From the sequence record PV287714.1: a stretch of DNA of 64,000 nucleotides; one strand, written 5' to 3'. This document shows, in pieces, positions 1 through 64,000 of this stretch. Every line of letters begins with the position of its first letter. The first letter of the stretch is position 1. The notes under the pieces are model-generated. The model was not told the origin of the DNA and ran no database searches. It saw nothing but the letters and a program-made list of their open reading frames with translations. The DNA is from Escherichia phage HMD-9. The position numbers were made by a program, and so were the translations under genes.

Positions 1-631
<631 letters not shown>

Positions 632-1087
632 TTAAAAGAGGCTGTTCATTATTCGGTAAAGTGAAGGACCCATCACATATTGCCACTGAGTACGAGGAAT
701 AAGAGCAAAAGCGTCCATCTCTGGAATCATAACGCCATCTTTATTTTCAAAATAAGACTCACAATGGCAATTTCTAAACATCTCATGCTCTACTGGAATC
801 GTATAATAAAATAACTGTAAGTCTTTATTACTAGAATATTTAAATACACCTAGGTCTTCTAGAAGGTCTGGATTATAATTGCTAAAACCAGTCTCTTCTA
901 AGCATTCTCTTCGTGCTGCATCTAGTGCGCTTAAATCAGAGTTTTCTACGCGACCCTTTGGAATATCCCAGCGATGTGCCATCATTCCAGGCTTACGAGA
1001 ACCAGTAACCCGACCCATAAATAAATCTTTATCTTCTGTCATAAAGATAATACCAGCTGATAAGGGTTTCATTTTAATTTCCTGCAT
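632..1087 (-). CDS. nudE: Nudix hydrolase (T4 e.1/NudE-like)
   Basis: 151 aa; Nudix box GRVENSDLSALDAARRECLEETGF; immediately upstream of e as in T4. Confidence 0.85.
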   Translation of the reverse strand: MQEIKMKPLSAGIIFMTEDKDLFMGRVTGSRKPGMMAHRWDIPKGRVENSDLSALDAARRECLEETGFSNYNPDLLEDLGVFKYSSNKDLQLFYYTIPVEHEMFRNCHCESYFENKDGVMIPEMDAFALIPRTQWQYVMGPSLYRIMNSLF

Positions 1088-1557
1088 TCAGTGATAAAGT
1101 TATTTAAATTTTGAGCATATTTCTTTTCATCAAAAATCTTTTGCTGTCTGCGTAAACGCCATGGCATTTCAATGAACATACGCCATATTCCTGATAATAC
1201 TGCTGCTGTAAAAATATTAACAAGTATAGTTAAAAGAATCCAATCGCCTATTCTGTCCATTGGATTTTTTATAAAAAAGTAAAATACGAATGATGATATA
1301 GGAAGACTAATGATATACCACAGAAGAACCTTCTTATCTGTGAACCAATCAGCATTTGTTAACTTAGCGCAACCATTTTGAATACACACGAATTTATCAT
1401 CTGTTACAGTAAATGGCTTAGCTGCTTGATATCCCATTCTAAACTCCCTAATTAATCGTTTCTTTGTATCTTCGGAACAACCATTCCAGTCAACTCTATC
1501 AACTGGAATGCCATCATCCCCATCATCTAAATCATACCAGCGAGTTTTTAAAATCAT
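1069..1557 (-). CDS. hypothetical membrane protein (e.2 position), two predicted TM helices
   Basis: 162 aa ORF; hydrophobic stretches LLWYIISLPISSFVFYFFI and WILLTILVNIFTAAVLSGIW; ATGA-coupled to neighbours. Confidence 0.6.
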   Translation of the reverse strand: MILKTRWYDLDDGDDGIPVDRVDWNGCSEDTKKRLIREFRMGYQAAKPFTVTDDKFVCIQNGCAKLTNADWFTDKKVLLWYIISLPISSFVFYFFIKNPMDRIGDWILLTILVNIFTAAVLSGIWRMFIEMPWRLRRQQKIFDEKKYAQNLNNFITECRKLK

Positions 1558-1916
1558 TTAATTTTCCTACAATCACTCACAAACTCTTTCACTGATTCAT
1601 TTTCAATATAAGACATGTAGTTGTTATATTCTTTTAATTGTATTTTGTAATCCTTTTTTCTTTGCCAATTTATTTTAAAATTATCATAATGAAAATATAA
1701 TATAATACCAAAAAATGAAAACAATGAAATAATTTTGGTATAGTGAAGTTCACTCCAAACTTCTGTTATATTTACTGTGCCGTCGATGTTTAAAATAAGA
1801 CAGTCAATTAACAATCCAAAAAGACTACCCGCAAGAGCTGCAGCCAACGCCACAGCAAAAATTAAAAATGACTCAGGAAGCGAATATTTGACTTTATTTA
1901 GTTTTGGCTTTTGCAT
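1554..1916 (-). CDS. hypothetical small membrane protein (two TM helices)
   Basis: 120 aa ORF, ATG start at 1916-1914, ATGA overlap with downstream ORF. Confidence 0.6.
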   Translation of the reverse strand: MQKPKLNKVKYSLPESFLIFAVALAAALAGSLFGLLIDCLILNIDGTVNITEVWSELHYTKIISLFSFFGIILYFHYDNFKINWQRKKDYKIQLKEYNNYMSYIENESVKEFVSDCRKIK

Positions 1917-2290
1917 CGTGATTCCTTAACAAATTTCATAATTTCATCAAATTCATACATATCAAGTTTAAGCTGGTGTTCCTTTTTAATCTTTTTACAC
2001 TGTGCTTTCCAATCACGTACGCGTTTACGATAATGTCTTCCTTGATACCAGTATCCTACCCAATTTACAGGTACTAATAAAAATGGAATTATTAATGGAA
2101 GAATTAGCATTAACACAAGTATTTCACCAGAATCAATATCAGTCATAACATCTAAAACACCTCCAATAATCAATAGAATTACAAATGATATGAGTATAAC
2201 AGGACCTATTAACACATCAGTAGGAATTAGCTGGCGCTTTAGTTCATACTTCAAAGGTTTACTTGGAAGGTATAGTGATGGCTTTGACAT
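1898..2290 (-). CDS. hypothetical small membrane protein (two TM helices)
   Basis: ORF-track start at 2311 is TTG; first ATG with SD (AGGAATGTAGAGAAT-ATG) is at 2290, giving MSKPSLYLPSKPL.. Confidence 0.55.
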   Translation of the reverse strand: MSKPSLYLPSKPLKYELKRQLIPTDVLIGPVILISFVILLIIGGVLDVMTDIDSGEILVLMLILPLIIPFLLVPVNWVGYWYQGRHYRKRVRDWKAQCKKIKKEHQLKLDMYEFDEIMKFVKESRCKSQN

Positions 2291-2867
2291 ATTCTCTACA
2301 TTCCTTAACAAATTTTTCTAGTAATAAATCGCTTTCAAAACTAGGATTTTCCACGAATTTATCAAAAAGATCATCAACAATATTCAAGATATTCCTTTTA
2401 CTAAGAATACATTTATTTTCATGCTTCGTTTCAGAGTCAATTATAAGAGTAAAGAAATATTTCTTTCCCTGAAATTTTACTGTAGTATCAATATAAAATA
2501 AATTTGACTTTTGTAAATTACGTTTAAACCATGCGTCGCTTAAACTATAAACACCGAGATAATCAAAATCGTCGTTTAAATAACAAACTGACCATTCAGG
2601 AGAAATGAAATCAGTAAATTCAACATCAAAATCACATGTTAATGAATGAATTGATTCAATACTTTTAATGAGTATTCCAGGGCGTATTAAAGACTTTTTA
2701 CCTCTGGAAAATCTTCCAGAAAGACTTTCATCAGTTTCATATGAAGACCCCCAATAATAATTACGTCCTTCTGCCATACGTTTAAGAGCATTTAGTAATT
2801 GATCTGGAACATCAACATGTCTTTTGAACTCTTCAAACATTGAATTGAAATCACTTTGCATTTTCAT
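2259..2867 (-). CDS. hypothetical protein (e.x accessory block)
   Basis: 202 aa ORF with ATG start; no recognisable motif. Confidence 0.6.
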   Translation of the reverse strand: MKMQSDFNSMFEEFKRHVDVPDQLLNALKRMAEGRNYYWGSSYETDESLSGRFSRGKKSLIRPGILIKSIESIHSLTCDFDVEFTDFISPEWSVCYLNDDFDYLGVYSLSDAWFKRNLQKSNLFYIDTTVKFQGKKYFFTLIIDSETKHENKCILSKRNILNIVDDLFDKFVENPSFESDLLLEKFVKECREYVKAITIPSK

Positions 2868-2888
2868 TCCTATTTACTCCAAGTAATA

Positions 2889-2902
2889 GGGGCCGAAGCC
2901 CC
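2889..2902. repeat. GC hairpin GGGGCCGAAGCCCC (UUCG tetraloop on the minus-strand transcript), copy 1 of 3
   Basis: perfect 5-bp GC stem plus 4-nt loop; identical 14-mer at 43312-43325 and 62630-62643. Confidence 0.6.
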
Positions 2903-2908
2903 TTATCA

Positions 2909-3502
2909 TTATTTCAGAGAATTAATATATTCCTGGACATCGGCAGAGGTAGTTTCAACCCCAGAAATATTGCCGTTAAAAGTTTCAACTCGAGCAAGGG
3001 TATCTTCAATATCAACCTTAGTCAGTGCTGCAATTTCAACTACATCATCGGCAGTACTAATTCCAAGGGCATTTGCCGCACGAGTTTCACGGATATATTC
3101 CAATTTAACTGCAAGTTCTTGGCGAGCATCATCTAACTCAACTACTTTCTTGGCGATTTCAATTCGCATTTCAGCATAACCGTCAGCTTTAGTAGTCAAT
3201 TGCTCAGCTGTTCGACGATATAGCAAACCGAGTTTAGCGTGCATTGTTACATCTTGACCTTCGGAAAGAAGTTTACGAATTTCACGCTCTTTTGATTCGG
3301 CTTGTCGATTCTTTTCAATAACAAGTTCACGAATACGTTTTTCTTCATTAATAGATTTAACAGAAGCAGTTTTTAAGTCTTTAATCTTATCAAGTAGTTT
3401 TGCTGCTGCAGCAGTATACTGTTCTTCAACAGATAGATTTTTAGCCATAGCAGAACCAAGTTTAGTGCGAATAAACTCAACAATTTTCTTCAGTGTGTTC
3501 AT
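2909..3502 (-). CDS. coiled-coil protein, possible PspA/IM30-like
   Basis: 197 aa; ATG with SD AAGGAAA; long charged heptad-like helices ([27 protein letters not shown]..) resembling PspA by eye only. Confidence 0.5.
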
Positions 3503-3546
3503 AGTATTTCCTTAGGTTAATTAAGATTTAAAAATCCGTGAGAATA

Positions 3547-3723
3547 TTATATTTCAAAGAGTTTATAAACTATTTCAACATCTCCTTTTGCCGCTTTATA
3601 ACCTTCAGCCCAAGATACAACCAAGTTTTTATCTGAAGATTCAAAGTCAGGCATTGGACTTTCATCAATGTTCACACAGTATGTTTCTTCATTTTCGTCA
3701 AACCAAATAGTTAAAATAGTCAT
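3547..3723 (-). CDS. small hypothetical protein (58 aa)
   Basis: ORF below the track cutoff; SD GGAGAAATAA before ATG at 3723-3721; MTILTIWFDENEETYCVNIDESPMPDF.. Confidence 0.4.
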   Translation of the reverse strand: MTILTIWFDENEETYCVNIDESPMPDFESSDKNLVVSWAEGYKAAKGDVEIVYKLFEI

Positions 3724-3791
3724 TTATTTCTCCGCTTCTGTGATTGTTTTGATAAATCTATAATAACACCGTCCTTGGCGTTTGTACACAA

Positions 3792-4055
3792 TTATTTCAT
3801 ATTATTGAAATATTCTTCTGCGATTTCGTCGTTATCATGGTAAACTTTAGAAGACAGTTTAACATAACCTTCAGCAGTGAACATGTTAATCACAACCTTT
3901 ACAGTATACCACTGACCGTCTTCATTACCCATTACTGCGTAAGTTTCAAACATCGGATGGTCAGGACCGATAACTTTAATATCATTCACTGTACGACCGA
4001 AATCTTCTGAAACGCATTTCATAAAGAAGTTGAACAGTTCGCCGTAATTATCCAT
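3792..4055 (-). CDS. hypothetical protein
   Basis: ORF-track start 4109 lies inside the upstream promoter; ATG at 4055 follows SD GGAGAATGAA (MDNYGELFNFF..). Confidence 0.5.
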   Translation of the reverse strand: MDNYGELFNFFMKCVSEDFGRTVNDIKVIGPDHPMFETYAVMGNEDGQWYTVKVVINMFTAEGYVKLSSKVYHDNDEIAEEYFNNMK

Positions 4056-4099
4056 TTCATTCTCCAAGTTGTTTTTCTGTATCAGTAGTTGATAGTTGT

Positions 4100-4129
4100 A
4101 TAGTACCACGGAAGAACATGGATGTAAAC
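4100..4129 (-). promoter_or_regulatory. T4 early-type sigma70 promoter (-35 GTTTAC, 18-nt spacer, -10 TACTAT)
   Basis: minus-sense GTTTAC-N18-TACTAT upstream of ORF 3792-4055. Confidence 0.5.
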
Positions 4130-4261
4130 AGTTTTGTGAAAAAAATTTTAAAAAGTTTTGGGGAATTCTAGGGCAGGGAGGGGCAATTAAAGGATAGGAT
4201 AATATATTATAAAGGATAGAAACTAAATGATGCCTAGAGAGGCCCAGAAAGGTCTAGATGC

Positions 4262-4288
4262 CAAAAAAGCCCTATCATTTAGATAGGG
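4262..4288 (-). terminator. rho-independent terminator after ORF 4297-4860
   Basis: hairpin CCCTATC/GATAGGG followed by U-run on the minus-sense transcript. Confidence 0.5.
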
Positions 4289-4296
4289 ATTTAAAA

Positions 4297-4860
4297 TTAT
4301 TTGCTTAGTTTAGTTATTATAGCTTCTGCGGCAGCTTTTAGCTTAGATGCGGTGTTAATACGATTTTTAATTTCAGTATACGCATCGCCAAGAACATCAA
4401 GGCTATCAGAATAAACACTTACACTATTGCGTTCGCTATTTGAAATAGAACCTTTAGTTTTACGATCAAAATCGGTATACACGTCTTGAAGATCGCGGGC
4501 TGCCTTCTTTGCATCATCCAATGCGTCAAGAGCTTTATTCAAAGCATTAACATATTTTTTAGTGTCAAACATATTCTTAGAAATTTTAACAGGTGCACGT
4601 TCAGGAGTAGCTAATGCAGATTTAGGAACCTGAGCGCCAGATGCCAATTTCTTAGAAATTTTGAAAAATGCTTTATTGAATTTATTTTCTTGACTCATTG
4701 TAAAAGAACTATTATCGATGTTGTACATTTCAATAGCTTTAGCTTTCCACTTAAGAAAATCGCCGCGGTCTTTTGGATCCAAGTGGAAGAATACTTTAGT
4801 AAGATCTGCTTCAGATGGTAATTTTGCTGCTTCGGTTAAAAATTCGGCATAGGTTTTCAT
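4297..4860 (-). CDS. internal-protein-like protein with capsid-targeting sequence
   Basis: 187 aa; N-terminus MKTYAEFLTE|AAKL fits the CTS pattern with a gp21-type cleavage context (LxE). Confidence 0.65.
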   Translation of the reverse strand: MKTYAEFLTEAAKLPSEADLTKVFFHLDPKDRGDFLKWKAKAIEMYNIDNSSFTMSQENKFNKAFFKISKKLASGAQVPKSALATPERAPVKISKNMFDTKKYVNALNKALDALDDAKKAARDLQDVYTDFDRKTKGSISNSERNSVSVYSDSLDVLGDAYTEIKNRINTASKLKAAAEAIITKLSK

Positions 4861-4949
4861 TTAAAATCCTTGAAATAATTTATCGGTTGGTTATTAATTA
4901 TTTATTACTTTGTTATTATCCGTAACAGCATTCTCTATGTGATTCAAAC

Positions 4950-4977
4950 TAAAAAGCCCTAACCTTTCGGTCAGGGT
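4950..4977 (-). terminator. rho-independent terminator (GAAA tetraloop hairpin plus U-run)
   Basis: minus-sense CCCUGACC-GAAA-GGUUAGGG then CUUUUU; near-identical to the hairpin at 5509-5536. Confidence 0.6.
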
Positions 4978-4985
4978 TAAGAATG

Positions 4986-5459
4986 TTATTTGATTTGTTT
5001 AGCAGACCAAATGCGGTCTTTAATAATTTTTTGGATGTCTTCAACATACTCTAGGTCATGAGCATGTGGGTTGTCTTTGAAACTATAAGCACGGGCTAAC
5101 TTTTGGCCTTCGGTTTTGATTACTAAAAGCTCTTTAAGGATAGCTTCATATTTAGCGATAATTCCTTTAACAATATTTTTTTCTTGTGCAGCTTTAGGAT
5201 CCGCTTTAGGAGCAGGTTTACCGGAAGGTTTTTCGAAAGCCGCACCAGTAGCAACCAGGCTTTTCCAGGCGGTGGTAACATAGTTACCCACAAAGCCTTC
5301 AGCTCTCATATCGTCGTAGAACTTGTACCGGGATTCGTCAGAAGCATCTTTATAAGAATATTTACCAGCTTTAATAGCAGCAGTTGCTACAGCGCGAACA
5401 TCTGAAGCGGATGCTTCATTTAACGCCACTTCATTTAAAAATTGAGCATATGATTTCAT
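4986..5459 (-). CDS. internal-protein-like protein with capsid-targeting sequence
   Basis: 157 aa; N-terminus MKSYAQFLNE|VALNE fits the CTS pattern. Confidence 0.65.
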   Translation of the reverse strand: MKSYAQFLNEVALNEASASDVRAVATAAIKAGKYSYKDASDESRYKFYDDMRAEGFVGNYVTTAWKSLVATGAAFEKPSGKPAPKADPKAAQEKNIVKGIIAKYEAILKELLVIKTEGQKLARAYSFKDNPHAHDLEYVEDIQKIIKDRIWSAKQIK

Positions 5460-5499
5460 CTTATTTCCTGTTTTAATTCGTGATTTAATACACTACTAT

Positions 5500-5507
5500 A
5501 TTTATAC
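5500..5507 (-). promoter_or_regulatory. T4 late promoter core TATAAATA
   Basis: minus-sense TATAAATA about 40 nt upstream of ATG 5459. Confidence 0.55.
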
Positions 5508-5508
5508 T

Positions 5509-5536
5509 AAAAAGCCCCAACCTTTCGGTCGGGGCT
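5509..5536 (-). terminator. rho-independent terminator ending the tRNA operon
   Basis: minus-sense CCCCGACC-GAAA-GGUUGGGG then CUUUUU. Confidence 0.6.
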
Positions 5537-5584
5537 AAGCCTTGCGGCAACCTTGTCGGGGTTCCACCTGCTAAGGCAAGTGTT

Positions 5585-5846
5585 TGTACGAAACGCCGGG
5601 ATTCGAACCCGGTTATTAAGCAGTTGACGCTACTCAATATTTTAAAAGGCCATATCTCGACCATATCCGAACGTTCCGTCAAAAACGCTACTCGGCTTAC
5701 GGCAAAGATATTTCCTCGAATCGATAATTCGGTGCGCCGTTTCAGCTGTGATAGTAAAGAACCAGAACACAGTAAAACTGTGGGAGGAACTATACTCCAT
5801 GGAACATCAGTCCGACGACTTACCGGTAGCGACCCGGTTTCTTGTT
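5585..5846 (-). ncRNA. ORF-free structured tract inside the tRNA operon; candidate stable small RNA(s) (T4 species 1/2-like)
   Basis: canonical T-arm CCGGGTTCGAATCCCGG at 5596-5612; 3' strand CGTTTCG can pair with TGAAACG about 150 nt upstream; bounded by tRNA-Arg and the operon terminator. Confidence 0.35.
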
Positions 5847-5922
5847 TGGTCGAGGCAGTAGGGGTCGAACCTACGACCTAGGACTTAGAAGGTCCTTGCT
5901 CTTCCTTCTGAGCTATGCCTCG
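5847..5922 (-). tRNA. tRNA-Arg (anticodon UCU)
   Basis: cloverleaf by hand: acceptor CGAGGCA/TGCCTCG, D-arm GCTC..GAGC, anticodon loop CTTCTAA, T-arm GTAGG-TTCGACC-CCTAC, CCA encoded. Confidence 0.85.
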
Positions 5923-5926
5923 GATT

Positions 5927-6001
5927 TGGCGGACATGCATGGATTCGAACCATGGACCAATTGATTAACAGTCAACTGCTCTACCACTGAGCTACACATC
6001 C
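5927..6001 (-). tRNA. tRNA-Asn (anticodon GUU)
   Basis: acceptor GGATGTG/CATGTCC (two G-U pairs), D-arm GCTC-AGTGGTA-GAGC, anticodon loop CTGTTAA, T-arm CATGG-TTCGAAT-CCATG, CCA encoded. Confidence 0.75.
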
Positions 6002-6005
6002 AAAT

Positions 6006-6092
6006 TGGTGGGGAGTGATGGAGTCGAACCACCCGAGTCGCAATGACAATGGATTTACAGTCCACACCGCTACCTCTACGGGATAACTCCCC
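6006..6092 (-). tRNA. tRNA-like gene, probable type-II tRNA-Tyr (anticodon GUA) with irregular D-arm
   Basis: acceptor GGGGAGT/ACTCCCC, anticodon stem-loop TGGA-CTGTAAA-TCCA, long variable arm, T-arm GGTGG-TTCGACT-CCATC, CCA encoded; D-arm pairing is non-canonical. Confidence 0.5.
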
Positions 6093-6101
6093 TAATTAAT
6101 T

Positions 6102-6176
6102 TGGTGGCCCTGGGTGGAATTGAACCACCATCTGGCGATTATGAGTCGCTTGCTTGAACCTTCCAGCTACAGGGCC
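6102..6176 (-). tRNA. tRNA with anticodon CAU (Ile2/lysidine type by T4 position; Met not excluded)
   Basis: acceptor GGCCCTG/CAGGGCC, anticodon loop CTCATAA, T-arm GGTGG-TTCAATT-CCACC, CCA encoded; 1 nt from tRNA-Thr. Confidence 0.8.
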
Positions 6177-6177
6177 T

Positions 6178-6253
6178 TGGTGCTGATTGACGGAATCGAA
6201 CCGCCGACCTTCTCATTACAAGTGAGTTGCTCTACCTACTGAGCTAAATCAGC
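6178..6253 (-). tRNA. tRNA-Thr (anticodon UGU)
   Basis: acceptor GCTGATT/AATCAGC, D-arm GCTC-AGTAGGTA-GAGC, anticodon loop CTTGTAA, CCA encoded. Confidence 0.85.
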
Positions 6254-6258
6254 AAAAC

Positions 6259-6348
6259 TGGCGGAGGCGATAGGATTTGAACCTATGAGTCGCCGGAGCG
6301 ACTGCCGGTTTTCAAGACCGGTGCATTAAACCACTCTGCCACGCCTCC
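6259..6348 (-). tRNA. tRNA-Ser (anticodon UGA), type II
   Basis: acceptor GGAGGCG/CGCCTCC, anticodon loop CTTGAAA, long variable arm, T-arm ATAGG-TTCAAAT-CCTAT, CCA encoded. Confidence 0.85.
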
Positions 6349-6350
6349 AG

Positions 6351-6424
6351 TCTCCGTGGCAGGATTTGAACCTGCGACATTCTGCTCCCAAAGCAGACGC
6401 TCTACCAAACTGAGCTACACGGAG
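6351..6424 (-). tRNA. tRNA-Pro (anticodon UGG)
   Basis: acceptor CTCCGTG/CACGGAG, D-arm GCTC-AGTTTGGTA-GAGC, anticodon loop TTTGGGA, T-arm GCAGG-TTCAAAT-CCTGC; CCA not encoded; 2 nt from tRNA-Ser. Confidence 0.85.
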
Positions 6425-6434
6425 TAAATTAAAT

Positions 6435-6508
<74 letters not shown>

Positions 6509-6513
6509 AAATT

Positions 6514-6600
6514 TGGTGCGAGAAGTGGGACTCGAACCCACAAGGAAATCATTCCGCAGCATTTTAAGTGCTGTGCCTTTACCAATTTGACCATTCTCGC
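6514..6600 (-). tRNA. tRNA-Leu (anticodon UAA), type II
   Basis: acceptor GCGAGAA/TTCTCGC, anticodon stem-loop CAGCA-CTTAAAA-TGCTG, long variable arm, T-arm GTGGG-TTCGAGT-CCCAC, CCA encoded. Confidence 0.85.
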
Positions 6601-6601
6601 G

Positions 6602-6674
6602 CTGGGAATAAAGGACTCGAACCTTTGCATCTAGCAGTCAAAGTGCTATGCCTTACCAACTTGGCTAATTCCCA
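6602..6674 (-). tRNA. tRNA-Gln (anticodon UUG)
   Basis: acceptor TGGGAAT/ATTCCCA, anticodon stem-loop TAGCA-CTTTGAC-TGCTA, T-arm AAAGG-TTCGAGT-CCTTT; CCA not encoded; 1 nt from tRNA-Leu. Confidence 0.85.
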
Positions 6675-6771
6675 ATTATTAACAAAGGCTCTCAAACAAG
6701 AACCCTTGATGATAGAGGGTATTAATCGGTGCGATATGAGTTAATAATAACAAATAATTCTTAAAGCATAT

Positions 6772-7059
6772 TTACCATTTATGATAATACATATTTACGA
6801 TGCATTCAAGACCCAAAGGATTCTTGAAAATATCATATTCAAGAGGACCTTTTTCTGTTTCAATAAAGAAATCAAAATTTACTGTATTAAATTTACGGTC
6901 TTCCTTCACTAATTTAACTTGAGAAGATGAACGGTCAATGTAAACCTTTTCAACTTCAAAACATGTTAAAATGCCATAATCATCAATCAAGGCTTTCGCC
7001 GCGTCTTGATCATATTTATATCCATTTTCAATGGATGATACTTTCGCATAAAGAATCAT
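6772..7059 (-). CDS. hypothetical protein
   Basis: 95 aa ORF with ATG start between the tRNA operon and the ipI-like locus. Confidence 0.55.
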   Translation of the reverse strand: MILYAKVSSIENGYKYDQDAAKALIDDYGILTCFEVEKVYIDRSSSQVKLVKEDRKFNTVNFDFFIETEKGPLEYDIFKNPLGLECIVNMYYHKW

Positions 7060-7061
7060 TA

Positions 7062-7445
7062 TCAGCCTTCATCAACAATAGTATGCGTATTGGCATTTAC
7101 GATTTGCCACCAATCAAAGCGATTAGAACCATAATCTGGTTTGTTTTCATTTTCTTTGATAATGTCACGAAGTTCATCTTCAGTAGCGGCTTTCGCGATT
7201 AAATCAGCATATCCACCACGAGGATAATAATTATCACCTGCAAAAAGTAAAAAGTTTGGTTTAATATTATTGAACTCTTCAAGAGTAATAACTTTTCCTG
7301 ATGGTAGTTGAACAATCTCTACATATTTATATCCTAATTTTTGAGCAGCATCTACTGCTTCAAGCAAAGTATCATGAGCCCATCCAATTTGACAACCTGG
7401 CTTTTCAGATGGATTAGCCTGATAATCCGCGTACACTTTATACAT
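7062..7445 (-). CDS. hypothetical protein
   Basis: ORF-track start 7454 is GTG; ATG at 7445 follows SD AGGTGA (MYKVYADYQANPSEK..). Confidence 0.55.
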   Translation of the reverse strand: MYKVYADYQANPSEKPGCQIGWAHDTLLEAVDAAQKLGYKYVEIVQLPSGKVITLEEFNNIKPNFLLFAGDNYYPRGGYADLIAKAATEDELRDIIKENENKPDYGSNRFDWWQIVNANTHTIVDEG

Positions 7446-7446
7446 T

Positions 7447-7632
7447 CTATTCACCTTTAGAAATTTTATCCATAACGATAGCGATTAAACCAATTAAAAA
7501 TGCTACTACAAGTGAAAAAACATTTTCTGCTGTAGTCAATAATCCGCATATAAATCCAACAAACATTGAAAAACTAAAAGCGGAAGCAGAAATTGCAATA
7601 GCAACATTTCGAATTAATTCACAACGTTTCAT
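7447..7632 (-). CDS. small hydrophobic membrane protein (61 aa)
   Basis: SD GGAGAATAAA before ATG; two hydrophobic segments (AIAISASAFSFSMFVGFICGLL, VFSLVVAFLIGLIAIVM). Confidence 0.5.
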   Translation of the reverse strand: MKRCELIRNVAIAISASAFSFSMFVGFICGLLTTAENVFSLVVAFLIGLIAIVMDKISKGE

Positions 7633-7651
7633 TTTATTCTCCTCTGTAGTT

Positions 7652-7679
7652 GATAGGGTAATAGTATCACTACCCTATC
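7652..7679. repeat. stem-loop GATAGGGTA-N10-TACCCTATC of a promoter/stem-loop cassette, copy 1 (complete)
   Basis: perfect 9-bp inverted repeat around ATAGTATCAC; partial copies at 8033-8060 and 8372-8399. Confidence 0.6.
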
Positions 7680-7690
7680 TAAAAGTAAAC
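7661..7690 (-). promoter_or_regulatory. T4 early-type promoter (GTTTAC-N18-TACTAT)
   Basis: minus-sense -35 GTTTAC (7690-7685) and -10 TACTAT (7666-7661) upstream of ORF 7447-7632. Confidence 0.55.
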
Positions 7691-7702
7691 TGTTTTTATA
7701 AA

Positions 7703-8011
7703 CTATTTTATTCCGCGTGATGCAATTGTATTCTGTCGTTTAGCACCAGTTTGTTTAAAGTCATGATTGTCGATTTGATCGGTACGAGCAACTCCGAATG
7801 ATGATTTAATCTTAGCTTTAGATCCTTTAGTTATAGAAATAAACATCTCGGAAGCCCCTTTCTTAAAGTCCGAAGCAATTACTTCAACACCGTTCTTAGC
7901 AAGTGACTTCAGAATTGCCTCCGCGTACTCATCATCAAGACTCGCTTGAGTATTAATAACGAATGTCTTTGGTGCAGCCGCTTCATTGATAAATTCTTTA
8001 AATGTTTTCAT
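7703..8011 (-). CDS. internal-protein-like protein with capsid-targeting sequence (ipI locus)
   Basis: 102 aa; MKTFKEFINE|AAAPKTF fits the CTS pattern; lies between the tRNA operon and 57B where T4 carries ipI. Confidence 0.6.
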   Translation of the reverse strand: MKTFKEFINEAAAPKTFVINTQASLDDEYAEAILKSLAKNGVEVIASDFKKGASEMFISITKGSKAKIKSSFGVARTDQIDNHDFKQTGAKRQNTIASRGIK

Positions 8012-8041
8012 TTTATTTTCCTAATTAATTTTGATGAGATA

Positions 8042-8071
8042 ATAGTATCACTACCCTATCTAAAAGTAAAC
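8042..8071 (-). promoter_or_regulatory. T4 early-type promoter (GTTTAC-N18-TACTAT), cassette copy 2
   Basis: same spacing and hexamers as 7661-7690; upstream of ORF 7703-8011. Confidence 0.55.
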
Positions 8072-8344
8072 TCATTTTAAATAAATTGCGTATTTTTTAT
8101 AGCCACCAGGCTCGTGTCGAAGACCCCTATCATTAGCAAAACGCTCAATGTTGTTAATTTGATTCTGGTCAAGTTCAGAGATGTCAAACACGAAATAGTT
8201 ACGTTTGTTACCAACTGTTACATAGTCAGTTAAATCAATACCATATAGGTAATTGATGTCAGCAATCATAGTCTTGACAGCTTTGCTAATTTTTACTTTT
8301 TCGTTAAAAGTAGCTTCATTGATAAATTCTTTAAATGTTTTCAT
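8072..8344 (-). CDS. internal-protein-like protein with capsid-targeting sequence (ipI locus)
   Basis: ORF-track start 8356 is TTG; ATG at 8344 follows SD GGAGAATAAA giving MKTFKEFINE|ATFNEK.. Confidence 0.6.
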   Translation of the reverse strand: MKTFKEFINEATFNEKVKISKAVKTMIADINYLYGIDLTDYVTVGNKRNYFVFDISELDQNQINNIERFANDRGLRHEPGGYKKYAIYLK

Positions 8345-8380
8345 TTTATTCTCCAATCACTCATTTGTTTTGATAGGGTA

Positions 8381-8410
8381 ATAGTATCACAACTAAAACC
8401 CCGTGTAAAC
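8381..8410 (-). promoter_or_regulatory. T4 early-type promoter (GTTTAC-N18-TACTAT), cassette copy 3
   Basis: same spacing and hexamers; upstream of ORF 8072-8344. Confidence 0.55.
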
Positions 8411-8422
8411 AACTTTGTGAAA

Positions 8423-9119
<697 letters not shown>

Positions 9120-9120
<1 letters not shown>

Positions 9121-9845
9121 TATAGTACCTTTAGTGTATTTTTAATTTTAGAAAAAAGTTCTTCAAGAGAACCATCGTTTGTAATTACTAAATCGCCATC
9201 ACGAATTGGCAATCCAGCTTCTGTAATATGAGTATCATTGGATTTTTGACCAGGACGAACTACATGAATTACTGTAGCACCCATCGCCCTAGCCGCATCC
9301 ATTTCATGATCTTGACGAGTATCAGGAACGATATAGTAATCATAGCCTGAGTTAAATTTATCAAGATAATCTAAAGCAAATAATTTTACCCAATACATGC
9401 GGTCGAAGTTATTAACAATCAAATCCGTACCTAGGGCTTGCATCAGACGACGGACTGACCATTGATCTTCAATATTATTTATAACGTCAGCAATCTTGTT
9501 AAATGCTACGAAAGTAACTGATTCTTTTCCTTCGTCATCAAAAACAAACACGCCTTTAATTGGGCTTTTACTATTAAGATAGCAAAATGCTTGTTCCATA
9601 ATCGTAATTACTTCTAATTTAGTCAGATTCAAATTAGTCTCACGATCATAGTCAATTCCTTCAAATTCTTTACGAGTTAAGCAAGGATAGTCAGTGTTTG
9701 TTGCAAATACTCCCCATGCATAAGCCAATGCATCTTTAATAGGACCAGCAAGTTGATATTTAACTGCAGAATAATTTTCCATGATAAAATCTGCGGTAGT
9801 ATCTTTTCCACTACGCTTTACACCACTTAAAAAGATTAGTTTCAT
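9120..9845 (-). CDS. 1: deoxynucleoside monophosphate kinase (gp1)
   Basis: 241 aa; P-loop GVKRSGKDT; size and order match T4 gene 1. Confidence 0.9.
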
Positions 9846-9894
9846 ATGTTTCTCCTCAAATTTAGTTAAGATTATAACACATGAAACTTAAGCA

Positions 9895-10425
9895 TTAAAC
9901 TTCTGCTATAATTTTACCATCTTTTTCTACTTGAAAATACGTATAAGGAATCGTTGCTGTACATACTAAAGCTGGGTCTGAATCTTCTGTGTAGCTAAAT
10001 TCTACTTCGGACAGGTCAGAAACCCAGGGCTTATAAAAATTTATTGACATCACGATTTCAGTTTTACTATTATCTAAAATGTAAAGCGTAATGTATTCAG
10101 GACCTGTTTTTTGGGCAGTATTTTCGCCTATAAGATAGTTACTAGTTCCTAGCATCCATTCATACATTCCTATCCACGACTTAAGCTCTTCATCAACTAT
10201 AAATCTCACGATGAGTGGGTCGTACTCAAATGTAACTCCTGGACGTTGTGCTCTGCCCAGTCCAAACGGCCCAGTCACGGTATCAGTAACAGGTATCCTA
10301 ATTCCCGGAATAGGAACTGACTGAGCATTTAAAGTAAAAGCAGATGTAGTATTACTATGCGGTATTGATACTACAAAGTTAGTTGTATTTGCTTGGTTAA
10401 AAATTTGTTGTAGCGCTTGCGACAT
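9895..10425 (-). CDS. 3: gp3 tail tube terminator / sheath stabiliser
   Basis: ORF-track start 10506 is upstream of the likely start; ATG at 10425 (MSQALQQIFNQ..) gives 176 aa, the T4 gp3 length. Confidence 0.8.
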   Translation of the reverse strand: MSQALQQIFNQANTTNFVVSIPHSNTTSAFTLNAQSVPIPGIRIPVTDTVTGPFGLGRAQRPGVTFEYDPLIVRFIVDEELKSWIGMYEWMLGTSNYLIGENTAQKTGPEYITLYILDNSKTEIVMSINFYKPWVSDLSEVEFSYTEDSDPALVCTATIPYTYFQVEKDGKIIAEV

Positions 10426-10531
10426 ATATTCCTCATAATGCTTTATAAGTGTTGGTGGTATAATGGGTCTAAGTCCCTTCCATTCAATTCCAATTAGAAC
10501 AAACAATAGAAAAGAATGGAAGATAATAGAA

Positions 10532-11356
10532 TTAGATATTTGACCAGACTTTGTTTGCAGAGAAACGTTTTCCTTTTGAAACGAACTGCTGAAGTGGCAT
10601 TAACACAACGTTCGCCCAGTCTTTCGGGGCGATTTCAACAAGGCTACCCATAATATTACCAGGTATATATGCCTTAATCATTTGGTCTGCACCCCTAAAT
10701 CCTTTCACTTGACTCCAATCAATTTTTAATTTCGTTTTATTAGTAATAGTAGGTGTATTTGAATATTGCTTTAAAAGCTCTTCTAGAAATTGCTGACGAG
10801 CTTTAGGTGGAATATAGTGCAAGTTTAATCCGTACATTAAATTATGCTTACCTAAACCAAGGTAAATTATCAAAGGAAATTTATCCCAGTAAGGAAGAGT
10901 TTCTTTGTGTTTAGCATCGTAAGCAAAAGCATATATTCGTCCCGGCTGCGGGCGAACAACTTTATGTCCTTTTACTTGCTTAATAGTTTCAGCAAACCAC
11001 TTTCTGGTTTTATTATTAATTGCTGCACCTTCATTACGAATTTTATCACGCAACGTTTGCCTGAATGAATTTATCATAAGCAGTTGTCTTTCTTGCTTAT
11101 TGAGTTTATTCATTGGTTTTGATTCAAGCTTTTGAATCTTTTCAGCCGTTTTAATTCCTGAAGCATATTTTGACATTGCCGAAGTAAACGTAGAATATTT
11201 AATTCCTCTTTCTTCAGCAAATTGCTTTCCTGTCATTCCTTTTGCTTTGGCCTTTTTGTATTCAAGACCTATCTGAATCCATTTCTTTTCGTTTAATGAT
11301 TGCTTAACCTTTGGAACTTGGGGAGTGCTTTCATTAATTATTTGAAAAATAGCCAT
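10532..11356 (-). CDS. 2: gp2 DNA end-protector protein
   Basis: 274 aa; size and order match T4. Confidence 0.85.
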
Positions 11357-11808
11357 TATGCCCCCTTAAAGCCAAGAGCTCGTAATCCATCTTCTGTTAG
11401 AATTCTAAATTTTATTCCACGCTTTTCAGCTAAAGCTTGAGCTGCTTTCCATTTATCAGTATTAACGGAATATGTATAAATTTCATTCATAAATCTTTTC
11501 TTCGCTGCAGTTGTTAGATGTGCCGGTTTAACTGGTGGTTGTGTTTCTTTTTTAGGTTTTATTTCAATAAAAAATTCTTGCCCAGAAGAATCTTTCATCC
11601 AAATATCCATGAAGTATCTACGTTTTTTCCCTTCTGCATTACAAAAATAAGGAATTACTGCTGTTTCACTACCCCATGCAATAATTTCTGGATTTTTATC
11701 TAACCATTCAAAAAAGAATTTTTCCCAATTTGATCTATACGTAATTTTTTTAGGGTCACCTCTATATTTTGATATATTTTTAGGAACCCATTTTCCAGAA
11801 TATGCCAT
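11356..11808 (-). CDS. 4: gp4 head completion protein
   Basis: 150 aa; size and order match T4. Confidence 0.85.
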
Positions 11809-11819
11809 TGGATTCTCCT

Positions 11820-11827
11820 TATAAATA
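11820..11827 (+). promoter_or_regulatory. T4 late promoter TATAAATA for gene 53
   Basis: exact TATAAATA about 28 nt upstream of ATG 11856. Confidence 0.6.
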
Positions 11828-11834
11828 TATTATC

Positions 11835-11842
11835 TATTTATA
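11835..11842 (-). promoter_or_regulatory. T4 late promoter TATAAATA for gene 4 (divergent partner)
   Basis: reverse-complement TATAAATA 27 nt upstream of the gene 4 start. Confidence 0.55.
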
Positions 11843-11855
11843 AACAGGAGGGCCC

Positions 11856-12446
11856 ATGCTCTTTACATTTTTTGATCCGATTGAATATGCGGCCAAAACG
11901 GTGAATAAAAACGCGCCGACTATTCCTATGACAGATATTTTTAGAAACTATAAAGACTATTTTAAACGCGCTCTTGCGGGATACCGCTTACGTACTTATT
12001 ATATTAAAGGTTCACCACGCCCAGAAGAATTAGCAAATGCTATATATGGAAATCCGCAGTTGTATTGGGTTTTATTGATGTGTAATGATAATTATGATCC
12101 GTATTATGGATGGATTACTTCACAAGAAGCTGCTTATCAAGCATCTATACAAAAATACAAAAACGTAGGTGGAGACCAAATAGTATATCATGTGAATGAG
12201 AACGGTGAAAAATTTTATAATTTAATATCATACGATGATAATCCATATGTTTGGTATGACAAAGGTGATAAAGCTAGAAAATATCCTCAATATGAAGGAG
12301 CACTTGCTGCGGTCGATACGTATGAAGCGGCTGTTCTTGAAAATGAAAAACTTCGTCAAATAAAAATAATAGCAAAATCAGACATCAATTCATTTATGAA
12401 CGACCTTATACGTATAATGGAGAAATCTTATGGAAATGATAAGTAA
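11856..12446 (+). CDS. 53: gp53 baseplate wedge protein
   Basis: 196 aa; size and order match T4. Confidence 0.85.
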   Translation: MLFTFFDPIEYAAKTVNKNAPTIPMTDIFRNYKDYFKRALAGYRLRTYYIKGSPRPEELANAIYGNPQLYWVLLMCNDNYDPYYGWITSQEAAYQASIQKYKNVGGDQIVYHVNENGEKFYNLISYDDNPYVWYDKGDKARKYPQYEGALAAVDTYEAAVLENEKLRQIKIIAKSDINSFMNDLIRIMEKSYGNDK

Positions 12447-14157
12447 TAACCTTAATTGGTTTGTTGGTGTTGTTGAAGATAGAATGGACCCATTAAAATT
12501 AGGTCGTGTTCGTGTTCGTGTGGTTGGTTTGCATCCACCTCAAAGAGCGCAAGGCGACGTAATGGGTATTCCAACCGATAAATTACCATGGATGTCAGTT
12601 ATTCAACCTATAACTTCTGCAGCAATGTCTGGAATTGGAGGTTCTGTTACTGGACCGGTAGAAGGAACTAGAGTTTATGGTCATTTTTTAGACAAATGGA
12701 AAACTAATGGAATTGTCCTTGGCACGTATGGTGGAATAGTTCGCGAAAAGCCTAATAGACTTGAAGGATTTTCTGACCCAACTGGACAGTATCCTAGACG
12801 TCTAGGAAATGATACTAACGTATTAAACCAAGGCGGAGAAGTAGGATATGATTCGTCTTCTAATATTATCCAAGATAGCAATCTAGACACTGCGATAAAT
12901 CCTGATGATAGACCGCTATCAGAGATTCCAACTGATGATAATCCAAATATGTCAATGGCTGAAATGCTTCGCCGTGATGAAGGATTAAGACTAAAAGTTT
13001 ATTGGGATACTGAAGGATATCCGACAATTGGCATTGGTCATCTTATCATGAAGCAGCCAGTTCGTGATATGACTCAAATTAATAAAGTTTTATCAAAACA
13101 AGTTGGTCGTGAAATTACCGGAAATCCAGGTTCTATTACAATGGAAGAAGCGGTAACTTTATTTGAACGTGATTTGGCTGATATGCAACGTGACATTAAA
13201 TCACATTCTAAAGTTGGCCCAGTTTGGAAAGCAGTTAATCGTTCTCGTCAAATGGCATTAGAAAATATGGCATTTCAGATGGGTGTTGGCGGTGTAGCTA
13301 AATTTAACACAATGTTAACAGCTATGTTAGCCGGAGATTGGGAAAAAGCATATAAAGCTGGTCGTGATTCATTGTGGTATCAACAAACAAAAGGCCGTGC
13401 ATCTCGTGTTACCATGATTATTCTTACAGGGAATTTGGAATCATACGGTATTGAAGTGAAAACACCGGCTAGGTCTTTGTCTGCAATGGCTGCTACTGTA
13501 GCAAAGTCTTCTGATCCAGCTGACCCTCCTATTCCGAGTGATTCGAGAATTTTATTTAAAGAACCTGTTTCTTCATATAAAGGTGAATATCCGTATGTTC
13601 ATACAATGGAAACTGAAAGCGGTCATATTCAGGAATTTGATGATACCCCTGGGCAAGAACGATACAGATTAGTTCATCCGACTGGAACATATGAGGAAGT
13701 ATCACCGTCAGGAAGAAGAACAAGAAAAACTGTTGACAATTTGTATGATATAACAAATGCTGATGGTAATTTTTTGGTAGCTGGCGATAAAAAGACTAAC
13801 GTCGGTGGATCAGAAATTTACTACAACATGGATAATCGTCTTCACCAAATAGATGGAAGCAACACAATATTTGTCCGCGGCGATGAAACTAAGACGGTTG
13901 AAGGTAATGGAACTATCCTAGTCAAAGGTAATGTTACTATTGTAGTTGAAGGTAATGCTGACATTACAGTTAAAGGGGATGCTACTACTTTAGTTGAAGG
14001 AAACCAGACTAATACAGTAAATGGAAATCTTTCTTGGAAAGTTGCTGGGACAGTTGATTGGGACGTTGGTGGTGATTGGACAGAAAAAATGGCATCTATG
14101 AGTTCTATTTCATCTGGTCAATACACAATTGATGGATCGAGGATTGACATTGGCTAA
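12430..14157 (+). CDS. 5: gp5 baseplate hub / tail lysozyme
   Basis: 575 aa; N-terminus MEMISNNLNWFVGVVED..; internal lysozyme domain MAEMLRRDEGLRLKVYWDTEGYPTIGIGHL paralogous to e; C-terminal VEGN repeats. Confidence 0.95.
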   Translation: MEMISNNLNWFVGVVEDRMDPLKLGRVRVRVVGLHPPQRAQGDVMGIPTDKLPWMSVIQPITSAAMSGIGGSVTGPVEGTRVYGHFLDKWKTNGIVLGTYGGIVREKPNRLEGFSDPTGQYPRRLGNDTNVLNQGGEVGYDSSSNIIQDSNLDTAINPDDRPLSEIPTDDNPNMSMAEMLRRDEGLRLKVYWDTEGYPTIGIGHLIMKQPVRDMTQINKVLSKQVGREITGNPGSITMEEAVTLFERDLADMQRDIKSHSKVGPVWKAVNRSRQMALENMAFQMGVGGVAKFNTMLTAMLAGDWEKAYKAGRDSLWYQQTKGRASRVTMIILTGNLESYGIEVKTPARSLSAMAATVAKSSDPADPPIPSDSRILFKEPVSSYKGEYPYVHTMETESGHIQEFDDTPGQERYRLVHPTGTYEEVSPSGRRTRKTVDNLYDITNADGNFLVAGDKKTNVGGSEIYYNMDNRLHQIDGSNTIFVRGDETKTVEGNGTILVKGNVTIVVEGNADITVKGDATTLVEGNQTNTVNGNLSWKVAGTVDWDVGGDWTEKMASMSSISSGQYTIDGSRIDIG

Positions 14158-14686
14158 TATACTTCCAATGAGCGCTGATTTAGGAGAATCCATGGAAGGT
14201 TCTTCTATCGACGTCACCTTTACCGCTCAATTAGAAACAGGTGAAACGTTAGTATCTATAAATATAACTAGTTACGAAGAAACTCCTGGGGTTTTAGTAG
14301 AAGAAAATCGTTTATATGGAACGTATGAATCTGTGTTTGGATTTGGAAATGATGCATTGAAATATCGTTTAGATGATGAATTTAAAACTGCTGCTTCATG
14401 GGAAGACCTTCCAACTGATTCTAATACTCAGTTATATCTATGGAAAGCTCCTCAAAACCTTCAGAAGACATTCACTTACGAAGTAACATTAATATATGAC
14501 TACCAAGAACAAAGTGAATCTGGAGGTTCTGGCAGTAATTCTAGGTCATCTTCTGATACTACTGAACCAACCGATCCTCCAGCTCCAATAAGAAAAACTC
14601 TTGTTAAAAATTACACAAAAACTATAGTTGGAAATTGGAGTCGTTGGGCTAATAAATTGAGAAGCTACGTATATGAGAGGCAATAA
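14132..14686 (+). CDS. 5.1: gp5.1-like protein
   Basis: ORF-track start 14129 is TTG; first ATG at 14132 (start uncertain, 14168 also possible). Confidence 0.55.
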
Positions 14687-14979
14687 TGTCAGGATTAAGT
14701 TATGATAAGTGTGTTACTGCTGGCCATGAAGCGTGGCCTCCAACAGTTGTGAATGCTACACAAAGTAAAGTATTCACTGGAGGAATTGCTGTTCTCGTAG
14801 CAGGTGATCCAATTACAGAACATACAGAAATTAAAAAGCCATATGAAACACATGGCGGAGTGACACAACCTAGAACTTCTAAGGTATATGTCACTGGAAA
14901 GAAAGCTGTTCAAATGGCTGATCCAATATCATGCGGTGATACTGTAGCTCAGGCATCATCTAAAGTATTCATTAAATAG
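14686..14979 (+). CDS. 5.4: gp5.4 PAAR-repeat spike-tip protein
   Basis: 97 aa, Cys/His-containing; size and position match T4 5.4. Confidence 0.85.
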
Positions 14980-14987
14980 GATTTAAA

Positions 14988-16970
14988 ATGGCAAATACCC
15001 CTGTAAATTATCAATTAACAAGAACAGCAAATGCTATTCCCGAGATATTCGTCGGGGGTACATTTGCTGAAATAAAACAAAACCTCATTGAATGGCTTAA
15101 TGGCCAAAATGAATTTTTGGATTATGATTTTGAAGGCTCAAGATTAAACGTTCTGTGTGACCTTTTAGCTTATAATACGCTGTACATTCAACAGTTTGGT
15201 AATGCTGCTGTGTATGAAAGCTTTATGCGTACTGCTAACTTACGTAGTTCAGTAGTTCAAGCGGCGCAAGATAATGGATATTTACCTACTTCAAAATCCG
15301 CTGCGCAGACCGAAATTATGTTAACATGCACCGACGCATTGAATAGAAATTACATTACTATTCCTCGCGGTACTCGCTTTTTAGCATATGCAAAAGATAC
15401 TTCCGTTAATCCTTACAACTTTGTATCTACCGAAGATGTTATTGCTATTCGCGATAAAAATAACCAGTATTTTCCGCGTTTAAAATTGGCCCAGGGACGT
15501 ATAGTAAGAACTGAAATCATTTATGATAAATTAACACCTATTATCATTTATGATAAAAATATTGATAGAAACCAGGTTAAATTATATGTTGATGGAGCGG
15601 AATGGATTAACTGGACGAGAAAGTCAATGGTTCATGCTGGTTCAACATCAACGATTTACTATATGCGTGAAACTATTGATGGAAACACTGAATTCTATTT
15701 TGGTGAAGGTGAAATTTCTGTTAATGCTTCTGAAGGAGCTTTGACCGCTAATTATATCGGAGGTCTTAAACCTACTCAGAACTCTACGATTGTTATTGAG
15801 TACATCAGTACTAATGGTGCTGACGCGAACGGAGCAGTCGGATTTTCATATGCAGATACATTAACAAATATAACTGTCATCAATATTAATGAAAATCCAA
15901 ACGATGACCCAGATTTTGTTGGGGCAGATGGCGGCGGTGATCCGGAAGATATTGAGCGTATTCGCGAATTGGGTACTATTAAACGCGAAACCCAGCAACG
16001 CTGCGTAACTGCAACTGACTATGATACATTCGTTTCAGAAAGATTTGGTTCTATTATTCAAGCAGTTCAGACTTTCACTGATTCTACTAAACCTGGCTAT
16101 GCATTTATTGCTGCTAAACCTAAATCAGGTCTGTATTTAACTACCGTACAGCGCGAAGATATTAAAAATTATCTCAAAGACTATAATTTAGCTCCTATTA
16201 CGCCATCAATTATTTCTCCTAATTATCTTTTTATTAAGACTAATTTAAAAGTCACATATGCTTTAAATAAGCTGCAAGAATCCGAACAGTGGCTCGAAGG
16301 TCAAATAATTGATAAAATTGATCGTTATTATACCGAAGATGTAGAAATTTTTAATTCGTCTTTCGCTAAATCTAAGATGTTGACGTATGTAGATGATGCA
16401 GATCATTCTATCATTGGTTCATCAGCGACAATTCAAATTGTTCGTGAAGTACAAAACTTCTATAAAACGCCTGAAGCGGGTATTAAATACAATAATCAAA
16501 TAAAAGATCGTTCTATGGAATCTAATACGTTTTCATTTAATTCTGGACGAAAAGTTGTAAATCCTGATACTGGTTTAGAAAAAGATGTATTATATGACGT
16601 TCGCATAGTATCAACAGACCGAGATTCTAAAGGAATTGGTAAAGTTATTATTGGTCCATTTGCTTCTGGCGATGTTACAGAAAATGAAAACATTCAGCCG
16701 TATACAGGCAACGATTTTAACAAATTAGCAAATTCTGATGGACGCGACAAATACTATGTTATCGGTGAAATAAATTATCCAGCTGATGTGATTTATTGGA
16801 ATATCGCTAAAATTAATTTAACATCTGAAAAATTTGAAGTTCAAACTATTGAATTATATTCTGACCCAACCGATGATGTTATCTTTACTCGCGATGGTTC
16901 ACTGATTGTATTTGAAAATGACTTACGTCCACAATACTTAACTATCGATTTGGAGCCTATATCACAATGA
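14988..16970 (+). CDS. 6: gp6 baseplate wedge protein
   Basis: 660 aa; size and order match T4. Confidence 0.9.
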   Translation: MANTPVNYQLTRTANAIPEIFVGGTFAEIKQNLIEWLNGQNEFLDYDFEGSRLNVLCDLLAYNTLYIQQFGNAAVYESFMRTANLRSSVVQAAQDNGYLPTSKSAAQTEIMLTCTDALNRNYITIPRGTRFLAYAKDTSVNPYNFVSTEDVIAIRDKNNQYFPRLKLAQGRIVRTEIIYDKLTPIIIYDKNIDRNQVKLYVDGAEWINWTRKSMVHAGSTSTIYYMRETIDGNTEFYFGEGEISVNASEGALTANYIGGLKPTQNSTIVIEYISTNGADANGAVGFSYADTLTNITVININENPNDDPDFVGADGGGDPEDIERIRELGTIKRETQQRCVTATDYDTFVSERFGSIIQAVQTFTDSTKPGYAFIAAKPKSGLYLTTVQREDIKNYLKDYNLAPITPSIISPNYLFIKTNLKVTYALNKLQESEQWLEGQIIDKIDRYYTEDVEIFNSSFAKSKMLTYVDDADHSIIGSSATIQIVREVQNFYKTPEAGIKYNNQIKDRSMESNTFSFNSGRKVVNPDTGLEKDVLYDVRIVSTDRDSKGIGKVIIGPFASGDVTENENIQPYTGNDFNKLANSDGRDKYYVIGEINYPADVIYWNIAKINLTSEKFEVQTIELYSDPTDDVIFTRDGSLIVFENDLRPQYLTIDLEPISQ

Positions 16971-19900
16971 CAGTAAAAGCACCTTCAGTCACTAGTCTCA
17001 GAATTTCCAAGTTATCCGCAAATCAGGTGCAAGTACGCTGGGATGACGTTGGTGCTAATTTCTACTATTTTGTAGAAATCGCTGAGACAAAAACAGACTC
17101 GGGGGAAAATCTCCCGAGTGATCAATATCGTTGGATTAATTTAGGGTATACAGCAAATAATAGTTTCTTTTTTGATGATGCTGATCCACTGACATCATAT
17201 GTTATTAGAGTAGCTACGGCGGCTCAAGATTTTGAGCAGTCTGACTGGATTTATACCGAAGAGTTTGAAACTTTTGCTACGAATGCTTACACATTTCAAA
17301 ATATGATTGAAATGCAATTAGCTAATAAATTCATTCAGGAAAAGTTCACTCTTAATAATTCTGATTATGTTAATTTTAATAATGACACCATAATGGCTGC
17401 ATTGATGAATGAATCATTCCAGTTCAGCCCATCGTATGTTGATGTCTCATCAATTAGTAATTTTATTATTGGTGAAAATGAGTATCATGAAATACAAGGT
17501 TCTATTCAGCAAGTATGTAAGGATATTAACCGAGTTTATTTGATGGAATCAGAAGGGATTCTATATCTTTTTGAGCGTTATCAACCTGTAGTTAAAGTAT
17601 CTAATGATAAAGGACAAACTTGGAAAGCTGTAAAGCTCTTCAATGACCGCGTAGGATATCCTTTATCTAAGACTGTATATTACCAATCTGCGAACACAAC
17701 ATATGTTCTAGGATACGACAAGATTTTCTACGGCCGCAAATCTACTGATGTTAGATGGTCAGCTGATGATGTCAGATTTAGTTCGCAGGATATAACATTC
17801 GCTAAACTTGGAGATCAACTTCATTTGGGATTTGATGTTGAAATATTTGGTACTTATGCTACATTACCAGCGAATGTATACCGCATTGCAGAAGCTATTA
17901 CTTGCACTGATGATTACATTTACGTTGTCGCCAGAGACAAAGTTAGATACATAAAAACGAGTAATGCACCTATAGATTCTGACCCATTATCTCCAACATA
18001 TTCGGAAAGGCTATTTGAACCTGATACGATGACTATAACTGGAAATCCTAAAGCAGTATGTTATAAAATGGATTCTGTCGGTGATAAAGTTTTTGCTCTT
18101 ATTATTGGTGAAGTTGAAACATTAAATGCTAATCCTAGAACATCAAAAATAATTGATTCTGCTGATAAAGGAATATATGTTTTAAATCATGACACGAAAA
18201 CATGGAAAAGAGTTTTTGGCAACACTGAAGAAGAAAGAAGACGTATTCAACCGGGATATGCGAATATGTCAACTGATGGTAAATTAGTTTCTCTATCTTC
18301 GAGTAATTTTAAATTTTTAAGTGATAATATTGTTAATGACCCTGAAACTGTGGTGAAGTATCAGTTAATCGGTGCTGTTAAATATGAATTTCCTCGTGAA
18401 TGGCTAGCTGATAAGCATTATCATATGATGGCATTTATAGCAGATGAAAAATCTGATTGGGAAACTTTTACACCTCAGCCGATGAAATACTATGCAGAAC
18501 CATTCTTTAACTGGTCTAAAAAATCTAACACACGCTGTTGGATAAACAACTCTGATAGAGCTGTAGTAGTTTATGCTGATTTAAAATACACCAAAGTTAT
18601 AGAAAATATTCCGGAAACATCACCAGATAGATTAGTTCATGAATACTGGGATGATGGTGATTGCACGATAGTAATGCCAAATGTTAAATTCACGGGATTT
18701 AAAAAATACGCGTCTGGGATGCTTTTTTATAAATCTTCTGGTGAAATAATTTCTTACTATGATTTTAACTATCGAGTGAGAGACACGGTTGAAATAATTT
18801 GGAAGCCAACTGGAATATTTTTAAAAGCATTTTTACAAAACCAAGAGCGTGAAACTCCTTGGTCGCCTGAAGAAGAGCGTGGATTAGCTGACCCTGATTT
18901 AAGACCATTGATTGGCACAATGATGCCTGATTCTTATTTGTTACAGGATTCGAATTTTGAGGCATTTTGCGAAGCATATATTCAGTATCTTTCTGATGGA
19001 TATGGAACTCAGTATAACAATTTACGAAATTTAATTCGTAACAAATATCCACGAGAAGAGCATGCGTGGGAATATTTGTGGTCAGAGATATATAAAAGAA
19101 ACATTTATTTAAATGCTGACAAACGTGATGCTGTTGCAAGATTTTTCGAATCACGTAGCTATGATTTTTATTCTACTAAAGGAATTGAAGCATCATATAA
19201 ATTTCTTTTTAAAGTTCTTTATAATGAAGAAGTTGAAATTGAAATCGAATCTGGGGCTGGTACTGAATATGATATAATCGTTCAATCCGATTCTTTGACT
19301 GAAGATTTAGTAGGACAAACGATTTATACAGCCACAGGAAGATGTAATGTTACTTATATAGAAAGAAGTTATTCTAACGGTAAATTGCAATGGACCGTAA
19401 CTATTCATAATCTTTTGGGAAGATTAATTGCCGGTCAAGAAGTTAAAGCAGAAAGACTTCCTAGTTTTGAAGGCGAAATTATTCGTGGGGTTAAAGGAAA
19501 GGATTTGCTTCAAAATAATATAGACTATATTAATAGAAGTAGATCATACTATGTAATGAAAATTAAATCCAATTTACCTTCTTCCCGCTGGAAATCTGAC
19601 GTTATTCGTTTTGTTCATCCAGTAGGATTTGGATTTATAGCAATTACTCTTTTAACAATGTTTATTAATGTTGGTTTAACTCTTAAACATACAGAGACTA
19701 TAATTAATAAATACAAAAACTATAAATGGGATTCTGGATTGCCTACTGAATATGCTGATAGAGTAGCTAAATTAACTCCAACCAGTGAAATTGAGCATGA
19801 TTCAGTAACAGGCGAAGCAATTTATGAACCTGGCCCAATGGCTAGTGTAGAATATCCTCTTCCTGATGACTATAATGCTGAAAATAATAATTCAATATTT

Positions 19901-20065
19901 CAAGGTCAATTGCCGTCTGAACGACGTAAATTAATGAGTCCTCTATTTGATGCATCTGGAACAACATTTGCGCAATTTAGGGATTTAGTTAATAAGCGTC
20001 TAAAAGATAATATAGGAAATCCAAGAGACCCTGAAAATCCAACACAGGTTAAAATAGATGAATGA
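16967..20065 (+). CDS. 7: gp7 baseplate wedge protein
   Basis: 1032 aa; size and order match T4. Confidence 0.9.
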   Translation: MTVKAPSVTSLRISKLSANQVQVRWDDVGANFYYFVEIAETKTDSGENLPSDQYRWINLGYTANNSFFFDDADPLTSYVIRVATAAQDFEQSDWIYTEEFETFATNAYTFQNMIEMQLANKFIQEKFTLNNSDYVNFNNDTIMAALMNESFQFSPSYVDVSSISNFIIGENEYHEIQGSIQQVCKDINRVYLMESEGILYLFERYQPVVKVSNDKGQTWKAVKLFNDRVGYPLSKTVYYQSANTTYVLGYDKIFYGRKSTDVRWSADDVRFSSQDITFAKLGDQLHLGFDVEIFGTYATLPANVYRIAEAITCTDDYIYVVARDKVRYIKTSNAPIDSDPLSPTYSERLFEPDTMTITGNPKAVCYKMDSVGDKVFALIIGEVETLNANPRTSKIIDSADKGIYVLNHDTKTWKRVFGNTEEERRRIQPGYANMSTDGKLVSLSSSNFKFLSDNIVNDPETVVKYQLIGAVKYEFPREWLADKHYHMMAFIADEKSDWETFTPQPMKYYAEPFFNWSKKSNTRCWINNSDRAVVVYADLKYTKVIENIPETSPDRLVHEYWDDGDCTIVMPNVKFTGFKKYASGMLFYKSSGEIISYYDFNYRVRDTVEIIWKPTGIFLKAFLQNQERETPWSPEEERGLADPDLRPLIGTMMPDSYLLQDSNFEAFCEAYIQYLSDGYGTQYNNLRNLIRNKYPREEHAWEYLWSEIYKRNIYLNADKRDAVARFFESRSYDFYSTKGIEASYKFLFKVLYNEEVEIEIESGAGTEYDIIVQSDSLTEDLVGQTIYTATGRCNVTYIERSYSNGKLQWTVTIHNLLGRLIAGQEVKAERLPSFEGEIIRGVKGKDLLQNNIDYINRSRSYYVMKIKSNLPSSRWKSDVIRFVHPVGFGFIAITLLTMFINVGLTLKHTETIINKYKNYKWDSGLPTEYADRVAKLTPTSEIEHDSVTGEAIYEPGPMASVEYPLPDDYNAENNNSIFQGQLPSERRKLMSPLFDASGTTFAQFRDLVNKRLKDNIGNPRDPENPTQVKIDE

Positions 20066-21062
20066 TTCAAGTGTTATCTATCGTGCGATAGTTACTTCAA
20101 AATTTAGAACAGAAAAAATGTTGAATTTTTATAATTCAATTGGAAGTGGTCCGGATAAAAACACTATCTTTATTACATTTGGAAGATCAGAACCGTGGTC
20201 ATCAAACGAAAATGAGGTGGGATTTGCCCCACCTTATCCCACCGATTCTGTGTTAGGTGTAACTGACATGTGGACTCATATGATGGGAACCGTGAAGGTT
20301 CTTCCATCTATGCTTGATGCAGTTATTCCTCGTCGAGATTGGGGAGATACTAGATATCCAGATCCATACACATTTAGAATTAACGATATTGTAGTGTGTA
20401 ACTCAGCTCCTTACAACGCTACCGAATCAGGCGCAGGCTGGTTAGTATATCGTTGTTTAGATGTTCCTGATACTGGAATGTGCTCAATTGAGTCTTTAAC
20501 TAATAAGGATGAATGCCTTAAGCTAGGTGGAAAATGGACTCCTTCTGTTAGGTCAATGACTCCTCCTGAAGGTCGAGGAGACGCGGAAGGAACAATCGAA
20601 CCTGGAGACGGGTATGTATGGGAATATCTTTTTGAGATTCCGCCTGATGTATCTATAAATAGATGCACGAATGAATATATCGTGGTTCCTTGGCCGGAAG
20701 AATTAAAAGAAGACCCGACTAGATGGGGGTATGAAGATAACCTCACTTGGCAACAAGATGATTTTGGATTAATTTACCGGGTTAAGGCAAATACTATTCG
20801 TTTTAAAGCATACTTAGATTCAGTTTATTTTCCTGAAGCTGCATTGCCAGGAAATAAAGGATTTAGACAAATATCGATAATCACGAATCCTCTTGAAGCT
20901 AAAGTTCATCCAAATGACCCAAACGTTAAAGCTGAAAAGGATTACTATGATCCGGAAGATTTAATGAGGCATTCGGGCGAAATGATTTATATGGAAAATA
21001 GGCCACCTATTATTATGGCAATGGATCAAACGGAAGAAATCAATATTCTGTTTACATTTTAA
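20058..21062 (+). CDS. 8: gp8 baseplate wedge protein
   Basis: 334 aa; size and order match T4. Confidence 0.9.
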   Translation: MNDSSVIYRAIVTSKFRTEKMLNFYNSIGSGPDKNTIFITFGRSEPWSSNENEVGFAPPYPTDSVLGVTDMWTHMMGTVKVLPSMLDAVIPRRDWGDTRYPDPYTFRINDIVVCNSAPYNATESGAGWLVYRCLDVPDTGMCSIESLTNKDECLKLGGKWTPSVRSMTPPEGRGDAEGTIEPGDGYVWEYLFEIPPDVSINRCTNEYIVVPWPEELKEDPTRWGYEDNLTWQQDDFGLIYRVKANTIRFKAYLDSVYFPEAALPGNKGFRQISIITNPLEAKVHPNDPNVKAEKDYYDPEDLMRHSGEMIYMENRPPIIMAMDQTEEINILFTF

Positions 21063-21067
21063 ATTAA

Positions 21068-21093
21068 GGGAGCCCATGGGCTCCCTTTTTCTT
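21068..21093 (+). terminator. rho-independent terminator after gene 8
   Basis: hairpin GGGAGCC-CATG-GGCTCCC followed by TTTTTCTT. Confidence 0.65.
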
Positions 21094-21101
21094 TATAAAT
21101 A
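21094..21101 (+). promoter_or_regulatory. T4 late promoter TATAAATA for gene 9
   Basis: exact TATAAATA 25 nt upstream of ATG 21126. Confidence 0.6.
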
Positions 21102-21125
21102 CTATAAACTCATAAGGAAACCGCT

Positions 21126-21992
21126 ATGTTCATTCAAGAACCAAAGAAATTGATTGATACCGGCGAAATTGGTAACGCTTCTACTGGTGATATCTTATTC
21201 GACGGTGGTAATAAAATTAATAGTGATTTTAATGCAATTTATAACGCGTTTGGCGATCAGCGTAAAATGGCAGTAGCAAATGGTACTGGTGCTGACGGCC
21301 AAATTATTCATGCTACTGGATATTATCAAAAGCATTCTATCACAGAGTACGCAACTCCGGTGAAAGTTGGTACTAGACATGATATTGATACCTCTACTGT
21401 TGGTGTTAAAGTTATCATTGAAAGAGGAGAACTCGGTGACTGTGTTGAATTCATTAATTCTAACGGATCAATATCAGTTACTAATCCTTTAACAATTCAA
21501 GCCATTGATTCAATTAAAGGTGTTTCGGGTAATTTGGTAGTAACTAGACCATATAGTAAAGTAACTTTGCGCTGTATTTCATCTGATAATTCTACGTCAG
21601 TTTGGAATTATTCTATTGAAAGTATGTTTGGCCAAAAGGAATCACCGGCTGAAGGTACATGGAATATTTCTACATCTGGGTCAGTTGACATTCCATTATT
21701 TCATCGTACTGAATATAACATGGCTAAATTGTTAGTTACTTGCCAATCGGTAGATGGAAGAAAAATTAAAACATCAGAAATAAATATTCTTGTAGATACT
21801 GTTAATTCAGCGGTCATTTCTTCTGAATATGCTGTCATGCGGGTTGGGAATGAAACCGAAGAAGACGAAATCGCTAATATTGCATTTAGTATTAAAGAAA
21901 ATTATGTAACGGCGACTATAAGTTCTTCAACTGTCGGTATGAGAGCAGCAGTTAAAGTTATCACTACGCAGAAAATCGGGGTGGCTCAATAA
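21126..21992 (+). CDS. 9: gp9 baseplate protein (long tail fibre socket)
   Basis: 288 aa; size and order match T4. Confidence 0.9.
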   Translation: MFIQEPKKLIDTGEIGNASTGDILFDGGNKINSDFNAIYNAFGDQRKMAVANGTGADGQIIHATGYYQKHSITEYATPVKVGTRHDIDTSTVGVKVIIERGELGDCVEFINSNGSISVTNPLTIQAIDSIKGVSGNLVVTRPYSKVTLRCISSDNSTSVWNYSIESMFGQKESPAEGTWNISTSGSVDIPLFHRTEYNMAKLLVTCQSVDGRKIKTSEINILVDTVNSAVISSEYAVMRVGNETEEDEIANIAFSIKENYVTATISSSTVGMRAAVKVITTQKIGVAQ

Positions 21993-23797
21993 TGAAACAA
22001 AATATTAATATCGGTAATGTTGTTGATGATGGTACCGGTGACTACCTGCGTAAAGGTGGTATAAAAATAAATGAAAACTTTGATGAACTTTATTATGAAC
22101 TTGGTGATGGAGATGTTCCATATTCAGCCGGTGCCTGGAAAACTTATGATGCTTCATCTGGACAAACACTAACGGCAGAATGGGGAAAATCATACGCTAT
22201 TAATACCTCTTCTGGAAGAGTAACTCTACAACTTCCTAAAGGAACTGTTAATGATTACAACAAGGTAATTAGAGCCAGGGATGTATTTGCAACGTGGAAC
22301 ATCAATCCAGTTACACTAGTAGCTGCTTCCGGAGATACAATTAAAGGGTCGTCATCGTCAGTTGAAATTAATATTCAATTTAGTGATTTAGAGCTCGTTT
22401 ATTGCGCTCCAGGACGTTGGGAATATGTCAAAAATAAACAAATTGACAAAATTATTAGTTCAGATATTAGTAATGTAGCTCGCAAAGAATTTTTAGTCGA
22501 AGTTCAAGGGCAAACAGACTTTTTAGATGTTTTCAATGGAACTAGTTATAATGTCAATAACATCAGAGTAAAACATCGTGGTAACGAATTGTATTACGGT
22601 GATGTATTTAGCGAAAATAGTGACTTTGGCTCTCCTGGAGAAAATGAAGGTGAATTAGTTCCTCTTGATGGATTTAACATTCGATTAAGACAGCCTTGTA
22701 ATATTGGTGACACCGTTCAAATTGAAACATTTATGGATGGTGTATCACAATGGAGAAGTTCATATACAAGACGCCAAATAAAAGTACTGGATTCAAAACT
22801 AACGTCAAAGACTTCTTTAGAAGGAAGTATTTACGTTACTGATTTATCGACGATGAAATCAATTCCATTCTCTGCATTTGGATTAATTCCTGGTGAACCC
22901 ATTAATCCTAATTCTCTTGAGGTTCGTTTTAATGGAATTTTACAGCAGCAGGCTGGAACCGCTGGACATCCTCTGTTTTTGTGTGAAGGCGCTAGTTCAG
23001 ATACGCGAGAAGGTTGTATATCTCTTGGTGGTGAATGGAAAGAATCAAACACAGATTATTCTATAGAATATGAAGATGGAAAACCTACCAGTCTTTTATT
23101 TGATAGAAAATTTGAATCAGGTGATATAATCGTTATAACGTGGTTCAATAATGATTTAGGAACTCTTTTAGAAAAAGATGACATTATTGAATTAACGGAT
23201 GACCGTTATGTTAGCAAAGGATCATCCACCGAAGTTACTGGTGATGTAGCCTTAACAGATTTTGATAAAATCGGTTGGCCAAATGTTGAAAAAGTTGATT
23301 CTTATACTAGAATGTATAATTCAATATCATCTATTTTCGACAGCATTTATCCTGTTGGTTCAATTTATGAAAATGCTATAAATCCAAATAATCCGGTGAC
23401 TTATATGGGATTTGGTTCATGGAAATTATTTGGTAAAGGACAAGTTTTAGTAGGATGGAATGATGATGTTACGGATCCAAACTTTGCTTTAAACAATAAT
23501 GATTTAGATTCTAGCGGAAATCCTTCACATACTGCCGGTGGAACAGTTGGAACAACATCAGTAACGCTTGAAAACGCAAATCTTCCTGCGACTAAAACCG
23601 ATGAAAGAGTTTTAATTGAAGATGAAAACGGATCAGTTATTATTGGAGGTTGCCAATATGACCCAGATGAAACTGGTCCTATATATACAAAATACCGTGA
23701 AGATTACGCAACAACAAACTCTTCACATACTCCTCCTGCTAATATTAGTAATATTCAACCGTCTATTACTGTATACCGTTGGATAAGGATTGCATAA
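21992..23797 (+). CDS. 10: gp10 baseplate wedge protein
   Basis: 601 aa; [23 protein letters not shown].. matches T4 gp10. Confidence 0.9.
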
Positions 23798-24456
23798 TGA
23801 GTTTACTTAATAATAAAGCGGGAGTTATTTCCCGCTTAGCAGATTTTCTTGGTTTTAGAACTAAGAAAAATGATATTTCGGTTATGAATAATCAGCCAGT
23901 AGGCGCTGTAACAATTTCACAAATAGCAAAAGGGTTTTATGACCCAAATGTAGAATCTGCTATCAATGATGTTAGAAATATGGCAGAGCAACAAGTTGGA
24001 GCTGTATTAGTTAATATAAGCGGCGTATCTCCTACTGGCGTGCAGCAAACAGACTATTGGTCATTTGAAGGAACTGTTACTGATACTTCAGCCAAACCGG
24101 GTGACCCAGTTATTGTTAACATGTTTGGCATTCCTGTTAAAGCTACTAACGGAATGACTTCAATCGAATTTACCAGTGCCGTTAGAACAGCTCTGCAGGA
24201 AATGGTTGCAAAATTTATTGCAATTGATTCATTTGAAGACCATCCTACCATAGGAAATAAAATACAAGTTAAGTATTTAGATAACCAAGAACATATCTTA
24301 GAACAATACTCTGATAAAGGAATTACTTTCAAACAAGAAATAATTTCTCCTTCTAAACCTGGATACGGAACTTGGCAATTATTAGGTGCGCAAACTGTTA
24401 CGCTAGATAGTCACACACAACCTACAGTATTTTATTATTTTGAGAGAATAGCATGA
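23797..24456 (+). CDS. 11: gp11 baseplate wedge / short tail fibre attachment protein
   Basis: ATG at 23797 ([20 protein letters not shown]..) gives 219 aa as in T4; overlaps gene 10 stop (TAATG). Confidence 0.9.
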
Positions 24457-26009
24457 GTAACAATACATATCAGCACGTATCAAATGAATCAAAATATGTT
24501 AAATTCGATCCAGTAGGATCGAATTTTCCTGACACTGTCACGACAGTGCAGTCTGCATTATCAAAAATAAGTAATATCGGCGTAAATGGTATTCCTGATG
24601 CAACTATGGAAGTTAAAGGAATAGCAATGATTGCGTCAGAGCAAGAGGTTTTAGATGGAACTAATAATTCTAAAATCGTTACACCAGCTACATTAGCAAC
24701 AAGACTATTGTATCCAAATGCTACTGAAACTAAGTATGGTTTAACGCGCTATTCAACAAATGAAGAAACATTAGAAGGCTCAGATAATAATTCATCAATA
24801 ACGCCGCAAAAACTGAAATACCATACTGACGATGTGTTCCAAAATAGATATTCGTCTGAGTCATCAAACGGGGTTATTAAAATATCATCTACACCTGCAG
24901 CTTTAGCTGGAGTTGATGATACTACGGCAATGACTCCATTAAAAACGCAAAAACTTGCAATAAAATTAATTTCACAAATAGCTCCTTCCGAAGATACTGC
25001 ATCAGAATCTGTGAGAGGTGTAGTTCAATTATCTACTGTTGCGCAAACTCGTCAAGGAACTCTCCGCGAAGGATATGCAATTTCTCCGTATACCTTTATG
25101 AATTCTGTTGCAACACAAGAATATAAGGGTGTTATACGTTTAGGAACACAATCGGAAATTAACAGTAATTTGGGAGATGTTGCAGTAACGGGCGAAACAC
25201 TAAATGGTCGAGGAGCTACTGGTTCTATGCGTGGAGTAGTTAAATTAACGACGCAAGCCGGTATTGCCCCTGAAGGTGATAGCTCTGGAGCATTAGCATG
25301 GAACGCAGATGTAATTAATACTCGTGGTGGACAAACTATTAATGGTTCTTTAAATTTAGACCATCTTACAGCAAATGGAATTTGGTCACGCGGCGGTATG
25401 TGGAAAAATGGCGATCAACCTGTTGCCACTGAAAGATATGCGTCCGAAAGGGTTCCAGTTGGAACTATTATGATGTTTGCGGGTGATTCAGCACCTCCGG
25501 GTTGGGTTATGTGCCACGGCGGAACCGTGTCAGGAGATCAATATCCTGATTATAGAAACACAGTTGGAACAAGATTTGGTGGTGATTGGAATAACCCTGG
25601 CATTCCTGATATGCGAGGTCTTTTCGTCAGAGGAGCTGGCACAGGAGGTCATATTTTAAATCAACGAGGACAAGATGGTTACGGGAAGGATAGACTTGGT
25701 GTAGGATGTGACGGAATGCATGTTGGTGGTGTTCAGGCACAACAAATGTCATACCATAAACATGTTGGTGCCTGGGGGGAAAATGGAAATAACAGAGGTT
25801 ATGCACCGTTTGGCGCATCTAATGGCAATGGATATTTAGGCAATGGTAGAAGCGCCGACTGGGACAACCATTTGTTCTTTACTAACGACGGATTTGAAAT
25901 GGGTGGTGCTCGTGACTCGTTTGGCACGTTAAACCGTGAAGGATTAATTGGTTATGAAACTAGACCATGGAATATATCATTAAACTATATTATTAAAATT
26001 CATTACTAA
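24453..26009 (+). CDS. 12: gp12 short tail fibre
   Basis: 518 aa; [13 protein letters not shown].. and conserved C-terminal ..[12 protein letters not shown]. Confidence 0.9.
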
Positions 26010-26018
26010 GGATTACAA

Positions 26019-27476
26019 ATGATTGAATTAAAAGAGTTACCTTTTGTTGATAGCGTTCCTGGCGAAGGCCAGGAACGTATTTCATGGATTAAAAACGGTG
26101 AAGAAATACTAGGAGCTAGTACTAAGTATGGAAGCGATGGGTCAATGAATAGACCAACTGTTTCCGTGTTTAAAAATGTCGAGGTTCTCGATGAAAATGT
26201 AGGAATTCTTAAAACTGCCATTGAAACATCTCAGGAAGATATTAAAACCATTCAAGGCATTTTAGATGTATCAGGAGATATAGAAGCACTATCACAGATC
26301 AGCATTAATAAAAATGATATATCAAATTTAAAGACACTCACGAATGAACACACTGATATATTAAATGGTACAAATACCACGGTTGATAATATTCTTTCTG
26401 ATATTGGTCCATTTAATTCGCAAGCAAATTCAGTTTATAGAACGATTAGAAATGATTTGTTATGGATTAAAAGGGAATTAGGACAATATACTGGGCAAGA
26501 CATTAATGGTCTTCCTGTTGTAGGAAATAGCAGCACGGGGATGAAGCACCGTATCATTAATAATACAGATGCTATAACTTCCCAAGGAATACGTCTAAGT
26601 GATTTGGAAGAAAAATTTATTGAATCTGATGTAGGTTCACTGACAATTGAAGTCGGAAATCTTAGACAAGAACTTGGACAAAGACCATCTTCATTCAGTG
26701 AAAGCATATATTCACGTGTGCATAATTTAGATCAATCTCAGATTAATCTTAGTTCCGAAATTAAATCTATCAAAACTTCTATTGGATATCCAGGAAATAC
26801 TTCAATAATCACAGATGTTAACACTAATACACGAGAAGTTTCAGCTTTAAATGATGAACTAAATAAAAGCGGAGGTATTAAACAACGATTGACTGTCATT
26901 GAAACGTCAATTGGCTCAGATGATATTCCTTCTAGTATTAAAGGTCAAATTAAAGATAATACCACATCAATTGAGTTTTTAAATGGAATTGTTGGTGAAA
27001 ACACTTCATCTGGACTACGAGCAAACGTTTCATGGCTAAACCAAATCGTTGGAACTGATTCTAGTGGAGGTCAGCCTTCTCCTCCTGGGTCTCTTTTAAA
27101 TAGGGTTTCAACTGTTGAAACTTCAGTTAATAGACTGAACAATGATGTTCAAAACTTACAAGTTGAAATTGGTAATAACACTACTGGAATTAAAGGCCAA
27201 GTTGTTGCACTAAATAAACTAGTAAGCGGCACAAATCCAAATGGTTCAACAGTAGAAGAGCGCGGATTAACTAATTCAATAAAAGCTAATGAAACTAACA
27301 TTTCTTCTATTAATCAAGAAATGCGTAATATTAAAAGTAATGTATCTTCATTACAGGGGGATGTTCAGACTTTACAGGAAGCAGGTTATATCCCTGAAGC
27401 TCCAAAAGATGGCCAAGCTTACGTTCGTAAAGACGGCGAATGGGTACTACTTTCTACCTTTTTATCACCAGCATAA
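26019..27476 (+). CDS. wac: fibritin (whisker, wac)
   Basis: 485 aa; coiled-coil repeats and C-terminal foldon [27 protein letters not shown]. Confidence 0.9.
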
Positions 27477-27480
27477 CATG

Positions 27481-27506
27481 GGGCCGCAAGGCCCTAAAGG
27501 ATTTTT
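27481..27506 (+). terminator. GNRA hairpin GGGCC-GCAA-GGCCC after wac (weak terminator / stability element)
   Basis: perfect 5-bp GC stem with GCAA loop then TAAAGGATTTTT. Confidence 0.4.
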
Positions 27507-27508
27507 AA

Positions 27509-29210
<1,702 letters not shown>

Positions 29211-29251
29211 TAAATATTATAAACTAATTAAAGCCCAGATTAGGAGAAATC

Positions 29252-32392
<3,141 letters not shown>

Positions 32393-32420
32393 TATTAAAG
32401 CATATTAAAGAGGATTAAAA

Positions 32421-34400
32421 ATGACTTTATTATCTCCGGGCATTGAGCTCAAAGAAACCACGGTTCAAAGCACCGTGGTTAATAACTCTACTGGTACAGC
32501 CGCTCTGGCCGGTAAATTCCAGTGGGGTCCTGCTTTTCAAATTAAACAGGTTACAAATGAAGTAGATTTAGTTAATACTTTTGGTCAACCTACAGCTGAA
32601 ACTGCTGACTATTTTATGTCTGCAATGAATTTCTTGCAATACGGAAATGATTTGCGAGTTGTGCGTGCTGTCGATAGAGATACCGCTAAAAACTCATCTC
32701 CAATTGCTGGTAATATTGAATACACTATTTCTACCCCAGGTAGTAACTACGCGGTTGGAGATAAAATCACGGTCAAATATGTTTCAGATGCTATTGAAAC
32801 TGAAGGTAAAATTACTGAAGTAGACACAGATGGAAAAATTAAGAAAATTAATATTCCTACTGCAAAAATTATCGCTAAAGCTAAAGAAGTCGGTGAATAT
32901 CCAGAATTAGGTTCTAACTGGACCGCGGAAATTTCTTCATCTTCCTCTGGTTTAGCTGCAGTAATAACTCTTGGAAAAATTATTACTGATTCTGGTATTT
33001 TATTAGCTGAAATTGAAAATGCTGAAGCTGCTATGACAGAGGTTGGCTTTCAAGCAAATCTCGAAAAATATGGAATTCCAGGAGTAGTAGCTCTTTATCC
33101 AGGCGAATTAGGCGATAAAATTGAAATTGAAATCGTATCTAAAGCTGACTACGCAAAAGGGGCTTCTGCATTACTGCCAATTTATCCAGGCGGTGGTACT
33201 CGTGCATCTACTGCTAAAGCTGTGTTTGGATATGGACCACAAACTGATTCACAGTACGCTATTATAGTTCGTCGCAATGATGCTATTGTTCAAAGCGTTG
33301 TTCTTTCAACTAAGCGTGGTGAAAAAGATATTTACGATAGTAACATCTATATCGATGACTTTTTCGCAAAAGGTGGTTCAGAATATATTTTCGCAACTGC
33401 ACAAAACTGGCCAGAAGGTTTCTCTGGAATTTTAACTTTGTCTGGCGGATTATCATCAAATGCTGAAGTAACAGCAGGAGATTTGATGGAAGCTTGGGAC
33501 TTCTTTGCTGACCGCGAATCTGTTGATGTTCAGTTGTTTATTGCGGGTTCTTGCGCCGGCGAATCTTTAGAAACAGCATCTACTGTCCAAAAACACGTCG
33601 TTTCAATTGGTGATGCTCGCCAAGATTGCTTAGTATTGTGCTCACCGCCGCGCGAAACTGTAGTTGGAATTCCTGTAACTCGTGCTGTCGATAACTTAGT
33701 CAATTGGAGAACTGCGACAGGTTCATATACTGATAATAACTTTAATATCAGTTCAACCTACGCAGCAATTGATGGTAACTACAAGTATCAGTATGACAAA
33801 TATAATGATGTGAATCGTTGGGTTCCATTAGCAGCTGATATTGCTGGTTTATGCGCGAGAACAGATAACGTTTCTCAGACTTGGATGTCTCCGGCTGGTT
33901 ATAATCGTGGCCAGATTCTTAATGTTATTAAACTTGCTATTGAAACTCGCCAGGCTCAGCGCGACCGTTTATACCAAGAAGCTATCAACCCGGTAACCGG
34001 TACAGGTGGTGATGGTTACGTATTGTATGGTGATAAAACAGCTACTTCTGTTCCTTCTCCATTTGATCGTATTAACGTTCGTCGTCTGTTTAATATGTTG
34101 AAAACGAATATCGGACGTAGTTCAAAATATCGTTTGTTCGAATTAAACAACGCGTTTACCCGTTCATCATTCCGCACAGAAACTGCCCAGTACTTACAGG
34201 GAATTAAAGCTCTCGGTGGAATTTATGAATATCGTGTAGTTTGCGATACAACAAATAACACTCCGTCAGTAATTGATAGAAATGAGTTTGTTGCAACATT
34301 CTACATCCAACCGGCTAGAAGCATTAACTACATTACCTTGAACTTCGTAGCAACTGCTACTGGTGCAGATTTCGATGAGTTAACTGGTCTTGCAGGTTAA
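32421..34400 (+). CDS. 18: gp18 tail sheath protein
   Basis: 659 aa; size and order match T4. Confidence 0.95.
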   Translation: MTLLSPGIELKETTVQSTVVNNSTGTAALAGKFQWGPAFQIKQVTNEVDLVNTFGQPTAETADYFMSAMNFLQYGNDLRVVRAVDRDTAKNSSPIAGNIEYTISTPGSNYAVGDKITVKYVSDAIETEGKITEVDTDGKIKKINIPTAKIIAKAKEVGEYPELGSNWTAEISSSSSGLAAVITLGKIITDSGILLAEIENAEAAMTEVGFQANLEKYGIPGVVALYPGELGDKIEIEIVSKADYAKGASALLPIYPGGGTRASTAKAVFGYGPQTDSQYAIIVRRNDAIVQSVVLSTKRGEKDIYDSNIYIDDFFAKGGSEYIFATAQNWPEGFSGILTLSGGLSSNAEVTAGDLMEAWDFFADRESVDVQLFIAGSCAGESLETASTVQKHVVSIGDARQDCLVLCSPPRETVVGIPVTRAVDNLVNWRTATGSYTDNNFNISSTYAAIDGNYKYQYDKYNDVNRWVPLAADIAGLCARTDNVSQTWMSPAGYNRGQILNVIKLAIETRQAQRDRLYQEAINPVTGTGGDGYVLYGDKTATSVPSPFDRINVRRLFNMLKTNIGRSSKYRLFELNNAFTRSSFRTETAQYLQGIKALGGIYEYRVVCDTTNNTPSVIDRNEFVATFYIQPARSINYITLNFVATATGADFDELTGLAG

Positions 34401-34416
34401 TACAGTGCATTCTAAA

Positions 34417-34434
34417 GGCCTGTTTCGACAGGCC
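34417..34434 (+). terminator. hairpin GGCCTGT-TTCG-ACAGGCC after gene 18 (partial terminator)
   Basis: perfect 7-bp stem, TTCG loop; weak T tract. Confidence 0.4.
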
Positions 34435-34435
34435 A

Positions 34436-34443
34436 TATAAATA
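34436..34443 (+). promoter_or_regulatory. T4 late promoter TATAAATA (distal, gene 19)
   Basis: exact TATAAATA directly after the gene 18 hairpin. Confidence 0.5.
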
Positions 34444-34496
34444 CACTATATCCTTAATTCTTTAATTCTATATGCCCTAGGTTAAACATAGGGATA

Positions 34497-34504
34497 TATA
34501 AATA
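34497..34504 (+). promoter_or_regulatory. T4 late promoter TATAAATA (proximal, gene 19)
   Basis: exact TATAAATA 15 nt upstream of ATG 34519. Confidence 0.55.
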
Positions 34505-34518
34505 CTACAGAGGCTAAT

Positions 34519-35010
34519 ATGTTTGTAGATGATGTAACACGAGCGTTTGAATCTGGTGATTTTGCTCGACCTAACTTATTCCAAGTAGAAATTTCTTATC
34601 TTGGACAAAATTTTACGTTTCAATGTAAAGCCACTGCTTTACCAGCTGGTATTGTAGAAAAAATTCCAGTCGGATTCATGAACCGTAAAATTAACGTAGC
34701 AGGCGATCGTACATTCGATGACTGGACTGTTACAGTAATGAACGATGAGGCACATGATGCTCGCCAGAAGTTTGTTGATTGGCAAAGCATTGCTGCTGGG
34801 CAAGGGAACGAAATTACTGGTGGAAAACCAGCAGAGTATAAAAAGAGCGCTGTTGTTCGTCAATATGCTCGTGACGCTAAAACTGTAACAAAAGAAGTCG
34901 AAATTAAAGGCCTGTGGCCTACTAACGTGGGTGAACTTCAATTAGATTGGGATTCAAACAATGAAATCCAAACCTTTGAAGTAACTCTCGCTCTCGATTA
35001 TTGGGAATAA
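34519..35010 (+). CDS. 19: gp19 tail tube protein
   Basis: 163 aa; size and order match T4. Confidence 0.95.
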   Translation: MFVDDVTRAFESGDFARPNLFQVEISYLGQNFTFQCKATALPAGIVEKIPVGFMNRKINVAGDRTFDDWTVTVMNDEAHDARQKFVDWQSIAAGQGNEITGGKPAEYKKSAVVRQYARDAKTVTKEVEIKGLWPTNVGELQLDWDSNNEIQTFEVTLALDYWE

Positions 35011-35017
35011 AATGAAT

Positions 35018-35031
35018 GGGGAGAAATCCCC
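35018..35031 (+). terminator. GNRA hairpin GGGGA-GAAA-TCCCC after gene 19
   Basis: 5-bp GC stem with GAAA loop; no strong T tract. Confidence 0.35.
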
Positions 35032-35042
35032 ATCCTGCTTAA

Positions 35043-36667
<1,625 letters not shown>

Positions 36668-36668
<1 letters not shown>

Positions 36669-36865
36669 TGGAAGGTTTAATTGAAGCTATTAAATCAAAC
36701 GACCTCGTAGCCGCTCGTAAATTATTTGCTGAAGCCATGGCTACAAGAACGATTGATTTAATTAAAGAAGAAAAAATCGCTATCGCTCGTAATTTCTTAA
36801 TCGAAGGTGAAGAACCTGAAGACGACGAAGACGAGGATGATGACGAAGACGAGGATGATGAATAA
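36668..36865 (+). CDS. 67: gp67 prohead core protein (acidic tail)
   Basis: 65 aa; [25 protein letters not shown].. with DE-rich C-terminus; TAATG overlap with gene 20. Confidence 0.8.
36824..36859 (+). repeat. 18-nt tandem duplication GACGAAGACGAGGATGAT x2 encoding the acidic gp67 tail
   Basis: two exact adjacent 18-mers at 36824-36841 and 36842-36859. Confidence 0.7.
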
Positions 36866-37290
36866 TGCTTCTGATCCCTGAAACTCATGAATTAGTTCTC
36901 GAGCATGTCGAAGCACTTATTCCTGAAGCACAGGGTCGCTTTGACGAATTGTCTTCTGCTTTAAATAAAGACGATATAAATACAATTGTCGAGAATATGC
37001 TTGATGATGAAACTGATTTAGCAGTTGCATTAGCTTCTATTAATGAAAATATGCCGTTAAATGAATTCATTGTTAAGCATGTTTCAGCTCGTGGTGAAAT
37101 TACACGTACTAAAGACCGCAAAACACGCGAACGTAATGCATTTCAAACCACTGGGCTGTCTAAAGCAAAACGTAGACAAATTGCTCGCAAAGCTACCAAA
37201 ACGAAGATTGCCAATCCAGCAGGTCAATCTCGTGCTCAGCGTAAGCGTAAAAAAGCTCTTAAACGCCGTAAAGCATTAGGATTAAGCTAA
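36865..37290 (+). CDS. 68: gp68 prohead core protein
   Basis: 141 aa; basic C-terminus; size and order match T4. Confidence 0.8.
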
Positions 37291-37928
37291 TGAATGAACC
37301 CCAATTACTAATTGAAACTTGGGGTCAACCTGGCGAAATTATTGATGGTGTGCCAATGCTTGAATCCCACGATGGAAAAGACTTAGGTTTAAAGCCGGGT
37401 TTATACATCGAAGGAATATTCATGCAAGCAGAAGTCGTCAATAGAAATAAACGTCTTTATCCAAAACGCATATTAGAAAAAGCGGTAAAAGACTATATCA
37501 ATGAGCAAGTTTTAACTAAACAAGCTCTCGGAGAATTAAATCATCCTCCACGCGCTAATGTTGACCCGATGCAAGCCGCTATCATTATAGAAGATATGTG
37601 GTGGAAAGGAAATGACGTATACGGACGAGCTCGTGTTATTGAAGGTGACCACGGTCCTGGAGATAAATTAGCAGCTAATATTCGTGCCGGATGGATTCCA
37701 GGAGTTTCTTCTCGTGGATTAGGTTCATTGACTGACACAAATAAAGGTTATCGTATCGTAAACGAAGGATTCAAATTAACTGTAGGTGTTGATGCAGTAT
37801 GGGGTCCAAGTGCTCCAGATGCATGGGTAACTCCTAAGGAAATTACCGAATCACAGACGGCGGAAGCCGATACAAGTGCCGATGACGCCTATATGGCTCT
37901 CGCAGAGGCCATGAAAAAAGCGTTATAA
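37290..37928 (+). CDS. 21: gp21 prohead core protease
   Basis: 212 aa; size and order match T4. Confidence 0.9.
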   Translation: MNEPQLLIETWGQPGEIIDGVPMLESHDGKDLGLKPGLYIEGIFMQAEVVNRNKRLYPKRILEKAVKDYINEQVLTKQALGELNHPPRANVDPMQAAIIIEDMWWKGNDVYGRARVIEGDHGPGDKLAANIRAGWIPGVSSRGLGSLTDTNKGYRIVNEGFKLTVGVDAVWGPSAPDAWVTPKEITESQTAEADTSADDAYMALAEAMKKAL

Positions 37929-37931
37929 ATA
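37924..37931 (+). promoter_or_regulatory. T4 late promoter TATAAATA for gene 22
   Basis: exact TATAAATA overlapping the gene 21 stop, 28 nt before ATG 37959. Confidence 0.6.
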
Positions 37932-37958
37932 TTATTATCTAAACAATAGGACTACAAA

Positions 37959-38768
37959 ATGCTTAAAGAACAACTGATTGCTGAAGCGCAAAAAATTGAT
38001 GCTTCCGTTGCTCTTGATAGTATTTTCGAATCAGTTAGTATTTCTCCGGAAGCAAAAGAAACTTTCGGCACTGTATTCGAAGCTACCGTCAAGCAGCACG
38101 CCGTTAAATTAGCTGAATCCCATATCGCTAAAATTGCTGAAAAAGCAGAAGAAGAAGTAGAAAAAAATAAAGAAGAAGCCGAAGAAAAAGCTGAGAAGAA
38201 AATCGCTGAGCAAGCTTCTAAATTCATTGACCATCTTGCGAAAGAATGGCTCGCTGAAAATAAATTAGCAGTTGATAAAGGCATCAAAGCCGAATTGTTT
38301 GAATCCATGCTTGGTGGATTAAAAGAGCTCTTTGTTGAACACAACGTTGTTGTTCCAGAAGAATCAGTTGATATTGTAGCTGAAATGGAAGAAGAGCTGC
38401 AAGAACATAAAGAAGAATCAGCTCGTCTGTTCGAAGAACTCAATATGCGCGACGCATATATCAATTATGTGCAGCGTGAAGTGGCATTGAGCGAAAGTAC
38501 TAAAGATCTGACTGAGTCTCAAAAAGAAAAAGTCTCTGCTCTGGTCGAAGGTATGGATTATTCAGATGAATTCTCAAATAAATTGAGTGCCATCGTAGAA
38601 ATGGTGAAGAAGTCTAATAAAGATGAAAGCACTATTACTGAGGGTATAAATACTCCTGATACTGAAGCAGCCGGACTGAATTTCGTCACTGAAGCTGTAG
38701 AAGATAAAGCTGCACCTGGTGCAGAAGATATTGTAAGTGTATATGCGAAAGTCGCATCTCGTTTCTAA
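37959..38768 (+). CDS. 22: gp22 prohead scaffold protein
   Basis: 269 aa, highly charged coiled-coil; size and order match T4. Confidence 0.9.
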   Translation: MLKEQLIAEAQKIDASVALDSIFESVSISPEAKETFGTVFEATVKQHAVKLAESHIAKIAEKAEEEVEKNKEEAEEKAEKKIAEQASKFIDHLAKEWLAENKLAVDKGIKAELFESMLGGLKELFVEHNVVVPEESVDIVAEMEEELQEHKEESARLFEELNMRDAYINYVQREVALSESTKDLTESQKEKVSALVEGMDYSDEFSNKLSAIVEMVKKSNKDESTITEGINTPDTEAAGLNFVTEAVEDKAAPGAEDIVSVYAKVASRF

Positions 38769-38786
38769 TTTTAAAGGTTAACACAA

Positions 38787-40352
38787 ATGACTATCAAAAC
38801 TAAAGCTGAACTTTTGAACAAATGGAAGCCATTACTGGAAGGTGAAGGTTTACCGGAAATTGCTAATAGCAAACAAGCGATTATCGCTAAAATCTTTGAA
38901 AACCAGGAAAAAGATTTCCAGACAGCTCCAGAGTACAAAGACGAAAAAATCGCTCAGGCGTTCGGTTCTTTCTTAACAGAAGCTGAAATCGGTGGTGACC
39001 ACGGTTACAATGCTACTAACATCGCTGCAGGTCAGACTTCTGGCGCAGTAACTCAGATTGGCCCAGCTGTTATGGGTATGGTACGTCGTGCTATTCCTAA
39101 CCTGATTGCTTTCGACATTTGCGGTGTTCAGCCGATGAACAGCCCGACTGGCCAGGTATTCGCACTGCGCGCAGTATACGGTAAAGACCCGGTCGCTTCC
39201 GGTGCTAAAGAAGCATTCCACCCAATGTATGGTCCAGATGCAATGTTCTCTGGTCAGGGTGCTGCTAAGAAATTCGCTGCTTTGAAAGCAAGTGATACTC
39301 TTGAAGTTGGAACTATTTACACCCACTTCTTCCAGGACACTGGTACTGTGTATCTGCAAGCTACAGAAGTTAAGCAAATTGATACTAGTGCAACTGACGC
39401 AGCTAAATTAGATGCTGAAATTAAGAAACAAATGGAAGCTGGTGTACTGGTAGAAATCGCTGAAGGTATGGCTACTTCTGTCGCTGAACTTCAGGAAAGT
39501 TTCAACGGTTCTACCGATAACCCATGGAATGAAATGGGCTTCCGTATCGATAAACAAGTTATCGAAGCTAAATCTCGCCAGCTGAAAGCTGCTTACTCTA
39601 TCGAATTAGCACAAGACCTCCGCGCTGTTCACGGTATGGATGCTGATGCTGAACTGTCTGGTATTCTGGCTACAGAAATCATGCTGGAAATTAACCGTGA
39701 AGTTGTTGATTGGATTAACTACTCAGCTCAGGTTGGTAAATCTGGTATGACCCTGACTCCGGGTTCTAAAGCTGGTGTATTTGACTTCCAGGATCCGATT
39801 GATATTCGTGGTGCTCGCTGGGCGGGTGAATCCTTTAAAGCTCTGTTGTTCCAGATTGACAAAGAAGCAGTTGAAATTGCTCGTCAGACTGGTCGTGGTG
39901 AAGGTAACTTCATTATCGCTTCCCGTAACGTAGTTAACGTTCTGGCTTCAGTTGATACCGGCATTTCTTATGCTGCACAGGGTCTGGCTACCGGCTTTAA
40001 CACTGATACTACCAAGTCAGTATTTGCTGGTGTTCTGGGTGGTAAATACCGTGTATATATCGACCAGTATGCTAAACAGGATTATTTCACTGTAGGTTAT
40101 AAAGGTCCGAACGAAATGGATGCTGGTATTTACTATGCTCCATATGTAGCTCTGACTCCGCTGCGTGGTTCCGATCCGAAGAACTTCCAACCAGTAATGG
40201 GATTCAAAACTCGTTACGGTATCGGTATCAACCCATTTGCAGAATCCGCTGCTCAGGCTCCGGCTTCTCGCATCCAGAGCGGTATGCCTTCTATTCTGAA
40301 TAGCCTTGGTAAAAACGCTTACTTCCGCCGTGTATATGTTAAAGGTATCTAA
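38787..40352 (+). CDS. 23: gp23 major capsid protein
   Basis: 521 aa; size and order match T4. Confidence 0.97.
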   Translation: MTIKTKAELLNKWKPLLEGEGLPEIANSKQAIIAKIFENQEKDFQTAPEYKDEKIAQAFGSFLTEAEIGGDHGYNATNIAAGQTSGAVTQIGPAVMGMVRRAIPNLIAFDICGVQPMNSPTGQVFALRAVYGKDPVASGAKEAFHPMYGPDAMFSGQGAAKKFAALKASDTLEVGTIYTHFFQDTGTVYLQATEVKQIDTSATDAAKLDAEIKKQMEAGVLVEIAEGMATSVAELQESFNGSTDNPWNEMGFRIDKQVIEAKSRQLKAAYSIELAQDLRAVHGMDADAELSGILATEIMLEINREVVDWINYSAQVGKSGMTLTPGSKAGVFDFQDPIDIRGARWAGESFKALLFQIDKEAVEIARQTGRGEGNFIIASRNVVNVLASVDTGISYAAQGLATGFNTDTTKSVFAGVLGGKYRVYIDQYAKQDYFTVGYKGPNEMDAGIYYAPYVALTPLRGSDPKNFQPVMGFKTRYGIGINPFAESAAQAPASRIQSGMPSILNSLGKNAYFRRVYVKGI

Positions 40353-40367
40353 TCTTTGACGATTTAA

Positions 40368-40396
40368 GGGACCTTCGGGTCCCTTTAGTTGTTTTT
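40368..40396 (+). terminator. rho-independent terminator after gene 23 (UUCG hairpin)
   Basis: GGGACC-TTCG-GGTCCC followed by TTTAGTTGTTTTT. Confidence 0.65.
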
Positions 40397-40400
40397 ATGG

Positions 40401-40408
40401 TATAAATA
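40401..40408 (+). promoter_or_regulatory. T4 late promoter TATAAATA for gene 24
   Basis: exact TATAAATA 28 nt upstream of ATG 40436. Confidence 0.6.
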
Positions 40409-40435
40409 AATCATATAAACTGAAAGGAAAGCGCA

Positions 40436-41719
40436 ATGGCTAAAATCAACGAACTTTTGCGCGAATCAACCACAACGAATAGCAACTCAATCGGTCGCCC
40501 AAATCTCGTTGCTTTGACTCGCGCTACCACTAAATTAATATATTCTGACATTGTAGCAACGCAAAGAACTAATCAACCTGTTGCTGCTTTTTATGGTATC
40601 AAATACCTTAACCCAGATAATGAATTTACATTTAAAACTGGTGCTACTTACGCTGGCGAAGCTGGGTACGTAGATCGAGAACAAATCACAGAATTAACAG
40701 AAGAGTCTAAATTAACTCTCAATAAAGGCGATTTATTCAAATATAATAATATCGTTTATAAAGTATTAGAAGATACACCATTTGCTACCATTGAAGAAAG
40801 CGATTTAGAATTAGCTCTTCAGATTGCAATTGTTCTTTTAAAGGTTCGTCTATTTTCTGATGCTGCAGTAACAAGCAAATTTGAAAACTCTGATAGCGAA
40901 ATTGCGGATGCTAGATTCCAGATTAATAAATGGCAAACCGCAGTTAAATCTCGTAAACTTAAAACTGGCATTACGGTTGAATTAGCACAAGATTTAGAAG
41001 CAAATGGATTCGATGCTCCTAATTTCTTAGAAGATTTGCTTGCAACTGAAATGGCGGATGAAATCAATAAAGATATTCTGCAGTCTTTGATTACAGTGTC
41101 AAAACGCTATAAAGTTACAGGAATTACTGATACTGGATTCATCGATTTGAGTTATGCATCTGCTCCTGAAGCTGGTCGTTCATTATACCGAATGGTATGT
41201 GAAATGGTTTCGCATATCCAAAAAGAATCAACTTATACAGCAACGTTCTGTGTTGCTTCTGCTCGTGCCGCTGCGATTCTTGCTGCATCAGGTTGGTTAA
41301 AACATAAACCAGAAGATGACAAATATCTTTCACAAAATGCCTACGGGTTATTAGCTAATGGTTTACCGCTTTATTGCGATACCAACAGCCCATTAGATTA
41401 TGTAATCGTTGGCGTAGTAGAAAATATCGGTGAAAAAGAAATTGTTGGATCAATTTTCTATGCTCCGTATACAGAAGGTCTTGACTTAGATGACCCTGAA
41501 CATGTAGGTGCATTTAAAGTTGTAGTTGATCCAGAAAGCTTACAACCATCTATCGGTTTATTGGTTAGATATGCTTTATCTGCAAATCCTTACACTGTAG
41601 CAAAAGATGAAAAAGAAGCAAGAGTAATTGATGGTGGAGACATGGATAAAATGGCGGGTCGTTCAGATTTGTCTGTTTTATTAGGTGTTAAACTACCAAA
41701 AATTATCGTTGATGAATAA
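40436..41719 (+). CDS. 24: gp24 capsid vertex protein
   Basis: 427 aa; size and order match T4. Confidence 0.95.
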   Translation: MAKINELLRESTTTNSNSIGRPNLVALTRATTKLIYSDIVATQRTNQPVAAFYGIKYLNPDNEFTFKTGATYAGEAGYVDREQITELTEESKLTLNKGDLFKYNNIVYKVLEDTPFATIEESDLELALQIAIVLLKVRLFSDAAVTSKFENSDSEIADARFQINKWQTAVKSRKLKTGITVELAQDLEANGFDAPNFLEDLLATEMADEINKDILQSLITVSKRYKVTGITDTGFIDLSYASAPEAGRSLYRMVCEMVSHIQKESTYTATFCVASARAAAILAASGWLKHKPEDDKYLSQNAYGLLANGLPLYCDTNSPLDYVIVGVVENIGEKEIVGSIFYAPYTEGLDLDDPEHVGAFKVVVDPESLQPSIGLLVRYALSANPYTVAKDEKEARVIDGGDMDKMAGRSDLSVLLGVKLPKIIVDE

Positions 41720-41725
41720 AACAAA

Positions 41726-41746
41726 GGGACCAAAAGGTCCCTTTTT
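41726..41746. terminator. bidirectional rho-independent terminator between convergent genes 24 and rnlB
   Basis: GGGACC-AAAA-GGTCCC with T runs on both strands. Confidence 0.65.
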
Positions 41747-41748
41747 AT

Positions 41749-42753
41749 TTAACTTACCAATTCAATCCAAGTCGGACGAAGTACATCTTGTACCATTTTA
41801 ACTAATTCCTTTTTAATCAAAGAAGGATTATCCGCTTGAGTTAGAGTAATACCTTCACGAGAAGTTTCTTCCAAAATATCTTGAACAGTTAGCCCCATCA
41901 CCTTTCCAAAATCTTTTGGACCAATTTCGCCAATTTTAGAAATAACATTATTTACTCGGTTCAGTGTAACGTAGCAAGCTAAAATTCCCAGCAATTTATT
42001 ATCAGCTTCTGACAACTCAACTTTAGCTTTAATAGGCTTATCAGACTTTTTCTTTTCGCTAAATTTAGAGTTCTTGCATTTAATAGCGACACGATTGCCA
42101 TTAGGCATCCAAGAAGGATAACAAGGTTTCAATACATATCCTTCAGCAGTAAATACTTCGCCTTTTGCTTCGGCATTCCAAACGCATTTATTTGCATCAA
42201 CTAATCCAGCATGGTCTACTGTAAAATTATAATCCTGGACGACAGAATCTAAATCATTTGGCAATTTAATAAGTTCTTCAAATTTACCGCGACCTAAAAG
42301 TGGAGCCATTTTAAATTTAAATGTATTACAGAATGATTCCATCATATAATCATCGACATAAGTCACATCACCACTTTCCGTAGTAACAATAATGTCAAAT
42401 ACATAAAAATCTTTATCGCCATAATCGACATTCTTCTGAATGCCAGGTCCAGCGAATTCGCCAAAAACTTGATAAGATACAACTGCTGAAGTTTCCATAA
42501 TATCTTGCACTGCTTTAATGGAATCAGCGTAATTCTTTAAAATAATTTCATACCCAAAGAAATCTTCAGCAGGAAGAATCGGTCCAGTACGTTTAGCACA
42601 AGTTGCTTTATCGCGTTCAATAATCAGTGAGAAATTTGTGCCATGAATCTTTTCACGAGCTACCCATTCGCCGCCAGTCAATCCTAAACTGTAAAGTTTT
42701 TCAATGAATTTAGAATTGTAATGATTTTCAAGACTGCTATACTTTTTAAACAT
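41749..42753 (-). CDS. rnlB: RNA ligase 2 (Rnl2)
   Basis: 334 aa; [42 protein letters not shown].. with nucleotidyltransferase lysine motif KIHG; near-identical to T4 Rnl2 as recalled. Confidence 0.95.
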
Positions 42754-42762
42754 AATTAATCC

Positions 42763-43041
42763 TCAAAATGTAATTTCTAACCAATCACCATCACGCTGAT
42801 CACTATTGACTTTAAAGCTAAATCCTTCTTTTCTCAGCCAATCACCAATTTCTTCAGTAATCAATTTATCGCGAGCGATACAATAATAACTAAAATATGT
42901 TTTACCTTGTTCAGCTGCTTTATTGGCAAGTTCCGAAAAATCTTTAATAAAACACTCTAGCTTAAACTGTTTACTTTTTAATGCTTTTTCGCGTAGTTGA
43001 TTAGCAAAAGATTCATTTTCATAAAGATCATACTGTTCCAT
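42763..43041 (-). CDS. hypothetical protein (24.2-like position)
   Basis: 92 aa ORF between rnlB and hoc. Confidence 0.55.
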   Translation of the reverse strand: MEQYDLYENESFANQLREKALKSKQFKLECFIKDFSELANKAAEQGKTYFSYYCIARDKLITEEIGDWLRKEGFSFKVNSDQRDGDWLEITF

Positions 43042-43237
43042 TTTTCACCTTTTTATTGATATGTCTTTTTCTATAGACAACTTTTTCTCGAGTTTCAAAT
43101 TTATTCTTAGCAGTCATAGCTCGAGCCCATAATACAGCCACTTCTTTTGCCTGTAAGTTTAATTCACGAGCAATTTCAATGAATGACTTTCCAGACTCAT
43201 GAAGAGTAAACACCACAACCTCAGTTCTCATAATCAA
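43028..43237 (-). CDS. small protein with helix-turn-helix-like segment (24.3-like position)
   Basis: 69 aa; SFIEIARELNLQAKEVAVLWARA resembles a sigma region-4/LuxR-type HTH. Confidence 0.45.
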   Translation of the reverse strand: MIMRTEVVVFTLHESGKSFIEIARELNLQAKEVAVLWARAMTAKNKFETREKVVYRKRHINKKVKNGTV

Positions 43238-43298
43238 TCCCGTATTATTTGGTTTGTGCCATTATATACATCAATCTCAAGATGTGTTTTGTATGCTT

Positions 43299-43325
43299 TA
43301 AAACGAAGAAAGGGGCCGAAGCCCC
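43299..43325 (-). terminator. rho-independent terminator after hoc (UUCG hairpin GGGGCUUCGGCCCC plus U-run)
   Basis: minus-sense hairpin followed by TTTCTTCGTTTT; copy 2 of the 14-nt hairpin. Confidence 0.65.
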
Positions 43326-43331
43326 TTACGA

Positions 43332-44462
43332 TTATGGATAAGTATAGATGATACCAGTTTCTAAAGCAGTTTTATGAATGATGTATCCATTACGTGATTC
43401 TTGAACATCAACTTCTGGATAATCTTGAATCATCTTCTGAAGAGTGTAACGATGCAGGTAATATTTACTATCTGGGTCGTCAGTTTTCCAATCTTTACCT
43501 TCTTCGGTCATTTTTTGGATTTCATCCATAACCCACCAACCGCACCAGATGTAAGCTGAAGTACGATGTGGAAGAGGATGAACATAAGGTAATTCACCTT
43601 CTGGTTCTGGAGCAACTTTATCAGTTACCTGAACTTGACCTGTTGCTGTAATAGTTTTGCTATCATAATCAGCAGCAGTAACAGTTGCAGTAACTTCAAT
43701 AGTTTGACTTCCAACAGATGAAGTATCAACTGTATATACATTAGTTGACTCTTCTACAGTAGAAGAATCTTTCTTCCACGAGTAAGTAATTTGTGCTTCT
43801 TCTGGAGCATCAGTAACATTAGCAGTAAATGTAGCCGAAGCATCTTGTTGAACGTTAATAGAAGGAGGAGTCAATGTAACCTGTGGATTCATTGTCTTCT
43901 TATTAACCGTTAATGACACTTCATTAGAAGTAACGCTTAGTGCATCATAATCTGTCGCGGTTACTTGAGCTACACACTTGATTTTTTTAACTCCGCTTGT
44001 GGTAGGAGTGTAATTGAATGTAGCGCTAGTTGCTTCGTCCACAGGAGAATCATCTACATACCACTGATACGTAGCAGATGCTCCATCAGGTTGAGAAGCT
44101 AAGGCAGCAGTAAATTGAACTGGGGTTCCGATTACTCCAGCGTCAGGGTTATCAGGAGTTACAGCCAATGTAGTTGACTGAGTTTTATTTTTAACTGTGA
44201 TAGTTGTTGTCGCTTCAGCCGTTTCCGGGCCTCCTTCAGAAAGTGTATTTGTTGCAACAACTTTAATTGTTTTTGTTCCAGCAGGTCCTTTTAGTACATA
44301 ACTAAAAGTTGCTTCAGCCCCATCTTGTAGAACATCATCTACGCTCCAAGCATATGTAATAGTTCCACCTTCAGTTTGACCACTGGGTGCAGCAGTAAAC
44401 TGCTCGGTTTCATCAATAACCCCCGTTGGTGTTTTAGGAGTTATATCAACTGTAAAAGTCAT
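43332..44462 (-). CDS. hoc: Hoc highly immunogenic outer capsid protein (Ig-like repeats)
   Basis: 376 aa; repeated beta-rich segments with Y.W motifs (YAWSVDD, YQWYVDD, YSWKKD); size and order match T4. Confidence 0.85.
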   Translation of the reverse strand: MTFTVDITPKTPTGVIDETEQFTAAPSGQTEGGTITYAWSVDDVLQDGAEATFSYVLKGPAGTKTIKVVATNTLSEGGPETAEATTTITVKNKTQSTTLAVTPDNPDAGVIGTPVQFTAALASQPDGASATYQWYVDDSPVDEATSATFNYTPTTSGVKKIKCVAQVTATDYDALSVTSNEVSLTVNKKTMNPQVTLTPPSINVQQDASATFTANVTDAPEEAQITYSWKKDSSTVEESTNVYTVDTSSVGSQTIEVTATVTAADYDSKTITATGQVQVTDKVAPEPEGELPYVHPLPHRTSAYIWCGWWVMDEIQKMTEEGKDWKTDDPDSKYYLHRYTLQKMIQDYPEVDVQESRNGYIIHKTALETGIIYTYP

Positions 44463-44471
44463 AAGTTATCC

Positions 44472-45152
44472 TTATTTTAATGTTACGAAAGAAGAATTGC
44501 GTGTTTCACGAATTAAAACTGATCCGTCACGGTTAATGTAATAAATTAAGCTAAATAAAGTTTGGTGTGCTGACGCATGCTCAAAACTTGTTGGGTGAGA
44601 TTTCCAATCCGGAGTTTCAGCAATCCATTGATAAATCCACCAAGGAACAGTACAGAATCCTGGATTTTTTCCAATCAGCTGAAGATTCGGGCTAAAGTTT
44701 TCCGGAAGAGTAAATACAGACGGCTTTTCAGATTCAATAATCTCAGCTACAGCTTGCTCGAATTTTTCTTCAACAAAAGGAGTATCTTCAATCAAAACAT
44801 CGGTATTTTCGGGAATTTTATCCGTTTCGACTACTTCAATTTTAATGTCAGATTTAACCGGAGAATCAATCAGAAGTGCTGCCTCTGGATTGACTTCTTC
44901 ATCGTCATATTTTAATCCGTCTGCGGCATCAGCAGCATCAATTAAGTCTTTAATAGATAACCCATCAGTCTCTGGCATAGGTTCACTAGCGAGCTTCTGG
45001 AGGGCTTCTTCAATATCATTAACGATATTATCAAAAGATTTATTCTTTTTGACCTTTATACCAAACTGTTCAGCATATTCAGCTAATTTAGCTTTAGCTT
45101 CTTTATTATCATCAAGAGCCTTCAGCTCTGCAATATAATCTTTATCTATCAT
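44472..45152 (-). CDS. inh: Inh inhibitor of prohead protease
   Basis: 226 aa; size and position between hoc and segE match T4. Confidence 0.75.
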   Translation of the reverse strand: MIDKDYIAELKALDDNKEAKAKLAEYAEQFGIKVKKNKSFDNIVNDIEEALQKLASEPMPETDGLSIKDLIDAADAADGLKYDDEEVNPEAALLIDSPVKSDIKIEVVETDKIPENTDVLIEDTPFVEEKFEQAVAEIIESEKPSVFTLPENFSPNLQLIGKNPGFCTVPWWIYQWIAETPDWKSHPTSFEHASAHQTLFSLIYYINRDGSVLIRETRNSSFVTLK

Positions 45153-45201
45153 AATATTTCCTCAGTATAAATATAGATATATTTATTACTCGGAAAATAG
45201 T

Positions 45202-45819
45202 ATGTACCACTTTGTATATGAAACGACAAATCTAATAAATGGTAAAAAGTATATAGGAAAACACTCTACTGATGACTTGAATGATGGCTACCTTGGTTCC
45301 GGTAAAGCAATTCAGCAGGCTATAAAGAAATATGGTGAAAAGAATTTCTCTAGAACAATACTAAAAGAGTTTAAAACTTCCGAAGAAGCGTACATGTATG
45401 AAGAAGAAATTATAACTCCTGAACTAATAAAAAGCAAAAATTATTATAATATGAAACCTGGTGGAATTGGTGGAATTGTTATGACTGCAGAGGTTATAGC
45501 AAAGATGAAAGAATCTTCCGCTAAGAGATTTGAAAACTCACCGGGCACGGTATTAGGTACAACTTGTTACACCAATGGAACTAAAAATATTTTTATTAAA
45601 CCTGGAGAACTTGTTCCAGAAGGATTTGTAAAAGGGATGGTTCATCTTAATAGAAAGTCCAGAAAAGGATGTAAAGTCAAACCGACTACCACAGGAACTT
45701 TTTGGGTCAATAATGGAGCAATAAATAAATTAATACAACCAGACGGTATTATTCCCGACGGATTTATTAAAGGTCGTCTCATGAAAAGAGACTCTAAAGG
45801 CAAATTTAGTAAGGCATAA
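45202..45819 (+). CDS. segE: GIY-YIG homing endonuclease SegE
   Basis: 205 aa; N-terminal GIY-YIG-type module (HFVYETTNLINGKKYIGKHS..YLGSG); size and position match T4 segE. Confidence 0.85.
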   Translation: MYHFVYETTNLINGKKYIGKHSTDDLNDGYLGSGKAIQQAIKKYGEKNFSRTILKEFKTSEEAYMYEEEIITPELIKSKNYYNMKPGGIGGIVMTAEVIAKMKESSAKRFENSPGTVLGTTCYTNGTKNIFIKPGELVPEGFVKGMVHLNRKSRKGCKVKPTTTGTFWVNNGAINKLIQPDGIIPDGFIKGRLMKRDSKGKFSKA

Positions 45820-45821
45820 TT

Positions 45822-47330
45822 ATGGATATTAAAGTACATTTTCACGACTTCAGTCATGTACGCATCGATTGTGAAGAGAGCACGTTCCACGAATTAAGAG
45901 ATTTCTTTTCGTTTGAGGCCGATGGATATAGGTTTAATCCTCGCTTCAGATATGGCAACTGGGATGGACGAATCCGTCTTTTAGATTATAATCGCCTTCT
46001 TCCATTCGGCTTAGTCGGGCAAATTAAAAAGTTCTGTGATAACTTTGGCTATAAAGCTTGGATTGACCCACAGATTAACGAAAAAGAAGAATTATCAAGA
46101 AAAGATTTTGATGAATGGCTTTCTAAATTAGAAATCTATTCAGGAAATAAAAGAATTGAACCGCATTGGTATCAAAAAGATGCAGTGTTCGAAGGATTAG
46201 TTAATCGTCGTAGAATTCTTAATCTTCCAACATCCGCAGGTAAATCCTTAATTCAAGCTTTGCTTGCTCGTTATTATTTGGAAAATTATGAAGGTAAAAT
46301 TCTTATCATTGTTCCAACAACTGCTCTGACAACTCAGATGGCTGATGACTTTGTTGACTATCGTTTATTCAGTCATGCAATGATAAAGAAAATTGGCGGT
46401 GGAGCATCAAAAGATGATAAATATAAAAATGATGCACCAGTCGTTGTTGGTACATGGCAAACTGTAGTAAAACAGCCAAAAGAATGGTTCTCACAGTTTG
46501 GAATGATGATGAATGATGAATGCCATCTTGCTACAGGAAAAAGTATTTCATCTATCATATCAGGTTTAAATAACTGCATGTTTAAATTTGGTTTGTCCGG
46601 TTCATTGCGTGATGGCAAAGCTAATATCATGCAGTATGTTGGAATGTTTGGTGAAATATTTAAGCCAGTAACGACTTCTAAATTAATGGAAGATGGACAA
46701 GTAACTGAGTTAAAAATTAATAGTATTTTTCTTCGCTATCCCGATGAGTTCACTACTAAATTAAAGGGAAAAACTTACCAAGAAGAAATAAAAATTATTA
46801 CTGGACTCAGTAAAAGAAATAAATGGATCGCTAAATTAGCTATTAAGCTTGCGCAAAAAGATGAAAACGCTTTTGTCATGTTTAAACACGTATCACACGG
46901 TAAAGCTATTTTCGATTTAATTAAAAATGAATACGATAAAGTTTATTACGTATCAGGGGAAGTTGATACCGAAACACGCAACGTAATGAAAACCTTAGCT
47001 GAAAACGGTAAAGGAATAATTATAGTAGCTAGTTATGGTGTATTTTCTACTGGTATTTCAGTTAAAAATCTGCATCACGTTGTTTTAGCACACGGTGTTA
47101 AATCTAAAATTATTGTATTGCAAACAATAGGTCGCGTATTACGTAAGCATGGTTCTAAAACAATCGCAACGGTCTGGGACCTCATAGATGATTGCGGTGT
47201 TAAGCCAAAATCTGCTAATACGAAAAAGAAATATGTTCATTTGAACTATCTTTTAAAACACGGCATTGATCGTATTCAGCGCTACGCAGATGAAAAATTT
47301 AATTACGTAATGAAAACAGTTAATTTATAA
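45822..47330 (+). CDS. uvsW: UvsW DNA/RNA helicase (SF2)
   Basis: 502 aa; Walker A PTSAGKS, DEAH-like MMNDECH; size matches T4 UvsW. Confidence 0.9.
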   Translation: MDIKVHFHDFSHVRIDCEESTFHELRDFFSFEADGYRFNPRFRYGNWDGRIRLLDYNRLLPFGLVGQIKKFCDNFGYKAWIDPQINEKEELSRKDFDEWLSKLEIYSGNKRIEPHWYQKDAVFEGLVNRRRILNLPTSAGKSLIQALLARYYLENYEGKILIIVPTTALTTQMADDFVDYRLFSHAMIKKIGGGASKDDKYKNDAPVVVGTWQTVVKQPKEWFSQFGMMMNDECHLATGKSISSIISGLNNCMFKFGLSGSLRDGKANIMQYVGMFGEIFKPVTTSKLMEDGQVTELKINSIFLRYPDEFTTKLKGKTYQEEIKIITGLSKRNKWIAKLAIKLAQKDENAFVMFKHVSHGKAIFDLIKNEYDKVYYVSGEVDTETRNVMKTLAENGKGIIIVASYGVFSTGISVKNLHHVVLAHGVKSKIIVLQTIGRVLRKHGSKTIATVWDLIDDCGVKPKSANTKKKYVHLNYLLKHGIDRIQRYADEKFNYVMKTVNL

Positions 47331-47355
47331 GGGCTTCGGCCCTTTGGAGAAAAAG

Positions 47356-47586
47356 ATGTTACTAGAATTTAAACAATTTCTTTATGAAGCTTCTATTGAT
47401 GAATTTATGGGTAAAATTGCCTCTTGCCAAACATTAGAAGGTCTAGAAGAACTCGAAGCTTATTATAAGAAAAGAGTTAAAGAAACTGAATTAAAAGATA
47501 CTGATGACATCTCTGTGAGAGATGCTTTGGCAGGAAAAAGAGCTGAATTAGAAGATTCAGACGATGAAGTAGAAGAAAGCTTTTAA
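47356..47586 (+). CDS. uvsW.1: UvsW.1 small acidic protein
   Basis: ORF-track start 47344 is TTG; ATG at 47356 after SD GGAGAAAAAG gives 76 aa (MLLEFKQFLYEA..). Confidence 0.6.
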   Translation: MLLEFKQFLYEASIDEFMGKIASCQTLEGLEELEAYYKKRVKETELKDTDDISVRDALAGKRAELEDSDDEVEESF

Positions 47587-47643
47587 ATTAAAAAAGGCCC
47601 AACCAAAAAAAGGAAGGGCCAAAACTATAGACTAAAGGTCACA

Positions 47644-47811
47644 CTATAGCAAAAGTTGTGTTTCATTTAATTGTTCTTCCGAACTTTCTGAAACTGGTAG
47701 TTCTTTAATGTAATTATAGCAAGGCCCAGGATGTACAGGACCTTTGTCTGTTTCAACAACCAATGCAGAATCGATTGGAGTTTTACAGACAACACAAATC
47801 TTATCTGACAT
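47644..47811 (-). CDS. small Cys-containing protein (55 aa), possible zinc ribbon
   Basis: ORF below track cutoff: MSDKICVVCKTPIDSALVVETDKGPVHPGPCYNYIKELPVSESSEEQLNETQLLL; CxxC...C spacing. Confidence 0.35.
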   Translation of the reverse strand: MSDKICVVCKTPIDSALVVETDKGPVHPGPCYNYIKELPVSESSEEQLNETQLLL

Positions 47812-47839
47812 GATTGTCTCCTCTAAATTATATATCTAT

Positions 47840-48064
47840 TTATATAACTCTCATATGCATATCAATGCCCATATCTTTAGAATAAAAATATTCATCAAGA
47901 TATCCGGCAAATTTTCCTTTAATATAAAGTACATCTTCACCACATGGGTGGTCGGCCAGGATACGAATATCCTGGCGCTTGAGATTATACTTTTTCATTA
48001 AGAATTGAATTTCCGTTTCGAATTCTTCTTCATAATTAAAAGCATCATCAATGCTATATTTCAT
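47840..48064 (-). CDS. hypothetical protein (uvsY.-2 position)
   Basis: 74 aa; ATGA-coupled to uvsY stop. Confidence 0.55.
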   Translation of the reverse strand: MKYSIDDAFNYEEEFETEIQFLMKKYNLKRQDIRILADHPCGEDVLYIKGKFAGYLDEYFYSKDMGIDMHMRVI

Positions 48065-48477
48065 TATTTTCCAGCCTCAAATGCTCGCATGTCTTGAATA
48101 TGCTTAATAGCAAATCCACGTGATTTAATAGCATCAAGAGCTCCACTACAGAAATCCAATAAAATTCCCCAATATTGTAATGAAGTATCAACTTTTAAAA
48201 CATCCTTATCAGCTGATAGAACTGTCTTCATTTCTGATTTCTCATAACGATCCATACTAAATTCATCACCATCTCCTCGTCCCGAGTAGTAGTCTAATTT
48301 AGCTTTAAGAGCAACTTTTTTCTGTGCTTCAATTCTAAGCATTTCCTTTTTAATACTTGAATGCTTATTAAGCCATTTACTATATAACATCACATTATTA
48401 GCTGCTTCATACTGTAATTTAGTCGAATCTATAAACACATCTTTCTTCAATTCTTCTTGAAGATCTTCTAATTTCAT
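48064..48477 (-). CDS. uvsY: UvsY recombination mediator
   Basis: 137 aa; size and position match T4. Confidence 0.85.
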   Translation of the reverse strand: MKLEDLQEELKKDVFIDSTKLQYEAANNVMLYSKWLNKHSSIKKEMLRIEAQKKVALKAKLDYYSGRGDGDEFSMDRYEKSEMKTVLSADKDVLKVDTSLQYWGILLDFCSGALDAIKSRGFAIKHIQDMRAFEAGK

Positions 48478-48543
48478 ATTGTTCTCTATTCAATTGTTAT
48501 TGGATGGACTTAGATTCATTATACCACGTTTATACGTGAAGCA

Positions 48544-48942
48544 TTATACTCTGTTACTGGAAGCCAGTTGTAGTTTTATCTGTTCAATATCATCAGGGTT
48601 ATCGATGACCGAAAAGCGTATTTCTACTATCAGAGTATAATCATCATAAACCGGTATTACATTAACTGCTAATTTATCAATACGTGGCTCGTAGTTTCTT
48701 ACTGCGCTTTCAATGTTACGCTCAACAGTATCAGCAGTAAGAGGAGTCATATTCTCAAAAAGCTGGTCAGATAAATCGCATCCAAATTCTGGGTCAAATG
48801 GTCTCGACCCTTTTCTGGTTGTAATAATTCCTAAAAGACTATTTTTAATTGACCTTAATCCAAGGGATCTAGAAACATCTTTGTCCCAATCCATTTTCAT
48901 TTCTGGGTCAATGTCAGAATAAAGCTTATTAATATTTGCCAT
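48544..48942 (-). CDS. 25: gp25 baseplate wedge (lysozyme-fold) protein
   Basis: 132 aa; size and order match T4. Confidence 0.9.
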   Translation of the reverse strand: MANINKLYSDIDPEMKMDWDKDVSRSLGLRSIKNSLLGIITTRKGSRPFDPEFGCDLSDQLFENMTPLTADTVERNIESAVRNYEPRIDKLAVNVIPVYDDYTLIVEIRFSVIDNPDDIEQIKLQLASSNRV

Positions 48943-49568
48943 TACAATAGCTCAAAGAATTCTTTGAGTCCTCTTATTACATGAGCGTGAGATTTTCCAC
49001 ACTCTGGACATTTAATTGGAACAGCCAAATAAACAGTAGGCTTTAAAAGCATATCTTTTATAGCTACAATATCTGACTCTGTGATGATAGAATATAAATC
49101 TTCCAACTCTTTTTCATTCAAGTCTTCAATTGGAATGCTTTCACCGTTAGCATGAATTGTTTCTATACATGATACTATCATGTGGGCTATATTTTTATCA
49201 TCAAAAATTTTAGGGTAATGGAACTTAATTTTAATGTCGCCCAGTGTATACCAGAGGTCTTCTGGTGCATCTATTTGTGTATGTAATAGATTTATATGGG
49301 TTGGTATTTCAGTTCCACAAGTGCACTTCCAGGAGTTTTCGTGATTAACTTCTCCAAGAGAATGCGCCCATAAATGAATCAACAGTAGTTCTGATTCTTG
49401 GCGGTTTAAATCTTTTGCATTTGTGCATTCTTTGATTAGCTTTTTAACGTTCTCTTCTACTGAACCGTTCTTTTTAGCAGTAATAAGTTCTAGATATTCT
49501 TTAAGAGTAAATGCGCGACAGTTGATTATTTTAGAACCAACTCTCACATCAAATTTGTATTCATACAT
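48942..49568 (-). CDS. 26: gp26 baseplate hub protein
   Basis: 208 aa; size and order match T4. Confidence 0.85.
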
Positions 49569-49589
49569 ATTTAGCTCCTTTATTTATCA

Positions 49590-49597
49590 TATTTATA
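49590..49597 (-). promoter_or_regulatory. T4 late promoter TATAAATA for genes 26/25
   Basis: reverse-complement TATAAATA 22 nt upstream of the gene 26 start; overlaps the plus-strand copy. Confidence 0.5.
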
Positions 49598-49601
49598 AAT
49601 A
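49594..49601 (+). promoter_or_regulatory. T4 late promoter TATAAATA for gene 51
   Basis: exact TATAAATA 17 nt upstream of ATG 49619. Confidence 0.55.
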
Positions 49602-49618
49602 GAATAAAAGGAGCATCT

Positions 49619-50368
49619 ATGGCAAACATTATTCGTTGTAAATTACCAGATGGTGTTCATCGTTTTAAACCATTTACGGTAGAAGATTATCGAGATTTTT
49701 TGTTAGTTCGAAACGATATAGAACATCGGTCACCACAAGAACAAAAAGAAATAATTGCTGATTTAATTGCTGATTATTTTGGAGACTATCCGAAGACTTG
49801 GCAACCATTTATATTTTTGCAGGTATTTGTAGGGTCGATAGGTAAAACTAAAGTACCGGTCACATTTGTATGTCCAAAATGTAAAAAAGAAAAGACAGTT
49901 CCATTTGAAATATATCAAAAAGAATTAAAGGAACCTGTTTTTGATGTAGCTAATGTTAAAATTAAATTAAAGTTTCCTTCTGAGTTTTATGAAAATAAAG
50001 CAAAGATGATTACTGAAAATATTCATTCTGTTCAAGTAGATGAAACTTGGTATGATTGGAAGGAAATTAGCGAATCAAGTCAAATAGAACTCGTTGACGC
50101 CATCGAGATAGAAACATTAGAAAAAATTCTCGATGCAATGAATCCTATTAATTTAACTCTACATATGTCATGCTGTAATAAGTACATTAAAAAATACACT
50201 GATATAGTAGACGTGTTTAAGCTATTAGTTAACCCAGATGAGATATTTACTTTTTATCAAATTAATCACACACTTGTAAAAAGTAATTATAGCTTAAATT
50301 CAATAATGAAAATGATTCCTGCCGAGCGCGGATTCGTATTAAAACTGATTGAGAAGGATAAACAATAA
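49619..50368 (+). CDS. 51: gp51 baseplate hub assembly catalyst
   Basis: 249 aa; size and order match T4. Confidence 0.85.
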
Positions 50369-51543
50369 TGAGTATGTTGCAACGCCCCGGATATCCAAAT
50401 CTCAGCGTTAAATTATTTGATAGCTACGACGCTTGGAGTAATAATAGATTTGTTGAATTAGCTGCTACTATTACCACATTAACTATGCGGGATTCTCTTT
50501 ATGGACGAAATGAAGGAATGCTGCAGTTTTATGATTCTAAAAACATCCATACAAAAATGGATGGAAATGAAATAATTCAGATTTCTGTAGCTAATGCAAA
50601 TGATATTAATAATGTTAAAACACGAATTTATGGATGTAAGCATTTTTCCGTGTCAGTAGATTCAAAAGGTGATAACATCATTGCTATTGAATTGGGAACT
50701 ATTCATTCTATAGAAAATCTTAAATTTGGTAGACCATTTTTCCCTGATGCAGGTGAATCTATAAAAGAAATGCTTGGCGTCATTTATCAAGATCGCACAT
50801 TATTAACTCCAGCAATAAATGCTATAAATGCTTATGTTCCTGATATTCCGTGGACTAGTACATTTGAAAACTATTTGTCATATGTCAGAGAAGTTGCTCT
50901 AGCTGTAGGAAGTGACAAATTTGTATTTGTGTGGCAAGACATCATGGGAGTTAACATGATGGACTATGATATGATGATAAATCAAGAACCATATCCAATG
51001 ATTGTCGGTGAGCCATCTTTAATAGGTCAATTCATCCAAGAATTAAAATATCCATTAGCATATGATTTCGTTTGGTTGACTAAATCGAATCCTCACAAAC
51101 GTGACCCAATGAAAAACGCTACTATCTATGCGCATTCATTTTTAGATTCTTCATTGCCAATGATTACTACAGGAAAGGGCGAAAACTCTATTGTAGTGTC
51201 AAGATCAGGTGCTTATTCTGAAATGACTTATAGGAATGGGTATGAAGAAGCTATTCGTCTTCAAACTATGGCACAATACGATGGCTATGCTAAATGTTCT
51301 ACTGTCGGTAATTTTAACTTGACACCTGGCGTTAAAATTATTTTTAACGATAGTAAAAACCAATTTAAAACAGAATTTTACGTTGATGAAGTCATCCATG
51401 AATTATCAAATAATAATTCAGTAACTCATCTATATATGTTCACTAATGCAACGAAACTGGAAACAATAGACCCAGTTAAGGTTAAAAATGAATTTAAATC
51501 TGATACTACCACTGAAGAAAGTAGTTCTTCCAATAAGCAATAA
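50368..51543 (+). CDS. 27: gp27 baseplate hub protein
   Basis: 391 aa; size and order match T4. Confidence 0.9.
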
Positions 51544-52021
51544 AGAAGTTTCTATTCCTAAAATGGGTCTTAAACATTATAACATTTTAAAAGATGTTAA
51601 AGGTCCTGATGAAAATTTAAAACTTCTTATTGATTCTATTTGTCCGAATTTATCACCAGCAGAAGTTGATTTCGTTTCCATTCATTTATTGGAATTTAAT
51701 GGAAAGATTAAATCTCGTAAAGAAATAGATGGTTATACTTATGACATTAATGATGTTTATGTATGCCAAAGATTAGAATTTCAATACCAAGGAAATACAT
51801 TTTATTTTAGACCGCCTGGAAAATTTGAACAATTTTTAACTGTGAGCGATATGTTATCCAAATGCTTGCTTAAGGTCAATGATGAAGTTAAAGAAATTAA
51901 TTTTCTTGAGATGCCAGCATTCGTTTTAAAATGGGCAAATGATATTTTTACAACTTTAGCAATTCCTGGCCCTAATGGTCCAATAACCGGAATTGGCAAT
52001 ATTATTGGATTATTTGAATGA
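51488..52021 (+). CDS. 28: gp28 baseplate hub distal protein
   Basis: 177 aa; overlaps the end of gene 27. Confidence 0.8.
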
Positions 52022-53790
52022 AAAAGCCACAAGAAATGCAAACGATGCGTAGAAAAGTTATTTCAGATAATAAACCAACACAGGAAGCGGCTAAATCCGC
52101 TTCTAACACTTTATCTGGACTTAACGATATATCTACGAAATTGGATGATGCTCAAGCTGCTTCTGAGTTAATTGCTCAAACTGTCGAAGAAAAATCGAAT
52201 GAAATAATTGGAGCAATTGACAACGTAGAAAGCGCAGTGAGTGATACTACTGCTGGTTCTGAGTTAATTGCTGAAACCGTTGAAATTGGCAATAATATTA
52301 ATAAAGAAATCGGTGAATCACTCGGGAGCAAATTAGATAAATTAACAAGTTTACTAGAGCAAAAAATTCAGACAGCTGGAATTCAACAAACAGGAACTAG
52401 TTTAGCCACGGTTGAAAGCGCTATTCCTGTTAAAGTTGTTGAGGACGATACAGCTGAATCTGTGGGTCCTTTATTACCGGCTCCTGAAGCAGTTAATAAT
52501 GATCCTGATGCTGATTTTTTCCCTACCCCTCAGCCAGTCGAACCTAAACAAGAATCGCCAGAAGAAAAACAGAAAAAAGACGCATTTAACTTAAAATTAT
52601 CTCAAGCTTTAGATAAATTAACAAAGACTGTTGATTTCGGATTTAAGAAATCTATTTCAATTACTGATAAAATATCAAGCATGCTATTTAAGTATACCGT
52701 CAGTGCTGCTATTGAAGCTGCTAAAATGACTGCAATGATATTGGCTGTTGTTGTTGGAATAGATCTACTGATGGTTCACTTTAAATATTGGTCAGATAAA
52801 TTTTCGCAGGCTTGGGATTTGTTTAGTTCAAACTTTACTAAATTCTCTAGCGAAACCGGAACATGGGGTCCTTTATTACAGAGCATCTTTAGTTCTATTG
52901 ATGAAATTAAAAAATTCTGGGAAGAGGGAGATTGGGGTGGTTTGACAACAGCTATCATAGAAGGACTTGGAAGTGTTCTTTTTAATTTAGGAGAGCTTAT
53001 TCAATTAGGTATGGCTAAATTATCTGCAGCAATTCTTCGAGTCATTCCTGGTATGAAGGATACTGCTGATGAAGTAGAAGGAAGAGCATTGGAAAATTTC
53101 CAAAATTCTACTGGAGCATCTCTCAATAAAGAAGACCAAGAAAAAGTTGCAAATTATCAAGATAAACGAATGAACGGAGACCTTGGTCCGATAGCAAAAG
53201 GATTAGATAAAATTGCTAATTGGAAAACTCGTGCATCTAATTGGATTCGCGGTGTTGATAATAAAGAAGCACTAACTACCGACGAAGAACGTGCAGCAGA
53301 AGAAGAAAAATTAAAGCAGCTTTCACCTGAAGAAAGAAAAAATGCTTTAATGAAGGCTAATGAAGCACGTGCCGCGATGATTCGTTTTGAAAAATATGCT
53401 GATTCAGCTGATATGAGTAAAGACTCAACGGTTAAATCTGTTGAATCTGCCTATGAAGACCTTAAAAAACGGATGGATGACCCGGATTTAAACAATTCAC
53501 CGGCAGTTAAAAAAGAACTTGCTGCTAGATTTTCTAAAATTGATGCTACTTATCAAGAGCTCAAGAAAAATCAGCCTAATGCCAAACCTGAAACTTCTGC
53601 TAAATCGCCAGAAGCGAAACAGGTCCAGGTTATTGAAAAGAACAAAGCACAGCAAGCTCCTGTTCAGCAAGCATCTCCTTCAATCAATAATACTAATAAT
53701 GTTGTTAAGAAAAATACTGTCGTTCATAATATGACACCTGTAACAAGCACAACTGCTCCTGGTGTATTTGATGCGACTGGAGTTAATTAA
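52018..53790 (+). CDS. 29: gp29 tail tape-measure / baseplate hub protein
   Basis: 590 aa; size and order match T4. Confidence 0.9.
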   Translation: MKKPQEMQTMRRKVISDNKPTQEAAKSASNTLSGLNDISTKLDDAQAASELIAQTVEEKSNEIIGAIDNVESAVSDTTAGSELIAETVEIGNNINKEIGESLGSKLDKLTSLLEQKIQTAGIQQTGTSLATVESAIPVKVVEDDTAESVGPLLPAPEAVNNDPDADFFPTPQPVEPKQESPEEKQKKDAFNLKLSQALDKLTKTVDFGFKKSISITDKISSMLFKYTVSAAIEAAKMTAMILAVVVGIDLLMVHFKYWSDKFSQAWDLFSSNFTKFSSETGTWGPLLQSIFSSIDEIKKFWEEGDWGGLTTAIIEGLGSVLFNLGELIQLGMAKLSAAILRVIPGMKDTADEVEGRALENFQNSTGASLNKEDQEKVANYQDKRMNGDLGPIAKGLDKIANWKTRASNWIRGVDNKEALTTDEERAAEEEKLKQLSPEERKNALMKANEARAAMIRFEKYADSADMSKDSTVKSVESAYEDLKKRMDDPDLNNSPAVKKELAARFSKIDATYQELKKNQPNAKPETSAKSPEAKQVQVIEKNKAQQAPVQQASPSINNTNNVVKKNTVVHNMTPVTSTTAPGVFDATGVN

Positions 53791-53798
53791 GGAATAAT

Positions 53799-54893
53799 AT
53801 GGCAATTGTTAAAGAAATAACTACTGATTTAATTAAAAAGTCCGGTGAGAAAATTTCAGCCGGACAGAGCACTAAATCAGAAGTAGTAACTAAAACATAC
53901 ACTGCCCAGTTTCCAACTGGGCGTGCTAGTGGTAATGACACTACAGGGGACTTCCAGGTAACAGATCTATATAAGAATGGATTATTATTTACTGCATACA
54001 ATATGTCATCTAGGGATTCTGGAAGTCTTAGATCGATGAGATCTAACTACTCTTCTTCATCTTCGAGTATTTTAAGTACAGCTAGAAACACTATTAGTAG
54101 TACAGTATCAAAACTATCAAATGGATTAATATCAAATAATAATTCAGGAACAATAAGTAAAGCTCCTGTGGCAAATATTCTTTTGCCGAGATCTAAATCT
54201 GACGTTGATACATCATCACATAGATTTAATGATGTTCAAGAAAGTCTTATCAGCAGAGGCGGAGGTACTGCTACTGGTGTGCTAAGTAATATTGCTTCAA
54301 CTGCAGTGTTTGGGGCACTGGAAAGTATAACGCAAGGTATAATGGCTGATAATAATGAACAGATTTATACAACAGCCAGAAGTATGTATGGTGGTGCTGA
54401 GAATAGAACTAAAGTGTTTACATGGGATTTGACTCCACGTTCAACAGAAGATTTAATGGCTATTATTAATATCTATCAATATTTTAACTATTTTTCTTAT
54501 GGTGAAACGGGCAAATCTCAATATGCTGCTGAAATAAAGGGGTATTTAGATGATTGGTATCGTTCTACGTTAATTGAACCTTTATCTCCGGAAGACGCGG
54601 CTAAAAATAAAACACTATTTGAGAAAATGACAGCAAGTTTAACGAACGTTCTAGTAGTTTCAAACCCGACAGTTTGGATGGTGAAAAACTTTGGTGCAAC
54701 ATCTAAGTTTGATGGAAAAACGGAAATATTTGGCCCATGTCAAATACAGAGCATTAGATTTGATAAAACGCCTAACGGTAACTTTAATGGATTAGCTATT
54801 GCTCCAAACCTCTCTAGTACATTTACTCTTGAGATTACTATGAGAGAAATTATCACGTTAAACCGTGCTTCTTTATATGCGGGGACTTTTTAA
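53799..54893 (+). CDS. 48: gp48 baseplate tail-tube junction protein
   Basis: 364 aa; size and order match T4. Confidence 0.9.
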   Translation: MAIVKEITTDLIKKSGEKISAGQSTKSEVVTKTYTAQFPTGRASGNDTTGDFQVTDLYKNGLLFTAYNMSSRDSGSLRSMRSNYSSSSSSILSTARNTISSTVSKLSNGLISNNNSGTISKAPVANILLPRSKSDVDTSSHRFNDVQESLISRGGGTATGVLSNIASTAVFGALESITQGIMADNNEQIYTTARSMYGGAENRTKVFTWDLTPRSTEDLMAIINIYQYFNYFSYGETGKSQYAAEIKGYLDDWYRSTLIEPLSPEDAAKNKTLFEKMTASLTNVLVVSNPTVWMVKNFGATSKFDGKTEIFGPCQIQSIRFDKTPNGNFNGLAIAPNLSSTFTLEITMREIITLNRASLYAGTF

Positions 54894-55858
54894 TGTATTC
54901 TTTAGAGGAATTTAATAATCAAGCAATAAACGCAGATTTCCAACGTAATAATATGTTTAGCTGCGTTTTTGCGACAACTCCATCAACTAAAAGCTCTTCG
55001 TTGATAAGTTCAATTAGCAACTTTTCTTATAATAACTTGGGCCTAAATTCAAATTGGTTAGGATTAACTCAAGGTGATATTAATCAGGGAATTACCACGC
55101 TAATTACAGCTGGCACACAAAAACTAATAAGAAAATCAGGAGTCAGTAAATATCTTATTGGTGCCATGAGTCAACGTACTGTCCAGAGTTTATTAGGCTC
55201 ATTTACGGTTGGTACATATTTAATTGACTTCTTTAACATGGCATATAACTCATCTGGATTGATGATATATTCTGTAAAAATGCCAGAGAATAGATTATCC
55301 TATGAAACTGACTGGAACTATAATTCTCCTAATATTCGTATAACTGGGAGAGAATTAGACCCTTTGGTTATTTCATTTAGAATGGATTCAGAAGCTTGTA
55401 ACTATCGTGCAATGCAAGACTGGGTTAACTCCGTTCAAGACCCAGTAACTGGATTACGTGCTTTGCCACAAGATGTCGAGGCAGATATTCAGGTTAATCT
55501 TCATTCTCGCAATGGATTGCCTCATACTGCGGTGATGTTCACCGGATGCATTCCAATATCAGTGAGCGCTCCTGAGCTATCATATGATGGAGATAACCAA
55601 ATAACTACATTTGATGTTACTTTTGCGTACAGAGTGATGCAGGCTGGAGCAGTTGATAGGCAAGCTGCGCTTGAATGGCTTGAATCTGCTGCTATAAATG
55701 GTATTCAAAGCGTTCTCGGAAATAGTGGAGGTGTTACTGGACTATCTAATTCGCTTTCACGACTTAGTAGATTAGGAGGAACTGCGGGAAGCATTTCAAA
55801 CATTAATACTATGACGGGAATTGTCAACTCGCAAAGTAAAATATTAGGAGCAATATAA
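54893..55858 (+). CDS. 54: gp54 baseplate tail-tube initiator
   Basis: 321 aa; size and order match T4. Confidence 0.9.
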   Translation: MYSLEEFNNQAINADFQRNNMFSCVFATTPSTKSSSLISSISNFSYNNLGLNSNWLGLTQGDINQGITTLITAGTQKLIRKSGVSKYLIGAMSQRTVQSLLGSFTVGTYLIDFFNMAYNSSGLMIYSVKMPENRLSYETDWNYNSPNIRITGRELDPLVISFRMDSEACNYRAMQDWVNSVQDPVTGLRALPQDVEADIQVNLHSRNGLPHTAVMFTGCIPISVSAPELSYDGDNQITTFDVTFAYRVMQAGAVDRQAALEWLESAAINGIQSVLGNSGGVTGLSNSLSRLSRLGGTAGSISNINTMTGIVNSQSKILGAI

Positions 55859-55862
55859 CAAT

Positions 55863-55892
55863 GGGGACCTTTCGGTCCCCATATTTTTATTT
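55863..55892. terminator. bidirectional terminator between convergent gene 54 and the alt-upstream ORFs
   Basis: GGGGACC-TTTC-GGTCCCC followed by ATATTTTTATTT on plus; GAAA loop on the minus transcript. Confidence 0.6.
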
Positions 55893-56177
55893 ACGGAATG
55901 AAATAAAAGCAGCAACTGAAGCAACTAAACTGTCTTCAATATAAACTTCAATTTTTACCGGAGCTTCTGACTCAAATTTACCTGTTACTACACCTTGGAA
56001 AATACTTTCAGTCTGTTCTGGCTTTGAAAAATTTTCAGAAGGAAAAATTCCGAACTTTTTATCTGTTCCAAAAATTTTGATAAATTCATCATAAACTGCT
56101 TCATTAAAAGCATTATCAGCAGGAATAACGCCTTCAACTACAAGTTCTTGACCTAAAAAGCGCAAAGAAGATTTCAT
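55887..56177 (-). CDS. hypothetical protein (alt.-3 position)
   Basis: 96 aa ORF downstream of the alt fragments. Confidence 0.5.
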   Translation of the reverse strand: MKSSLRFLGQELVVEGVIPADNAFNEAVYDEFIKIFGTDKKFGIFPSENFSKPEQTESIFQGVVTGKFESEAPVKIEVYIEDSLVASVAAFISFRK

Positions 56178-56209
56178 TTTGTGTTCCTCATGTTATGTCA
56201 GTAAGATTA

Positions 56210-56413
56210 CTATAACACAACATGAGGGACTTGTAAACTACATTTTGAACTTTTTAGTACGCGTAATAGGCATGCGTCGATTTTATACTGTTTCATTGTT
56301 TGAAGAGCAGTATCAAAAACAGCATTAATGACACCAATTGGATTTCCACCCATGTTTTTAAGCTTAACTAATGATAGTTTCTCATTAACACCTATCATTA
56401 CGATATGCATCAT
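56210..56413 (-). pseudogene. alt N-terminal duplicate, distal fragment (homologous to Alt residues about 65-120)
   Basis: MMHIVMIGVNEKLSLVKLKNMGGNPIGVINAVFDTALQTMKQYKIDACLLRVLKS aligns with Alt MMHIVPFTLTAKGSIAKLKGLGPSPINYINSVFTVAMQTMRQYKIDACMLRILKS. Confidence 0.6.
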
Positions 56414-56595
56414 TTTATCGCCCGGCTTAACGTTTTATTCGTATCACCGCCAGAGGTGTATGTACAAAATCTAAATCCAGGAAGCACACTTTCTTCACCG
56501 GCTTGAATAGCAAAAATTTGAGGTATTTTATGCTTAGGATTTAAGTTAACAACCGGCGCCGAAGCGCCGTCAAATAATTCTGTAATAAGTTCCAT
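56410..56595 (-). pseudogene. alt N-terminal duplicate, proximal fragment (homologous to Alt residues about 2-60)
   Basis: MELITELFDGASAPVVNLNPKHKIPQIFAIQAGEESVLPGFRFCTYTSGGDTN aligns with Alt MMELITELFDENTTLPITNLYPKKKIPQIFSVHVDDAIEQPGFRLCTYTSGGDTN; frame breaks exactly at the MMHIV junction. Confidence 0.6.
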
Positions 56596-56598
56596 GAT

Positions 56599-58647
56599 TT
56601 ATCCTTGAACAAACTTGTAAGGCATGTTTGCAATATCTATGCAAGACGCAATAATTCCAAGAGATGATTCTGCTTTCTGTTTAACATTTGATGAAACAAA
56701 CGATGCAAAGTCAACTCTATCTTCTATATCACCTGTCATTGTAACCAATTCACCAGTTTCCATTAAACGGTCACCGTCATAAATTACCGATTCGGTGAGT
56801 TCTTCTGTGGTCATAACTTCAGCTTGAATAAGCTTGTTGTTAGTTCTAATTGTTCCATCGTTGTAAGATGCATCAGTTATTTTATTAACTTTGACCATTA
56901 ATCCACGTGGCAAAATGACTTCCATTTCATTTGAAGGCGCTAAACTTCCACCGGGTAAAACAACATTGACCTTATCAGCCCCAGTAATAACCCATCCAAT
57001 TCCAACTAAATTATCGCTAGAATTTACAAGTCCTTCATCAGTTTTATCAATAGAAACACTTAAACGCTTTTCGTCTGGTAAAACACCCACAGATGAATCA
57101 GTCATCCAAGTACCAAAAATATTTGGATATAATGATGTTGACACAAAGTTTCTAAAATAAAAAACTCGATTTTTTACCATTGCTTCGTATATTGAAGGTA
57201 ACATTCGTTGTGAACGATACAAAGTAATACCTTTTGGTAATCGTTCACCATTTTTAAAGGCTGAATCTAAATTATCAATGGCTTGTTCTATTTCAGGTGC
57301 TGTTAAAATACTTGTACGCTCATCTGGATTATATAATCCCAAAAGAGCATTATTCATGTCTACATATCCTGAACCTACATATTCACGAATTCCGCGTTTT
57401 TGCGCTGGTGTGTATTTAGATGAATCTTTATTTTCGACTATAGGATGTAATGACCATCCAGCGGTAAGAGCATATCCACGTAATTCTCTTCGAATAATCT
57501 TTGTTTTTATTGCATTCCAAGAATTTTGTACTAACTCATTTGCAGCATCTTGGTTTAAATGCGAATGTCTGTTAATATTTCTTTCAAACCAAGCACCTTT
57601 ATATTTTTCTAAAGTATCATCGACGATAGAAGCAATAGTTTCTAAAGTTTTTATTGAAGTAATAGATTCTTTTCGTAATTTTTCTAAAGCTTTATTTTTT
57701 ATTTCTGCATTAATAATGGATTCTTTATCTTCAGGAATTATAGAAGCTTCTCTGAATGCCATCCCAGCTGTAACACTGCTAAGAGCATTCTCTAATGCAA
57801 ATCCTGAAGTAGAAATAACAGTTAATTCGTTAGCATCAGAAATTAAAGGCGCGTCGGCGGGTTTATTTAATTCTGCTGCTGAAGCCTCAAATTTTTGAAA
57901 CATTGGTGTTTCAAATCTAGAAGATTCCAATGACTGACTTTGTGCAATTGCTCTACGGGAAATTTTAACTTTAACAATAACAGCTTGGTCAGAACGCTTA
58001 TCATTTTCTTGCGCAATAGATGCAGCAATTGCCTCATTTTTAGTTACTTGAGCTCCAGTATCTTTATTGATATAAACATCACCGACCTTCGATTCAACTT
58101 TAGTAAAGAGCTCGGTGCTAATTTCCGGAACTCCTGGAATGTCTTCTAGTGATACATTTTTGCGATGTATAAGAATATATGCATACTTTTTATCGTAATC
58201 CCAGAGTTCCTTAAGAAGGACGTATCTGCCGCCTGAACGACTGCGGATAAGTCTATCAGCAATAACTTGAATTTGTCGAGCTTGACCAGCAGTTTTAGAC
58301 TTAAGAATACGAAGCATGCAGGCATCAATTTTATACTGACGCATCGTTTGCATCGCAACAGTAAAAACTGAATTGATGTAATTAATTGGGCTTGGACCGA
58401 GACCTTTTAATTTAGCAATTGAACCTTTAGCAGTTAATGTAAAAGGAACGATGTGCATCATTTTATCGCCCATCTTTAAATCACGGTTAGTATCACCTCC
58501 AGATGTATAAGTACATAAACGAAAGCCTGGTTGTTCTATTGCGTCATCAACATGAACTGAAAAAATTTGTGGTATTTTCTTCTTTGGATACAAATTTGTA
58601 ATCGGAAGAGTAGTATTTTCGTCAAATAATTCTGTAATAAGTTCCAT
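56599..58647 (-). CDS. alt: Alt ADP-ribosyltransferase (packaged, injected)
   Basis: 682-683 aa (tandem ATG at 58650/58647); size and position upstream of gene 30 match T4 alt. Confidence 0.88.
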   Translation of the reverse strand: MELITELFDENTTLPITNLYPKKKIPQIFSVHVDDAIEQPGFRLCTYTSGGDTNRDLKMGDKMMHIVPFTLTAKGSIAKLKGLGPSPINYINSVFTVAMQTMRQYKIDACMLRILKSKTAGQARQIQVIADRLIRSRSGGRYVLLKELWDYDKKYAYILIHRKNVSLEDIPGVPEISTELFTKVESKVGDVYINKDTGAQVTKNEAIAASIAQENDKRSDQAVIVKVKISRRAIAQSQSLESSRFETPMFQKFEASAAELNKPADAPLISDANELTVISTSGFALENALSSVTAGMAFREASIIPEDKESIINAEIKNKALEKLRKESITSIKTLETIASIVDDTLEKYKGAWFERNINRHSHLNQDAANELVQNSWNAIKTKIIRRELRGYALTAGWSLHPIVENKDSSKYTPAQKRGIREYVGSGYVDMNNALLGLYNPDERTSILTAPEIEQAIDNLDSAFKNGERLPKGITLYRSQRMLPSIYEAMVKNRVFYFRNFVSTSLYPNIFGTWMTDSSVGVLPDEKRLSVSIDKTDEGLVNSSDNLVGIGWVITGADKVNVVLPGGSLAPSNEMEVILPRGLMVKVNKITDASYNDGTIRTNNKLIQAEVMTTEELTESVIYDGDRLMETGELVTMTGDIEDRVDFASFVSSNVKQKAESSLGIIASCIDIANMPYKFVQG

Positions 58648-58670
58648 CATATCCTCTCTAGTGTTTATTC

Positions 58671-58678
58671 TATTTATA
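58671..58678 (-). promoter_or_regulatory. T4 late promoter TATAAATA for alt
   Basis: reverse-complement TATAAATA about 20 nt upstream of the alt start. Confidence 0.5.
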
Positions 58679-58701
58679 AAATTAAAGGCCCGAAGGCCTT
58701 T
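58674..58701 (-). terminator. UUCG hairpin AAAGGCC-UUCG-GGCCUUU at the end of ORF 58700-58888
   Basis: 7-bp stem with UUCG loop on the minus transcript, overlapping the stop codon and followed by an A/U-rich tract. Confidence 0.5.
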
Positions 58702-58888
58702 AATAATCTAATGGTAAGAGAGTACGATATATTTCAAACTTTGGCCCTTTTTCATAGGCATCAAATGTTTCTGAAAATTTATTATAAGCATATGCATCTA
58801 CAAATTCGAGAATGATTTGTGATACAGAAGTAGAAACATCTCCACCTTCTTTTTGAGCAACGACAATTGTTTCTAAGTAAGCTTTCAT
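58700..58888 (-). CDS. hypothetical small protein, ATGA-coupled to DNA ligase
   Basis: 62 aa ORF. Confidence 0.5.
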   Translation of the reverse strand: MKAYLETIVVAQKEGGDVSTSVSQIILEFVDAYAYNKFSETFDAYEKGPKFEIYRTLLPLDY

Positions 58889-60348
58889 AGACCAGTTACC
58901 TCATGAAAATCACCAAATACATCCTCGAATGTATTAGCTTTAGTTTTATCTTCACGTAAACGAATCGCAATCGGAAGAAATAATTTAACGTAATCAGTGC
59001 GGCCATCAGATTTTAACCAACCATTGCATTCGCACTCTAGAATTTTTCCAATATAATAATTTTGGTTTTCCATAATGCGAGTACGGTCAAGTTCATGCGA
59101 TTTTACACCGGCTTTATCTTTTAAGCCTGAACCAGCATTTACTTTAATTTTTCCACACTCTGACTCAAGAATAAATCCACCTGCTTTAGTAGGGTCTTTA
59201 CGGTGAGGATAAATTCCTACAATTTTTAAATCAACATCAATTACTTCTTTAAATTTATAGAGATTTTTTGAACGAGCATTTTCCCATAATCCATCGATAT
59301 TTTTGAGAATAATACCTTCAAGACCTTGGTCAATATACTTTTTATAAATTACCTTAGCTTCATCTAGGTTATTTACTACCTGGTTTTCAATTAAAATTAC
59401 TTTATCATAGCCTGATGTCATTTGTTCTAGTTTAGAAAAACGTACATCATATTTCAAACGAAATGCAGGAAGACCGTATATTTCTACCAACGGGACATAA
59501 TCCCAGACCTGAAACTTCATGCATTGAGCTTCTTTTTCAGAAATGGTTCCCTTTAAAGATTTATTGGCGATGCCATTAGATGCAGTACGTGATTCAGCTA
59601 CTTCTGTGAAGTCTTTAACTTTGCTGTTTCCAGGATGAGCATCAAAAAGAAAATCTAGGCCTTCTGGCTCCTTTTTAACTTGCTCGTGGTATACCAATTC
59701 GCCATCAATTAACACACCTTCTGGATGAATCTGGCGGGCTTCAGCAGTCATTTTGATTAACTCTTCCTTAAGAAGATCTAATCCTAGATATTCATTACCA
59801 GCTCGTGATAAAAGACGAACATCATCTAATTCATCACCTCGGACTTCAGCAAAACACCGAGCTCCATCTGCTTTTAACTGTGCAAAGGCTGGAAACTTAA
59901 TATTCTTATTAATGCCTTTTTCATCATAAGAACTTGCCAGCATTTGAGGTTGTTCAGGAATTAAACCTGGCCAAACTTTGTTTGCAATAGATACTGAAGC
60001 ACCGCATTCAAGGTCTCGCATCATAACTCGACGCAAAACTTCAACATCATCCTTTTTACCATCAGTGATATATCCAGTCAATTCCTCAATTGCAGCATTT
60101 CCAGTCAATTTCCGAGTAGCTAATGTGAATTCAATGAAGTCAAGCATATCGGTAAGAGTCAACATTCCAAAACTCTGGGTAGTAATACCAGGTTTAGGCC
60201 ATTTCTTGATATAATACTGCAACCCACGAGAATAAGTCAGACGATATACTCGTTTAAGCAATTCATTATCTTTATTCTTTTCAAGAATTGCTTGCTTCTG
60301 CTTAGTTGAACCAATAGATGCTATTTCGTTCAGAATTTTAAGAATCAT
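58885..60348 (-). CDS. 30: gp30 ATP-dependent DNA ligase
   Basis: 487 aa; adenylation lysine motif KADGAR; size matches T4 gp30. Confidence 0.95.
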   Translation of the reverse strand: MILKILNEIASIGSTKQKQAILEKNKDNELLKRVYRLTYSRGLQYYIKKWPKPGITTQSFGMLTLTDMLDFIEFTLATRKLTGNAAIEELTGYITDGKKDDVEVLRRVMMRDLECGASVSIANKVWPGLIPEQPQMLASSYDEKGINKNIKFPAFAQLKADGARCFAEVRGDELDDVRLLSRAGNEYLGLDLLKEELIKMTAEARQIHPEGVLIDGELVYHEQVKKEPEGLDFLFDAHPGNSKVKDFTEVAESRTASNGIANKSLKGTISEKEAQCMKFQVWDYVPLVEIYGLPAFRLKYDVRFSKLEQMTSGYDKVILIENQVVNNLDEAKVIYKKYIDQGLEGIILKNIDGLWENARSKNLYKFKEVIDVDLKIVGIYPHRKDPTKAGGFILESECGKIKVNAGSGLKDKAGVKSHELDRTRIMENQNYYIGKILECECNGWLKSDGRTDYVKLFLPIAIRLREDKTKANTFEDVFGDFHEVTGL

Positions 60349-60614
60349 TATTCATCCTTCAGAGTTTGGTTTACAGCTCTATTATAAATCAATTCATCAT
60401 TAAGCTCAGTCAAAGACTTATGATATGTGGTTCTAACTTTATTTCCTTGCATCCAGTGCTTGATATAAATGAAACCTTGCTCTACACATTTTTTAAAAAT
60501 TCGTTCGTCTTTTTGAGCTCGGAACTCTGGATTGCATCTAAAAAATTGATTTACGTGACCGTAATCACGTGTAGTATTACCTTCATTTTCATAAATAGTG
60601 TGAACAACAAACAT
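60348..60614 (-). CDS. hypothetical protein (30.1 position)
   Basis: 88 aa ORF. Confidence 0.55.
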   Translation of the reverse strand: MFVVHTIYENEGNTTRDYGHVNQFFRCNPEFRAQKDERIFKKCVEQGFIYIKHWMQGNKVRTTYHKSLTELNDELIYNRAVNQTLKDE

Positions 60615-61477
60615 TAGAATGCTCCTTGAAAAATATTATCACCACTAGTAAGTCTATTAAAATACCCTGCGTCGCCAGGCTTAATATAACTCCACGTGTG
60701 GAATGGATTCATATGATACGGGTGTGTATAATATGGATTATATGGATGTGTATAATATGGATGATATGGATTTAATCCAGGCGTTCTCCAAGTAGTGTTC
60801 CAAGGAAAAGAATCGTTTTTAACCATCTTCTCAATTACATCTTTTATAGCTTTTTCACTATCAAAACTTTCTTTATTTTCCTTTGGTGAAAAAAGCTTAT
60901 TCTCTACATCGTTCCATGTATAAACTCGCTGTGCAGTTTTTGGAATACTGTCACGCTCTCCTCGAGCCATCCAATAAACTGGAACATTTAATATTTCACT
61001 CGCGTGATCGCAGTGGTGAGCGAGATCATCAATATAACAAATTACGTTATATTTCTCTTTTGCCTTTTTGAACAACTCTTCTTTTGAAGAATCATGACCA
61101 CACATCAGTACTTCTGAAAAGGCACCAGGAAAAAGAGCATTCAAATTAAATTGACGATTCAGCAGAGCGTCAATAGAATCACCCAGTGCTGTAACAGCTA
61201 CAAAATTATAATCTTCTTTTAATTTGTTAATTACACACAGAGCATCTTTATATGGAGACAAATAACGAATAAAATCTGATCGATTATATTTTTCAATTAA
61301 CTTGACACCAAGTTCTTCATCACAATTAAAGAGTTTACCCGGAGAAATAAATTTCTCATCTTGGATCATTTTTAAAATATGTTCTAACGGAAGATTATAT
61401 TTCTGAGCAAAATAAGGAAGGCCTGATTGCCAGCTTAAACATACTCCATCAATATCAGTCAAAATAGTTGGCTTCAT
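60614..61477 (-). CDS. HAD-superfamily hydrolase-like protein with C-terminal His/Pro/Tyr repeat (30.2 position)
   Basis: 287 aa; motif I LTDIDGV, motif II VAVTA, motif IV YIDD..D; C-terminal NPYHPYYTHPYNPYYTHPYH. Confidence 0.6.
   Translation of the reverse strand: MKPTILTDIDGVCLSWQSGLPYFAQKYNLPLEHILKMIQDEKFISPGKLFNCDEELGVKLIEKYNRSDFIRYLSPYKDALCVINKLKEDYNFVAVTALGDSIDALLNRQFNLNALFPGAFSEVLMCGHDSSKEELFKKAKEKYNVICYIDDLAHHCDHASEILNVPVYWMARGERDSIPKTAQRVYTWNDVENKLFSPKENKESFDSEKAIKDVIEKMVKNDSFPWNTTWRTPGLNPYHPYYTHPYNPYYTHPYHMNPFHTWSYIKPGDAGYFNRLTSGDNIFQGAF
60724..60771. repeat. 24-nt tandem duplication x2 inside the 30.2-like ORF
   Basis: GTGTATAATATGGATTATATGGAT then GTGTATAATATGGATGATATGGAT (one mismatch); in frame, encodes the HPY repeat. 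Confidence 0.8.
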
Positions 61478-61938
61478 AGAGAGTCTCTTAATAGGTTTAA
61501 CACATCAATAAATTCAGCTTCGGTTAGTATTGTATCATCTTTTGTTAGACCACTAGCCATGCTGTGCTTCAAAACTTTTCCTTTCGAGGCTTGTAATGCA
61601 TCACGAAAGCCCCTGTTTTGGATCGCTGCTTCAAAATATGCATTTGTATATAATTCTTTCCACGCCGGGGAGTATCTTGAAAACGGAACTCCAAGCCAAA
61701 AGAGGGTCCCACGGTCCTGAGCTCTAGCATAAGATCGTCCAGCTTGTCGGGCGGCAAGCCCGGATAACCCAAATATGCGTCTTTGCTGTTCAACATTTTT
61801 CACCTTACACCCTTGGAGGAATCCTTCGAGACCTCCAAATTGAATACCATCCATAACGAAAGGCCATTGGGCGAAATTACTTAATGCACATGATGGCCAT
61901 TTAAAATTGCTTCTTATCTCTAGCTCAGACATTTTCAA
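61474..61938 (-). CDS. NADAR/YbiA-like (DUF1768-type) protein (30.3 position)
   Basis: 154 aa; LSNFAQWPFVMDGIQFGGLEGFLQGCKV and SGLAARQAGR resemble YbiA FSNFAAWPIKVDGKTWPTSEHYFQAQKF and SPMVAARMGR, aligned from memory only. Confidence 0.55.
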   Translation of the reverse strand: MKMSELEIRSNFKWPSCALSNFAQWPFVMDGIQFGGLEGFLQGCKVKNVEQQRRIFGLSGLAARQAGRSYARAQDRGTLFWLGVPFSRYSPAWKELYTNAYFEAAIQNRGFRDALQASKGKVLKHSMASGLTKDDTILTEAEFIDVLNLLRDSL

Positions 61939-62131
61939 TACTTATAATTTCAACATCAGCCCAATGACCATAGCAAGGAAGACGAAATTCAACTGGCCAG
62001 TTAGGGTCCTTTTCTAATATAATAGACTGAACTTGTGGCTCTTCATGTTCATCGGTATACGGACCTTTATACGTTACTTTATATGTGACCTTAATGTACT
62101 GAATTCCAAAAATCTTATTAATTATATTCAT
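61925..62131 (-). CDS. hypothetical protein
   Basis: 68 aa ORF in the 30.x block. Confidence 0.5.
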   Translation of the reverse strand: MNIINKIFGIQYIKVTYKVTYKGPYTDEHEEPQVQSIILEKDPNWPVEFRLPCYGHWADVEIISIENV

Positions 62132-62325
62132 ATTAATTCCTTTAATCCATAGATAGGAGATAATTCATCACCCATACGAAGGTCTTCATTTCCATCTACC
62201 CAGGAAACAATATAAGCCTCTTTTATTTGAATACCACTCCATTTAAATGGAGGTAGAACCTTAGAAATTAATCCAGGTATACCAACTCCCTTTAATTCAA
62301 CAGTTTGACCCGAAAAGAATTTCAT
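62128..62325 (-). CDS. hypothetical protein
   Basis: 65 aa ORF, ATGA-coupled. Confidence 0.5.
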   Translation of the reverse strand: MKFFSGQTVELKGVGIPGLISKVLPPFKWSGIQIKEAYIVSWVDGNEDLRMGDELSPIYGLKELI

Positions 62326-62612
62326 TAGAACCTCATCTGAAAACCATGCGATTTAACATTACCGCCGCCAATATCAGAAATGTTAATTTCGCGCGCAATT
62401 GAAGGGTCAATGTCAATTTCACGATTGAGTTTAGTGATAGCTAAAGTATCACGTCCATTTACAGTACGGAACTCTAAAGGGCAGACTACATTAACGTAGT
62501 TTTTAATCGATTCACTGGTAGGTTGCAAATGAGCAGGAAGGTCTTTAGGTGCCTTAGAGAAAACCACTTCACAGAAATTTTTGCGGGTATCAAAATAAGT
62601 AGTCATAAACAT
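62325..62612 (-). CDS. hypothetical protein
   Basis: 95 aa ORF. Confidence 0.5.
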   Translation of the reverse strand: MFMTTYFDTRKNFCEVVFSKAPKDLPAHLQPTSESIKNYVNVVCPLEFRTVNGRDTLAITKLNREIDIDPSIAREINISDIGGGNVKSHGFQMRF

Positions 62613-62629
62613 AGTATTTTCCTCAGTAA

Positions 62630-62643
62630 GGGGCCGAAGCCCC
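62630..62643. repeat. GC hairpin GGGGCCGAAGCCCC, copy 3 of 3
   Basis: identical 14-mer to 2889-2902 and 43312-43325; lies between two minus-strand ORFs. Confidence 0.6.
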
Positions 62644-62653
62644 TCATTTTATT

Positions 62654-63019
62654 TTAAATATCAAATTCGTTAAGAACTACATCAAAGATCGCTTCAAGAT
62701 GCTCAGGTTTAGCTCTGTTACTCAGAATATGACGAATCCAAGTTTTAACCAGAAGCTTACGATTGACGCCATTCCAGCAAGGATGAGTACCTAAATCGCG
62801 TTGACGAAAATCATCATCTAATGCGATTTTAAAAGAAGAACCTTCTTTCGTGATTGAAACCGTGATGCCATTTTCAAATCGCATATAAACGTAGTTAGGA
62901 GTCATATACTGTTCAATTTCGCATATTGATCCATTTTGGTGTTTCCAAAGGCAGATAGTATCAATAGAACCTGCAATACCGTTAGAAACATATTTACGTT
63001 CAAAGTTGATGTAGTTCAT
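62654..63019 (-). CDS. hypothetical protein
   Basis: 121 aa ORF. Confidence 0.55.
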   Translation of the reverse strand: MNYINFERKYVSNGIAGSIDTICLWKHQNGSICEIEQYMTPNYVYMRFENGITVSITKEGSSFKIALDDDFRQRDLGTHPCWNGVNRKLLVKTWIRHILSNRAKPEHLEAIFDVVLNEFDI

Positions 63020-63087
63020 TTTTATTCTCCGAGATGTTTAATTGCGGTACAGGTATATAATATCATATCCTGTACCAAAGTAAACAA

Positions 63088-63420
63088 TTATTTTACTACT
63101 TTCCAGTGCTGCATGTCAAGTTTACCAACTTTTTTCATCTTCTCAATTAAGCGTTCGGCACGTTGGCGAGCTGTAACATAATACCATTCACCCAATTCAT
63201 TTTGTTCAATTTTTCCAACGATTACTGTATTCAATTCATAAATCCAACCAGTAAAGAAATTATGAACTTGGATTGTAAAGGTGAAATCTGTTCCCATACC
63301 TTCTGTTGTTTCTACTTCAATAATATCACCTTCAACTGCCATTAAGAACCACATAGTTTCATCATATTTACCATTGAAGCATTTAGTTTTAACTGTGGCG
63401 TTCAGATTAATCGTTTTCAT
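63088..63420 (-). CDS. hypothetical protein
   Basis: 110 aa ORF with SD GGAGAATAAA before ATG. Confidence 0.55.
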   Translation of the reverse strand: MKTINLNATVKTKCFNGKYDETMWFLMAVEGDIIEVETTEGMGTDFTFTIQVHNFFTGWIYELNTVIVGKIEQNELGEWYYVTARQRAERLIEKMKKVGKLDMQHWKVVK

Positions 63421-63447
63421 TTTATTCTCCTTTGTTTGTGTAAGATA

Positions 63448-63477
63448 ATACTATCACAAAGGAACTATACTGTAAAC
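63448..63477 (-). promoter_or_regulatory. T4 early-type promoter (GTTTAC-N18-TAGTAT)
   Basis: minus-sense -35 GTTTAC and -10 TAGTAT with 18-nt spacer upstream of ORF 63088-63420. Confidence 0.45.
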
Positions 63478-63496
63478 AACTTTATGCAATCTTTGG

Positions 63497-63525
63497 AAAA
63501 TAAAAAAGGACTCCCGAAGGAGTCC
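63497..63525 (-). terminator. rho-independent terminator (UUCG hairpin plus U-run)
   Basis: minus-sense GGACUCC-UUCG-GGAGUCC followed by UUUUUUAUU. Confidence 0.65.
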
Positions 63526-63530
63526 TCAAC

Positions 63531-63749
63531 TTATGCTTTCTGCTTACCAAAACGAGAAGCATCATCTCGAAGAACCGCACGTGCTCGGCGCATGATCTTC
63601 TCAACAGTTTGATTGATACGAGAGTTCGACCCACGCTTGTAACCAGCGCGTTTAGAATCACCAACTTTCTTTTCAACTGCTTTCTTTGCTTTAGCTTGTT
63701 TTGCCATTATAAATTCTCTTTTAAATGAAAATGCAGGACTTATTGGCAT
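63531..63749 (-). CDS. small basic protein (30.9-like position); start uncertain (63749 or 63707)
   Basis: 72 aa ORF, Lys/Arg-rich (MAKQAKAKKAVEKKVGDSKRAGYKRGS..). Confidence 0.45.
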   Translation of the reverse strand: MPISPAFSFKREFIMAKQAKAKKAVEKKVGDSKRAGYKRGSNSRINQTVEKIMRRARAVLRDDASRFGKQKA

Positions 63750-63901
63750 TGCCTGCGCAGGCCCTCAAGGGGAACATAGGTTTTGAGTATTTACCGACAG
63801 GATAACCATAAACCTCGTCAACATTCAAGAGGTACACCGTAAAACAAAGTTCGACGGCTCCTCGATTTTAGCTCACACTAAGGCAGTGACTCTCCAATAA
63901 A

Positions 63902-64000
63902 TTACTTCAGTGTTACCACAAAGTGACGAACTGCTTTTCGTGCGGCAGAAGCCAGAGGCTTAGCATACTTAAGTTCATCTTTTTCCTGGAGCTCAGCGGC
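63902..64000 (-). CDS. 3' end of a gene continuing beyond the window (rIII-like position)
   Basis: open frame on minus strand ending at TAA 63904-63902; ..AAELQEKDELKYAKPLASAARKAVRHFVVTLK*. Confidence 0.3.
   Translation of the reverse strand, partial: AAELQEKDELKYAKPLASAARKAVRHFVVTLK

Follow-up and report, generated by a model that had tools for sequence, protein, structure and literature searches.

The window analysed here is the whole 64,000-nucleotide stretch of Escherichia phage HMD-9 (PV287714.1). Two small ORFs were confirmed on its minus strand, reading 8344→8072 (90 aa) and 8011→7703 (102 aa), and they lie side by side between gene 57B and tRNA.4. The genes of the locus are listed here in the order in which they are read.

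8423..8878 (-), gene 57B, left flank; encodes the anti-CBASS protein Acb1 (PF23474, E 2.6e-60)
8072..8344 (-), ip9 gene, 90 aa; ATG 8344-8342, stop TGA 8072-8074
7703..8011 (-), ip7 gene, 102 aa; ATG 8011-8009, stop TAG 7703-7705
7447..7632 (-), tRNA.4, right flank; small predicted membrane protein (phrog_1692)

The source phage is a Tequatrovirus (T4-like): region 7400-8900 is 98.5% identical to that of Escherichia phage 236Ecol005PP, and the region has matches in 821 phage records. By synteny, the pair occupies the slot of T4 ipI, as the first-pass annotation had stated (the minus strand had gone unstated there). The order 57B, IP genes, tRNA.4 is common to T4, T2, RB15, RB32 and UFV-AREG1 in a synteny comparison, and the IP genes held in the slot are as follows.

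T4: IpI
T2: Ip5-Ip7
UFV-AREG1: IpI-Ip9-Ip7-Ip8
RB32: Ip5-Ip9-Ip7
RB15: Ip5-Ip9-Ip7-Ip8
HMD-9 window: Ip9-Ip7

The 102-aa ORF is identified by its sequence as ip7. The protein is 100% identical to Ip7 of RB32, 99% to that of T2 and 98.9% to that of RB15, and it matches phrog_2667 (E 2e-41, residues 1-102). Homologues occur in 283 phage records, down to roughly 47% identity in T4-like phages of Klebsiella and Enterobacter. An exhaustive HMMER search of 1.84 billion representatives returned three clusters, all T4-like, and thus no relatives of Ip7 outside the T4-like phages and none that lack the capsid-targeting leader (CTS) described below.

The 90-aa ORF is likewise assigned, from its protein matches, to ip9. 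Its identity to RB15 Ip9 is 85.6% when the full length is compared and 87.5% in the mature region (range to RB15 and RB33 Ip9 85.6-88%); it is 100% identical to PP434423 and to the 236Ecol005PP protein, and has homologues in 182 records. It matches phrog_7673 (E 2e-53, residues 1-90), which, like phrog_2667, is labelled 'internal head protein' in PHROG. The start was placed at ATG 8344, which has a GGAG Shine-Dalgarno sequence upstream and is the start annotated in RB15, RB32 and 236Ecol005PP; for both reasons it was preferred to the TTG at 8356 that opens the longer Ip9 of the ORF list. Searches of Ip7 and Ip9 against Pfam, NCBIfam and PADLOC gave nothing above noise, and a PDB sequence search with profiles of the two families gave no significant match.

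Comparison of ip7 with its RB32 counterpart shows 13 synonymous and 0 nonsynonymous differences, with an omega of 0-0.05. The neighbouring ip9 evolves faster, at an omega of 0.3-0.4; this is above the value for ip7 and below 1, and we do not claim positive selection on Ip9. Both are genuine genes under purifying selection. The AlphaFold model of Ip9 is confident (mean pLDDT 89.7), with a predicted leader helix followed by an alpha-beta-beta-alpha-beta-beta domain. That of Ip7 is moderate (pLDDT 64), with a beta-alpha-beta-beta core at about 84 and a predicted disordered, basic, K/R-rich C-terminal tail at residues 76-102.

The two ORFs could in principle be genes in decay, or reading frames that arose by chance between 57B and tRNA.4; many GenBank records do label them 'hypothetical protein', and the absence of a Pfam or NCBIfam match would fit. 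We give this reading almost no weight: the proteins are conserved over their full length across about 280 phage records for Ip7 and 180 for Ip9, and this, with the substitution pattern just described, refutes it. Both genes also have good Shine-Dalgarno sequences and dedicated promoters, and the model predicted for Ip9 is confident.

Leader peptides and processing signals

Both proteins begin with the same ten residues, MKTFKEFINE, as had been noted from the translations, and the identity extends to the DNA, where 32 nt, counted from the ATG, are the same. These 32 nt lie within a 42-nt repeat (98% identical, family D1) which also covers the ribosome-binding region. A ten-residue N-terminus common to two adjacent proteins cannot be attributed to chance. 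The leaders and the relevant head genes of the window are listed here.

8315..8344 (-), CTS of Ip9, codons 1-10, MKTFKEFINE; gp21 motif I8-N9-E10, then Ala11
7982..8011 (-), CTS of Ip7, codons 1-10, MKTFKEFINE; gp21 motif I-N-E, then Ala
37290..37928 (+), gp21 prohead protease, expected to cleave off the CTS (Peptidase_S77, E 1.5e-111)
37959-38768, gp22 scaffold (T4_CASP, E 5.5e-89)
38787-40352, gp23 (Gp23, E 5e-122)

The first 10 residues of T4 IPIII are sufficient for packaging, including that of foreign proteins; positions 4 and 7 of the CTS control targeting, positions 8 and 10 control processing, and gp21 cuts after L/I-x-E (PMC9026906). Ip7 and Ip9 both agree with these rules: each has F4, F7, I8 and E10, and Ala comes next. 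The first seven residues of T4 IPI are likewise MKTFKEF, which gives it F4 and F7, and in PDB 2jub IPI* begins directly after an ITE/A site (here and below the slash marks the cleavage position). In orthologue alignments the leader varies at positions 4 (Y/F), 5 (K/Q/N) and 9 (N/S/A/T), while every CTS-bearing orthologue aligned has E6, F7, I8 and E10.

The Ip7 precursor starts MKTFKEFINE/AAAPK, giving a predicted mature Ip7* of 92 aa, 9.9 kDa and pI 9.65; the Ip9 precursor starts MKTFKEFINE/ATFNEK, giving a predicted mature Ip9* of 80 aa, 9.3 kDa and pI 8.9. Both predicted products are small and basic, resembling IPI* and IPII*. There is a second I-x-E motif in Ip9 (I55-S56-E57), located inside the folded domain. 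In the literature consulted we found no report of processed Ip7 or Ip9 in mature heads, although name searches are swamped by inositol-phosphate papers.

After the leader the resemblance ends. All-vs-all BLASTP of the mature regions (E<=10) gave no alignment between Ip7 and Ip9, which bears out the earlier description of complete divergence, and only noise against T4 IPI, IPII and IPIII. The first-pass annotation had reserved the term ordinary orthologues for mature regions closely matching those three proteins. No such match exists, so to the letter the reservation does not apply; in spirit it does, as the two genes are ordinary orthologues of other named IPs. Its proposal that these are CTS-leader internal-protein genes belonging to a diversified set is supported by the agreement with the CTS and gp21 rules, the orthology to Ip7 and Ip9, and the PHROG label.

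Promoter and hairpin cassettes

Three repeats of approximately 49 nt (family D2) are present at the locus, each of which carries, on the minus strand, a TTTAC(A/T)-N17-TACTAT promoter overlapping a hairpin.

8370..8418 (-), cassette upstream of ip9; promoter TTTACA-N17-TACTAT 8409->8381; hairpin dG -14.2 kcal/mol, z -2.55
8031..8079 (-), cassette between ip9 and ip7; promoter TTTACT-N17-TACTAT 8070->8042, directly after the ip9 stop; degenerate hairpin, dG -7.3, z -0.6
7650..7698 (-), cassette between ip7 and tRNA.4, the D2 reference copy; promoter TTTACT-N17-TACTAT 7689->7661
7679-7652 (-), perfect 12-bp hairpin in the cassette downstream of ip7; dG -16.4 kcal/mol, z -4.35

The copy at 8031-8079 is 90% identical to that at 7650-7698. 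All three promoters fit the T-even PeSL promoter consensus, TTTACW-N17-TAYWAT (PMC4122927), and the promoter scan itself flags the copy upstream of ip9. The arrangement resembles that of the PeSL (promoter-early stem-loop) mobile cassettes of T4-type phages (Arbiol et al. 2010; Comeau et al. 2014), in which a repeated early promoter of this consensus and a hairpin likewise flank small variable genes; as a difference, one of the three HMD-9 hairpins is degenerate. Arbiol et al. (2010) regarded the elements at the T-even IP loci as analogues, not homologues, of the RB49 PeSLs, being AT-rich and having weaker stems (PMC2839356).

Alignment with RB32 and RB15 shows that the HMD-9 locus corresponds to that of RB32 except for the Ip5 cassette, which is cleanly absent, while Ip8 is an additional gene in RB15. 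The genes present in HMD-9, their order (57B-Ip9-Ip7-tRNA.4), the flanking direct repeats and the promoter cassettes all match. The loci differ in that the Ip5 cassette of both phages and the Ip8 of RB15 are missing from HMD-9, and in the leader of Ip9, which is MKTFKEFINE in HMD-9 and MKTYQEFISE in RB32 and RB15. The nucleotide differences in ip9 are tightly clustered in this leader (8315-8344, compared with 1167-1200 of the retrieved RB32 segment), where the HMD-9 DNA is the same as the leader DNA of the adjacent ip7; the remainder of the gene is about 95% identical. Because the differences cluster in the leader within an otherwise similar gene, the leader appears to have been gene-converted or recombined within the cassette, and the sequence comparison suggests that it arose by gene conversion from the adjacent Ip7 cassette. 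A locus-shuffling model was reportedly proposed in 1994 and again in 2010, and a leader conversion in HMD-9 would fit it. The repeated units of promoter, hairpin, ribosome-binding site and CTS may act as homology handles for the swapping, loss and conversion of IP genes between related phages.

No late promoter (TATAAATA) was found between 57B and tRNA.4; the nearest upstream on the minus strand lies within gene 1, at 9476-9483. To be expressed while proheads assemble, the two genes would therefore rely on continued early-type or read-through transcription. A consensus scan found no intrinsic terminators within 7300-8600.

Proposed role of Ip7 and Ip9

For ip7 and ip9 the analysis establishes the identity of the genes, their orthology, CTS features and cassettes and the purifying selection on them, and it shows that gp21 and gp22 are present. 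T4 provides the analogy for their function. Its Ip1, Ip2 and Ip3 are injected with the DNA, each inhibits a different variant of the GmrSD-type type IV nucleases, and they are mutually unrelated apart from the leader (PMC12373910; PMC4437046); the ipI locus has been described as a source of diverse anti-GmrSD proteins (PMC4437046). We consider it probable that ip9 and ip7 are genes of this hyperplastic locus whose products are packaged by means of the CTS, cleaved by gp21, co-injected and directed against host defences. That the two proteins are packaged, cleaved and injected, and that they act against defences, is inferred.

The steps would be as follows. The precursors would be expressed from the early-type promoter of each gene, probably with a contribution from read-through transcripts, and the CTS would attach them to the prohead's gp22 scaffolding core. 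The gp21 prohead protease would then cut after Glu10 (I-x-E/A), leaving the mature Ip7* and Ip9*, of about 9-10 kDa, in the head. On infection these would be ejected with the DNA into the cell, and each would disable a host defence ahead of any phage gene expression. By analogy with Ip1, Ip2 and Ip3, the likeliest targets would be certain variants of the type IV, GmrSD-like nucleases, which are modification-dependent.

A close counterpart in T4 is IPI/IPI* (PDB 2jub), an inhibitor of GmrSD, the type IV nuclease of E. coli CT596. It occupies the same slot between 57B and tRNA.4, and it resembles Ip7 and Ip9 in its first seven residues, in yielding a small basic mature protein and in a gp21 site ending E/A. 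IPII and IPIII (Ip2 and Ip3; inhibitors of GmrSD-ECOR21 and GmrSD-ECOR17) have a CTS built in a similar way (MKTYQEFIAE/A, compared with MKTFKEFINE/A) and the package-cleave-inject logic would be the same; they differ in being encoded at a locus near denV and e and in having mature sequences unrelated to Ip7 and Ip9. Known targets are so far limited to Ip1, Ip2 and Ip3, and all are GmrSD-type nucleases. We detected no sequence or fold likeness between Ip7 or Ip9 and the mature regions of these three. T2 is restricted by both GmrSD-ECOR21 and GmrSD-ECOR17 (PMC12373910), although it encodes an Ip7 99% identical to that of HMD-9. It follows that Ip7 does not neutralise either of these nucleases, and if Ip7 does inhibit a GmrSD, its target is some other variant.

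Further information on Ip9 comes from its relatives. Unrelated phages encode clear homologues of its mature domain (residues ~21-90) that lack a CTS. Stand-alone Ip9-domain proteins of 72-74 aa are present in the Guernseyvirinae phage CR01 (2507-2725 of the retrieved segment) and in the Seuratvirus KS_A3 (2492-2716); these two genes were inspected, and both sit among small genes without known function. In the Ackermannviridae phage YX22 the domain forms the C-terminal ~90 residues of a modular protein of 972 aa (2625-5543(-) of the retrieved segment), in which the N-terminus is conserved and the rest varies, and which resembles a modular 'polyvalent' protein. About 25 further Ip9-domain proteins of 63-78 aa, also without a CTS, were found in metagenomes.

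The restriction of T2, the lack of a late promoter, the internal I55-S56-E57 site in Ip9 and these CTS-less homologues, which work without being packaged, count against the proposed mechanism. The promoter result and the homologues bear on the possibility that Ip7 and Ip9 are early cytoplasmic proteins, for takeover or anti-defence, in which the N-terminus is kept mainly as a part of the recombination cassette and not for packaging. Each gene has its own early-type promoter and none has a late one; the leader DNA identity runs through the ribosome-binding region, and the Ip9 leader was apparently gene-converted from Ip7; and Guernseyvirinae and Seuratvirus, for example, have the domain as a stand-alone protein that lacks a CTS. 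Against this, divergent orthologues keep precisely the residues needed for targeting and cleavage (an aromatic at 4, F7, I8 and E10) while other positions vary, and the 10-residue CTS of IPIII packages foreign proteins on its own (PMC9026906). In addition, all Ip9-domain homologues of T4-like phages carry some 20 extra N-terminal residues that are absent from the CTS-less ones. We therefore regard a purely cytoplasmic function as improbable.

Only slightly better is the chance that the two proteins are mainly structural head contents: abundant, small and basic, they would lack a specific target in the host and would instead aid scaffold assembly, or neutralise the charge of the packaged DNA and organise it. 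The basic pI values of both mature forms and the predicted disordered K/R-rich tail of Ip7 are consistent with such a role, and neither model fold suggests an inhibitor. In T4 there are ~360 copies of each IP per head, and loss of IPIII slows head assembly; however, T4 without all three IPs grows on laboratory strains (PMC9026906), and specific nuclease targets have now been assigned to all three (PMC12373910). A generic filler would leave unexplained why unrelated sequences replace one another at the locus and why T4, T2, RB15 and HMD-9 carry differing sets of IPs, and the Ip9 domain is also present in phages that do not package it. An injected anti-defence role for Ip7 and Ip9 thus remains our preferred reading.

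A more far-reaching proposal, which we put forward tentatively and rate as possible but on balance unlikely, is that the Ip9 mature domain (PHROG 7673) is a mobile anti-defence module common to unrelated phage families, to which the T4-like phages have added a CTS plus linker of ~20 residues, so that the domain arrives pre-made with the DNA. If so, Ip9 would illustrate the conversion of a counter-defence protein expressed de novo into an injected one, and its target would be a defence common to the hosts of all these phage groups. Several of the phage groups that have the Ip9 domain have hypermodified DNA, which hints that the target of the module could be a modification-dependent nuclease. 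The CTS-less relatives offer a simple comparative handle on the advantage of pre-packaging. Ip7 is widespread, strongly constrained and present in T2, and Ip9 is faster evolving and has CTS-less relatives; both are therefore sensible candidates for target screens in wild Enterobacteria.

Earlier work on IP loci and other CTS-bearing genes in the window

The polymorphic ipI locus, with Ip5, Ip7, Ip8 and Ip9, is said to have been described by Repoila and colleagues in 1994. The genes ip7 and ip9 and the polymorphism of the locus have thus long been on record, in publications and in GenBank alike, and annotation pipelines already call the two proteins internal head proteins, so that the finding has little discovery value. 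At least 10 Ips have been reported by Repoila et al. (PMC12373910), and by 2007 the tally of IP variants exceeded 30, all falling within two highly variable loci that carry PeSL-like elements (PMC2839356). Because Ip7 and Ip9 are orthologues of named proteins and the variable IP loci are already published, what we report for ip7 and ip9 at the ipI locus is a correct rediscovery of something already known. Three results go beyond the literature that we consulted and are small additions: the CTS-less Ip9 relatives, an Ip7/Ip9 chimera and a third CTS locus.

The third locus emerged when all six frames of the 64 kb were scanned with a CTS pattern. Exactly five N-termini matched, which is also the number of CTS-leader genes counted previously, and all five lie on the minus strand within the first 8.4 kb. 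They belong to the ORFs at 1-110 (partial), 4297-4860, 4986-5459, 7703-8011 and 8072-8344. Those additional to ip7 and ip9 are described here.

4986-5459 (-), 157 aa, CTS MKSYAQFLNE/V; phrog_2280, 'unknown function'
4297-4860 (-), 187 aa, CTS MKTYAEFLTE/A; phrog_2280, 'unknown function'
1..110 (-), fifth CTS ORF, N-terminus only, just downstream of gene e; runs off the window

The ORFs at 4297-4860 and 4986-5459 are paralogous and lie between an e.8-like gene and the tRNA cluster. The region 4297-5459 is a third CTS locus, outside the two classical IP loci. The 187-aa ORF matches 164 Tequatrovirus records (for example RB14ncORF136c), and in the 25 matches listed it is hypothetical or unannotated; T4 and 236Ecol005PP do not have these paralogues. 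The partial ORF at 1-110 is not T4 ipIII. Its first mature residues weakly resemble RB15 Ip5 (41.7% over 24 aa), and at the equivalent position downstream of e, 236Ecol005PP has an unnamed ORF of 93 aa.

The tRNA cluster at 5500-6700(-) is like those of 236Ecol005PP and RB14 (ten tRNAs, including Asn, Tyr and Met/Ile) and unlike that of T4, where the counterpart of this region carries segB, rnaC and rnaD.

The chimera is a 77-aa protein of OLB35 annotated as 'ip7 protein', which appears to join Ip7 residues ~28-72 to Ip9 residues ~58-90. It represents either recombination between the adjacent genes or an artefact of annotation or assembly.

Follow-up and report, generated by a model that had tools for sequence, protein, structure and literature searches.

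The alt.-1/alt.-2 pair of a T4-like Escherichia phage: very probably a decaying remnant of a second alt-like ADP-ribosyltransferase gene

Immediately downstream of alt in the genome of Escherichia phage HMD-9 (record PV287714.1, of which a stretch of 64,000 nucleotides, here called the window, was analysed) two short open reading frames follow one another on the minus strand, and their translations, put end to end, look like the beginning of Alt itself. The question this arrangement raises is whether the two are small genes in their own right, perhaps with some role connected with Alt, or whether they are what is left of something larger. The answer favoured here, which we hold to be very probable, is that the region once held a second, full-length gene for an alt-like ADP-ribosyltransferase, of which a non-functional and neutrally decaying remnant survives. 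The window comes from a T4-like phage (Tequatrovirus): over a stretch of 2.9 kb the identity is 96.8% to phage T4 and 99.8% to Escherichia phage Pu-Krd-SF4, and almost all of the ~530 phage records that match this stretch are T4-like. The alt region likewise has 96.8% nucleotide identity to that of T4, and the alt product carries the Pfam domain ADPrib_exo_Tox at residues 375-615 (E = 2.4e-33). Gene 54, on the plus strand, is convergent with the minus-strand alt group. The positions of all relevant features are collected in Table 1.

Table 1 Positions of genes, signals and lesions at and around the alt.-1/alt.-2 locus of the window.
Feature	Position	Strand	Basis or remark
Stem-loop, perfect 9-bp stem, in the gene 54/alt.-3 gap	55861-55882	both	terminator-like match; terminator annotated in G10400
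alt.-3, 96 aa, DUF5498	55887-56177	-	Pfam PF17602, E = 1.4e-64; conserved downstream synteny anchor
Promoter-like site, sigma-70/T4-early type, under the alt.-2 tail and upstream of alt.-3	56209-56237	-	best site in scan, 10/12 matches
alt.-2 ORF, 67 aa	56210-56413	-	old codons 62-116, then 12 out-of-frame codons from the old 3' end and intergenic sequence
Old TAG stop of the intact second alt, now out of frame within alt.-2	56238-56240	-	intact C-terminus ...SKKFKM*; alignment
Lesion 2: sole remaining copy of the 9-bp direct repeat CTAAAAAGT, junction of the 1699-bp deletion	56249-56257	-	repeats and BLAST overlap
ATGA overlap, alt.-1 stop and alt.-2 start	56410-56413	-	TGA 56410-56412, ATG 56411-56413; second ATG next
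alt.-1 ORF, 61 aa	56410-56595	-	old second-alt codons 1-54, then 7 out-of-frame codons and TGA
Lesion 1: A4 run (A5 in 10/10 intact copies)	56433-56436	-	G10400 alignment, AATAAAAACG to AATAAAACG; A-run lengths in 32 genomes
alt, functional packaged ADP-ribosyltransferase, 683 aa as read	56599-58650	-	ORF; paralogue that the fragments resemble
Shine-Dalgarno-like AAGGA, 6 nt ahead of the alt.-1 ATG	56602-56606	-	sequence reading; also precedes the G10400 intact gene
T4-type late promoter motif TATAAATA, just upstream of alt	58671-58678	-	exact motif match
62-aa ORF	58700-58888	-	ORF map
DNA ligase gene 30	58885-60348	-	ORF map

The ORF map has both reading frames on the minus strand where an earlier description, made from the letters of the DNA and referred to below as the sequence-only reading, had placed them, and the central claim of that reading, namely that the pair resembles the first 120 or so residues of Alt, holds well. 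In BLASTP comparisons with the adjacent Alt the 61-aa ORF is identical at 35/57 positions over Alt residues 2-58 (E = 6e-23) and the 67-aa ORF at 33/55 positions over residues 64-118 (E = 3e-21), which is about 60% identity in either case, while the two ORFs match the PHROG profile phrog_802 (Alt-like ADP-ribosyltransferase) at positions 2-59 (E = 8e-19) and 64-120 (E = 2.5e-19) respectively. With E values such as these from both approaches, the likeness to Alt is real and far beyond chance; pairwise alignment with Alt was the comparison on which the sequence-only reading had staked its proposal, and the similarity proves significant for each fragment. The N-terminus of alt.-1, MELITELFD, is identical to that of Alt. 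Missing from both fragments is the ADP-ribosyltransferase catalytic domain (PF03496, ADPrib_exo_Tox), and neither gave any family match in Pfam; no sequence relative of Alt itself was found in the PDB. The way in which the two frames meet had also been described correctly, in that the TGA ending the first and the ATG opening the second share bases as ATGA, and another ATG follows, as can be read directly from the DNA.

These ORFs are the T4 genes alt.-1 and alt.-2 (UniProt P39495 and P39494), a comparison that the sequence-only reading had already proposed and that is now settled on the grounds of locus, junction, frameshift and near-identity. The position between alt and alt.-3, the lengths of 61 and 67 aa, the ATGA overlap, the A4 frameshift and the deletion junction are all shared, and over 421 nt the region has 97.4-97.9% nucleotide identity to T4 records. 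T4 differs by point changes only, amounting to 2-3 residues per protein: in alt.-1 the window has N at residue 17 where T4 has T, and a tail of SRAIK for NQAIK, while in alt.-2 it has M for L at residue 21 and H for R in the tail. The families phrog_23015 and phrog_15247 give full-length matches to the ORFs (E = 1.7e-46 and 2.7e-48). The T4 products go under the names [quoted passage not shown], and in several deposited genomes the pair are named as hypothetical proteins or as “ADP-ribosyltransferases”. That the two derive from alt is not new, however. In the T4 reference record the pair are said to [quoted passage not shown], and a stop codon is mentioned, the GenBank note for T4T says that the pair [quoted passage not shown], and Nolan et al. 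2006 (PMC1524935) place alt.-1/alt.-2 among paralogous duplications of adjacent genes, in this case of alt; in view of these sources the finding must be regarded as already known. What is added here is the exact nature of the lesions, the recognition of the whole gene as the unit of duplication, and population evidence of neutral decay. The proper label for the pair would in our view be that of a pseudogene remnant of a second alt paralogue.

The intact form of this second paralogue is found in phage vB_EcoM_G10400, where a 685-aa “putative ADP-ribosyltransferase” lies between alt and the alt.-3 homologue, at exactly the position of the pair in the window. It is 41% identical to the window Alt over its full length, and has an ADPrib_exo_Tox domain at residues 413-620 (Pfam). 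The same protein of 685 aa (QBO63712.1 in G10400, BBF63359.1 in T2, “alt.-2” in RB68, gp193 in KRT47) is encoded at the same locus and in the same orientation, with the same start codon and ribosome-binding site; the AAGGA now in front of alt.-1 was once the ribosome-binding site of the second alt. Alt of T4 (the packaged NAD+:arginine ADP-ribosyltransferase, with PF03496 and a place in phrog_802) has the MELITELFD start in common with the fragments and is about 60% identical to them over residues 1-118, unlike them has a catalytic domain, and is the older paralogue; since the two full-length paralogues are only 41% identical, their duplication is old. In one record the second Alt-like enzyme is described as “distinct from gp46 and T4 Alt”. 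Among the intact paralogue's PHROG matches, those to phrog_26651 (376 positions), phrog_23966 (117) and phrog_9935 are to families of partial Alt-like proteins, and the existence of such separate families may mean that fragmented alt-like genes are common in phages.

Among relatives of this phage it is the intact paralogue that is the rule. The 1.6 kb lost here from the middle of the gene can be found, at 94-100% identity, in 402 phage records (presence being counted at a coverage of at least 80%), whereas the 421-nt remnant finds an end-to-end match, corresponding to the T4 arrangement, in about 90 of 494 records; the others match its first 352 nt only, as is expected of intact copies. Intact genes are thus the majority state, in ~400 of ~494 related records, including those of T2, RB68, AR1 and phiD1 among others, and both T4 and the window carry a minority deletion allele. 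A scan of IMG/VR anchored on Alt.-3 yielded 5 loci only (2 intact, 2 deleted and 1 on a truncated contig), so that the diversity discussed below was taken from 24 individual GenBank loci. As a separate observation on coordinates, an intact second Alt-like gene lies at 939-2996 of locus L002 and in about 400 other phage records, its counterpart in the window being deleted at 56249-56257. Intact and decayed alleles coexist within one genus, and T4 itself is without an ADP-ribosyltransferase for which most phages related to it have the gene.

Comparison with the intact copy defines two lesions precisely. A 501-nt stretch of the window, running from the end of alt through the two ORFs to the start of alt.-3, aligns to G10400 in two segments. 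The first, at 97% identity, runs from the end of alt into the second gene, of which it covers the first ~345 nt, and is interrupted by a single 1-nt gap, while the second, at 98% identity, comprises the last 20 nt of the gene and the downstream flank; the two overlap by exactly 9 nt of the query, and these 9 nt are CTAAAAAGT. In intact genes this 9-mer occurs at nt 340 and again at nt 2039, a spacing of 1699 bp, and a 9-nt overlap between segments together with repeats 1699 bp apart is the typical trace left when a deletion has taken place between short direct repeats. What the 1699-bp deletion took is codons 117-682 and with them the whole catalytic domain, residues 413-620 of the intact paralogue falling inside the deleted segment. 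Beyond the junction the reading frame of alt.-2 continues by accident, its last 12 residues (SKCSLQVPHVVL) being out-of-frame read-through.

The 1-nt gap in the first segment is the other lesion, the loss of one A from a run of five, which shifts the frame at codon 54-55. The lost A sits 20 nt upstream of the TGA/ATG overlap, so that the last 7 residues of alt.-1, TLSRAIK, are read out of frame where the intact protein has NVKPGDK. After them the shifted frame hits a TGA that overlaps the inherited Met62-Met63 codons, and alt.-2 restarts there in the original frame; its ATG is simply the in-frame Met62 codon of the intact protein (...GDKMMHIV...) and not a newly evolved start. The sequence-only reading had the frame breaking exactly at the MMHIV junction, and this needs some adjustment: it is at that point that the ORFs overlap, but the G10400 alignment puts the break itself at the 1-nt deletion further upstream. 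A similar adjustment applies to the claim that the N-terminal region of Alt had been duplicated and then interrupted. There is indeed a second copy of alt, but the N-terminus was not copied as a unit; the whole gene was duplicated, and it is the 1699-bp deletion that left the N-terminus behind.

The history suggested by these comparisons would begin with a full-length second alt between alt and alt.-3, as in most Tequatrovirus phages. In the lineage of the window a deletion between the two 9-bp repeats would then have removed codons 117-682, probably by replication slippage or illegitimate recombination, and at some later time a slip of one nucleotide in the A5 run would have broken up what was left of the 5' part, giving two ORFs, one of 61 and one of 67 aa. 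If this is right, the locus offers a clean and datable case of gene loss in a phage, begun by a microhomology-mediated deletion and carried further by homopolymer slips and nonsense mutations, although its significance beyond careful annotation is small.

Whether the products have nevertheless been maintained can be judged from variation among genomes sharing the deletion, for which 22 deletion-state sequences (19 distinct) were compared with 10 intact-state ones (9 distinct), the window and T4 being included. The deletion junction is identical in 22/22 deletion-state genomes, implying that the deletion happened once. The A4 run is found in 20 of these 22, while SYGD1 and SG1 keep A5, and SYGD1 has one fused ORF of 128 aa; given that these two have the deletion and yet retain A5, the most parsimonious order has the frameshift following the deletion, with which the T4T note agrees. 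Further damage is frequent. A GAA to TAA change creates a stop at codon 6 of alt.-1 in 11/22 deletion-state genomes, and a T5 to T4 frameshift shortens alt.-2 to 39 aa in 3/22; alt.-2 has its full length in 17/22. Single cases are a 9-nt deletion in FN, a frameshifting slip of the junction A-run in F25 and the loss of the stop codon in ACG-C40. Several genomes were chosen for an odd match length, which inflates the frequency of indels but leaves that of the codon-6 stop, which was not a criterion of choice, unaffected.

Substitutions tell the same story. Over the 114 shared codons, private variants in the deletion state comprise 12 nonsynonymous and 1 nonsense against 4 synonymous, a ratio of 3.25 to be set against 3.54 nonsynonymous sites per synonymous site, whereas in the same codons of the intact copies there is 1 nonsynonymous against 33 synonymous (Fisher p = 6e-8 for the difference), these tallies being of variant types rather than of events on a tree, with recombination with intact copies evident from shared polymorphisms. 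In the alt.-2 half there are 3 private substitutions, all nonsynonymous, a number so small that the test has little power for alt.-2 alone. Neither ORF product is under detectable selection, and the pattern of substitution looks neutral. Of the two possibilities left by the sequence-only reading, that of a decaying duplicate or pseudogene is therefore the one borne out, by the intact paralogue at the locus in most relatives, the two lesions, the further nonsense mutations and frameshifts and the neutral-looking substitutions, while the other, that small proteins are expressed that compete with or modulate Alt, finds no comparative support.

That transcripts and peptides may still be made from the region is a separate matter. 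The late promoter motif upstream of alt probably drives a transcript through alt into the remnant, there being no terminator-like site in a scan of the minus strand from alt through the remnant to alt.-3, in which case the ORF pair would be a passive 3' extension of the alt transcript with no mechanism of its own. For alt.-1, translation to a short peptide may start from the old ribosome-binding site. The second frame has no Shine-Dalgarno sequence, so that a start there would be possible only through coupling at the ATGA. With both ORFs open in the window, a good Shine-Dalgarno for alt.-1 and coupling possible at ATGA, both peptides may be made. In a T4 time course (PMC9697503, Table S2) the class given to both transcripts of the pair is “middle” and that given to the proteins “NA”, meaning not detected, while Alt.-3 was detected; proteins as small as 6-7 kDa are often missed by shotgun proteomics, so that this non-detection is weak evidence if taken alone. 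The same table has T4 alt.-3 as early both as RNA and as protein, which fits the promoter-like site under the tail of alt.-2, where TTTACA and TATAGT are separated by a 17-nt spacer (56237-56209) with a TG ahead of the second hexamer; in the record of phage Lutter a promoter is annotated at the position of this site.

The alternative with most in its favour is that the fragments are kept as functional small proteins, Alt.-1 alone or together with Alt.-2 modulating Alt packaging or competing with it, which might come about by Alt.-1, consisting as it does of the Alt N-terminal propeptide and the first ~50 residues, entering the prohead core or binding partners of Alt. N-terminal propeptides cut by the prohead protease gp21 end in a consensus (L/I)-x-E cleavage motif. 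This the beginning of Alt.-1 (MELITE-LFD) fits in a manner identical to Alt, a resemblance that is one of sequence only. The propeptide that gp21 removes from the N-terminus of Alt in head maturation is of 7 residues (PMC9026906), and N-terminal targeting sequences send other internal proteins into T4 heads (PMC9026906; PMC9958956); reviews of head assembly give Alt propeptides at both N- and C-termini, and in these reviews a packaging signal for Alt is not defined. Taken with the good Shine-Dalgarno, the ATGA coupling, the detection of T4 transcripts and the fact that the ORFs are open in both the window and T4, such points are what speaks for the idea. Against it stand the stop at codon 6 in half of the deletion-state genomes and the truncation of alt.-2 in three of them, the mostly nonsynonymous private substitutions, the non-detection of the T4 proteins, and the accidental, out-of-frame origin of the C-terminal residues of both ORFs; moreover, with ~80% of relatives having the intact gene instead, any such role would have to be lineage-specific and recent. 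Overall this seems very unlikely, and we are still more doubtful of the specific version of it in which, in phages such as this one with alt.-1 still open behind its old ribosome-binding site, a 61-aa Alt.-1 made late in infection enters the prohead core, or titrates a docking site of Alt, by way of its propeptide region, though were it true, a gene remnant would be modulating the amount of Alt enzyme that is packaged and injected.

It has also been suggested that the two ORFs might be joined, by programmed ribosomal frameshifting, into a single N-terminal Alt-like protein of 128 aa. The +1 shift originally proposed does not suit the geometry, as one base has been lost and rejoining the frames therefore needs a shift of -1. 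For the latter the junction, A AAA UGA, is not unsuitable, in that the P-site lysine tRNA might move back by one base onto AAA with the stop in the A site, setting the ribosome on AUG AUG CAU, and SYGD1 naturally has the fused ORF. The A-run is nonetheless inherited coding sequence (GAT AAA ATG), present in intact copies too, rather than an evolved slippery site; the fold of 56330-56425 on the minus strand has an MFE of -17 kcal/mol (z = -0.79), and of 200 shuffled sequences 48 gave a fold as stable or more so. The ORFs on either side are not conserved, given the frequent closure of the upstream one and the occasional truncation of the downstream one, and the fused product would still be without a catalytic domain. 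Programmed -1 frameshifting was rejected on account of the inherited run, the lack of significant downstream structure and the closed upstream ORF in half of the relatives, and we consider it extremely improbable. As for the split being an error of sequencing or assembly, the real gene being a single ORF, a change of 1 nt in homopolymer length is of course a common type of error, but the A4 run recurs in 20 of 22 independently sequenced deletion-state genomes, among them several T4 records, as against A5 in 10/10 intact copies, and even without the frameshift the 1699-bp deletion would leave only a 128-aa stump. This was rejected as well, its probability being extremely small.

Some minor observations concern the surroundings of the pseudogene remnant. 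Three plus-strand ORFs of 33-49 aa lying in or across it (56179-56328, 56328-56474 and 56405-56506) were judged to be antisense chance ORFs. The alt ORF as read in the window starts with two methionines (MMELITE..., 683 aa), while the T4 alt CDS is of 2049 nt, or 682 aa, and annotated alt CDS lengths in relatives range from about 2049 to 2226 nt; differences of this kind between records indicate that the choice of start codon for alt is inconsistent. In the close relative Pu-Krd-SF5 (locus L019, 122527-123411) alt is annotated as a CDS of 885 nt only, with two “Alt-like” features lying under the match, so that the primary alt of that phage may also be split. Elsewhere in the window, at 5847-6674 on the minus strand, there is a cluster of tRNA genes, 10 in number (Arg-tct, Asn-gtt, Tyr-gta, Met/Ile-cat, Thr, Ser, Pro, Gly, Leu and Gln). 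T4 has 8 in a table published in Virology Journal in 2006, and by comparison the Asn and Tyr tRNAs are apparently extra in the phage of the window.

What the first reader, a model, noticed from the sequence alone, without database searches (positions are those of the whole stretch)
60614..61477. HAD-like hydrolase with a recently duplicated His-Pro-Tyr C-terminal repeat
The ORF has HAD motifs I, II and IV (LTDIDGV, VAVTA, YIDD..D), consistent with a nucleotidase or phosphatase. Its C-terminus (NPYHPYYTHPYNPYYTHPYH) is encoded by a 24-nt tandem duplication (60724-60771) differing at one base, so the expansion is recent and the repeat is probably length-polymorphic. The repeat could be a metal-binding or interaction tail.
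Basis: partly seen in the sequence, partly recalled or inferred. Interest (0 to 1): 0.45.

Follow-up and report, generated by a model that had tools for sequence, protein, structure and literature searches.

The report
T4 gp30.2: HAD phosphatase, slippery tail
This is the phage T4 gene 30.2 orthologue: an ordinary, well-conserved HAD-family phosphatase most like 5'(3')-deoxyribonucleotidases, followed by a disordered Pro/Tyr/His-rich tail in which an 8-codon repeat is present in one, two or three copies in different T4-like phages.

Summary
ORF 60614-61477 (minus strand, 287 aa) is the orthologue of phage T4 gene 30.2, in the T4 order 30.3 - 30.2 - 30.1 - DNA ligase - alt.1 - alt.

Residues 1-200 are a HAD-superfamily domain:
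- All four motifs sit at canonical positions (D8-x-D10, T96, K132, D150-D151).
- Pfam and NCBIfam do not recognise the protein, but half of its distant relatives match Pfam NT5C, and their profile hits a solved deoxyribonucleotidase-like structure (3bwv, E 1.4e-6).
- The domain is under strong purifying selection (dN/dS 0.02-0.07).

The 24-nt duplication at 60724-60771 differs at one base; chance expectation is about 1e-7 per window. Copy number varies as predicted: 1 (D5505), 2 (this window and about 58 of 499 records) and 3 (BYEP01). Other in-frame indels occur nearby.

The repeat lies in a predicted disordered tail, 33 residues before the C-terminus. His-richness is not conserved in other genera, which weakens the metal-binding idea.

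Substrate and tail function remain untested. Some GenBank records already carry HAD or deoxyribonucleotidase labels. This is a solid but modest finding.

The parts
60614..61477 (-). Complete ORF, 287 aa: orthologue of phage T4 gene 30.2. Its ATG overlaps the TGA of 30.3 (ATGA, 61474-61477). Its TAA overlaps the ATG of 30.1 (TAATG, 60612-60616).
   Evidence: It is 95% identical over nt 1-733 to T4 30.2 (NC_000866) and 99.8% identical to phage Pu-Krd-SF4. It matches PHROG 420 at E 2e-89.
60878..61477 (-). HAD-superfamily catalytic core plus C1-type helical cap (residues 1-200). The cap helices lie between motif I and motif II, roughly residues 16-86.
61448..61456 (-). HAD motif I, D8-I-D10 (nucleophile and general acid/base Asp), at the end of strand beta-1.
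   Evidence: D8 and D10 are invariant in A1, A2 and A3. The model has a strand at residues 4-8.
61190..61192 (-). HAD motif II, T96, at the end of strand beta-2 (VAVTALG).
   Evidence: At least 90% conserved in A1 and A2. The model has a strand at residues 91-96.
61082..61084 (-). HAD motif III, K132, just before helix 133-142.
   Evidence: Invariant in A1, A2 and A3. Helix position.
61025..61030 (-). HAD motif IV, D150-D151 ('DD' type, Mg2+ ligands), at the end of strand beta-4.
   Evidence: At least 90% conserved in A1 and A2; D151 is at least 90% conserved in A3. The model has a strand at residues 145-150.
60818..60859 (-). Linker helix (residues 207-220) between the enzyme domain and the disordered tail.
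   Evidence: Helix 207-220 in model 1. The Klebsiella-phage homologue model has a longer helix at 194-223.
60617..60817 (-). Predicted disordered Pro/Tyr/Trp/His/Asn-rich tail (residues 221-287). It is present only in a subset of T4-like phages.
   Evidence: pLDDT falls to 36-58 over residues 221-287 in the window model and is below 50 from residue 224 in the homologue model. Composition. 46 of the 85 homologues the script could parse (100 retrieved) have a tail of at least 40 aa, but only 8 of 142 distant representatives exceed 240 aa.
60713..60771 (-). 24-nt (8-codon) tandem repeat array, 2.5 copies. It encodes (N)PYHPYYTH / PYNPYYTH / PYHMNPFH. The two full units are 60724-60771 and differ at one base (His238 CAT versus Asn246 AAT).
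   Evidence: The allelic series of 1, 2 and 3 copies in related phages is shown.
60647..60688 (-). Distal tail box YIKPGDAGYFNRLT (residues 264-277). This is the window-type variant of the motif G(T)GIEYLxxQPT, which is conserved at this position across genera (T4: YIKPGGIEYLYNRPT).
   Evidence: Alignment A4. The motif regex matched 16 of 46 tailed homologues. Tail alleles are listed.
60622..60627 (-). AAGGAG Shine-Dalgarno sequence of the downstream gene 30.1. It is embedded in the last codons of 30.2 (F-Q-G-A-F).
   Evidence: Read directly from the sequence. The same terminal codons are kept in all Tequatrovirus alleles aligned except the truncated KMB42 allele.

Best explanation
The ORF encodes the T4 gp30.2 protein, which has two parts.

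Part 1, residues 1-200: a Mg2+-dependent phosphomonoesterase of the HAD superfamily with a C1 helical cap. It belongs to a large, mostly phage-borne branch that is closest to the 5'(3')-deoxyribonucleotidase (NT5C) family.
- Inferred mechanism: D8 attacks the phosphate to form an aspartyl-phosphate. D10 acts as general acid/base. T96 and K132 hold the phosphoryl group. D150 and D151 hold Mg2+.
- The most likely substrate is a (deoxy)nucleoside monophosphate. That would make the enzyme a modulator of the nucleotide pool during infection.

Part 2, residues 221-287: an intrinsically disordered tail, attached through a helix.
- It is a lineage-specific appendage built from short NPY/HPY-type units.
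- These units make the DNA prone to replication slippage or unequal recombination.
- Such events produced the 24-nt duplication seen here and the 1-, 2- and 3-copy alleles in sister phages.
- The repeat most likely acts as a variable-length spacer. It lies between two conserved tail boxes, W-x-TPG and YIKPG...Y-x-NR-x-T, which are candidate short linear docking motifs.

Shown here: the fold, the motifs, the selection on the enzyme domain and the copy-number polymorphism.
Inferred only: catalysis, substrate class and tail function.
For: Identity and context:
- The gene lies in the T4 order 30.3 / 30.2 / 30.1 / ligase / alt.1 / alt.
- 519 phage records match it.

HAD fold:
- The four motifs are invariant or at least 90% conserved.
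- They sit at the ends of strands beta-1, beta-2 and beta-4 and before a helix, as in canonical HADs.
- The 50 best Foldseek hits listed are all HAD enzymes, E down to 2e-8.

NT5C link:
- The weak direct hits point to cytosolic deoxyribonucleotidase 2jao.
- Those alignments put the invariant W16 opposite the Phe of its DGVLADF motif.
- 42 of 88 distant relatives, each found by the domain profile at E of 1e-19 or better, match Pfam NT5C, best E 4e-10.
- Their profile hits 3bwv at E 1.4e-6 over its full length, and mitochondrial deoxyribonucleotidase at E 0.003.
- A phage enzyme of this Pfam family, PBS1 Dtm, is an experimentally shown dTMP phosphatase (PMC12697855).

Selection: dN/dS of the enzyme domain is 0.02-0.07.

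Tail and repeat:
- Two independent models give low pLDDT for the tail.
- The allelic series has 1, 2 and 3 units, plus 3-, 9- and 15-nt indels.
- A 60-record sample shows nine length values; the eight full-length ones differ by multiples of 3.
- The W-x-TPG and GIEYL-x-x-QPT boxes are conserved across genera.
Against: - The protein itself has no significant hit in Pfam, including NT5C, or in NCBIfam. The NT5C assignment is therefore transitive.
- T4 recycles host dNMPs into its own DNA (general knowledge), so a broad dNMP nucleotidase would seem wasteful. No nucleotidase role for 30.2 was found in the literature searched.
- Tail function is unproven. Most relatives lack the tail. One phage, KMB42, carries a frameshifted, truncated tail. 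The window allele has a degenerate version of the conserved distal motif.
- Conservation of the last codons is at least partly explained by the embedded ribosome-binding site of gene 30.1.
- In-frame maintenance could partly serve translational coupling to 30.1 rather than tail function.
Confidence: 0.7

Rival explanations
1. gp30.2 is a nucleic-acid end-healing 3'-phosphatase that works with the neighbouring ATP-dependent DNA ligase. It would resemble the HAD phosphatase domain of T4 polynucleotide kinase and would prepare nicks or ends for ligation.
For: - The HAD gene stays within three genes of the DNA ligase gene in distant T4-like phages, even with a different gene order. In an Acinetobacter phage the order is 30.3 - HAD - ligase - Alt-type ADP-ribosyltransferase (on the opposite strand). 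In contig L029 it is ligase - x - x - HAD.
- There is a weak PHROG match to polynucleotide kinase, E 0.0024.
- One of 88 distant relatives matches Pfam HAD_PNKP.
Against: - 42 of 88 relatives match NT5C and only 1 of 88 matches HAD_PNKP.
- Gene order is broadly conserved in T4-like genomes, so adjacency is weak evidence.
Confidence: 0.08
2. gp30.2 is a HAD phosphatase for a non-canonical small molecule rather than a bulk dNMP. Candidates are a sugar phosphate, a damaged or modified nucleotide, an NAD/ADP-ribose-derived phosphate, or a host immune-signalling nucleotide. Its role would be host takeover or counter-defence.
For: - 20 of 88 relatives match the generic Pfam Hydrolase model and 18 of 88 match HAD_2.
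- The gene lies in an early, non-essential-looking region near the ADP-ribosyltransferase Alt.
- A broad dNMPase would conflict with T4's nucleotide economy (general knowledge).
Against: - There is no match to PADLOC defence-related models.
- The only sequence-level links to characterised enzymes are to 5'(3')-deoxyribonucleotidases and pyrimidine nucleotidases (3bwv, mdN, SSM1/SDT1).
- The invariant W16 aligns with the Phe of the DGVLADF motif of cdN/mdN. From memory, that Phe contacts the substrate base.
Confidence: 0.2
3. The His-Pro-Tyr repeat is a metal-binding tail (Zn2+, Ni2+ or Cu2+), and copy number tunes metal affinity.
For: The window tail has 5 His and 9 Tyr in 65 residues, and each repeat unit adds one or two His.
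Against: - His makes up only 1.8% of tail residues in homologues from other genera, where Pro and Trp dominate.
- T4 itself has a shorter version (NPYNPYHPYQTHPF), and many relatives have no tail.
- No Cys/His pattern typical of structural metal sites is present, and the segment is predicted disordered.
Confidence: 0.05
4. The duplication is a sequencing or assembly artefact, or the tail is non-functional sequence drifting freely.
For: - Short repeats are error-prone in assemblies.
- One relative, KMB42, has a 28-nt duplication that truncates the tail.
- Most relatives lack the tail.
Against: - The same 2-copy allele occurs in independently sequenced phages from Russia (Pu-Krd-SF4), in Yersinia phage PST, and in Shigella and other E. 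coli phages.
- The eight full-length length values in the 60-record sample differ by multiples of 3. If the seven differences from the window length arose independently, the chance that all are in frame is about (1/3)^7, or 5e-4.
- The W-x-TPG and GIEYL-x-x-QPT boxes are conserved across genera.
Confidence: 0.05

Closest known systems
5'(3')-deoxyribonucleotidase family (Pfam NT5C, PF06941): human cdN/mdN, S. epidermidis 3bwv, Bacillus phage PBS1 dTMP phosphatase Dtm
   Same: - HAD core with a C1 helical cap of similar size, about 170-200 aa.
- Motif I is D-x-D-G-V followed by an aromatic residue six positions after the second Asp.
- Motif IV is of the 'DD' type.
- 42 of 88 relatives match PF06941.
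- PBS1 Dtm shows that phages use this family to dephosphorylate a dNMP (PMC12697855).
   Different: - The window protein does not reach any reportable score against PF06941.
- It belongs to a separate, unnamed branch (PHROG 420, 'unknown function').
- It carries a disordered, repeat-containing tail of about 85 residues that is absent from NT5C enzymes.
- Its substrate is unknown. T4 keeps thymine (general knowledge), so the PBS1 rationale of dTMP removal does not transfer.
T4 gene 30.2 (NP_049815) and its Tequatrovirus orthologues
   Same: - Same gene at the same locus.
- 95% nucleotide identity over the first 733 nt.
- The enzyme domain differs at 4 residues.
- Some GenBank records already label orthologues 'haloacid dehalogenase-like hydrolase domain-containing protein' (HY01, PEC04) or "5'-3' deoxyribonucleotidase" (vb_GEC_SH_GT).
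   Different: - T4 has a shorter tail (278 aa) with NPYNPYHPYQTHPF instead of the duplicated NPYYTHPY unit.
- T4 has the consensus distal box GGIEYLYNRPT instead of GDAGYFNRLT.
- Tail identity drops to about 80%.
T4 polynucleotide kinase/phosphatase (Pnkp), HAD phosphatase domain
   Different: Pnkp's phosphatase domain is capless and acts on polynucleotide 3' ends (established knowledge). gp30.2 has a C1 cap and no kinase domain. Only 1 of 88 relatives matches HAD_PNKP.
In-frame coding tandem repeats (VNTR/minisatellite-like length polymorphism in low-complexity protein tails)
   Same: - Head-to-tail units that are near-identical at the DNA level.
- Unit length is a multiple of 3.
- Copy number of 1-3 differs among close relatives.
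- Additional small in-frame indels occur in the same stretch.
   Different: - Only 1-3 copies.
- No evidence of on/off phase variation.
- The one out-of-frame allele (KMB42) comes from a different 28-nt duplication.

Membership tests
HAD superfamily | Motif I, DxD, at the C-terminal end of strand beta-1 | tested here: met
   D8 and D10 are invariant in alignments of 90, 35 and 88 sequences. The model has a strand at residues 4-8.
HAD superfamily | Motif II, Ser/Thr, at the end of strand beta-2 | tested here: met
   T96 is at least 90% conserved in A1 and A2. The model has a strand at residues 91-96.
HAD superfamily | Motif III, a conserved Lys preceding the helix upstream of strand beta-4 | tested here: met
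   K132 is invariant in all three alignments. The helix at 133-142 follows it.
HAD superfamily | Motif IV, acidic residues (DD, or GDxxxD) at the end of strand beta-4 | tested here: met
   D150 and D151 are at least 90% conserved in A1 and A2, and D151 is at least 90% conserved in A3. The model has a strand at residues 145-150.
HAD superfamily | Rossmannoid alpha/beta core fold shared with solved HAD enzymes | tested here: met
HAD superfamily | Mg2+-dependent phosphoryl transfer through an aspartyl-phosphate intermediate | not testable with these tools
   Needs an enzyme assay with D8N and D10N controls.
5'(3')-deoxyribonucleotidase family (Pfam NT5C, PF06941) | Score above the Pfam gathering threshold for PF06941 | tested here: not met
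   hmmscan of the 287-aa protein lists no NT5C match even at E up to 1. The 200-aa domain alone gives no Pfam family at E up to 0.01 (part A).
5'(3')-deoxyribonucleotidase family (Pfam NT5C, PF06941) | Homology to family members by profile or transitive search | tested here: met
   42 of 88 distant relatives, each found at E of 1e-19 or better by the domain profile, match PF06941 with best E 4.2e-10. Their profile hits 3bwv at E 1.4e-6 over its full length and mdN at E 0.003.
5'(3')-deoxyribonucleotidase family (Pfam NT5C, PF06941) | C1-type helical cap inserted between motifs I and II, with an aromatic residue following motif I | tested here: met
   Helices at 16-26, 32-40, 46-49, 54-65, 68-71 and 77-86 lie between D10 and T96. 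The invariant W16 aligns with the Phe of DGVLADF in 2jao. The base-contacting role of that Phe is recalled from memory, not tested.
5'(3')-deoxyribonucleotidase family (Pfam NT5C, PF06941) | Hydrolysis of dNMPs or NMPs | not testable with these tools
   Needs a substrate screen.
Pnkp-type polynucleotide 3'-phosphatase (HAD_PNKP) | Capless (C0) HAD core that gives access to polynucleotide ends | tested here: not met
Length-polymorphic coding tandem repeat | Near-identical head-to-tail units whose copy number differs among close relatives | tested here: met
   The two 24-nt units differ at 1 base. Relatives carry 1 copy (D5505), 2 copies (the window, PST and SH_GT; about 58 records have the window-type tail) or 3 copies (BYEP01).

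The most novel reading that the evidence does not exclude
The disordered tail may be a rapidly evolving docking module. Its conserved boxes (W-x-TPG and G-I-E-Y-L-x-x-Q-P-T) would recruit the nucleotidase to a phage or host complex, for example the T4 dNTP-synthesising or replication machinery, or the neighbouring ligase. The slippage-prone NPY/YTHPY spacer would let phage lineages retune the length of that tether quickly, possibly under host-specific pressure. On this reading, gp30.2 would be a spatially targeted nucleotide-pool editor rather than a free housekeeping phosphatase.
Probability: 0.12. Interest if true: 0.5.

Novelty: new member of a known kind. Interest (0 to 1): 0.2.

Why it matters
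T4 is the best-studied phage, yet gene 30.2 still has no assigned function. This analysis places it, together with more than a thousand related protein clusters, in the NT5C-like branch of HAD phosphatases. That gives a concrete and cheap biochemical test: a phosphatase screen on dNMPs, including dCMP, hm-dCMP and dUMP.

If it proves to be a nucleotidase, it adds an unaccounted step to the T4 nucleotide-pool scheme.

The repeat polymorphism is a small example of in-frame slippage shaping a disordered phage protein tail, and could serve as a strain-typing marker for Tequatrovirus isolates.

None of this overturns current understanding. Several GenBank records already carry the HAD annotation.

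Tried and rejected
- Pfam, NCBIfam and PADLOC scans of the protein gave no significant family. PHROGs gave only 'unknown function'.
- A single-sequence search and the first profile search of the PDB gave only marginal hits, E 1.6 and 0.079 to 2jao. The link became significant only with the profile of distant relatives.
- Literature searches for gp30.2, 'gene 30.2' and 30.2/30.3 with T4 found nothing relevant. The numeric hits were unrelated.
- I tested whether the tail is a module shared with other phage genes. tblastn of a consensus-type tail against 50,697 phage genomes found one place per genome, always the 30.2 gene. A regex scan of the six-frame translation of the window found the tail motifs only in this ORF.
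- I tested whether the conserved distal motif folds or docks. A second AlphaFold run on a Klebsiella-phage homologue, with a tail-containing alignment, left residues 224-289 below pLDDT 50. There is no evidence for intramolecular docking.
- I looked for a promoter or terminator signal in the repeat. The promoter-like count in the region equals the shuffle expectation, 20 against 18.4, so this was rejected.
- The neighbour gp30.3 gave no solved-structure homologue that could inform function.
- The viral-contig scan returned only 10 loci. The allele survey therefore relied on BLAST against the phage collection plus 18 fetched regions.
- The script did not parse the T2 allele, so T2 is not in the allele table.
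Full report
**What is there.** The window comes from a T4-like phage (Tequatrovirus).
- The ORF at 60614-61477 on the minus strand is 287 aa.
- It is 99.8% identical at the DNA level to a gene of Escherichia phage Pu-Krd-SF4.
- It is 95% identical over its first 733 nt to T4 gene 30.2. Altogether 519 phage records match.
- Gene order is that of T4: 30.3 (Pfam Phage_30_3), 30.2, 30.1 (DUF3045), DNA ligase gp30, alt.1 and alt.
- The start overlaps the 30.3 stop (ATGA). The stop overlaps the 30.1 start (TAATG).
- The last codons, F-Q-G-A-F, contain the AAGGAG ribosome-binding site of 30.1.

**Checking the observation.** The quoted motifs and the peptide NPYHPYYTHPYNPYYTHPYH are present.
- The two 24-nt units at 60724-60771 differ at exactly one base, which changes His238 CAT to Asn246 AAT.
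- TRF reports period 24, 2.5 copies, score 97 at 60713-60771, with a 9-nt sub-period that encodes Asn-Pro-Tyr.
- Such a pair is expected 9e-8 times per window by chance, and none appeared in 300 shuffles.
- The repeat is not at the very C-terminus; 33 residues follow it.

**The enzyme domain.** Pfam, NCBIfam and PADLOC do not recognise the protein. PHROGs places it in family 420, 'unknown function'.

Homologues and conserved residues:
- A search of 5.8 billion proteins returned 100 homologues, the named ones all from T4-like (Straboviridae) phages. They are either about 200 aa or 240-350 aa long.
- In a 90-sequence alignment, D8, D10 and K132 are invariant, and T96, D150 and D151 are at least 90% conserved.
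- The same holds for a 35-sequence alignment of the domain alone. In 88 relatives that are only 21-41% identical, D8, D10 and K132 remain invariant and D151 is at least 90% conserved.

Structure:
- AlphaFold gives pLDDT 93-98 over residues 1-190.
- The motifs fall where HAD motifs I-IV belong: at the ends of strands 4-8, 91-96 and 145-150, and just before helix 133-142.
- A helical cap lies between motifs I and II.
- Foldseek against the PDB returns only HAD enzymes, best E 2.3e-8.

The HAD assignment is therefore secure.

**Which kind of HAD enzyme.** Direct sequence evidence is weak: 2jao, a cytosolic 5'(3')-deoxyribonucleotidase, at E 1.6 and 0.079. The link becomes solid by a transitive route:
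- A profile of the domain, scored against 1.84 billion cluster representatives, finds 1380 relatives at E of 1e-3 or better. They are mostly 190-215 aa.
- Of 88 distant ones, 42 match Pfam NT5C (PF06941), 20 match the generic Hydrolase model and 18 match HAD_2.
- Their profile hits 3bwv at E 1.4e-6 over its full length. It then hits pyrimidine nucleotidases (SSM1/SDT1) and mitochondrial deoxyribonucleotidase.
- The invariant W16 aligns with the Phe of the DGVLADF motif of cdN. From memory, that Phe contacts the base of the substrate; I treat this as a lead only.
- A phage member of PF06941, PBS1 Dtm, has been shown to be a dTMP phosphatase (PMC12697855).

The DxD motif and the C1 cap point to a small-molecule phosphatase (established HAD knowledge). 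A (deoxy)nucleoside monophosphate is the best guess for the substrate. The window protein itself does not pass the NT5C model, so I file it as a relative of NT5C, not a member.

The domain is under strong purifying selection. dN/dS is 0.02-0.07 against T4, PST, G8 and PP01.

**The tail and the repeat.** Residues 207-220 form a helix. Beyond it, pLDDT falls to 36-58.
- A second model, of a Klebsiella-phage homologue built from tail-containing sequences, is also below pLDDT 50 from residue 224 to the end.
- The window tail is rich in Pro, Tyr, Thr, Asn, His and Phe.

I fetched 18 Tequatrovirus alleles. They form a clear series for the unit NPYYTHPY (24 nt):

| Phage | Copies | Protein length |
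|---|---|---|
| D5505 | 1 | 279 aa |
| window, Pu-Krd-SF4, PST, SH_GT | 2 | 287 aa |
| RPN226 | 2 plus an extra NPY | 290 aa |
| Shfl2 | 2 plus an SG duplication | 289 aa |
| BYEP01 | 3 | 295 aa |

- Among the best 60 of 498 matching records, only BYEP01 matches the three-copy query without a gap.
- About 58 of 499 records carry the window-type tail.
- Other in-frame events occur in the same stretch: 3-, 9- and 15-nt indels, a 9-nt NPF/HPF duplication and a 9-nt duplication that adds Ser-Gly.
- An evenly spaced sample of 60 records shows nine length values for the last 287 nt. The eight from full-length matches differ by multiples of 3.
- One phage, KMB42, has a 28-nt duplication that truncates the protein at 253 aa.

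'Recent' needs tempering, because the two-copy allele is shared by phages whose 30.2 bodies differ by dS about 0.15.

**Is the tail functional?**

For function:
- The reading frame is maintained across nearly all alleles.
- Two boxes flanking the repeat are conserved across genera: F-P-x-x-W-x-x-P-G and G-(T)-G-I-E-Y-L-x-x-Q-P-T.

Against function:
- Most relatives have no tail. The median length of distant representatives is 203 aa.
- Other genera carry unrelated C-terminal extensions.
- The window allele has a degenerate distal box, GDAGYFNRLT.
- The conserved last codons double as the 30.1 ribosome-binding site.

Other points:
- The tail occurs at only one place per genome, so it is not a module shared with other genes.
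- His is only 1.8% of tail residues across homologues, so a conserved metal-binding role is unlikely.
- My reading is a disordered spacer of variable length that carries one or two short docking motifs. This is inference.

**Rivals.** A DNA-end 3'-phosphatase working with the adjacent ligase is suggested by conserved HAD-ligase proximity in distant phages and by weak Pnkp similarity. The C1 cap and the 42:1 ratio of NT5C to PNKP matches among relatives argue against it. A non-nucleotide or signalling-molecule substrate cannot be excluded.

**Novelty and verdict.** The gene is a known T4 ORF of unknown function. Some GenBank records already call orthologues HAD-like hydrolases or deoxyribonucleotidases. 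No paper on gp30.2 was found. The additions here are the NT5C-like placement through bridging profiles, the four-motif and fold verification, and the documented 1-, 2- and 3-copy series. This is a sound, modest finding with interest about 0.2.

Noticed in passing
window 61474-61938 (-), and 61569-61796 (-): The upstream gene is the T4 30.3 orthologue (Pfam Phage_30_3, E 1.4e-69). No solved-structure homologue was found by sequence. The 75-aa ORF inside it, in another frame, corresponds to T4's annotated internal gene 30.3'.
   Followed up: partly
L030 3517-6181 (Acinetobacter phage, MH460829.1) and L029 2922-5591 (metagenomic contig): The HAD gene stays close to the ATP-dependent DNA ligase gene in distant T4-like phages, even though the order differs. 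It is 30.3 - HAD - ligase in the Acinetobacter phage and ligase - two small ORFs - HAD in L029. This is a possible functional link or simply conserved synteny.
   Followed up: partly
L013 31-792 (Escherichia phage vB-Eco-KMB42): This 30.2 allele carries a 28-nt duplication just after the W-R-T-P-G codons. It shifts the frame and truncates the protein at 253 aa. It is either a natural tail-less variant or a sequencing error.
   Followed up: partly
proteins P0015, P0066/P0069, P0084 (homologues): Other lineages attach different C-terminal extensions to the same HAD domain. P0015 is an in-frame fusion with the 30.1/DUF3045 protein. Yersinia phage phiR1-RT-like proteins (P0066, P0069) carry an unrelated extension of about 110 aa. 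P0084 carries a Cys-rich extension of about 150 aa. The C-terminus of this family appears to be a hot spot for appendages.
   Followed up: no
window 13901-14026 (+): 24/48-nt tandem repeats lie inside a 575-aa ORF that looks like the T4 gp5 baseplate hub/lysozyme. They encode the VxGxxxxx units of its C-terminal beta-helix, a known feature of gp5.
   Followed up: partly
window 36824-36861 (+): A perfect 18-nt tandem duplication (GACGAAGACGAGGATGAT, 2.1 copies) encodes an acidic D/E run. It lies immediately upstream of ORFs that I take, from recalled T4 gene order and product sizes, to be gp68, the gp21 protease and the gp22 scaffold. It is another candidate length-polymorphic coding repeat.
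   Followed up: no
L026 922-1189 (Escherichia phage vB_EcoM-RPN226): In this phage the gene downstream of 30.2 (30.1/DUF3045) is annotated as two short overlapping CDSs instead of one gene of about 89 aa. This suggests a frameshift in 30.1.
   Followed up: no

Follow-up and report, generated by a model that had tools for sequence, protein, structure and literature searches.

The minus-strand gene at 61474..61932 of the window (the whole stretch of 64,000 nucleotides of Escherichia phage HMD-9 DNA, record PV287714.1, that was analysed) is, as judged from its sequence and gene order, the orthologue of T4 gene 30.3 (adfN) and a member of the PF08010/AdfN family and the NADAR superfamily. Its reading frame is intact, its catalytic residues are conserved and its product has the NADAR fold. 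The gene very probably encodes an ADP-ribosylglycohydrolase of this fold that defeats the toxin-antitoxin defence system DarTG1. Publications from 2023 to 2025 already describe the fold, enzyme activity and anti-defence role of this family, and no new biology is added here.

Reading frame and catalytic residues

The list of open reading frames contains a minus-strand frame at 61474..61938, which was counted as 154 residues from a TTG codon in the initial annotation, and both motifs quoted there, LSNFAQWPFVMDGIQFGGLEGFLQGCK and SGLAARQAGR, are present in its translation. The frame itself is real, but its start is to be placed at the ATG at 61932, in agreement with the starts of T4 and its relatives, which gives a coding sequence of 152 residues (61474..61932, minus strand) consisting of a phage-type NADAR domain only. 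The 459-nt gene is annotated from this ATG in both T4 and Escherichia phage 236Ecol005PP, and the ATG is further favoured because no other start agrees with the published numbering of E36 and K43. By the same annotations and residue numbering, the two extra codons of the longer frame, TTG AAA (61933..61938, minus strand), are probably not translated.

Numbered from the ATG, the catalytic residues Glu36 and Lys43 are encoded by GAA at 61825..61827 and AAG at 61804..61806 (minus strand), respectively, and correspond to the residues mutated in T4 AdfN (PMC11257639). His123, which marks the phage (gp30.3) subfamily of NADARs (PMC11543638, PMC11125620), is encoded by CAC at 61564..61566 (minus strand). 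In the two alignments of the gp30.3 family that were examined (A1 and A2), E36 and H123 are invariant and K43 nearly so, with full conservation in A1 and conservation of at least 90% in A2. The C-terminal α-helix (residues 138–151; 61480..61521, minus strand) is intact, as seen in the AlphaFold2 model and by comparison with RB69 and T4. The gene overlaps both of its neighbours on the minus strand. Its stop codon shares the sequence ATGA with the start codon of gene 30.2 (61474..61477), and its first 8 nt (61925..61932) also belong to the end of gene 30.4, the latter overlap being the same in T4.

The window, T4 and 236Ecol005PP all have an open internal, out-of-frame ORF of 75 residues (61569..61796, minus strand, in the window), which is annotated in T4 as 30.3′. 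Identity of the window ORF to the T4 copy is only 87%, compared with 97% for adfN, and RB69 carries a stop within the frame; given this lower conservation and the RB69 stop, 30.3′ is probably not a genuine gene. A scan of 58600..64000 for sigma-70 promoters and terminators gave a result that does not stand out from shuffled sequence, with 20 promoter-like sites where 18.4 were expected.

Orthology to T4 gene 30.3

The product aligns with T4 gp30.3 (NP_049816) from the ATG start with 148 of 152 residues identical (97%) and no gaps. It matches Pfam family PF08010 (Phage_30_3, 'Bacteriophage protein GP30.3') over model positions 1–138 of 138 with an E-value of 1.4e-69 and a score of 232.6 bits, the curated cut-off being 36 bits, and it also matches phrog_652 (PHROG 652; E=4.9e-51). 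Homologues were located by tblastn in 1510 phage records. The full-length PF08010 match and this number of homologues place the frame at 61474..61938 far beyond a chance ORF. Among the phage records listed, the gene is nearly always labelled 'hypothetical protein', and is called 'YbiA-like' in one record only.

The source phage is a Tequatrovirus (T4-like). Identity to T4 is 95.6% over the final 9 kb of the window, and the 2.4 kb around adfN are 98.3% identical to 236Ecol005PP, the closest phage in that stretch. The T4 gene order (alt.-3, alt.-2, alt.-1, alt, alt.1, 30 (ligase), 30.1, 30.2, 30.3 and 30.4 through 30.8) is retained, such that the gene corresponds to T4 gene 30.3 both in sequence and in its position between 30.2 and 30.4. 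The two proteins are of equal length and share their genomic position, gene overlaps, E36, K43 and H123, and the intact C-terminal helix. They differ by four conservative substitutions (K11, R62, R106 and M125 here; R, Q, K and I in T4), all at non-catalytic positions that vary within the family.

Assignment to the NADAR fold

The initial annotation had proposed a NADAR/YbiA fold from the quoted motifs and suggested a search against PF08719 (NADAR). The single gp30.3 sequence did not reach PF08719 in a Pfam search, and NCBIfam and PADLOC scans of the same sequence for NADAR gave no match. A phmmer search of the PDB with the single sequence retrieved E. coli YbiA (2b3w) only at E=1.4. The resulting alignment covers the motif in question (LSNFAQWPFVMDG...EGFLQGCK here and FSNFAAWPIKVDG...EHYFQAQK in YbiA), and the conserved catalytic Glu and Lys of the E..FQ..K helix are present, with EGFLQGCK aligned to EHYFQAQK.

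The single-sequence scans having found nothing, the assignment relies on family profiles and structure. A profile search collected 6038 relatives of gp30.3 at E≤1e-3. When 44 diverse family members were compared individually with PF08719, 20 matched (best E=2.8e-7). The best PDB match of the profile built from these 44 sequences is YbiA (E=0.0042), and alignment of the family profile with YbiA by hhalign gave a probability of 94% with E=1.4e-7 over 137 columns. The AlphaFold2 model calculated from the family alignment is confident (mean pLDDT 94.7, pTM 0.89) and, as compared by Foldseek, displays the alpha+beta fold of NADAR proteins. This family-level evidence is decisive for gp30.3 as a NADAR-fold protein. 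The proposed fold is thus supported, with a profile match to NADAR/YbiA and a model of the expected fold both found, although the Pfam match is obtained for the relatives and not for the single sequence, and the resemblance to YbiA is real for the family but weak for the individual protein.

Function of T4 AdfN and comparison with related proteins

By means of phage crosses, Johannesman, Carlson and LeRoux showed that gene 30.3 of T4 and T2 lets T-even phages escape DarTG1, and renamed it adfN, for anti-DarT factor NADAR (PMC11257639; bioRxiv 2024, cited as Nat Commun 2025 16:1598). Deletion of adfN rendered T2 and T4 about 10^4-fold (four logs) sensitive to DarTG1, ectopic T4 AdfN rescued RB69 from DarTG1 but its E36A and K43A mutants did not, and the purified protein stripped ADP-ribose from DarT1-modified DNA; DarTG2 was not countered (PMC11257639). 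Cihlova et al. (2024) reported that T4 gp30.3 hydrolyses guanine-ADPr in vitro and leaves thymidine-ADPr untouched (PMC11125620). In a T4 transposon screen (HIDEN-SEQ preprint, 2025), adfN insertions disappeared on DarTG1 hosts alone (10.1101/2025.11.20.689424), and plain K-12 can be infected without the gene (PMC11257639; 10.1101/2025.11.20.689424). T4 gp30.3 is accordingly described as a DNA ADP-ribosylglycohydrolase specific for guanine, both necessary and sufficient for resistance to DarTG1. Uninfected E. coli is not protected from DarT1 by T4 AdfN (PMC11257639, PMC11125620), which is fully active only during T-even infection, and its discoverers allowed for another required phage factor (PMC11257639). 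The initial annotation had proposed a candidate counter-measure to ADP-ribosylation-based host defence, and had named DarTG-carrying hosts for its test; this agrees with the experimental identification of the 97%-identical T4 orthologue as AdfN (PMC11257639, PMC11125620, 10.1101/2025.11.20.689424). The protein of this phage would be expected to behave as its T4 counterpart does, in removing ADP-ribose from guanine and in conferring resistance to DarTG1.

Phage NADARs were described by Schuller et al. (2023), citing the 2012 classification of de Souza and Aravind, as a subfamily in which a histidine replaces the third catalytic acid (PMC11543638); this position is His in phage gp30.3 NADARs, Glu in YbiA-type and Asp in DarT1-associated proteins (PMC11543638, PMC11125620). 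gp30.3 works like the antitoxin DarG1 (BC4488 family), but the window gene is an orphan, flanked by 30.2 and 30.4. A DarT1 gene next to adfN was looked for and not found, the only nearby ADP-ribosyltransferase (ART) gene being alt (PF03496). In contrast to DarG1 proteins such as the Geobacter lovleyi NADAR (8bat, 219 residues), gp30.3 comprises the core only (152 residues) without the N-terminal extension, and has His123 in place of the catalytic Asp of DarG1; T4 AdfN is no substitute for DarG1 in uninfected cells (PMC11257639, PMC11125620). The N-glycosidase YbiA of E. coli (2b3w) shares about 19% sequence identity with gp30.3 and has Glu at the position of His123. Its gene, located in the rhlE-ybiA-dinG-ybiB region, has a housekeeping role, and the protein gives no protection against DarT1 in vivo (PMC11125620). 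With His123 in place of this Glu, gp30.3 does not belong to the YbiA family of riboflavin-intermediate N-glycosidases. The Phytophthora nicotianae NADAR (8bau, a complex with ADP-ribose) is eukaryotic, contains 189 residues, is 18% identical to gp30.3 and shares with YbiA the Glu at the third catalytic position.

Escape from DarTG is the common purpose of AdfN and of the other anti-DarTG factors AdfA, NADAR-Bas32, NADAR-Bas60 and AdfM/tk.4. NADAR-Bas32 and NADAR-Bas60 use the same chemistry as AdfN, but belong to other NADAR clades and are active in uninfected cells too; AdfA, unlike AdfN, is non-enzymatic and binds DarT1, and AdfM/tk.4 is a macrodomain directed against DarTG2, which modifies thymidine (PMC11257639; 10.1101/2025.11.20.689424).

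PF08010 proteins also stand alone in bacterial chromosomes, as on a 995-kb contig of Bacteroides sp. (L010:6001-6444) and a 290-kb contig of Limnocylindrales (L011:6001-6447). Neither of these two members has an ART gene beside it, and their neighbours are housekeeping genes. A longer version of 287 residues is found on a 364-kb contig (L013:6001-6864) that is jumbo-phage-like (RecA, RNA polymerase, RNase III).

Gene neighbourhood

The packaged ADP-ribosyltransferase gene alt (56599..58650, minus strand; PF03496 E=2.4e-33; product 98% identical to T4 Alt) ends 2.8 kb downstream of adfN, consistent with the distance of about 3 kb given initially. DNA ligase (gene 30; 58885..60348) had been described as a direct neighbour, but genes 30.1 and 30.2 intervene; the HAD-like hydrolase that does adjoin adfN is gene 30.2. 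Two short ORFs at 56210..56595 (minus strand), alt.-2 and alt.-1, are about 55–61% identical to the N-terminus of Alt and go back to an old partial duplication recorded in the T4 annotation.

The block of alt, ligase, 30.2 and 30.3 is retained in the T4-like Acinetobacter phage Konradin. In more distant phages, the adfN homologue is found among tRNA genes (Klebsiella phage Mineola), near ribonucleotide reductase (Aeromonas phage AS-gz), between capsid genes and a helicase gene (Rhizobium phage RHph_I46) or downstream of rIIA/rIIB (Shewanella phage Thanatos-2), and alt, ligase and 30.2 are absent within 5 kb of it in all four. Because the linkage is lost in these four distant phages, the neighbourhood of adfN reflects inherited T4 gene order and not a functional cluster. 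A functional adfN/alt operon is rejected for the same reason, and the proximity to alt, from which the initial annotation had argued, carries little weight.

Gene 30.2 (60614..61477, minus strand) is identified as encoding a HAD-like hydrolase by phrog_420, by its invariant residues and by PF00702 matches of its homologues. Residues D8, D10, G11, T96, K132 and D151 (DxDG at residues 8–11) are invariant in nine homologues and include all four HAD motifs (D8/D10, T96, K132, D151); PF00702 is matched by three of the nine (best E=1.1e-4), and one matches the 5′-nucleotidase family NT5C. Alignment of gp30.2 with T4-type polynucleotide kinase by hhalign was not significant, and a single-sequence AlphaFold model of gp30.2 (pLDDT 37) was not used. 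The HAD-like character of gp30.2, the ATGA overlap with adfN and a nearly identical spread among phage records (1452 for 30.2 and 1510 for adfN) make it a candidate helper of AdfN. A two-enzyme clean-up module, in which gp30.2 would assist AdfN or process the released product, is nevertheless very unlikely. In phages with adfN elsewhere, 30.2 still adjoins DNA ligase, which speaks against a functional module of the two genes; from this persistent linkage, the evidence hints at a role of gp30.2 in nucleotide or DNA-end metabolism. The C-terminal tail of gp30.2 (about 60640..60760, minus strand) is a His/Pro/Tyr-rich repeat, NPYHPYYTHPYNPYYTHPYHMNPF, of low complexity and variable length. The tail exceeds that of T4 by 10 residues, differs again in RB69 and is absent from the Acinetobacter phage homologue.

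Natural alleles of adfN

The adfN gene of RB69 (L003) contains a T insertion that is found neither in T4 nor in the window copy. The insertion creates a TGA codon and shortens the product to 137 residues, removing the last helix, and this makes the RB69 allele inactive. The window and RB69 genes are 88.7% identical in DNA sequence, with the differences mostly at third codon positions. The last 100 nt of adfN (61474..61573) differ from RB69 at only three positions, including the RB69 insertion, and the first 100 nt of 30.2 (61378..61477) are 93% identical, compared with 69% for 30.2 overall. This near-identity at the adfN/30.2 junction may reflect either recent recombination at this site or constraint on the junction.

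Broken natural alleles are numerous, and occur among P0007, P0013, P0014, P0015, P0019, P0021, RB69 and AS-gz. In AS-gz (L006:5001-5450), an in-frame stop lies just ahead of the last helix of adfN, and in vB_Eco_NR1 and P0014 the sequence switches between the 30.3 and 30.3′ reading frames. A deletion in P0013 fuses the N-terminus of 30.7 to the C-terminus of adfN, and in RPN226 (P0021) the N-terminus of 30.8 is fused likewise. The SV76 gene lacks the N-terminal 43 residues, E36 and K43 included. Loss of adfN thus seems to be recurrent in the variable 30.3–30.9 region.

Alternative functions

Two other functions were weighed against the anti-DarTG1 role. gp30.3 could erase or balance the activity of the ADP-ribosyltransferases that the phage itself encodes (Alt, ModA and ModB), for example by reversing protein or RNA modifications. 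The location of alt on the same strand and the conservation of the alt–ligase–30.2–30.3 block in the T4-like Acinetobacter phage are in line with such a role, but the homologues of Mineola, AS-gz, RHph_I46 and Thanatos-2 have none of alt, ligase and 30.2 within 5 kb, and the phenotype of the adfN deletion is specific to DarTG1 hosts, the gene being dispensable on plain K-12 (PMC11257639; 10.1101/2025.11.20.689424). Moreover, the demonstrated substrates of NADAR proteins are base-linked ADP-ribose groups on nucleic acids; the annotation of Alt, by contrast, is that of a protein ADP-ribosyltransferase specific for arginine. A role in countering Alt, ModA and ModB is thus highly improbable, and the partnership with the phage's own ADP-ribosyltransferases that the initial annotation had offered as a second option lacks support and does not fit the DarTG1-specific phenotype. 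Scarcely any more credible is an action on small molecules, either soluble immune signals derived from ADP-ribose or, as a YbiA-like N-glycosidase, intermediates of the riboflavin pathway. The fold is shared with YbiA, an annotated N-glycosidase; however, the Glu that defines the YbiA family is replaced by His, and for the T4 protein both activity on ADP-ribosylated DNA and the DarTG1-specific phenotype are documented.

A wider range of AdfN, extending to guanine-ADP-ribose on RNA or to undescribed guanine-targeting toxins, would add to the anti-DarTG1 role without excluding it, and is possible, if less likely than a range confined to that role. In vitro, guanosine-ADPr on RNA is also a substrate of the T4 NADAR, which hydrolyses it more weakly than the E. 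coli C7 NADAR does (PMC11833690); the T4 enzyme further acts on G-ADPr made by ScARP (PMC11125620, PMC12945103). The family is also very large, with the 6038 proteins noted above, and the members checked on bacterial chromosomes have no ART neighbour. On the other hand, the phage NADAR is not among the enzymes listed as reversing cytidine-ADPr (PMC12945103).

Proposed mechanism and implications

According to the favoured explanation, defence against DarTG1, infection of a DarTG1 host would lead to ADP-ribosylation of guanine bases of the phage DNA by the DarT1 toxin, and replication would be blocked. AdfN would then hydrolyse the N-glycosidic guanine-ADP-ribose bond with Glu36, Lys43 and the subfamily residue His123, and replication would be restored on the cleaned DNA. 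AdfN would in this way act as an orphan type-IV antitoxin, one that reverses the damage without binding the toxin.

The window copy contains E36, K43 and the C-terminal helix, lacks the T insertion of RB69 and ends in ...LLRDSL as in T4. From these features, this adfN copy looks functional. The gene can be given a firm functional annotation. With an intact adfN, the phage should plate on DarTG1-carrying E. coli, unlike phages with RB69-type alleles. Database annotation of the gene lags behind the AdfN papers, and annotation of adfN would be useful for host-range prediction and for the choice of therapeutic phages.
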